DNA of 64,000 bases from Saccostrea cucullata. Its lineage: Eukaryota. The notes beneath the pieces are model-generated. The model was not told where the DNA came from. It searched no databases and saw nothing but the letters and a program-made list of their open reading frames with translations. The position numbers were made by a program, and so were the translations under genes. The DNA is taken from positions 1 through 64,000 of the forward strand of contig NW_026938156.1 of NCBI RefSeq assembly GCF_032062105.1, given 5' to 3'. Shown here one piece after another: positions 1-64,000 of this stretch. Within the stretch, counting starts at the first letter, position 1; each line of letters begins with the position of its first letter.

Positions 1-295
1 AGCAAGTAAATTATTCAAAGAGAAAAAAATTCCTACAGGAATTTCTGACCGAAAAAGAGAATCCTACAGGAATTTTAGAAATCCTATGGGATATATTTTT
101 CCTAAGGGATTTTTTCTCTCTCCTGTAGGAAATTGTATTCCTACAGGAGATTAAATTCTCCCATAGTAATTTAATTTCCTGTAGGATTTCTTAAATATCC
201 CACAGGAAATTAAGAAATCCTGCAGGATTTTGATAATATCCCTCAGGAATTTTATTTTTCCTATAGGAACTTTATTTTTCCTATGGGAATTTTTT
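1..295. repeat. Cluster of short inverted/direct subrepeats (TCCTACAGGA/TCCTGTAGGA), probably the subterminal region of a DNA transposon starting before the window
   Basis: More than 10 copies of CCTA(C/T)(A/G)GGAA-like motifs in both orientations within 300 bp; no terminus visible in the window. Confidence 0.5.
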
Positions 296-467
296 GTTCA
301 AAGGTGATTATCTCACCTGACAGGTGAGATTTACCTGTAACAAAGGTAGTTATGAACTCTGTGAGTGATGGTCTACCACTTGGTATACATGCTTTTTATG
401 TGAAATGAGAATGTGGCGCGCGCCAAAATGCCACTTTTGAAATGGCATAATTATCCGGCACAGTGTT

Positions 468-3400
468 ATAGGTAGAATACTTATTACATGTGTTTAGAAC
501 CCTTGCATACACACCCTTTTTTTGGGGGGGGGGGGGGGGGGTAGGGGCCGGGGCATCTAAATCAAATGTTGTTAAAAGTGTTAAAATAAAGCGAAAAGAA
601 ATTTAATTAATTATAATAAGCTGCCTTTCAAATTTTTTCGTATATCTATATCACAACATTGGGTATGTAAATATTTTCATTTTAAAGTAAAAATATCAAT
701 GATTGAAATAAAAGGTGGAATGTATCAAGTTTTCATTATCTTTCTTTAACTAAGAAAGCTGAATACCTAGGATCCACCTCCTGAAATCTGTTGCCGTAAA
801 TTGTCTTGCCAGCGTTTGGGGAATATGGGTGATTTGCACCAATGATACTTTTATTGACTCCATTGCTTTGGAAAATTTGACGTGATTTCTTGGCATGAAA
901 CCACGAAAACAATAATTTTTATATAAGATTCCAATAGAAAAAACTCTACCACCTTTTCGTCCGGTAAATTAAAAAAATCCGAATGTATAATATCTCATAC
1001 TTGTACATGAATTATTTTATAACCTGTTTATGTTATAATAATAGATGTAATAGAAGTAAAACTGTGGTGAAGCAAAGCCACTAACATTTGTACAGTATAT
1101 AACACACACGTACTTACACAGCAAGAACATTAAATTTAAGCTCTTGGATAGTTTAAGTAATGTTTTGTATGTTAAATGACCTTCCTTACTGATTTCTTTA
1201 TTATATTCAACAAACAAAATAAGATGTTTGTAAATGATATCAATGGGAAGATCTTTGTTTGTTCACTTAATGGCCGGCGCGTATAAACAGCGATAAGAAT
1301 CTAAGCAGGGCTTTACACATGATGACCATTCCCCTGCTGTTAATTGATGGGTGTAATTCTGAAGTCTGTAGGAAAAGAAACAAGAAGACGCAAACTAAGT
1401 TACGTGTAATCGTCTAAAATATAATCGCTGGATTGGAGTTTTTTTTACGATAGTGGGAGCAGGGCAACTAAGAGAATGTATTTGACCACGTGCTCAGTTT
1501 GGGACCAGGCAAAATTTATCACAATGATGGGACCGGTACAAACAGGCATGGGACAATGAGTTTTTTCATCGCAGAAAACCATGGGACAAAAACATTTTTA
1601 GCATTAAGTATAACCATGGGACACAAACATTTTTTCAATGAGTTACACTACTTACGGCAGTTCAAAGTTAATTCTATGTTTAACGTCACATCCAAAGTTC
1701 AAAAACCTTCAATGGAGGGAGGAACAAAAACAAACAAAACTTTTAAACAATTGTGAATTTATTCAAATTAGCCTATTCAGTACATTAAATACACTATAAT
1801 TGAGTAATAAGAGTATTAGATATGACACTTAAGTCTAAGTTTTCAAGCAGAGTTTTTCCCTTAGTATGTAAATGGGTTGAGTCCTTTTGTATGCAAACAA
1901 TATAGACTAAATTTGCAGGAGAGTGGCTTTTAACTAGGCCTCATTTGTCCTTTGGATTTATATTGCCACATGGTAGTCTGTAAGGAAATGCTTCTTCTTG
2001 TGGGAATAGTTGTACAATATCTACAATTAAAATTCATGATGACAATATTTAATACATTCTTACATTGAAATATCTTGAAATTTAATTATGCTGTATTTTT
2101 ACTTATAGTACTAGATTACAAGCATTTAGTTTTGAAAGTGCAGATACTAATATTTGGACCATACATGTAGCTGTTAGATTATCTTACCTTGAATTCCAAA
2201 CACATGACAATCGATTCTTCACTTCTTGGAATACCCCATTCACTTTCCTTACTTTCCTTCATTTGAAAGTCCCCATCTTCAGTAAGCTTCTCTCTGCTCA
2301 AATGGAAATGACTACCGGTAGTATTATCCTTCCCAAAATATATAGCTATTTGTCTTACTGTTCCTATAAATTTTTACAGAAATATTTTAAGATGAAGTTA
2401 TTTTTAAAATTTAAATGATGCATCTCAATGTATATTATAAAATCTTGGTTTTTGACACACTTTGTAAAGTTTGGATATTCTCCAAAATTCGATGAAAATT
2501 TCAGGCAACATAATCACGAACTGAGAGTCTGTGATTCGAAGACTGACCAAAAAATCAACAAACAGGAGTTTGGCACTAACTTCTTTCATAAAATCATATA
2601 TTTTTTACTTACATTTATGATCCCATACTGTTTAATTCATAATTCATTAGTTTTCTTTCAATAAGACACCACCAACTGCCGAAGCCCATTTTCCTGTCAC
2701 TACCGGAAGCAGATTTAGGTCGCTAAATGTAGAACCAATCCGGAACGGATATACGAACTTCCGAATTGTTTGGGTTTTTTTTGAAGTTTGTTTTTGTTTG
2801 TTTTATTATTCAGGAAATGGCACATGTAACGTAAGACACATAGAAACATAAGTTGGCACATAAATATATAAGGCAATATATGTGTTTTAAGATATTGATC
2901 GCATTTTGAATAAAACAGCTGTAAAAGGTGAAAAGACGGATTTCTCCTTAACCTACGCGCGCAGATAACGTTATACTCAGTACATAGAATTTATTTTAAA
3001 CAGCCTAGCTAACCCAAGAGAGATATTCATTATATTTAAAAATAAATATATTCTTTTTTTCCGAAAAAGGTCGTATCTTCGAAAGTCAAATGAAAGATTT
3101 AAATAGCAAAATAAATCTTAAATTAATGAATAATATTACAAAGTATAAAAATAAAAAAACAAACAAAAATTATCGATATTTGAAATATCTGTAATCTGAA
3201 AGACTCCTAGTTTAATTTATTCCAATATTTCACTAACACTAAGATGTTACCATGGGACAGTAACTTTTTTTTAGTCTCAAGGCATGGGACGGATATTTTT
3301 TTTCAAATAAAATGTCATGGGACACATACTTTTTTAAAATGAGAATTTTGTTTTGTACTGGTCCCATCATTGTGATAAATGTTGCCTGGTCCCTTAAGTA

Positions 3401-3569
3401 AATATAAGATTAAAAGCGCATTTCCTCCTTGGCTGAACGGCATGCGTCTTCGGAGATTATGCACGTATCGAAATTTCCACCATCGAACTATCTAAACAAT
3501 TAATGGAACGACTGCATAAATAAGCCCTGGTTAAATCTAGTACTGTCTGACGCCAAGACGTCAGACAAC
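468..3569 (+). repeat. Duplicated ~1.2 kb non-coding segment, copy 1 (interrupted by the 1501-3393 element)
   Basis: 468-1497 aligns by eye with 4468-5434, 3394-3531 with 5435-5574, and 3531-3569 with 7990-8028. Confidence 0.8.
1501..3393. mobile_element. Non-autonomous TIR DNA transposon at a TTAA site (Kolobok-like) carrying a decayed spliced ORF
   Basis: TIR GGGACCAGGCAAAATTTATCACAATGATGGGACC (1501) / GGTCCCATCATTGTGATAAATGTTGCCTGGTCCC (ends 3393) followed by TTAA; the paralogous copy at ~5435 shows the empty site CAGTTAAGTAAATA. Confidence 0.85.
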
Positions 3570-4205
3570 AAGTATTAGCTTTCCTAAAAAGCTCGTCTGA
3601 CGTGGTTTGCTTAAATTCACAAAGCGGAAAGAAATCATTAATTATATACATTTTACATATTTTTTTTTCGTTCGGTAATCTATCTTTAAAAGACCATGTG
3701 TAATCAATATTGCCAATGCAGCTCAATTTCTTTTAAATCATGGTGAAGATGAATTTACTGAACACAATTTGCAATAACATCTTTCTTTTCTCATTAATAC
3801 TACGTTTGATTTTATAACATTTTTTCTGTGGAAAAGGGATATAGCATGTAAAAAATTACCAAATGAAATGATATTTCCAACAATGAAGTTAGACTACATA
3901 ATGTCAACAGAAATTATGTTTTAATCTATATATATTTTTCAAAAACTCAAGTTCAGTTTAATTTTAAACCATTTTATGACATGCCATGATATAACAACTG
4001 GTCTATACATAATCATTAAAATTTATGGATCGTTTAACCAGTACAATAGTAATTCCAAGAAACCTTGCACATTCCATCTGGAGAGCGAACTCAATAAAAG
4101 ACGAATTAACGTTAATCGGTGATTTTTACCCAGGGAGATGTGCGCGCGGAGTCAATTCATGCCAGCAGTTTTGTGGGAGGGATCTTCAGTTTTACTGGGT
4201 TTAAA

Positions 4206-4460
4206 CAGGCACGTAGCAACAGGGAGGCCCCCTCCACTTTTTTTTCCAACATTACCTTTACTATAGAAAATGTCCATTGAAAGGTTGGTTGCCCCCCCCC
4301 CCACTTCTGACCACAGTAAAGAGTAAAGTGATATCAAGGAAATGTAGTATGGCATGAAAAAAAATAGAAATGAAAGGAAGTTGGACTTGCAAAAAGTGGC
4401 CACTAACGTAAAAGAAAAAATCTCTGGCTGCCCCCTTTAAAAACGATGGCTACGTGCCTG
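4206..4460. mobile_element. Short MITE with CAGGCACGTAGC termini
   Basis: CAGGCACGTAGC at 4206 and GCTACGTGCCTG ending at 4460; a related end occurs at ~63575-63586. Confidence 0.65.
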
Positions 4461-5572
4461 TTAAAACATAGGTAGAATACTGGTTATTTACAACCCTTGC
4501 ATATACACACCCTTTTTGGGGGGTGGAGGTGGGGCATCTAAATCAAATGCTGTGAAAAGAGTAATATAAAGGGAAAAGAAAGTTAAATTAATTATAATAA
4601 GATAACTAATTCTTCATTAAAAATAAGCTGCCTTTCAAATTTTTACGTATTTCTATATCAAAACATTGGCTATATATGTAAATATTTTCATTTTAGGGTA
4701 AAAATATTAATGATTGAAATAAAAGGTGGAATGTATCAAGTTTAATTTTCTTTAACTAAGAAGGTGACACCCAAGGATCCATCCCATGAAATGATGGGTG
4801 ATTTGCTTCAATTACACTTTTAATGACTCCATTGCTTTGGAAAATTTGACGTGATTTCTTAGCATGAAAACACGAAAACAATGTTTTTATAAGATTCGTT
4901 CGGGAAATTAAAAAAATCCGAATGTATAATATCTCATACTTGTTAAATCGATTTATGTTATAACCTGTTTATGTTATCATTATAGATGTAACAGGAGTAA
5001 AACTGTGATGAGGCAAAGTCACTAGCATCTATGAATTTACATACGTACAGTATATAAAACACTAACTTACACAGCAAGAATATTTAATTTAAGCTCTTGC
5101 ATTGTTCAAGTAATGTTTTGTATGATAAATGACCTTACTGATTTCTTTATTCAACAAACAAAATAAAATGAAGTTTGTAAATGATATCAATGAGGATCTT
5201 TGTTTGATCACTCAATGGCCGGCGCGTAGAAACAGCGATAACAATCTTAGCAGCGCGTTACACATGATGACCATTCCCCTGCTGTTAATTGATGGATGTT
5301 TGTAGAAAAAGAAACGAGAAGACGAAAACTAATGCACGTGTAATCGTCCAAAATATAATCGCTGGATTGGAATTTGTTTTTTTAACTATAGTAGGAGCAG
5401 GGCAACTAAGAGAATATATTTGACCACGTGCCCAGTTAAGTAAATAAAAAATTAAAAGCGCATTTTCTCCGTGGTCGAACGACATGCATCTTCGAAAATT
5501 ATGCATGTATCGAAATTTCCACCATCGAACTATCTAAACAAATTAATGGAACGACTGCATAAATAAGCCCTG

Positions 5573-7991
5573 GTTAGTCAGCCCGCGGGCTGACTAGTTA
5601 TGGTACGAAGAACTTCCAATGCGCTTGCGTGACCTGGAATTCTGGGAGTGGTTCTGCAGTAAATCACTCCTGCTAATTTTATTTCAGTAAAATCAATATA
5701 GATTCCCTATTAAACACCAAAGTAATCTGTAAATTTAACTCAAAAAGGAATTTCCCGATGCTTATTTTTGTATAGAAGGTTTCAAACAGTTTACTGGTTC
5801 GCAGTAATTTAACTGGTTCGCACTTGATCATGTGTTCTACGCAGCGAAGCATACAGTTGCTACTGTTGGATGAATTTAGTGTTTGACGCGTCAATTGAAG
5901 CTCTTTTATAAAATATATTGAAGGTTTTTTACTTATGTATTTAAATCTACAGCACAAACAGTGGTTTATTACATATTTTTAGCTTTTCAGTTTTTTCTGC
6001 TTTTACTTTCGTTTTCACTACAAATCATTTCGATCCCGATGCTAAATAGCGGACAGACTTGTTAAGTCATACAACAGATACTTCGGAAAGAAAACACAAC
6101 TGGCTAAGCTTGCTCGTTTGTTGCCCCTCGCTGAAATTAGAGAATATTAATTTCAGTCTGTCTGTAACACTTTCACTTCCCCGCAATATTGCGTGAAGTC
6201 TTTGAGCTATTGCAGTGAAATTTTACACAATAGTTTACACCTTATATGGCCTTTGGAAGACCCTCTTGATTTTGAGGTCAAAGGTCAAGTTATTAAATTC
6301 AGAAATTCTGTCTGTTTAAACACTTGTTTTCGCGCGATATCTCTATAAGCCATTGAACTTTTGCAATGAAATTTTATACCACAACTCCCTATGGCCATAT
6401 ATATGGCGTAAGGAATACCCCTGTGTATTTTGAGGTTCAAACGTCAATGTCATAAATTCATACTTCTGTGTGACTCTGTGTAAAACTTTCATTTCCAGTC
6501 AATATCTCAAGAAGGTTTTGAGTCTTTGCAATTAAATATCATAAAGCATAACTCCCTATGGCCCCGCCCTGGACCCCCCCCCCCCCCCCGATCTGCGCAT
6601 GCTTTTTTAATCCGTAAATTGGATTGTTTTTCATAAACTAAGACCTAATAATCTAGGTTGTGGCAATCATATTTATGAATTAATAGGTTTATTATATTAT
6701 AAGAGGTCTGATAAATGAATTTGTAGTTCTTGGTAATGTTTGCTTTATTTCAATTCAGCTAGTTACTAGTAAGTCAAATGACGATAGTTAATAAACAAAA
6801 AAAAAGCTTAGGCTATACCCTCAAAGCTTACATGTTACCTGTTTGAATGAACTATAAATGTTTATTTTTTTATTCTAAAATGTACTAGAAAATGTACTAG
6901 GTATTGCAATAATCCTTTATTTGTATTCTCAAACGAAGGTTTAGTATGGCTGTTTAAGTATCGCAGGGACAAGGGTGTTTCCCATTTCTAAACACATAGC
7001 CAAGAGTGATTCAACCGGCGGCATGATTAACTCTAACAAGGATGATAGTGAAGCTTATTGGGCTCCGTTTTGTTAAAAATGGCATAATGTCTATATATCC
7101 CCCTCCCCCTAAAATCTTATAGATCTGATAATGAGATTATAGGTTTATAACTTCTTTGAATTATGTTACGTGAACTGGAACTTAAAAGTTTATATATTCT
7201 TTCCGTTCTTTTGATTTTGAGACAAAAAAATGCAAGAATCTGCATGCACAAACGCTTCTGTTCCTATGCAGAAAATATATTAAGACGATGTTTTAATTTT
7301 AGTGCCCAGCTCTGCTATTTGTCTGATTAAAAATTTGTTAAAGGTATTTTTTCAGTTCTCTATGATTCTTTAAAACATTATCACAGAGAAGAAAAATCCA
7401 CTGGCTGACTCTCTAAGCTTTTTTTAAAGTAATTCCACCCTCCTATGATGTCATAGGTTTTTGCAAAAACTGTAATTAGTTTAAATTCATACCTAATAGA
7501 ACAATATCTCTTGGAAGAATGCTTTACAATAGGTGTAATGATAAATATTGTTAAGTTAAAGAATATAAAAAATGCATATTTTCTATATTTAATAAATTAT
7601 TCAATCTTTAAAAAAATGTTTACAAGGGCAATAACTCCTTCTAAGGCCTCTTCATTCAGGCATTTGCTTTATTGTAAAACAATTTCCCTGATATTCACAA
7701 TTCAAAAGTATCTTTTAAGTAGGGAGTATTTAGGAACACTCAGCATCAGAATTATGCATTTTTACCAGTTTTTACATATTTTTCATAATACTGTTTCCCA
7801 AAAATGTGCGATTTTTTATGTTGACATACACTTCTGTTTATTTATGTTTCGCATCTTAAATAATATGGTGACCTATACATTTTTTGCTATAATTGGAAAG
7901 TTTAAAGTATATTAAATGAAAATAAATGCAGTTTTTGTACTTTGAACCTATAAAATTGTTAGGGTGGAATCACCTTAAAAGCTAAACTTGT
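5573..7991 (+). mobile_element. Helentron/HINE-like insertion(s) at a TT site, composite
   Basis: Starts with the palindrome TTAGTCAGCCCGCGGGCTGACTAG and ends CTTGTT; internal ~170-bp repeats at 6150-6560 resemble those at 41870-42180; absent from the paralogous segment. Confidence 0.55.
7425..7977. mobile_element. Small TTAA-type MITE
   Basis: Imperfect TIR TAAAGTAATTCCACCCT / AGGGTGGAATCACCTTA. Confidence 0.55.
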
Positions 7992-8706
7992 TAAATCTAG
8001 TACTGTCTGACGCCAAGACGTCAGACAAATATGTACGTATAGAATCGAAATTTCCGGATTGCCAAGGAATTATTAGCTAATGCAAATAAATGTTTCTTTT
8101 TGAAGACAGAAACATTTTATTGAGTAAGCAGTGCCAAAAAATAATGCCATTTTTATTTTATTTTTTACAGGAAAATGTATTCATGATTACTTGTGAATCC
8201 CCCCGTGAACCTTACATATGGAATGCAGCATCTTGGCTGCTGGACGAGTATGTTGGTGTAATTGGATACATATGATGTATCTTATCTTCTGCCAAACTCT
8301 GGGAGGTGGTCAGTCTAAATGGAAGCAAGTAGGGTGGGGGTTTCTACTGTTGAATTAACCGTTTAAAATGAAAGCTATGAGGTAGTTATAATTATTTTGA
8401 TTAGATTTAATCAGGGACCTATATACTAACGTCCCTGATTTAATTGAATGAATATTTTCAATAGAGGCTCTTGGGATTTTAGTATGAGCAAATCTTGGAA
8501 CACCGTTGTTATACATTGTACTTATTAATCATCAAATTCTTTATTGCAGGGATTTTCTAATAATAACTAGGGGAATATAATTTGCTCTTGTACAAAAAAT
8601 AATTGAATAAACATGAATAATTCAAATATATATTGAGTTCATTATATATTATGCGTCAAATTTCGCAATAAATGAAACAATCGTTTTCCATTTCCTCATG
8701 TATTAA

Positions 8707-9252
8707 GGCCGGTATACACGATGAAATCTGTAGTATAATACAAGTATTATGATACATTTGTATTATAATACTTTCTTGTACACACGCTAATACATGTCTT
8801 ATAAGATTGCAAATAAACTATTATTCCCCCGTGTTTTTTCCTGCCATATTTCTCTCCATGTCAAAATAATAAAAATGATAATAATAAGCTCTGCTTCTAG
8901 CATCTTTTTTGTGGTAGCTACAGCTTGATATATTCCACAAGTCCTCTTCCCCTTCCCATAAAACCACGAGTTTTTCGATATCTTTACTCGAAAAGTCGGC
9001 CATTATTATTTAAAATGAGCTTTATTTAGTAATGATAAAAATAGGATGACCCCCAATGTGAGTACATTTGATTGGTTGAAAGTGAAAGGTGAGGTAAGAC
9101 TTGTATTAGGAAATAGAGCATTGCTCTATTCTTAATACAGTTTTATAAGATTCGAAAAATCTTATGATACACTGTATTAAGAGTGTATACACAGTAAGAT
9201 TTTGTATTATAATACAAATCTTATAATACAAATCTTACCGTGTATACCGGCC
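8707..9252 (-). mobile_element. Non-autonomous TIR element containing a MADF (Myb/SANT-like) fragment; PIF/Harbinger-like
   Basis: TIR GGCCGGTATACACG / CGTGTATACCGGCC flanked by TTAA on both sides; ORF 8821-9003(-) FSSKDIEKLVVLWEGEEDLWNISSCSYHKKDARSRAY fits the MADF pattern. Confidence 0.75.
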
Positions 9253-9949
9253 TTAACATGTATCTGAGCTGGCAACAGTGTATACAGGATTTCACAAATT
9301 GTAAAAGAAAAAAATATTATGAAACAATCTCCGACTGTTTGGTCATACGCTTTTAAATAGGAACTTAATAAGATTTCCTTTTTTTCTCTCTTTCAGATGG
9401 CTTTATAAAATTAAAAATATCTATAAAGAAAAAAAATTAAAACACACACACAAGTTTAGGGAAGTGTTGTCACGTTAATATAAAAAACACAATGAAGGGC
9501 AGAGAAAGAAAAAAAATCACACAAGAATCAAATTAACTTATTGATAAGGGCCTAGCTTAAGGCTTTTTCTTGGGTAGAGGCGACAAAACTCCCAAGAGTT
9601 GTGAATCTGCAGAAACAAAATTATCTTGAACGCTTGAACATATCAGAGATTTCACCTAGAAAAAATTCTCTGAAAATAAAAAGGTCGGAATAAAATATAA
9701 AATAAAAACCCACAGGTTGATACACTATTCTAATTCCTTAAATCGTTCGTGAAAAAGTGATTTGACAACCTCTTGGTTAGAATCTTGTTCAACAGGTTCA
9801 GTCACGGAATATGCTTTTTCAAATTTATTTAGTGCTCTTCCTCCGTATGCAATAGCATGTTCTTTAATATCATTTCCTATTTGAGACAACAAGTATCCAA
9901 TAGCCATTCCTGACGCGTCACACGACAATATATAATATAACAATATATA

Positions 9950-12469
9950 CTGAAAGGATTAAGAAACGCATATTAAACTTTAGAGTTTAATTCAAACAAT
10001 TATTTCAAATATGTTTTCAACCATTGTTATCATACATTTTAATCCATCTTTAATCAACAAGTTACCAAAATTTTGTGTGATTTTGAGTCATAATTCCTGA
10101 GATATTTATATCAATATGTCGACACCCCCCAAAAATAAAACTAAAAATTCTCATAATCTCCCTTTCGCATCAGTAACGAACTTGATTTTCCTGTGCATTG
10201 AGTTCACCAGAGCAGTTATCTTTTTCAGAACATTATTATTCAACCCTTCAGACGGTAGTCTTAAAGGCTGAGATTATCTGTATTATTCCAAAGCTAACAA
10301 ATCCCCCCGCCCAATCGAATACGAATTATCGATTTAGGATAGAATGTACAGAACCGAACAGGTTTGGTACTTGTGAATGTTTGTAAAAAATTATCGACAA
10401 ATATTAGCTACATTTTTCCAGTGTAAACATGCTAAAAAAAATCACGCAAATGACGCGTACGTGCGCGTGTGAGAGTAAAATCGACGTAAAATGGCCAAAC
10501 TCATGGTCCAAATTAGAGCAGAGTGTTTCTATCAATTTAGGATGAAAAAAATTAGTATGATTGTCTGCTGTATAAATATCAGTTTCGTTGATATGGCCTT
10601 GACAATAACCGAGGTGGCATGATGAAAAGCCCCATCATGTTGTGACGTTTTTACGCGCCAACGTCGCCGTCATGGTTGGTTGGAAACATTTTAAGTTAAC
10701 TCTCTGACAACAAAAAAAAACTTATTTGGTTGAAGAGTTGAAAACAATCTGTACAGCAGCATGTTTTTGTCCCCCGCTTTGGCGAAAGCGAGGGGACATT
10801 AAATCTCATTCGTCTGTCCGTCAGTCTGTCCGTCTGTCAGTCTGTCAGTCTGTCCGTCACAAAAACTTTAACCTTGCCCATAACTTTTGATTTAGTGGAT
10901 CTATGACTTTCATATTTCACATGTGTATTCCTTGTGACAAGACCTTTCTTTGGGTACCACCAAATTTGACCTTTTGACCTTCACCTTGGAGTTTGACCCA
11001 CTTTTACACAAAAATTCCAAACTTTTACTTTGGCCATAAGTTTTGAATAGTAGGTACTCTGACTTTTATATTTCACATATGTATTGTTTGTGGCAAAACC
11101 TTTCATTGGATAACAACAACCTTGACCTTTTGACCTTGACCTTAGAGATTTACGTACTTATAAATTTTTTTTTAACCTTGACCATAATTTTTGAACGGTG
11201 AGGACTAAGGCTTTCGTACTTCACTTATGTAATCCTTGTGAGAAGACCTTTCATTGGATACCAATAACTTTTACCCTTTGACCTTGACCCTGGAGTTTTC
11301 ACTACTTTTAAAAAACTGTAACCTTGGTCACAACTTTTTAACAGTGGATACTAGGACTTTTATATTTCACATATGTATTTCTTGTGGCAAGACATTTCAT
11401 TGGATACCAACAACCTTGACCTTTTGTCCTTGACCTTGGAGATTTACGTACTTATGAAAAACTTTAACCTTGACCATAGCTTTGGAACGGTGAGGGCTAA
11501 AGCTTTCGTACTTCACATATGTAATCCTTTTGAGATGACCTTTCATTGGATACCAACAAATTTTACCCTTTGACCTTGACATTGGAGTTTTAACTACTTT
11601 TTTTAAAAAAATTTAACTTTGGTCACAACTTTTGAACGGAAGATACTAGGACTTTTATATTTCACATATGTATTCTTTGTGGCAAGTCCTTTCATTGGAT
11701 ATCAACAACTTTGACCTTTTGACCTTGACCTTAAAGATTTACGTACTTATGAAAAGACTTTAACCTTGGACATAACTTTTGAACAGTAAGGGCTAGGGCT
11801 TTCATACTTCACATATGTAATCCTTGTGAGAAAATTTTTCATTGGATATCAACAAATTTGACCCTATGATCTTGACCTTGGAGTTGACCTACTTTTAAAA
11901 AACTTTTTACTTTGGCCATAACTTTTTAACGGTCAGGATTAGGGTTTTCATCCTTCAAAAAAAAATCAACTTCAATGTTACTTTCTAAATAAATGACATA
12001 TGACAGGATGTTCATATTACACACAATATGTCATAAAAAATAACATCTCACCCACAAAGACACCGAAAGCGGGGGACCAAAATTCTTTGAATTTGCTTGT
12101 TGCCTTTTAATTCACTTATGCAATATTGCATTCAATTACTAAACCCACAGTAGCTTCCGTCAGGCATACCACAGTTGCAAGAAATTTATACTGACTGCAA
12201 ATATGCAAAAACGATTTCTACAACTCTAATGCATCGCGTATTGCACTACAAAATTTTAATACAAAATTATTATCATCAACATGCACGTGTTTTTGACTTT
12301 TTATCATTTCCCCTACGTGAAGCCATACATTTCATGGTTGAGTAGTTTTGACTAGTGATTTTAGTGCATAGTAACCAAAATACTCATCTGACCTATTTAC
12401 ATTTTTTTCGGCCACATAGTCAAAAAATTTTCCCATATTATGTTCTTAAGCGTTTCTTTTTCCTTTCAG
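9950..12469. mobile_element. TA-flanked non-autonomous TIR element (Tc1/mariner-like), inserted in the Gypsy pol
   Basis: TA|CTGAAAGGATTAAGAAACGC ... GCGTTTCTTTTTCCTTTCAG|TA; body homologous, in inverted orientation, to 49514-50686. Confidence 0.85.
10764..12101 (+). mobile_element. Helentron-associated non-autonomous element (HINE) with internal tandem repeats
   Basis: 5' GTCCCCCGCTTTGGCGAAAGCGAGGGGAC hairpin, (GTCT/GTCC)n microsatellite, tandem units with GACCTTTTGACCTTGACC, 3' subTIR GAAAGCGGGGGAC plus hairpin and CTTGTT; absent from the sister MITE copy. Confidence 0.85.
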
Positions 12470-38739: not shown

Positions 38740-40655
38740 TTCAATCAATATATGTTGCATTGAAAAGCATATTATTTACAATTTTCCTCTTGGAATTTTC
38801 ATTAAAGATTTCTTGGAAATCTTCCACACCAGCAACAGAATTCCTGATGGAAGGAAGCTTTCAATGATATCAACATCAACTGATGATATCAAATGGGTTT
38901 TGATTGCAGCTACGTTCTGGAAATGACTGAAATTTAGAATCAAATGTGTTGCTTATTTTTATCTGCTAAAAAGGTTTGCAGAATAATACAATATTGTGCG
39001 ATATAGATTCTCAGATATGTTGATATATCTAATTTAATAGCATAAATCTTATAGGTAAGGATAGTAAAATTTGTTTACACTGTAAATTAAGTTGTCCTAC
39101 TCTCGGGAGGTACGATACAGCATCAAAGGTGTGAGATAGCGGTTTTTCATAACATAAACTTTTATTGCTAAAACCGTTGCTTGACATTGGCAATATATAT
39201 TTATCCATTGTTATGTATTTAGAAAACAGAATTAAAACAAAATATTTTGTATGAAAAATTGAAACTTACCTCTTCCTTGCAGAATCCTCCATTTTAGTAT
39301 TTGGTTGTCCAAAATTTTTCAATTACAATAAGCCCAATCTTAAGCGCATGTTCAGTACCTTATTTACATATCTTTATGGTGTAACTCAGAAATGTTCCCT
39401 CCTAAATTCGTCGTTCAAGATGTACCAACATCACTAGCACCTGATAACAAAGGTTCAGTTTTTTTTTAAATAATCAAGCAAAATAAAATTATCCCATCTA
39501 TTCTTAAAATAATTGGAATATGTACAAGGTTTGGGTTGACAAATTGATGAACTACTTCTATACGATGATGGTTAATCACATACAACTTAAGAAACTGATA
39601 AAATAATTGTGTCTCTTCTTAGTGATTTCTCAGGGATGGAGCTTGGGAAACCTGTTTTTGATCTTGAGGATTTCCAAATTGTAGAACCTAGCAACCGTCT
39701 CCTTACTGAGGCCATGAATAGGGTGTGTTTCCAAACTGGCTAAGATGGTGATAGTGGTGTTGGAGACGGTGGTGACCTAACACCACTATCTCGAGATGAG
39801 GTTATTGATACTTTTTCACAGGTGTTCTGTGTTTTTTGTGATTCTCCCTCTGTGAAACTTTTGGGAGGATGGCTTTTTTACCTATGTTTAAAAAACAAAA
39901 ATCAATCTTTATGTAAGTATAAAATCACTGTGTAACATATAGTAGTTTAACTTGATAATAAATAAAATACCCCTTATTGGCCTAGATCAAATAACAATAA
40001 TTTCCTTCTTCATCGCTCTCAATATCTGTCCCACTTTCTGACTCGCTTATCAATCTTGCTGGTAGCTTTCTTTTCCTCGAGTCCTCCTCACTTTCTTGAT
40101 TGGATGTTTCCTCTGCTCTTTTCAGTTTTTTTTTCTGGCTGTTTCATAGTCTTCATAATTTGTTAAATAATTTAAAAATAATTATACATTTATAACATAC
40201 ATTATTGTCTTGAGCTTGTCATCTCGTGCAATTAAAATCCTTACCTTTTCCAATTCTTCTAAATCAGATTTTTTTCCAGTTTTTCCTGTCAGGCAATGAC
40301 ATTTTTTGAATTTTTCTTTTGGCATGCGAACATGGCCAATACCATTATTGCTTCAAAGAAATGGAGAAGCCATTTTAAAACATGTCAAAATAAATAAAAT
40401 GGATAAATCTGGATAAAAAGACATAAATTATTATAAAAATTATCCGATTACTGAAAAATTATTTCTCTAGCTTTTAACATGTTTAACCCAATAAAGAGCA
40501 ACATTCATATAATATGATAAATAAAATATTTTTTCAATCACCTTTCAATCACGAAAAAAGGTCAATGTTTTCAAAGTTATTTTTTTACCTACCCCTTCAA
40601 GCCATGAATTGGGGACGCATTACACACTTTCATCATCCACAAAATGTACAACTGC
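38740..40655 (-). pseudogene. Decayed multi-exon accessory gene of the type associated with CMC/EnSpm transposons (DUF4806-protein-like N-terminus)
   Basis: Successive short segments read VVHFVDDESV*CVPNSWLEG / YWPCSHAKRKIQKMSLPDRKNWK / YEDYETARKK(fs)LKRAEETSNQESEEDSRKRKLPARL, several bounded by AG/GT; stops and frameshifts present. Confidence 0.55.
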
Positions 40656-40744
40656 AGATATAAGATGGGCGTTTTAGTGTTATTGTATCTCCGATTTTAA
40701 TTCAAATCGGAGATACAATAAAACTAAACGCCCATCTTATATCT
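40656..40744. repeat. Near-perfect 89-bp palindrome (mini-MITE-like)
   Basis: AGATATAAGATGGGCGTTTTAGTGTTATTGTATCTCCGATTT / AAATCGGAGATACAATAAAACTAAACGCCCATCTTATATCT. Confidence 0.85.
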
Positions 40745-41869
40745 TTATACTCTTTACTTCGCGATTCTAGAGCAGACGCTCTAACCACTGCGCCACGCGG
40801 GCGACACAAGATATGAATTTGCATGGATATCAAAATATAAATATGTTTAATATCTACAGAAATAGGTACATGAGTAACTCAGGTAACTTGCATAATTGGG
40901 AACTAATTTTTCAAGAAATGTAAAAAAAATCATATTGAACAGAAATTATTTGGAACAACTTGAAAATTTTGAATAATTAACATAACATTCAAATTTTTTT
41001 AAAGAAGGAACTTAATTCCGAAAAAAAAAATGATTTTAAAAGAAAACGTATTGGTTAATAAAAAGACTTATATAGATAATGAACATGAAGATGTATTTGA
41101 GCTATATTGAAGTAAATTAGCAGAACAAGTTTAAAACAGACAAGCTAATTCAGAGAATTCGTGTCCCCCGCTTAGGGAAAAAATCGGATCCCCCTGACTG
41201 AATTTGTAGAATTATTAAATGTATACATGTATACTGAAGCAAATAAAATACATGTATGTCAATATGCATAAAAAGATTTGATTGCTTATTCTTTATTATG
41301 TGTATAGAAGATTCTTTTTTATATGGAATATTTATCACACTGTAATGATGATTTTATAACCTCATAAATTTTTCATTTCACATGTTGAATACTATCATTT
41401 AGTAAAAAAAAAAAAAAAAGAAAAGTATTAAAAAAAAAGAAAGGATTCGATTCGATTCCGGGACCTCTCACATTTGAAGCGAGTGACATAACCACTAGAC
41501 CACGGAATCGCTTTACTCGGAGAAAAGTATATGCAGAACTGAAGTCACATACATGTATATATTCATATTTTCATGTTCGGTATTCTCAAAATTTTACACA
41601 ATCCATGGTGTTTGATTTATTTAGCCTTTATTAAACAGTTCTAATAGATGTAATAAGAACATAAAGTCCGCCGAGAGCCTGTTTTATACGCAATAACTCT
41701 TCTCATGCCCCTGCGCTAAAAATAGCGACATGTAATACTATAAATACTAATAAAACAAACGGGGCGGGGCACTTTGAGAGGGGCGAGAGACGTCCTAGGG
41801 AGTTTTGGTATAAAATTACATTGCATAAGCTCAAAATCCTGTTGAAATATCGCCCGGAAATGATAGTGT

Positions 41870-42272
41870 TACACACAGACAGAATGTATAAATTTACGAC
41901 CTTGAACTTTGACCTTTTGACCTCAAAATCAATAGGGGTCTTCATTAGGCCACAGGGAGTTGTTATGTAAGATTTCATTGCAATAGCTCAAATGGTTCTA
42001 GAGATATCGTGTGGAAACGAAAGTGTTTTAACAGACAGAATTTGCTTATTTATGACCTTGACCTTTGACCTTTTGACCTCAAAATCAATAGGGGTCTTCT
42101 TTAGTCCATAGGGAATTGCTATGCTAAATTTCATTGCAAAAGCTCAAACGGTTCTCGAGATATCGTGTGGAAACGAAAGCGTTACAGACAGACAGAAAGA
42201 CGGACGGACAGACGGACGGACGGACGGACAAACCCAAATTAATATCCCCCACTTTTCAAGCGGGGGACAAAA
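41870..42272 (-). mobile_element. HINE fragment
   Basis: (GACA/GACG)n microsatellite next to the TCCCCCACTTTTCAAGCGGGGGACAAAA hairpin; repeated TTTGACCTTTTGACCTCAAAATCAATAGGGGTC units. Confidence 0.75.
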
Positions 42273-44193
42273 ATACAAATTAGGACTTTCCTTTTCGGAG
42301 CCTCTTTCTTTGTCTTGTACACCTGTCACTTTGATTAATTAACCTAGACAGATAAATTACGAAGTTTTATCATGTTTACTTGAAAACTCTTCGAGAAATA
42401 ACATTTAAAGTGATATCGTTCTCTAACACCCGGAGCAATCTGCAACGTCAAAAAATACAAATGTCAACGGGTCAAATTTTTGGCGAAAATATTTCAATTA
42501 CCAGAATCAAATTCTTAAATAAAACGAAACGGTTATAGTTATAAATGTGAAATATCTTTATTACGGTGATATGATAAAACTTTAAAATATGTAAACAAAG
42601 TATATGCATGTACAAGTATGAAATAATAATAATTTGAAAACGCTATATTTATGCGGACTTTTCGTCTGTTTCCTCTAATGGAGTTGCACAATGGAACTCT
42701 TGCCCATTTCTTAGCCCTGTCTTAATTTTAGTTACTGTTATTCACATATACATAGAGAAACCGTTTTTGTCATTTTAAATACTAAGGACGAGAAAAAGTT
42801 TCCTACTCTACCAAACATTGATGACTGGTACATTTCTGTAAGAGTGAATTCAGGATCAAAATACTTGATCATAGTCCAGTGCGCCGCCTGTGCCAACGAA
42901 GCCGCCATTTTGCAAAAAGTCCGATTTCAACCTCATGTATATAAAACGTTATAAAATTCGTATTTATCATAGCATAAACTCCAAATTTTGAGGAAATCTA
43001 GTTAATAAAACATCATAAAGAATTATCATTTCCTTTAAAAAAATACGGGGCAGTAATTACTTTTCCGTAGGATTTTAAATATAATATGCCAAGTTTTATT
43101 TGCAACTTTTGAGCATTGCGCCACCTTCCTACACTAGACAATGACATGTGTCTTTTAAATTGGAATAATCTGTGTAGTTTCTCCATATTAGTCCATAAAT
43201 TTATTAGATAGTATTGATTTAATCTATATACGAAGTTTCATTAATGTATGACGTAGGGTTCCTACAAAGCAACGCTTGTCTACGGAATTTTGGGACAACC
43301 CTCGTAGTTTGGTAACAGTCAAAAGCGTCTATAAGTAGCATCTATAAATCGTTTCCATTCCAAGGGACGCATAGTTGGACATCATTTCGTTCTCTACATA
43401 TAATGAACAAAATAGTAAACTTTGGTAAAAGTACGGTGTTGATATGAATTTCCTTACTGTCACATTTGTTTGAGAGAAAACAATACACTTGCTTTTTTTA
43501 GTTGTGTAATGAGCTCTTTGAAATTTTGTACGGCTGACTGCCTGAGACAAAAGAACTAATTGTAAACTTAACAAAAAAAATTATTCAAGAAAATAAACAA
43601 AAAAATAAGGATAATATTCACTTTCACACCACACTCAAACTAAAAATAATATGAAACAGTAATAAATTATACAATTATCTGATACAATGAAAATTACTTT
43701 GAATCAACAGTCTTTTTGTTCAATTCGCGTATCAGATACAATGTACAAAGATTTACAAATATCTGTTTTTTATTAGAAATCAGGAAAAGTTCACTTAAAT
43801 CAATTATCTGTAAAATAATTTTTAGAAATTCCTTTCTCAAATTTTATTCACTATATTCACTTATCACAATACTACTCACACTGAGGGACTCCCGCAACCA
43901 CATTCTGATCCTCCCCGATAAACTCACATGCGGACAATCGACAAAAGATGATTCACCACGGTAGTTGGAGGCCCGGACTCGCTGGTCTCACCCTCCGGCT
44001 TGAAAAGAACGTCCTAGGTCCTTAAACATTGTACACCCTCAGCACCCGCATGACCATCCATACTGTCACTTCACACCACGTATAGTTCTCTTATAGGTAT
44101 TCGTCGAGGAATTAAACCAAACGCTCCTCATAACTTACTAGGCACTGAAAATAGCATACTTTTAACTATTCCTTAAATAAGTTGACACATAGA

Positions 44194-44238
44194 TGGATTG
44201 ATTGATTGTATATTGTTTAACGTCCCTCTCGAGAATTT
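44194..44238 (-). mobile_element. Severely 5'-truncated SINE tail with 12-bp TSD
   Basis: TTGACACATAGA at 44182-44193 and 44239-44250 flanks (GATT)n plus the tail of the 24250 SINE. Confidence 0.8.
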
Positions 44239-44393
44239 TTGACACATAGAAAAACGAAACAAAAGAGCATACTTTCAATATTGAAAACTGATGTCTCCTA
44301 AGCACACCCTAATGACATAATGGTGTATACATAAATGACTCCTGAGGTGGAGTCAAGGTGTGCCCTGGTGATGGGGTAAAAAGCTCTTGCGAG

Positions 44394-47300
44394 ACCAGGG
44401 TAGATGTAAGTAATGCTGGTTATACATCAGGGTAGATGTAAGTGTTGCTGGTTATACACCAGGGTAGATGTAAGTGTTGCTGGTTATACATCAGGGTAGA
44501 TGTAAGTGTTGCTGGTTATACACCAGGGTAGATGTAAGTGTTGCTGGTTATACATCAGGGTAGATGTAAGTGTTGCTGGTTATACATCAGGGTAGATGTA
44601 AGTGATGCTAGTTATACACCAGGGTAGATGTAAGTGATGCTGGTTATACACCAGGGTAGATGTAAGTTATGCTGGTTATACATCAGGGTAGATGTAAGTA
44701 ATGCTGGTTATACACCAGGGTAGATGTAAGTGTTGCTGGTTATACACCAGGGTAGATGTAAGTGTTGCTGGTTATACATCAGGGTAGATGTAAGTGTTGC
44801 TGGTTATACACCAGGGTAGATGTAAGTGATGCTGGTTATACACCAGGGTAGATGTAAGTGTTGCTGGTTATACACCAGGGTAGATGTAAGTGTTGCTGGT
44901 TATACACCAGGGTAGATGTAAGTGTTGCTGGTTATACACCAGGGTAGATGTAAGTGTTGCTGGTTATACACTAGGGTAGATGTAAGTGTTGCTGGTTATA
45001 CACCAGGGTAGATGTAAGTGATGCTGGTTATACACCAGGGTAGATGTAAGTGTTGCTGGTTATACACCAGGGTAGATGTAAGTGTTGCTGGTTATACACC
45101 AGGGTAGATGTAAGTGTTGCTGGTTATACACCAGGGTAGATGTAAGTGTTGCTGGTTATACATCAGGGTAGATGTAAGTGATGCTGGTTATACACCAGGG
45201 TAGATGTAAGTGTTGCTGGTTATACATCAGGGTAGATGTAAGTGTTGCTGGTTATACACCAGGGTAGATGTAAGTGTTGCTGGTTATACACCAGGGTAGA
45301 TGTAAGTGTTGCTGGTTATACATCAGGGTAGATGTACGTGTTGCTGGTTATACATCAGGGTAGATGTAAGTGATGCTGGTTATACACCAGGGTAGATGTA
45401 AGTAATGTTGGTTATACACCAGGGTAGATGTAAGTGTTGCTGGTTATACATCAGGGTAGATGTAAGTGTTGCTGGTTATACACCAGGGTAGATGTAAGTA
45501 ATGCTGGTTATACATCAGGGTAGATGTAAGTGTTGCTGGTTATACACCAGGGTAGATGTAAGTGTTGCTGGTTATACATCAGGGTAGATGTAAGTGTTGC
45601 TGGTTATACATCAGGGTAGATGTAAGTGTTGCTGGTTATACACCAGGGTAGATGTAAGTGTTGCTGGTTATACACCAGGGTAGATGTAAGTGTTGCTGGT
45701 TATACATCAGGGTAGATGTAAGTGTTGCTGGTTATACACCAGGGTAGATGTAAGTAATGCTGGTTATACACCAGGGTAGATGTAAGTGATGCTAGTTATA
45801 CATCAGGGTAGATGTAAGTGATGCTAGTTATACACCAGGGTAGATGTAAGTGATGCTGGTTATACACCAGGGTAGATGTAAGTGTTGCTGGTTATACACC
45901 AGGGTAGATGTAAGTGTTGCTGGTTATACACCAGGGTAGATGTAAGTGTTGCTGGTTATACACCAGGGTAGATGTAAGTGTTGCTGGTTATACATCAGGG
46001 TAGATGTAAGTGTTGCTGGTTATACACCAGGGTAGATGTAAGTGTTGCTGGTTATACATCAGGGTAGATGTAAGTGTTGCTGGTTATACATCAGGGTAGA
46101 TGTAAGTGATGCTGGTTATACACCAGGGTAGATGTAAGTGTTGCTGGTTATACATCAGGGTAGATGTAAGTGTTGCTGGTTATACACCAGGGTAGATGTA
46201 AGTGTTGCTGGTTATACACCAGGGTAGATGTAAGTGTTGCTGGTTATACATCAGGGAAGATGTACGTGTTGCTGGTTATACATCAGGGTAGATGTAAGTG
46301 ATGCTGGTTATACACCAGGGTAGATGTAAGTAATGCTGGTTATACACCAGGGTAGATGTAAGTGTTGCTGGTTATACATCAGGGTAGATGTAAGTGTTGC
46401 TGGTTATACACCAGGGTAGATGTAAGTAATGCTGGTTATACATCAGGGTAGATGTAAGTAATGCTGGTTATACACCAGGGTAGATGTAAGTGTTGCTGGT
46501 TATACACCAGGGTAGATGTAAGTGTTGCTGGTTATACATCAGGGTAGATGTAAGTGTTGCTGGTTATACACCAGGGTAGATGTAAGTGATGCTGGTTTTA
46601 CACCAGGGTAGATGTAAGTGTTGCTGGTTATACACCAGGGTAGATGTAAGTGTTGCTGGTTATACACCAGGGTAGATGTAAGTGTTGCTGGTTATACACC
46701 AGGGTAGATGTAAGTGTTGCTGGTTATACACTAGGGTAGATGTAAGTGTTGCTGGTTATACACCAGGGTAGATGTAAGTGATGCTGGTTATACACCAGGG
46801 TAGATGTAAGTGTTGCTGGTTATACACCAGGGTAGATGTAAGTGTTGCTGGTTATACACCAGGGTAGATGTAAGTGTTGCTGGTTATACACCAGGGTAGA
46901 TGTAAGTGTTGCTGGTTATACATCAGGGTAGATGTAAGTGATGCTGGTTATACACCAGGGTAGATGTAAGTGTTGCTGGTTATACATCAGGGTAGATGTA
47001 AGTGTTGCTGGTTATACACCAGGGTAGATGTAAGTGTTGCTGGTTATACACCAGGGTAGATGTAAGTGTTGCTGGTTATACATCAGGGTAGATGTACGTG
47101 TTGCTGGTTATACATCAGGGTAGATGTAAGTGATGCTGGTTATACACCAGGGTAGATGTAAGTAATGTTGGTTATACACCAGGGTAGATGTAAGTGTTGC
47201 TGGTTATACATCAGGGTAGATGTAAGTGTTGCTGGTTATACACCAGGGTAGATGTAAGTAATGCTGGTTATACATCAGGGTAGATGTAAGTGTTGCTGGT

Positions 47301-48247
47301 TATACACCAGGGTAGATGTAAGTGTTGCTGGTTATACATCAGGGTAGATGTAAGTGTTGCTGGTTATACATCAGGGTAGATGTAAGTGTTGCTGGTTATA
47401 CACCAGGGTAGATGTAAGTGTTGCTGGTTATACACCAGGGTAGATGTAAGTGTTGCTGGTTATACATCAGGGTAGATGTAAGTGTTGCTGGTTATACACC
47501 AGGGTAGATGTAAGTAATGCTGGTTATACACCAGGGTAGATGTAAGTGATGCTAGTTATACATCAGGGTAGATGTAAGTGATGCTAGTTATACACCAGGG
47601 TAGATGTAAGTGATGCTGGTTATACACCAGGGTAGATGTAAGTGTTGCTGGTTATACACCAGGGTAGATGTAAGTGTTGCTGGTTATACACCAGGGTAGA
47701 TGTAAGTGTTGCTGGTTATACACCAGGGTAGATGTAAGTGTTGCTGGTTATACATCAGGGTAGATGTAAGTGTTGCTGGTTATACACCAGGGTAGATGTA
47801 AGTGTTGCTGGTTATACATCAGGGTAGATGTAAGTGTTGCTGGTTATACATCAGGGTAGATGTAAGTGATGCTGGTTATACACCAGGGTAGATGTAAGTG
47901 TTGCTGGTTATACATCAGGGTAGATGTAAGTGTTGCTGGTTATACACCAGGGTAGATGTAAGTGTTGCTGGTTATACACCAGGGTAGATGTAAGTGTTGC
48001 TGGTTATACATCAGGGAAGATGTACGTGTTGCTGGTTATACATCAGGGTAGATGTAAGTGATGCTGGTTATACACCAGGGTAGATGCAAGTAATGCTGGT
48101 TATACACCAGGGTAGATGTAAGTGTTGCTGGTTATACATCAGGGTAGATGTAAGTGTTGCTGGTTATACACCAGGGTAGATGTAAGTAATGCTGGTTATA
48201 CATCAGGGTAGATGTAAGTGATGCTGGTTATACACTAGGGTGGATGT
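44394..48247 (+). repeat. Tandem array of a 32-bp unit, 120 copies plus 14 bp
   Basis: Consensus ACCAGGGTAGATGTAAGTGTTGCTGGTTATAC; phase is kept from 44394 to 48234 (3840 = 120 x 32); only substitution variants seen. Confidence 0.98.
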
Positions 48248-48899
48248 AGCTCTTTTGCTGTTGCGCTTTTCCAACGCCTCGTATCTATCAGGGTTTTCCT
48301 GTCTGCAACAAAAGAACGAACCATAAAATATCTAAAACGAGTATACTAAAAGAATACCAAGACTTTATGTTTGAATACTAAAAGAATACCAAGACTTTAA
48401 GTTTTCAGGAAATAAAGGCTTTAATTCTATGTTTAAGGAGGGTCTATCTTTAAATAAGAAAAAAAGTGTTTTAAGACTTTAAACTTAACGTAGAACCTAC
48501 GTCGTATGACATCATAACTAGTGAATGTGTTTAGCCTGTTCTAGATCCATTATGACGTCATAATTAATTCAATGTCATTTCCCGTACTTTACAGCTTCAG
48601 TATAGAAATGATAGAAAATACTGCATTTTGAAATTCACAGAATTCAATTTAAAATCATGCCGAAATAATCTTCATAATATTCAATTTATATATATTTTTT
48701 TAATATAATGCTTAATGACAATATATTTCTTGAATTAGAGAAACCTGTAGGCACTTTTCATTTAACAGATCTTGACCTTAATTAAGTTGACAAATCCAAG
48801 ACTATATTGTGAGATAAAATTGCCATGTACATGTATACAACAAACTGTAATAATGTAAATGGTATGTAACTATATTTTGAAGGAATGCAAAAATCTTTT

Positions 48900-49109
48900 C
48901 AAAAAATCGTCAGTTGCCAACTAACTGTTATGATTACCAAATACAATCCATATATCAAGGGTTTAAAAAAACGTCTACTCAAACACTGGAACATTTTGCA
49001 AACAGACACAATTTGCAAAGAGTTATTTATCGATGAACCAATAATCGCCTACAGTAAACACAAAAACATAGGCGAAATGATAATTAAGTCACGCTTACAA
49101 ATAGCTTAA
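48900..49109 (+). pseudogene. 3' fragment of a second, divergent Penelope-like RT
   Basis: VMITKYNPYIKGLKKRLLKHWNILQTDTICKELFIDEPIIAYSKHKNIGEMIIKSRLQIA* aligns without gaps to the C-terminus of 50997-52928. Confidence 0.9.
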
Positions 49110-49126
49110 GACTAATACTCAAGGTC

Positions 49127-49254
49127 GGGCTCCTGATGATGGCGGGCCTTAAGAGCAAAAAATCATATTTCTCTTTAAAAACCGCCGAAACACTCTATGC
49201 CTCCATAATAACACTTTATTGAAAAAATCATACGTCGTCTAGAGTGTCGATCCC
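49127..49254 (+). ncRNA. Type I hammerhead ribozyme-like motif, copy 1
   Basis: Stem I GGGCTC/GATCCC; core CTGATGA 49133-49139 plus an extra T; stem II GGCGG/CCGCC; GAAA 49187-49190; stem III CACTCTA/TAGAGTG; GTC cleavage triplet ending at 49248. Confidence 0.8.
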
Positions 49255-49513
49255 TGCTAAATTTATGACAGGCTTGGTTGATTGATGTCTTTTTTCAAAA
49301 TCAGGAGACCCATCGCCAGACCCAAGGAAAACCCCAATAGGACTATAAGTATAACCAGCAACGCAGGAACTATACAATCTATAAGGGTCATCGATATCAA
49401 ACCCAAAGAAGCAGGCCATACTAATTAGTAAATTTTATGCGACTACAGGAAGGAAGTTGTTGATTAAATTAGTGAGAATGTTTAATGTACACTCAATGAG
49501 CATACAATGTATA

Positions 49514-50686
49514 CTGAAAGGAAAAAGAAACGCATAATAGCATTATAGCGAAAAATATTTAACTATGTGGCCGAAAATTAAGAAAATTGGTCAGATGTGT
49601 AATTTGGCTACTGTGCACCAAAATCGCTGATCAAAATTACTCAACCATGAAATGTATGGCGTCACGTATGGGAAGTGATAAAAAGCCAAATACACGTGCA
49701 TGTTGATGATGATATTTTTGTGATCCCATTTTGTAGTGGCAATCGATGCATTAGAGTTACAGACATCGTTTTCCGATATTTGCAGTCAGTATAAATTTCT
49801 TGCAATCATGGTATAGCTGACAGAAGTTACATGGGGTCTAGTAATTGAGTTCCATAAGTGAATAAAAAGGCAACAACATGTTGCTGTGCAGTTTGTTTTT
49901 AAATTTTCAACCAAAAAAGTTTTTTCAATTGTCAGAGAGTAACTTAAAAGGTTTCCAACCAACCATGACGGTGACGTTGGCGCGTAACAACGTCAAATCA
50001 AGATAGGGCTTTTCATCATGCTACCTCGGTTATTGTCAAGTCATTATCACTGACACCGATATTTTTACAGCTGACAGTCAGTCTCATATTTTCACCCTAA
50101 TACTGACAGAAACTCTCTGCTCTAATTTGGTACGCAAGCTTGGCAACTTTACGTCGATTTTACTCTCACACGCGCACGTACGCGCAATATGCGTAATGTT
50201 TTTAGCATGTTCACGCTGAGAAAATGTAGCCAGTGTTTGTCGAGACTTAATTACAAACATGCACGTGTACTAAATCAGCTAGATTCTGTAAATTCTATCC
50301 TAAATCGAAGGTTTGTGACATTCATTGGGCGGGGGGATTTGTTAGCTTTGCAATAACACAGCTACTCTCAACCATTAAGACTATCGTCGGAAGGCTTGAA
50401 TGATAATTCTATGAGAAAGATAAATGCTCTGATGAACTCAATGCACAAGAAAATCAAGGCTGTTACTGATGCGCAAAGGAGATGATGAGAATTTTTATTT
50501 TAATTTGGGGGTATCGACATATCAATTTCAATAACTCAGGAATTATCAGTCAAAGTCACACAAGATTTCGGTTACTTGTTGTTTAAAGTTGGATTAAATT
50601 GTTTGATAACAATACTGGAAAATATATTGGAAATAAAAGTTTTAAATTTATTCAAAAGTTTATTATGCGTTTCTTTTTCCTTTCAG
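49514..50686. mobile_element. TA-flanked non-autonomous TIR element (same family as 9950-12469)
   Basis: TA|CTGAAAGGAAAAAGAAACGCATAATA ... TATTATGCGTTTCTTTTTCCTTTCAG|TA; perfect 26-bp TIR. Confidence 0.92.
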
Positions 50687-50996
50687 TATATTTAACAGTA
50701 CATATGGATATTTTCTTTATTGTTGATGTTTCTAAAATTGTTCATATTTGATATCATTTTCTAAGGCGTGACATAGATCACGTGATACTAATAAATTTAT
50801 ATAACCTATGAAGTTCTATCCGCGCATTAGATTACTACAAAACCCTCTAACTTATCACACTCTGATAACTAGACGGGCCATTGCAGCTAAACTTTTATAA
50901 TCTCTATTACAACGTCAACACGTGTAATAGACGATATTCATTTATTAATTGTAGTCTCAATAATCTACAAACTCAGTATCCATTTCCTCTATTAGA

Positions 50997-52928
50997 ATGG
51001 CAAGGCGATTCAATAGACGGCAAAAAGACAATAAAAGTACTAAACGAATCAAACCATACTTTGCCAACCTCAGACGTATCAAAAAGTGGAAGCACTTAAA
51101 CGACGCACGTAAATACGTCCTCAATTTATCAAAATACCAACTAAATGATAATGAATATGTCCTACTAGCAAAAGGGCTTAAATTCATTCCAACACCTAAA
51201 CAAAAAAACGTTAAGAGGTGCATCCTTAAAGATTTCGACGAGTTTGCTAGAAAATTGAGATGCAAATATCATTTTGATAATGGGGCAGATTCAAAAATCC
51301 TCCCATTTAGAACTTCGTCGGGTTTTCAACCCCCTTACACATGTAGCCTACTTGAAGAATACATTGACAAAACAAAGTTGGAATTATCATCTATCACAAC
51401 CAAAACATTCCAAGACAACCTAACTCATAGCGAAAGAAACGCTCTTTCCTCGCTTAACAACAATCTCAATGTTGTCATTAAAAAAGCGGACAAAAGCAAT
51501 ACTATAGTTATAATGGACAGGAATCAGTACATATCAGAAGCAGAGCGCCAGTTACTCTCAAAGCATTATATGCAAGTTGAAAAGCCAAACTTAATATACT
51601 TGCAAGATCTCATTCAAACAAGAATAAATGACATGCACTCCAGGGTCCCCATAGATAAAATTACTCTACGATTTCTGAAAGAGAAAAATCCGTCACTCAA
51701 ATGCGGCCAATTTTATCTGCTCCCTAAAATACACAAACTTCAAGACAATGTCCGAAATACCCTGATTAATGACCTATGCAGTATCAGACGATTACCACCT
51801 GGGCGGCCAATTATTGCTCAATGCAATACACCAACGAGGAAAATTGGGGCATACAGTGACTACTTTCTTATCCCCATCGTACAAAAACAATTAACTTATA
51901 TCAAGGACACTACTGATTTTATCAATAAGATCGAAGGCTTAGAACTCCCGACTGATGCGTTACTAATCACTTACAATGTAACCAGCATGTATACAAATAT
52001 GGAATTTGAAGAACTACTAAATCCCGTCAGGAATGCTTACAACAACGCGGTTAAAAGCAACTCAGACATCCCGTATCCTGATGTGGACAACTTAATTTTT
52101 CTTCTCAGATGCGTATTAGAAAACAATTACTTTGAATTTAACGGAAAATTCTACAAACAAATCATAGGCTGCAGCATGGGCGCAGTACCTTCCCCGGAAA
52201 TCTCAGACATGAGAATGTACGAAATTACGCAGATTATTGAATCTAAATTTCAACATGTCAACAAAATTCTGTTTCATGGCAGATTTAGGGATGATGGATT
52301 CATAATCTTTAACGGAACAAATGAAGAAATTCTAGAATTTTTTGACATCAGTAACAGCTGTCATAAACATCTTAAATTCACATTTGAAATAGCTCACTCA
52401 TCCGTGAATTTCCTGGACACAACGGTTTACAAAGGCAATAGATTTAATCATTGTCAGAAACTTGATATCAAATCTTACATAAAACCAACTAATAATTTTC
52501 AATATCTTCATAGAAACAGTGCACACAACGTCTCTGTATTTAAAGGTTTCATCAAAGGAGAATGTAAAAGACACTCCAGAAATACTAACGACCCCTCAGT
52601 TCTTAAAACAATTCTACAGAATTTCAAGGGACATCTTTCAAAGAGAGAATATTCTGAGGAAGAAATTAACCCAATAGTCGAAGAAACAACACAGAAGGAA
52701 AGACAACTCTTTTTAAGAAAGAGAGAAAAAACAAATTCAAGTCATTCACACGTCATGGTTACAAAATTTAACCCTCGCGTCAAAGGATTAAAAAAACGGA
52801 TTTTAAAGTACTGGAATATTTTGGAAGCAGACCCAACATGCAAAGATCTATTCAAATCGGAACCCATCATTGCGTATAGTAAGCATAAAAACATCGGAGA
52901 TCTATTGATAAAATCAAGTTTACAATAA
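50997..52928 (+). CDS. Penelope-like element reverse transcriptase, no GIY-YIG endonuclease
   Basis: PLE motifs VLNLS..L..NE..LLAKGLKFIPTP, NLTHSERNAL..L, VIKKADKSNTIVIMD, FYLLPKIHK, PPGRPII, YIKDTTDFI, YNVTSMYTN, NYFEFNGKFYKQIIGCSMG, RFRDD, LKFT and VNFLDT; ends PIIAYSKHKNIGDLLIKSSLQ*. Confidence 0.95.
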   Translation: MARRFNRRQKDNKSTKRIKPYFANLRRIKKWKHLNDARKYVLNLSKYQLNDNEYVLLAKGLKFIPTPKQKNVKRCILKDFDEFARKLRCKYHFDNGADSKILPFRTSSGFQPPYTCSLLEEYIDKTKLELSSITTKTFQDNLTHSERNALSSLNNNLNVVIKKADKSNTIVIMDRNQYISEAERQLLSKHYMQVEKPNLIYLQDLIQTRINDMHSRVPIDKITLRFLKEKNPSLKCGQFYLLPKIHKLQDNVRNTLINDLCSIRRLPPGRPIIAQCNTPTRKIGAYSDYFLIPIVQKQLTYIKDTTDFINKIEGLELPTDALLITYNVTSMYTNMEFEELLNPVRNAYNNAVKSNSDIPYPDVDNLIFLLRCVLENNYFEFNGKFYKQIIGCSMGAVPSPEISDMRMYEITQIIESKFQHVNKILFHGRFRDDGFIIFNGTNEEILEFFDISNSCHKHLKFTFEIAHSSVNFLDTTVYKGNRFNHCQKLDIKSYIKPTNNFQYLHRNSAHNVSVFKGFIKGECKRHSRNTNDPSVLKTILQNFKGHLSKREYSEEEINPIVEETTQKERQLFLRKREKTNSSHSHVMVTKFNPRVKGLKKRILKYWNILEADPTCKDLFKSEPIIAYSKHKNIGDLLIKSSLQ

Positions 52929-52940
52929 ACATGGAATATC

Positions 52941-53072
52941 GTTATTGGGGCCCCTGATAGGCATAATCCGTCGCCGAAACACTCTACTACTACCATTATA
53001 ACTATCATTTTAATCATAACAATATCATCCTATTTCATTCAATGTGGTTTAGAGTGTCAGGGTCCCAATAAC
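52941..53072 (+). ncRNA. Type I hammerhead ribozyme-like motif, copy 2 (variant core)
   Basis: 13-bp stem I GTTATTGGGGCCC/GGGTCCCAATAAC; core CTGATA (G8 missing); stem II GGC/GCC; GAAA 52976-52979; stem III CACTCTA/TAGAGTG; GTC ending at 53058. Confidence 0.72.
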
Positions 53073-55469
53073 TCATTATCAAGTCTGGTTGATTGATGAC
53101 GTTTATGGAAAACATGTAATATCTTGATGAAATGTGTCTAAGTCAAAGATGTACGTGTTGTAGATTGTGTGTACATTTTGTGATATCTATCATGAAATGA
53201 TGTGCATTCGTTTTCATAATTATTTGTTACTTATTCATATTCTTGGAGTTTTATTACAATTTCTCTATTAAATATGATCTTTTAAATTGAAAGTACAATT
53301 TTTATAAACATGTTTAAGCTGAAAGTAGCCCTGAACAGTCATTTAATAATAAAATCCGTGTTAGTGCAAAAAGGTCATGAATATTAGTATCGGTAAATAA
53401 CCTATCTCTCATTAGTTAGAGGGGAAAGGTATATATTTTAATCACTTTTTGTAACCATTTGGGTATGTTATTTATCATATTAAAGATTGAAAACATTGTG
53501 ACAAAGACTTCTGATATATATTTACAAATGTAGGGTGGAAAATTGATTGAAAATAAATAGAGTTCATTTGCCTATAGTTTTGAAAATGTGGACTTATCTT
53601 TCATGTCAATTGAATAAAAAAGAATTTATTCTCGGGAAATATTGTTTAATACTGTTCAATTAATAAACAATAAAAAAAATGATGTTTAAAGAAGCAATTC
53701 TGGGATTTTGTTGTCTTCTTTTCATGACAAGTACCCCTAAAATGACTGAAATTGTGAAGTCGCAATATGTATTTATCATTCCATGTTTAACTGGCTGCAC
53801 TACATTTAATAACAAGGAAACATGTCATGTGCTTTTAACTGATTGATAAGCAAGTGCTTATTTATCATTATGAAAAGTTTGAAAATCTTGTGACAAAGAC
53901 TTCTCCGACGTAGGTTCTACCTTAAGTGAATATGCTTCAAGATAATGATTAAAATCTGGTATCAAAGGTCTACGTCTAAACCATCGACCCTCCATAAAAT
54001 CACTATAGAGTATACTCCTGACTATATCAAAGTTTTTTTTTCTAAGTAATGCTCTTGATCAACATATATAATTAAATGTTTTAAATGGTTACCACTGCAG
54101 CACTCTGAGTAATCTACTTTAGAGTATCCCCCGGCTATATAAAGTGTACGTTTCTGAATAAAATCTTCTTATATTCCAATAATTTCATCTTCATCTGTGT
54201 CATCATTCTTAAAGTTCACCTTTATCTACATTGTTTTAGCCCTCTTCAATGGGGGTAAACGATTCTGTAAAGTGAACTTTTTGCATGGTACAGTTATGTA
54301 CTGAACTTGTACAGAACATTTATTAAGTTTTCTTGCTGTTTAAAATAAACGTAATCTTTTCACCACTACCCATCCTTTACTATATATGTGTCATTGAAGA
54401 TGCTCACAAGAGGTGGACTAGGCGGTACCGACAAATTTCTGGTAGATTCATTGTAGCTTTCAGATTCTTAGTTGTTCTCATCTTGACATGGAATACATCC
54501 TCAGATAAAGAGACCTGCATTCCTCTAATGTTATCAAATAAAAAGAATTTATAGTCTAATTATAAGATAGGTATGATATTCATGTTAATGAATATCCCCT
54601 TATTCGCCTATTGATCGTCAGACTTAAAACGTTACGGGTGAACTCATCATGCTATTATTTTTATCAAATAGTCATGTGCTCATCATTTCATATGTATTTG
54701 TTTTTATTGAATAGCCTCCAAAAATTATTTTTTTCTGTTTAGATATTGTAAATTTTAAACATTGTATTTTTGCAGTTTATATTTTTAAACAAAGCAAGAA
54801 AAATTTAAGGTAGCTGTGGGAACATTCTGATTACACGTTTTTTGTGCAATTCGAGCTAAAGTATATCTTTAAAAATATCAACTTGGTGGTTCCAGAAAGG
54901 GAAAGGGTCTGGAGACGGGGACCATGCCACATACTGAGGGTGGAACCTTCCTTTGAAAACTATTATTAATAGATCCCCCTCTTGAAAATCAAAATAAGTG
55001 GTAAAACCTCTTTTAAAAAATCAGGGGACCACCTCTGTAGATGATTAGTATACATTCACCCCGAGTAAAACAAACATATACAAAACGACAATGAAACATA
55101 CCTTGTTAATGTACGTAAACTACGAAAACTGAATTGCATTGAGCCCCCTCATGTAAGTTTCACCCACTCGTATCACGTACTGCGGAAATTTTCCATCACC
55201 GCCTATCTCGGCGTCAAAGCGAATGTCTGCTGCGGCCAAATCAGTCGTGTTATCTTTTAAATTCTTCTAGGAAACATTCACTGTATTATCAGCCAAAGAG
55301 ATAGTATTGTGCAATATACATGATTTAAAGAATTCTTATGTTCTTACGTATATCGCTTGGATTCGAGATTCAATAACATTAGACTAAGGTCGACAGCGTG
55401 GACGGTGAGAAAGATGCGGTGGATTAAGACTGTTTTAACGATGTTAGCCTGTGGTGCTGCAAAGAAGCA

Positions 55470-55470
<1 letters not shown>

Positions 55471-55511
<41 letters not shown>

Positions 55512-55533
55512 TATCACATTTTGTCCGGCGTCC

Positions 55534-55571
<38 letters not shown>

Positions 55572-56490
55572 ACGACTTCTCCTCATGAACCGCTGGGCGA
55601 ATTTCAACCAAACTTGCCACAAAGTATCCGTGGATAAAGGGGATTCAATTTTGTTCAAATGAAGGACCATGCCCTCATTCAAGGGGAGATAATTTGGAAT
55701 TAATGAAAATTTGGTGGCATATTTTAAAAATCTTCTTCTCAAGAACCACTATGCCAGGAAAGATGAAACTTATGGGGAAACATCCTCAGGTAGTGTAGAT
55801 TCAAGTTTGTTCAAATCATGACCTCCGGGGGTAGGGCGGGGCCAAAATGGCCGATTAAAGTTTTACATAGAAATATATAGAAAAATTCTTTAAAAATCTT
55901 TTTCTCAAGAATGGCAAAGCCATAATTGATCATATTTATATGGGAGCATCCTCAGGTAGTGAAGATTCAAGTTTGTTCAAATCATGACCCCCTTGGGTAG
56001 GACGGGGCCAAAATGGCCGACCAAAGTTTTACATAGAAATATATTGGAAAATTCTTTAAAAATCTTCTCAAGAATGGCTAAGCCATAATTGATCATATTT
56101 ATATGGAAGCATCCTCAGGTAGTGTAGATTCAAGTTTGTTCAAATCATGACCCCCTCGGGGTAGGGCGGGGCCAAAATGGCCGACCAAAGTTTTACATAG
56201 AAATATATAGGAAAATTCTTTAAAAATCTTCTTCTCAAGAATGGCTAAGCCATAATTGATCATATTTATATGGAAGCATCCTCAGGTAGTGTAGATTCAA
56301 GTTTGTTCAAATCATGACCCCCAGGGGTTGGGCGGGGCCAAAATGGACGACCAAAGTTTTAAATAGAAATGTATAGGAAAATTCTTTAAAAATCTTCTCA
56401 AGAATAGCAAAGCCATGATTGGTCTTGGGACTACTTTTGGATTTAAGCTTTTCAAGTATAAACCAATTCTGCTTTTTCCTAGCCACAGTG

Positions 56491-56525
<35 letters not shown>
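55471..56525 (+). mobile_element. HINE with ~166-bp oyster-satellite-like tandem repeats
   Basis: Head TTTTTAGCTCACCTGAGCTGAAAGCTCAAGTGAGCT, (GTCC/GTCT)n, four units with GATTCAAGTTTGTTCAAATCATGACC, tail CTCAGGTGAGCGATGTGGCCCATGGGCCTCTTGTT. Confidence 0.92.
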
Positions 56526-56527
<2 letters not shown>

Positions 56528-57235
56528 ACCCGTATAATGATAATGTGTGCAGATGGGATAGATCTGAATTTTACACGGGTTGGCTAACAGAGTACAGGCC
56601 ATGTACGTCGGTTATGTTTCCTTGTGTAAGGATGTCAACGAAAGATCACGCACACCTGTACATAGACAACAGCATAAATAAGTATATGAATTTATTTTTA
56701 ATCGATCCCTGTAAAACAAACTGAAACGTCAAATTGTACAACGATGGAAATACAAAAGTGAACTTTGAGTAATCTCACAGTTGATCCACAAAGTGGTGCA
56801 CACCCACTGTAGTTTGCTGTTTGATCACTAATTTAGTCATCTCTAATTTTTTATACTGGGGGGATTGGTGTTGAAAGTCAAGTATCTGCAGCACTCGCTT
56901 GCTCGCCATTTTGAATTTGAGAATGATATGGTAATACACCGGTAATATGTTTGAGGATTGTTTTACAACGTGGAGTGAAGCGCTTGGTTGAATACGTTAT
57001 ATTATCAGGTCACTCAGAATTAGGACATCACATTCTATGCACTCTAGGTGTCGAGATTCTTACTTGTCAGAATTAAATGTTTTGAATTTATGTATCCTTT
57101 GATTTTTTCTTTATAATGTGGAAATGAAGTTGGCTATTATTTTCATTCTGTGCATGAAATTCACAGGAACTGAATAATGAGGTAGAACTAAAGTTGGTTT
57201 ACTCGATCATTTAGATCTGTAAGTAGTAAGGGGTA

Positions 57236-58227
57236 CAGTGAAGTCGCCAATTCCGGATCACGTCAGGGTGTTTCGTTGATATTTTGCAAATCTGTTCAAT
57301 TATATTTTATGCAATATATGTATGGAAAGAACAAGTAGTGAGTCATCCAAACATCTTTTCGTTTTCAAAGTAGCTACTCGGGAACAATATTTACAAGAGA
57401 ATTTCAGCAAGGTCTAGCTTCCCCAGTTACGAATCATTTTCTCCATTTCCGGGTCATGTGACTTCACGGTCGCGTAATATTCATGGAACGTTTCGGAACA
57501 TGATTTTTATGATGTTGATTCATGAAACAGTTCATGCAGCTTGGAAAAAAAGTAAAACAACCACAGAAATATGTTTAAATTATTTTTAAAACAATTACAA
57601 CAAAACAAATTGCAGTATGCAGAATAAAAAAAAATGTATTAGGATTATTTAAATTCATTTATTAAAAAAATACATTTGAAGGGTTAACTCGATTTTAATT
57701 TTTAGAAAAAATATTTTCCAATTAGAATACTTTTGATAATCAAGGTAAATACATGATTGTCGATTGTTTTTGTACATAGAATTTTGACATGTTCATGCCA
57801 CGAGATTGCGTGACCCGCAATCGGAGAAACTACTACAGTTTGATTTGATAATCAATTTAATTTTATTTGAGCAGCGATCATTATGATTGATTTCTGAGTG
57901 AAAACTAAATGCATTTGCCATACTTTCGAGCTCTTATTATTTATCTACAACATTTATATCAGCCTTTCTGCAACGAACAAAAACGAAAGTACTCCGTCAC
58001 CGCAGCAGAAACATCCAAGTCTTTAATTCGTGCGTTTCAGAATTTCGATTGTCGGATGCTCTCTTAAAGCTGATATTCAAAATTTTGTAATTAATCACAT
58101 ACAGAAAGGCCAGTTCTTCATGACCAGCGTATTCATTAGGTTTTTTGCGCTTAAATTTTAACACTACGCATAAAATACACGCGAGTGACCCGGAACTGGA
58201 GACGACCCGGAATTGGCGACTCCACTG
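57236..58227. mobile_element. Tc1/mariner (pogo-like) non-autonomous element
   Basis: TA|CAGTGAAGTCGCCAATTCCGG ... CCGGAATTGGCGACTCCACTG|TA. Confidence 0.88.
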
Positions 58228-58234
58228 TATAGTC

Positions 58235-58545
58235 TGGGGTCTGTAAAATGAGGTCACCTTGAAAAAATCTGGGTCACCTTGAGACTTATGAGGTCACCTG
58301 GAGGTCACCCAAAAAACTGGGTCACCTTGAGGCTAATGGGTCACCTTACTATATAGGTAACCTTATGGGCATCTTGATAACCGGGTCACTCTGATATATG
58401 GGTCCGTTTTAGGTCATCCGTCTGGGGTCACCCATCTCATCATACAGCTCATGATTAAGGTCACCTGGATAATTTTGAGGTCACTAACAGTCTGGAGTCA
58501 CCCTGATGATTAGAAGAAGCTTAGGTCACTTGAAGGAAGTCACCT
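58235..58545 (+). repeat. Cluster of (A/G)GGTCAC(C/T) motifs
   Basis: More than ten same-orientation GGTCAC-like motifs at irregular spacing. Confidence 0.7.
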
Positions 58546-60816
58546 TGATATTTTCCTATATATAAATATTTACGGGATATTCCACAATGTAATACAAGAG
58601 GAAAAATCGCTGGAAGAGTAACTGAAGAATTTTTTCCCTTCTGAAGGTACGTTTATTTTTCATTTAGTTTTTAAAAACAAGTCCAAGTAGGGATAATAAT
58701 TATACCACGCCCAAGGAACATGAAACATTTTAAGCTTTGGTCAAAATCGTAGGCAGTAACAGTCTCGAAAAAAAGCTAAATTACTGTTTTACATCTTTAA
58801 ATTGCTATTTTCAGTGTATGTTACTTTTAATTCATAAATTATAAAAATTTTACAAAAGATCGAAAATTTTGACTTGAGTCTAAGTCGTTTCATAATCCTT
58901 GGACCATGAGAACATTAGAAATATAATATGACATAAAAATAGTACTGTTTGTAATTATAATGTCATAATGACTCAAAACATGCATAAACAGGACTGTATA
59001 TATTGTAAAACATCTGTAGACTTATCATATTATCCCTAATTTAAGCATAAAAAATACAGGTTTACACCCTTTTGTTCATTTCACAAGAAATATTTACAAC
59101 AAATTTTTACTTGTTTAAAACTTTTCGAGCTCGTCTCCATACTTGTCCCCGATATCTGATTATTTCAAGCTGTTGTATATCCACATTCGTTTCTGGAGAG
59201 CTTTTTAAACTTCGAATAACAATTTCATATGCATAAAAATTAATAATTATTTTGTTCATATCACATGACATTGTACAAGCGATTGAGCTTATCGAAGGGA
59301 AATAAACTTTGCCCGTTTCTTCTCTGGTTCATGTCCACCGTATTTATCAGTGAGATAATTCACTATTATATCACTTTGTTACATGTCCTGTAGAATCCTC
59401 TTTTGTAGAGCCTTTAAAACTTTAAATTCCCTTTAAATGTACCTCCGGTTCAGAGCTTCGTATTTCTTGAGACTCTTTCTCCTAAACAAATACAAAATTA
59501 TGTTAAATATTATCTCTCAGATAGAATAACTTCTTATCTTTTTATGTACCTAATTATTTATTTTATCATGTGTGTGTGAGTGTGTATGTGTGAGAGAGAG
59601 AAACCAATAGTCAAATCAAATAAATTACCTGAAAATCGTCAGGATAGAATCCTCAACGTTCGCAAATGGGGGTGTTGCTAAAACGCGGAACGGAAAGCGG
59701 AAGGGAACGGAAAACGGAAATATTTTTTTTCAAACAAATAACATAGATTCGATATAAATACGATTTATGAGCAATATTCTTGATGTTAAAGTCATATTTA
59801 ATAAAAATTTATATATTCATGAATTATGCACACCCTCCACTCAGAACTGAAGTGGTGTAAAAGCCATGCTCCCCTTTCAACAGGCCCGTCGCAGATTAGG
59901 TCAAGGAAGGTTAAGTGGTAGTGTTTGAGAAAAAATGGTACTGAAAAAAATTAGACCCCACCCACCCCTTCCCCTAATGAAATAGGATTTTCATTTTGGG
60001 CAAAGGACATATCCTAGGGTTTGGGTAGGGACCGACAGCCACATTAAAAATTAATTTATTAAACCTTTATTATATTTTGGACATAAAAAGGGGGCATATC
60101 TATGACAACTTCTCAGACCTTTCCGATGAGCGGGAAAACTCGTTTGAACGGGGTCATTCATAGACACTTGTACACCCCCCCCCCCCCCCCCCACACACAC
60201 ACATATGCACCGCAAACAAACAAAATTTAACTTATTATATCTACCACATGAAAATTTTGTCGTTCCAGAATTTAAATATATAGAAAGCAACTCAATTTTG
60301 TAGAAAATTTTAACAACCAGTGTGTATAAGAGATGTTTATTCGAGCTTGCCGTAAAGATTTGCCCTCAACGTAATCTTATATAATAATTTTTTTTTCACA
60401 TTTTATTAATTCCTCTTTCCATGGTTTATCTAGATATCAAATATTTACTCCCCAGTCATAACCTTTTTACTACGGAAATGTTCGTTAAGTTGACATCCTC
60501 ACACTTTTTGTGTAATGTAATTAACGTAGTAAGTTAGCGTAAAAAAATAGTACTGAAAGATGTTGGAATTGGGACTTATCCCCACTCCCGAATCAAACAA
60601 TTGTCTTTTTGTGTTTTTGCTTGTCAATACTTTTCAAGTTCGTTACCCTCCTTTTTTCAAATTCGATTCTAAGTGACTGCTATGTTAGCGATTTTCGTAA
60701 GTAAAAGACTGAGCATGACAAAATCCACTTGTATTTAATAGTGGGAGATTGAATATGCACAAGATATGTCGTTTATGATAAAATTTGTGTGTTTTTAAGT
60801 GATTTAATACAAATCA

Positions 60817-62321
60817 AGGGGACAACCATTTGATTCTGAGGGGGGGGGGGGGGCTGGCAAATTTTTTTGAGACGGATTATTTATTTTCAGGCCTGTCAAA
60901 GACAGATTATTTATTTTCAAGATTATCGAGGACAGATTATTTATTTTCTTCTTTGTCTTACGGTACCTTGATCGATTGATTTTAAAAGACTAATCATTTA
61001 TATACCATAGGTGGTTTCAGGAGGGGGGGGGGCATGTATAACTTCGTTCAGGCAAAAGGTCTTGGGTCGCCTTAAGGCCCCCAGTGGGTCCTGGGCGAAG
61101 CACTGGTGGAGACCAAGGGAGGGAAATTCCCCAGAAGCTCTTGGGTATTCGGGTATTTTAAGAGTAAAACCAGGACAATTATTGAGGTATTGGTAATATA
61201 TCATTGATTAATGTGTAGAAAGTATCACTTGATAACAAGTATTTTTAAAAAGATATTTTTTGAGAAAAATTGTATCAGAAAATGTGCATATTTAAAGAAA
61301 AATGCACCTGTTTAATTCTGTCTTTTTTGTGAAAACCATCATTGCAGAAATAAAATATGTTTATCATTGAAGGGAAAGTTGGACGTGAATGGTCTCTGAA
61401 AGGCTCTTATCTAAAGCATGACATGTATAAAACAAGACCCCTATAGAATCTGCCATTTGCATGCAATGTACTTTCACTTTCAAGTCTTAACATTTGGACA
61501 AAATAAACAGGGAAAACAATTTTTTGTTTCTGCAATAATGGTTTTCACAAAGAGCACTGAATTAATTAGGTGTATTTTTTGAAAATATAATATGCATTTT
61601 TAAGAAAAAAATTTTCTCAATTAATATTTTTTCCAAGTATTTTTTTTTATCAAGTGATACTTTCTATCTGTTCATCAATGAAATATTTATAAACTGTAAA
61701 AGTTTGAACTTTATACCTCACACCGTTTTGGGGCTATTGTAAAAATAAATTTTTGAACATGTTGACCTATAACGAAACCTTAATATTGGTCATATCATAC
61801 TTTGAATGAAGGGGGTGCAGGAGGCGAAGCCCCCTGAAGCTCGTGGGTTTTTGTGTATTTTAAGAGTAAAACCAGGCACAATTATGCAGGAATTGGATAG
61901 TTATGTTCCAAAGTATGACATAATTTATACTAGTCATATCATACTTTGAATGAATTCTTTTGTGGTGTTTAAGAATTGGCTTGTATTTAAAGTGATTCAT
62001 CACATCTATACTGAGTGCATATTGTCATGTTGATCAACTGACTACAAGTATCCAGTCTGGTAATCTGATTTTAAATATAATTTGGTTCTAAAATGGCGAG
62101 CGAAAAAAAATTACTGAATTGAAGATTCTGAGGTTAAATTACACAGAAATAAAAAGGTATTTTCACAATATTTAAATATCATGAGTCAAGGTCAGATTAT
62201 TTATTTTCTTTGCAGAGGAGGACATATTTATTTTCAAAATTTTCAGGGACATATTATTTATTTCCAAAATCTGCCAGCCCCCCCCCCCCCCTCAGAATTC
62301 AGAATCAAATGGTCGTCCCCT
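60817..62321. mobile_element. Nested TIR element
   Basis: AGGGGACAACCATTTGATTCTGA-polyG-CTGGCA / TGCCAG-polyC-..TCAGAATCAAATGGTCGTCCCCT; subterminal GATTATTTATTTTC repeats. Confidence 0.8.
61201..61681. mobile_element. Fold-back MITE with ~160-bp imperfect arms
   Basis: TAGAAAGTATCACTTGATAA / TTATCAAGTGATACTTTCTA and TTGTGAAAACCATCATTGCAGAAA / TTTCTGCAATAATGGTTTTCACAA. Confidence 0.7.
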
Positions 62322-62416
62322 AATATATTCCGTTTTCCGTTCCGTTCCGCTTTCCGTTACGCGTTTTAGCAACACCCCGCAAATGGTGCAGAACTTGCAC
62401 TTGCTGCGGGTGACCA

Positions 62417-62695
62417 GGCTTCGGGGCCACCAACCCTGAGATTTTCTCAAATCTGAGATTTCTCAGAAAATCTGAGTTTTTCTCACCAAACTGTGCCACC
62501 AAACATATATTTTCTCAAACTCAGACTTATCTTTTGAGTTTTTTCCCAAATCTGAGATTTTTTCTCAAGTATGAGATTTTTCTCAAAGAGGTGTGCCACC
62601 AACGTTTTTCCCAACTCATGTGAGAAAAAAATCTGAGATTTCTCAGAAAATCCTGAGATTAATGGATACCAGTCTCAAATGAAATCTCAAAAAAT
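62417..62695. mobile_element. Terminus of a DNA transposon with CTGAGA/TCTCA subrepeats
   Basis: GCCACCAA occurs three times, with many CTGAGATTTTCTCA palindromic motifs; the partner end is not in the window. Confidence 0.55.
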
Positions 62696-64000
62696 TATTT
62701 TATTCTAAAATGATCGCAAATGTTAGGACAGTGCACAATTAAATCCACAAATACACGAAATTAACGTACAGGTTCAAAAAGATAGTTAATTTCCATTTTG
62801 TGAGGGGGGGGGGGGAGGGTCATGTTAATATCGCCACACATGATATCATGAAATTAAAAAAAGAAAGGGATTATTAAGAATTAATTTATCAAATTCATAT
62901 TTAATGTGCTATTTGTGACATATGGCAAAATTAGATGTAATTCACAATCTTCCTGTATAGGAAAGGAAATATGACTAGATAAGATTTCAAGCCTAGCTAT
63001 GCGGCCACATCTTTTGTTTTTCTCCGGTATATAGTTATACACTGTACAGTGTATTTTACGACATGTATTTATTAGCCTAAATATTAATTATGAAATATAA
63101 AATGAAATCTGATTAGATTTATATTTTACAAATATTTATATTCCTTCGAGATAAATATGTAGATCACCTCCATGGATGATATCATTGACTAATTTGCTTC
63201 TTAAATAAATCTATAAAATTTAGATCGACTTTATAACAACAACATGCAGTGACATACATGTAGCATCGTTTTTGAAATCGGGAGGGGGGGGGGGCAGCCA
63301 CAGAAAAGAAATTTAACTTACCTGAAAAAACTTGACAAGCAAAAAAAGAAAAAAAGGAAATAGCCTAAACTCGAAAATAATATTTCATTGGGGGAGGGGG
63401 GGGGGGGCTTCTTTTTTTTTTCAGGGTCACTTTTCCGGTACCAATTTTTCACAATACAATACTACATTACCTCATTTCACTTTACTGTTGCTAAAAGTGG
63501 GGGAGGTTGGTCTTTCAATGAATATGTTCAATAGTAAAAGTTATGTCTGAAAAAAGCCCCCTCTCTCCCAAGTTGCTACGTGCCTGGCATGAGCAATCCT
63601 TGATTGTTCGCGTTTATTTTATTTATAAGAATAAACTTGACTTGTGACCATTCTGAGATAAATGTATAAATCACAATGAAATGCACGGATGGAAAGTTTT
63701 TGAAATAAAAAAATTATCGTTCGCGTGTTTTTAAAAAAATGTTACAAATTCACTACGCAGTGAAACTTGTACACGTATACGAGATTAATCAGTTTCGTAT
63801 GATCATTAGGCCACTCAATTACGCCAGATTGAGTTGGGTTTCCAATGTAACAATGATTATTGGTGAAGTTAGCAATATTTGTTGTTTATCATTAATTTTT
63901 TTTTTTTTTAAAAAATAGTAAAAATTCTTGCGGAGATCATTTAAATCGTCATAGAGGATCATAGAAAAATTAATGGGATGTGTTAGTTTGCTTCTACCAT

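What the first reader, a model, noticed from the sequence alone, without database searches (positions are those of the whole stretch)
50997..53100. Endonuclease-less Penelope-like RT with an uninterrupted ORF and a 3' hammerhead
Seen: a 643-aa ORF with the full PLE N-terminal, RT and thumb motifs stops right after PIIAYSKHKNIGDLLIKSSLQ, and a hammerhead fold starts 13 nt after the stop. Known: in Penelope/Neptune-type elements this linker-like motif precedes a C-terminal GIY-YIG domain, Naiad/Chlamys/Hydra place it N-terminally, and Athena/Coprina lack it and act at chromosome ends. No GIY-YIG is visible at either end here. The divergent sister fragment at 48900-49109 stops at essentially the same residue and is also followed by a hammerhead. 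Inference: the loss is a family trait rather than a truncation of this copy, pointing to an RT-only, ribozyme-punctuated PLE lineage at an interstitial site in a mollusc.
Basis: partly seen in the sequence, partly recalled or inferred. Interest (0 to 1): 0.8.

Follow-up and report, generated by a model that had tools for sequence, protein, structure and literature searches.

The report
Nuclease-less Penelope retroelement with hammerhead
This oyster sequence is a dead copy of an abundant jumping gene that encodes only a reverse transcriptase followed by a self-cutting RNA, and lacks the DNA-cutting enzyme such elements normally need to insert inside chromosomes.

Summary
Window 50997-52928 is an intact 643-aa Penelope-like (PLE) reverse transcriptase ORF. 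It stops exactly where co-resident nuclease-bearing PLEs continue into a Zn-finger linker and GIY-YIG domain. A type I hammerhead begins 13 nt after the stop.

The missing nuclease is a lineage trait. All scored copies in this Saccostrea-like genome, in three subfamilies about 64% identical in protein, stop at that residue. So do Pinctada, Mytilus and Argopecten homologues. In RT trees they form a well-supported clade with no nuclease-bearing member. Complete tandem units (3496, 2884 and 2566 bp) and the whole window hold no GIY-YIG in any frame.

The hammerhead is conserved with compensatory changes. It has a long helix III, unlike the minimal hammerheads of animal PLEs. DNA copies that begin exactly at the predicted cleavage site suggest it cuts in vivo.

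This particular copy is dead:
- The RT motif-A Asp is Asn.
- Hammerhead G8 is deleted.
- The copy is 5'-truncated and carries a MITE.
- It shows no poly(A)+ reads.

It is half of a 4190-bp head-to-tail composite inserted in another repeat without a target duplication.

Nuclease loss inside PLE clades has precedent (MjPLE01). This scan found the same lineage earlier on other DNA (s1-700955).

The parts
48925..49302 (+). Upstream partial PLE copy of a different subfamily. It holds the RT C-terminal remnant (to 49109), a hammerhead (core 49133-49139 and 49187-49191, cleavage C 49248) and a tail with the GGTTGATTGATGTC motif, ending at about 49302.
   Evidence: It is 70% identical in DNA to 52752-52925. 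The peptide aligns to the RT C-terminus. The 5' edge at 48925 is set by RNA reads of 'empty' host copies that join 48924 to 53115. The tail end was aligned to 53086-53114 (D6).
49303..49509 (+). 5' region of the main copy: the 3' part of a degenerate ORF1-like region. The copy is 5'-truncated here, lacking about 875 bp of the full 3496-bp unit.
   Evidence: It matches the stretch directly upstream of the 5' UTR in the tandem array on C21980. A 147-aa open frame is present there but not here.
49510..50690 (.). Secondary insertion of a MITE-like DNA transposon with 30-bp perfect terminal inverted repeats. It is not part of the PLE.
   Evidence: Inverted repeat I1. It is absent from other copies, where 49512 abuts 50689. 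RNA reads from other MITE copies break off exactly at 49510 and 50690/50691.
50691..50996 (+). 5' untranslated region of the main PLE copy.
   Evidence: It is 93-99% identical to the same region in L002/L048, L004 and L045.
50997..52928 (+). RT-only ORF of 643 aa with PLE N-terminal motifs, RT motifs and thumb, and a TAA stop at 52926-52928. Codon 51975-51977 (AAT) puts Asn where all relatives have the motif-A catalytic Asp.
   Evidence: dN/dS against the closest copy is 0.90.
52941..53072 (+). Type I hammerhead ribozyme. Helix I is 52941-52953 / 53060-53072. The core at 52954-52960 reads CTGATAG (G8 missing). Helix II is 52960-52962 / 52973-52975. GAAA is 52976-52979. Helix III is 52979-52986 / 53050-53057 and closes a 63-nt loop. 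The cleavage C is 53058, followed by an aberrant extra A at 53059.
   Evidence: Other copies have the canonical core. Helices covary between subfamilies and species.
53060..53114 (+). The 55-nt 'tail' between the hammerhead cleavage site and the 3' end of the element. It contains the conserved GGYTGATTGATG motif (53087-53098), the likely RT recognition or initiation site.
   Evidence: The 3' end is common to all subfamily-A copies. The empty-site joint lies at 53115. Solo tails elsewhere start exactly at the first G.

Best explanation
The window holds a decayed copy of an endonuclease-less Penelope-like retrotransposon. The lineage is large, old and abundant in pteriomorph bivalves.

A unit consists of a 5' region (in this subfamily with a coiled-coil-like ORF1), one ORF encoding only the PLE reverse transcriptase, a full monomeric type I hammerhead placed 0-13 nt after the stop codon, and a roughly 55-nt tail.

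Shown: the RT ends precisely at the RT/linker boundary of nuclease-bearing PLEs. No GIY-YIG exists anywhere in complete units. Copies are dispersed at non-telomeric sites, often as tandem or inverted arrays. The ORF has been under purifying selection across subfamilies. The hammerhead is conserved with compensatory changes.

Inferred from DNA fossils: the hammerhead cuts element RNA in vivo. The RT starts cDNA synthesis internally, at the tail about 55 nt 3' of the cleavage site, as shown biochemically for the anole PLE PAc. The RT then jumps between template RNAs, including RNAs of different subfamilies. This builds head-to-tail composites such as 48925-53114.

Inferred only: having no nuclease of its own, the RT primes on 3'-OH ends it does not make, such as chromosomal nicks, breaks or replication intermediates. 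The missing target-site duplication and a 4-nt target loss at this locus fit that reading.

This copy itself is inactive. Its RT motif-A Asp is Asn, hammerhead G8 is deleted, it is 5'-truncated and MITE-disrupted, it is evolving neutrally, and it is not seen in poly(A)+ RNA.
For: - **ORF and stop position:**. Alignment with same-genome nuclease-bearing PLEs (932 and 796 aa) shows the shared PPLAAYRRPRNLKDMVVRTRL / EPIIAYSKHKNIGDLLIKSSLQ motif. After it only the former continue, into a CX5CxxC linker plus GIY-YIG/CCHH.
- **Family trait:** all 69 scored matches of 4109 candidates stop at residue 642/643. Subfamilies A, B and C end 0-5 aa after the motif. None of the 120 best database homologues carries PF01541. 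These include Saccostrea, Pinctada, Mytilus and Argopecten proteins.
- **Wider survey:** of 252 relatives, 131 stop within 12 aa of the motif. The 29 that continue more than 80 aa all carry the nuclease.
- **No nuclease in any frame:** this holds for the 64-kb window, 29 copy loci, the full units of A (3496 bp), C (2884 bp) and Mytilus (2566 bp), and Pinctada +/-5 kb. Controls scored 1e-29 to 1e-94. Pfam PF01541 hits the control but not the RT-only ORFs.
- **Trees:** a 102-row clade with support 99 has no nuclease-bearing member. A 30-row clade has SH-aLRT 100 under LG+C20, and only 2 state changes are needed.
- **Hammerhead:** the canonical CTGATGAG...GAAAC core is present in every other copy, and helix II/III changes are compensatory across A, B, C, Pinctada and Mytilus. 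Unconstrained MFE folds give the three-way junction, with z = -5.1 for subfamily A.
- **In-vivo cleavage and template jumps:** three DNA segments start exactly at G+1 of the cleavage site.
- **Selection:** pS is about 0.8 against pN of about 0.23 between subfamilies. dN/dS is 0.90 for window versus L002.
- **Interstitial location:** no telomere repeats occur in the window or any locus. Flanks are diverse.
- **Insertion boundaries:** the empty-site joints 48924>53115 have ATAG between them.
- **Internal initiation precedent:** PMC11167929.
Against: - The source of the priming 3'-OH is not shown. Only one insertion site could be resolved to the nucleotide.
- The trees are unrooted (no TERT, Athena or Coprina references were available). 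Secondary loss and ancestral absence therefore cannot be told apart.
- No reference sequences of the named clades could be included, so clade naming is open.
- No RNA evidence exists for this subfamily: depth was 0 in three oligo-dT runs. A hammerhead-processed RNA without poly(A) would be missed by such libraries anyway.
- Rfam does not recognise the hammerhead.
- A nuclease exon split into pieces shorter than 20 aa would escape the six-frame scan.
- Repbase and Dfam could not be consulted, so the family may already be catalogued.
Confidence: 0.8

Rival explanations
1. The RT-only elements are nuclease-dependent parasites. They insert at nicks made in trans by the GIY-YIG domain of co-resident nuclease-bearing (Neptune-like) PLEs rather than at spontaneous DNA ends.
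For: The same genome holds many intact C-terminal nuclease-bearing PLE ORFs of 796-944 aa. There are 1458 GIY-YIG candidates, and all 150 scored were over the Pfam cut-off. The RT-only elements show the typical PLE insertion architecture: tandem, inverted head-to-head, 5'-truncated, with a tail.
Against: The RTs are only about 33-37% identical to the nearest nuclease-bearing relatives. PLE nucleases normally act as part of the RT polyprotein. The one insertion resolved here has no target-site duplication and a 4-nt target loss. The RT-only clade is as deep and diverse as the nuclease-bearing ones, which suggests a self-sufficient strategy.
Confidence: 0.25
2. An 'autonomous retrozyme'. Hammerhead cleavage of tandem transcripts yields unit-length RNAs that are ligated into circles. 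Rolling-circle reverse transcription makes concatemeric cDNA, which host repair integrates, giving the tandem arrays.
For: Arrays have unit-length periods with one hammerhead per unit (2884, 3496 and 2566 bp). The Mytilus array copies are identical. The ribozyme is a full monomeric type I hammerhead, like those of circRNA-forming metazoan retrozymes (PMC7229834). An extra A sits exactly at the scissile bond of the window copy, as expected for an end-to-end template jump or an imprecise rejoining.
Against: No circular RNA or back-joined read was observed. Reads were absent for this subfamily. Composites of different subfamilies need template switching between separate RNAs rather than one circle. 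Arrays can also grow by unequal recombination. In the anole PLE, hammerhead cleavage is dispensable for insertion in vitro (PMC11167929).
Confidence: 0.25
3. The lineage is an animal branch of the ancestrally nuclease-less Coprina-type PLEs that has left the telomeres. It is not a secondary loss within a nuclease-bearing clade.
For: In the unrooted tree all RT-only rows sit on one side of a single branch. Their hammerhead has a large helix III and works as a single unit, as reported for nuclease-deficient fungal and protist PLEs. Nuclease-bearing metazoan PLEs carry minimal dimeric hammerheads (PMC4209133). Neptune and Coprina cluster together in published trees (PMC8557442).
Against: No Coprina, Athena or TERT sequences could be placed in the tree. 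No reverse-complement telomeric repeats occur at the 3' end and the location is not telomeric. The nearest nuclease-bearing relatives have the Neptune-type CX2-5CxxC linker. The ORF also stops exactly at the RT/linker boundary, which fits a clean loss equally well.
Confidence: 0.35
4. The missing nuclease is an accident of this copy or of the assembly: a nonsense mutation, a deletion, or a separate or spliced nuclease exon nearby.
For: The copy is demonstrably damaged in other respects.
Against: The same stop position recurs in dozens of intact copies, three subfamilies and at least four bivalve genera. The element ends 186 nt after the stop. Complete units and flanks have no nuclease in six frames. 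The stop is TAA, so selenocysteine recoding does not apply.
Confidence: 0.02

Closest known systems
Neptune-type C-terminal nuclease-bearing Penelope-like elements (including the 932-aa family in this same genome)
   Same: They share the PLE N-terminal motifs (GLKF-type GxKF/Y, ADK-x), RT motifs and thumb, and the terminal ...AY..(K/R)N(I/L)xDxh(I/V)(K/R)(S/A)xL motif. They also share the tandem, inverted and 5'-truncated insertion architecture and a 3' tail beyond the ribozyme.
   Different: The ORF stops where Neptune continues for about 155 aa into the CX2-5CxxC linker and the GIY-YIG/CCHH nuclease. DKG is replaced by DKS. The hammerhead is a full monomeric type I motif instead of the minimal dimeric form described for metazoan PLEs (PMC4209133). 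RT identity is only about 33-37%.
MjPLE01, the Neptune-like nuclease-minus PLE of the kuruma shrimp (cited in PMC8557442)
   Same: It is a metazoan PLE without a nuclease that groups near nuclease-bearing families. It is the published precedent that nuclease loss occurs and can be tolerated.
   Different: It is described as a single family in one crustacean. Here the trait defines a deep, species-rich clade, with more than 100 clusters at 50% identity across several bivalve genera, thousands of genomic matches and tandem arrays. No sequence comparison with MjPLE01 was possible.
Athena and Coprina nuclease-minus PLEs
   Same: They have no nuclease, a hammerhead near the 3' end and, for fungal and protist Coprina, a large helix III that is active as a monomer (PMC4209133).
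   Different: Those elements sit at or near telomeres. They carry short reverse-complement telomeric repeats that anneal to G-rich overhangs (PMC8557442). The bivalve elements have unrelated 3' termini (...TTTATGGAAAAC...TTTTCACAC). They have no telomeric repeats and diverse internal flanks.
Metazoan non-LTR retrozymes (PMC7229834; bioRxiv 10.64898/2026.07.22.740005)
   Same: They have a type I hammerhead once per tandem unit, and unit-length RNAs are expected after self-cleavage. Mussels carry thousands of them and they are thought to be mobilised by PLEs.
   Different: Retrozymes are 170-400 nt and non-coding. These units are 2.6-3.5 kb and encode their own RT. Whether this lineage is the autonomous partner of bivalve retrozymes was not tested.
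PAc (Poseidon of Anolis carolinensis), the only PLE reconstituted in vitro (PMC11167929)
   Same: Copies end at a fixed point downstream of the hammerhead cleavage site. That implies internal initiation of reverse transcription and gives the PLE 'tail' signature.
   Different: PAc nicks DNA with its own GIY-YIG domain. Its hammerhead and initiation site lie at the start of the ORF, so a full ORF needs a tandem. Here both lie after the stop codon, so a single unit carries the whole ORF.

Membership tests
Penelope-like elements (PLE) | RT with PLE-specific N-terminal motifs, core RT motifs and thumb, homologous to bona fide PLE RTs | tested here: met
   It aligns over the full length with GIY-YIG-bearing PLE ORFs of the same genome. 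Homologues carry DUF8422 + HTH_animal + RVT_1. Local Pfam gives only a weak RVT_1 hit.
Penelope-like elements (PLE) | Hammerhead ribozyme motif in the terminal (pseudo-LTR) region | tested here: met
   The core is canonical in all copies but this one, the helices covary and MFE folds give the three-way junction. Rfam models miss it.
Penelope-like elements (PLE) | Tandem or partial-tandem and inverted arrangements, 5' truncation, and a 3' tail beyond the ribozyme | tested here: met
   Arrays on many contigs. Head-to-tail composites and inverted pairs. A Mytilus array. A fixed 3' end 55 nt past the cleavage site.
Canonical nuclease-bearing PLEs (Penelope/Poseidon, Neptune, Nematis, Hydra) | C-terminal GIY-YIG endonuclease fused to the RT | tested here: not met
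   The ORF stops at the RT/linker boundary. No nuclease HMM or PF01541 hit occurs in the ORF, units or flanks, while controls are positive.
Naiad / Chlamys | N-terminal GIY-YIG domain (220-275 aa) linked by a CxC motif, plus an IFD in the RT | tested here: not met
   The ORF starts about 40 aa before the first PLE N-terminal motif. No nuclease lies upstream in any frame of complete units. The IFD was not examined. These clades also lack canonical hammerheads (PMC8557442), whereas this family has one.
Athena / Coprina (telomeric nuclease-minus PLEs) | Absence of a nuclease | tested here: met
Athena / Coprina (telomeric nuclease-minus PLEs) | Telomeric or subtelomeric location and reverse-complement telomeric repeats at the 3' end | tested here: not met
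   No (TTAGGG)n or (CCCTAA)n occurs in the window or in any of about 50 loci. The 3' termini are unrelated to telomere repeats and the flanks differ at every locus. The copy here lies inside another interspersed repeat.
Athena / Coprina (telomeric nuclease-minus PLEs) | Phylogenetic placement of the RT within those clades | not testable with these tools
   No named reference sequences could be brought in.
Non-LTR retrozymes | Short (170-400 nt) non-coding tandem units with a type I hammerhead | tested here: not met
   Units are 2566-3496 bp and encode a 643-648 aa RT.

The most novel reading that the evidence does not exclude
The bivalve RT-only clade is a self-sufficient 'autonomous retrozyme'. 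In this reading it is a PLE superfamily that replicates through hammerhead-processed, possibly circular, RNA. It integrates at internal chromosomal sites with no element-encoded nuclease, and it is the long-sought RT source that mobilises the thousands of non-coding type I hammerhead retrozymes of mussels and oysters.
Probability: 0.2. Interest if true: 0.85.

Novelty: new variant of a known kind. Interest (0 to 1): 0.58.

Why it matters
The textbook rule for Penelope-like elements is that a GIY-YIG nuclease is what allows insertion inside chromosomes. Nuclease-less PLEs are held to be confined to chromosome ends, where they bind exposed telomeric overhangs.

This lineage lacks the nuclease yet is old, diverse, under purifying selection and present in thousands of matches at internal sites in bivalve genomes. 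If it mobilises itself, PLE reverse transcriptases, the closest relatives of telomerase, can find or exploit internal 3'-OH ends without a dedicated nuclease. That bears on how telomerase-like enzymes and retroelements relate, and on nuclease-independent retrotransposition in general.

The lineage also offers a natural system in which hammerhead cleavage, internal initiation and template jumping have left readable scars in DNA. Its full-size monomeric hammerhead links autonomous PLEs to metazoan retrozymes. For genome annotation, these ORFs are currently labelled 'uncharacterized protein' in RefSeq oyster and mussel genomes.

Tried and rejected
- **Rfam:** scans at gathering threshold and at E up to 10 on the window, and E up to 1 on canonical copies from oyster, Pinctada and Mytilus, found no hammerhead. 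Large loops in helix II/III defeat the models. I did not take this as evidence against the ribozyme.
- **Local Pfam:** it gave only a sub-threshold RVT_1 hit.
- **PDB sequence search:** nothing at E up to 1.
- **ESM Atlas look-alikes:** these were generic PLE clusters and did not resolve taxonomy.
- **The listing of cluster members:** it gave no organism names for divergent clade members.
- **RNA reads:** zero depth over the PLE in three oligo-dT runs, so transcription, cleavage ends and circles could not be assessed. Metatranscriptome contigs cover it thinly but may be DNA.
- **N-terminal nuclease signal:** an apparent hit in P0008 (12.8 bits) aligns the YIDKTK...ADKSNT region to the nuclease HMM. 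It recurs weakly in all RT-only ORFs. I judged it chance similarity.
- **ORF1 in subfamilies B and C:** none was found. The 144-aa frame in C runs through the hammerhead and looks non-coding.
- **Target-site duplications:** inspection of three further junctions by eye was inconclusive.
- **Minimal hammerheads in the nuclease-bearing loci:** a crude regex search found none and was not pursued.
- **Literature:** Gladyshev & Arkhipova 2007 and the supplements of Craig et al. 2021 are not held. Repbase and Dfam cannot be queried.
- **Domesticated host RT gene:** rejected on copy number, arrays and neutral decay of this copy.

Full report
**Observation**

The ORF listing gives an uninterrupted 643-aa ORF at 50997..52928 (+) ending ...PIIAYSKHKNIGDLLIKSSLQ. 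It also gives a 74-aa frame at 48885..49109 ending ...IIAYSKHKNIGEMIIKSRLQIA. Both are followed by a hammerhead-like motif.

In the main copy, helix I starts at 52941, 13 nt after the TAA. The parts are:
- Helix I: 52941-52953 pairs with 53060-53072.
- Helix II: GGC/GCC.
- Helix III: ACACTCTA/TAGAGTGT, closing a 63-nt loop.
- Cleavage-site C: 53058.

Rfam reports nothing at gathering threshold or at E up to 10. It also misses the canonical versions in other copies and species, because of the long loops. The motif therefore rests on the evidence given under "The ribozyme" below.

**What the protein is**

Local Pfam gives only a sub-threshold RVT_1 hit. The ORF nevertheless aligns end to end with bona fide PLE ORFs taken from the same genome. 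These are 932-944 aa and 796 aa, and they carry GIY-YIG (PF01541, 38.6 bits).

The alignment includes the GLKF motif, an ADK(S) motif in place of DKG, RT motifs and the thumb. The terminal motif EPIIAYSKHKNIGDLLIKSSLQ aligns with PPLAAYRRPRNLKDMVVRTRL of the nuclease-bearing ORFs. Those then continue about 155 aa through a CX5CxxC linker and a GIY-YIG/CCHH domain, while the window ORF stops.

One background statement is not. Hydra PLEs have a C-terminal nuclease, not an N-terminal one (PMC8557442).

**Family trait versus truncation**

A six-frame search of the window's own assembly (1.17 Gb) found 4109 candidates. All 69 scored matches end at query residue 642/643, and many have no internal stop.

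They fall into at least three subfamilies: A (643 aa, this copy), B (648 aa) and C (646 aa). The subfamilies are about 64% identical in protein. All end 0-5 residues after the motif.

The best database hit (96%) is an 'uncharacterized protein' of Saccostrea cucullata. Further homologues of 640-650 aa come from Pinctada, Mytilus, Saccostrea echinata and Argopecten. None of the 120 best carries PF01541. Two longer relatives (831 and 864 aa) differ by an N-terminal coiled-coil extension and also stop at ...LKDILVRAKL.

The exhaustive representative search returned 20,527 relatives. I classified the 252 proteins in hand with a nuclease HMM built from this genome's own PLE nucleases:

| Class | Number | Nuclease |
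|---|---|---|
| Stop within 12 aa of the motif | 131 | none |
| Short tail of 13-80 aa | 18 | none |
| Continue more than 80 aa | 29 | all carry it |

**No hidden nuclease**

The same HMM, run over all six frames, found nothing above noise in any of these:
- the entire 64-kb window;
- 29 copy loci;
- the complete tandem units of subfamily A (3496 bp, C21980) and subfamily C (2884 bp);
- subfamily B loci;
- the Mytilus edulis array (2566-bp period);
- 5 kb either side of the Pinctada copy.

Positive controls scored 1e-29 to 1e-94. The element ends 186 nt after the stop, and the stop is TAA. Neither a downstream domain nor selenocysteine read-through is possible.

**Phylogeny**

A FastTree of 155 near-full-length RTs gives a 102-row clade (support 99) made only of RT-only proteins or proteins with short non-nuclease tails.

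An IQ-TREE (LG+C20, SH-aLRT) of 56 representatives gives a 30-row RT-only clade at 100. Together with the N-terminally extended RT-only group, it forms one side of a branch. All 21 nuclease-bearing proteins sit on the other side, and two state changes suffice.

The tree is unrooted and lacks named references. Loss from a Neptune-like ancestor and ancestral absence (Coprina-like) cannot be separated. The nearest nuclease-bearing relatives do have the Neptune-type CX2-5CxxC linker.

Between subfamilies, synonymous sites are saturated (pS about 0.8) while pN is about 0.23. The RT has therefore been under purifying selection.

**The ribozyme**

Every other copy of A, B and C, plus the Pinctada and Mytilus copies, has the canonical CTGATGAG...CGAAAC core 0-13 nt after the stop. 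The helices change in a compensatory way:

| Helix | Variants |
|---|---|
| II | GGC/GCC (A); GGCGG/CCGCC (B, Pinctada, the window's upstream fragment); GGCT/AGCC (C); GGTAG/CTACC (Mytilus) |
| III | ACACTCTA/TAGAGTGT (A); ACACTCTT/AAGAGTGT (B); ACACGAA/TTTGTGT (Mytilus) |

Unconstrained MFE folding reproduces the three-way junction for A (z = -5.1), C and Pinctada.

Helix III is 7-8 bp, so this is a monomeric type I hammerhead. According to Cervera & de la Pena 2014, metazoan PLEs carry minimal, dimer-dependent hammerheads. Nuclease-deficient fungal and protist PLEs carry variants with a large helix III that cleave as monomers (PMC4209133). The bivalve family resembles the latter.

**Fossil evidence for how it works**

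All subfamily-A copies end at the same base (window 53113/53114), 55 nt beyond the cleavage site. A conserved GGYTGATTGATG motif sits in that tail. [quoted passage not shown]

At the start of the C21980 array, the sense strand reads in this order:
1. a subfamily B/C-type 3' terminus (...ATTTTCACAC);
2. tt;
3. GGGTCCC...GGAAAAC;
4. a;
5. GGGTCCC...GGAAAAC;
6. the unit 5' start.

Another locus holds a solo 55-nt tail in unrelated DNA. These three segments begin exactly at the first nucleotide after the predicted scissile bond.

I read this as follows. The hammerhead cuts in vivo. The RT copies cleaved RNAs to their 5' end, adds one or two extra nucleotides and jumps to the initiation site of another RNA, even one of a different subfamily. 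This reading is an inference. It is supported by three independent junctions among the 40 distinct sequence contexts of this motif examined.

**Anatomy of the window locus**

RNA reads from other, 'empty' copies of the surrounding repeat join 48924 directly to 53115, with ATAG between. The inserted block is therefore 48925-53114. There is no target-site duplication, and four host bases are missing. The block has these parts:

| Coordinates | Content |
|---|---|
| 48925-49302 | Partial copy of another subfamily (70% DNA identity). Its 'ATG' at 48885 is host DNA. |
| 49303 onward | Subfamily-A copy abutting head to tail. It is truncated inside the ORF1-like region and lacks about 875 bp of the 3496-bp unit. 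|
| 49510-50690 | Later MITE insertion with 30-bp perfect inverted repeats. |

The closest relative (C16788, 98% identical in DNA) has the same kind of partial-copy-plus-longer-copy arrangement. Inverted head-to-head pairs occur elsewhere. No telomeric repeats occur in the window or in any fetched locus.

**State of this copy**

Despite the open frame, codon 51975-51977 encodes Asn where all relatives have the motif-A catalytic Asp. The hammerhead has lost G8 and carries an extra A at the scissile position. dN/dS against its closest relative is 0.90. Three oligo-dT RNA-seq runs show zero depth across 50763-53027. It is a fossil, not an active element.

**Mechanism, committed**

I consider it most likely (about 0.8) that this is a genuine nuclease-less PLE lineage that follows the ordinary PLE RNA cycle: tandem or read-through transcription, hammerhead processing, internal initiation at the tail and template jumping.

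How it obtains a primer is not shown. My ranking is:
- pre-existing nicks, breaks or replication intermediates: about 0.45. The junction without a duplication fits, by analogy with nuclease-independent L1 insertion;
- nicks made in trans by the abundant co-resident nuclease-bearing PLEs: about 0.25-0.3;
- circular-RNA rolling-circle cDNA integrated by host repair: about 0.25.

**Novelty**

Craig et al. [quoted passage not shown] The principle is therefore known.

Three things appear new relative to the papers I could read:
- the scale: a deep, diverse, high-copy, interstitial clade across bivalve genera;
- its full monomeric hammerhead directly after the stop codon;
- the DNA scars of cleavage and template jumping.

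Full-text searches found no paper describing nuclease-less PLEs in oysters or bivalves. Repbase and Dfam could not be checked.

The scan itself has already reported this lineage from another piece of the same genome (s1-700955, s1-721898). Those notes agree with my independent tests.

I did not build a family consensus (see referred steps).

Noticed in passing
window 49510-50690: A 1181-bp MITE-like element with 30-bp perfect terminal inverted repeats (TATACTGAAAGG...), flanked by TA, is inserted into the PLE 5' region. Many diverged copies are represented in poly(A)+ RNA, and reads break off exactly at its ends.
   Followed up: partly
window 48000-48924 and 53115-53940: The PLE composite sits inside another interspersed repeat. 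That repeat has 32-bp tandem repeats (48000-48280, with an echo at 53146-53160) and 35-nt inverted repeats at 48470-48504 / 53906-53940. 'Empty' copies of it are transcribed (joints 48924>53115). This matches the other first-stage note about a DNA-transposon shell.
   Followed up: partly
L004:3684-4124 (-), L045:8770-9523 (-): Full-length subfamily-A units carry an upstream ORF1-like region. A 147-aa open frame is preceded by a 107-aa frame with an acidic N-terminus and looks coiled-coil-like. It has no Pfam match. Subfamilies B and C (2884-bp units) show no such ORF.
   Followed up: partly
P0115, P0119, P0129, P0140 (database proteins): A sister group of RT-only PLE proteins has the coiled-coil region fused as a 250-aa N-terminal extension. 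These proteins also stop at ...LKDILVRAKL.
   Followed up: no
P0124, P0128, P0136, P0144, P0159, P0163, P0164 (database proteins): Some basal RT-only members replace the nuclease with a short acidic C-terminal tail. The tail has a recurring (D/E)xLDxLIxLL-type motif of unknown role.
   Followed up: no
L051:5001-11944 (Mytilus edulis): A tandem array of RT-only units with a 2566-bp period. Two complete ORFs are identical at every codon, which suggests very recent amplification or homogenisation. Here the large loop is in helix II and helix III is a 7-bp hairpin.
   Followed up: partly
window 53087-53098; same position in L003-L030, L050: A GGYTGATTGATG motif about 30 nt after the cleavage site is more conserved across subfamilies and in Pinctada than its surroundings. 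It is a candidate RT binding or initiation signal.
   Followed up: no
window ORF residues about 120-200; P0008:24-102: There is weak (7-13 bit) similarity between the GIY-YIG/linker HMM and the PLE N-terminal YIDKTK...ADKSNT...EAxRQL region in all RT-only ORFs. It is probably chance.
   Followed up: partly
G000 contigs listed: The genome holds many intact C-terminal nuclease-bearing PLE ORFs (796 and 932-944 aa), often in inverted pairs a few kb apart. They co-exist with the RT-only lineage.
   Followed up: partly
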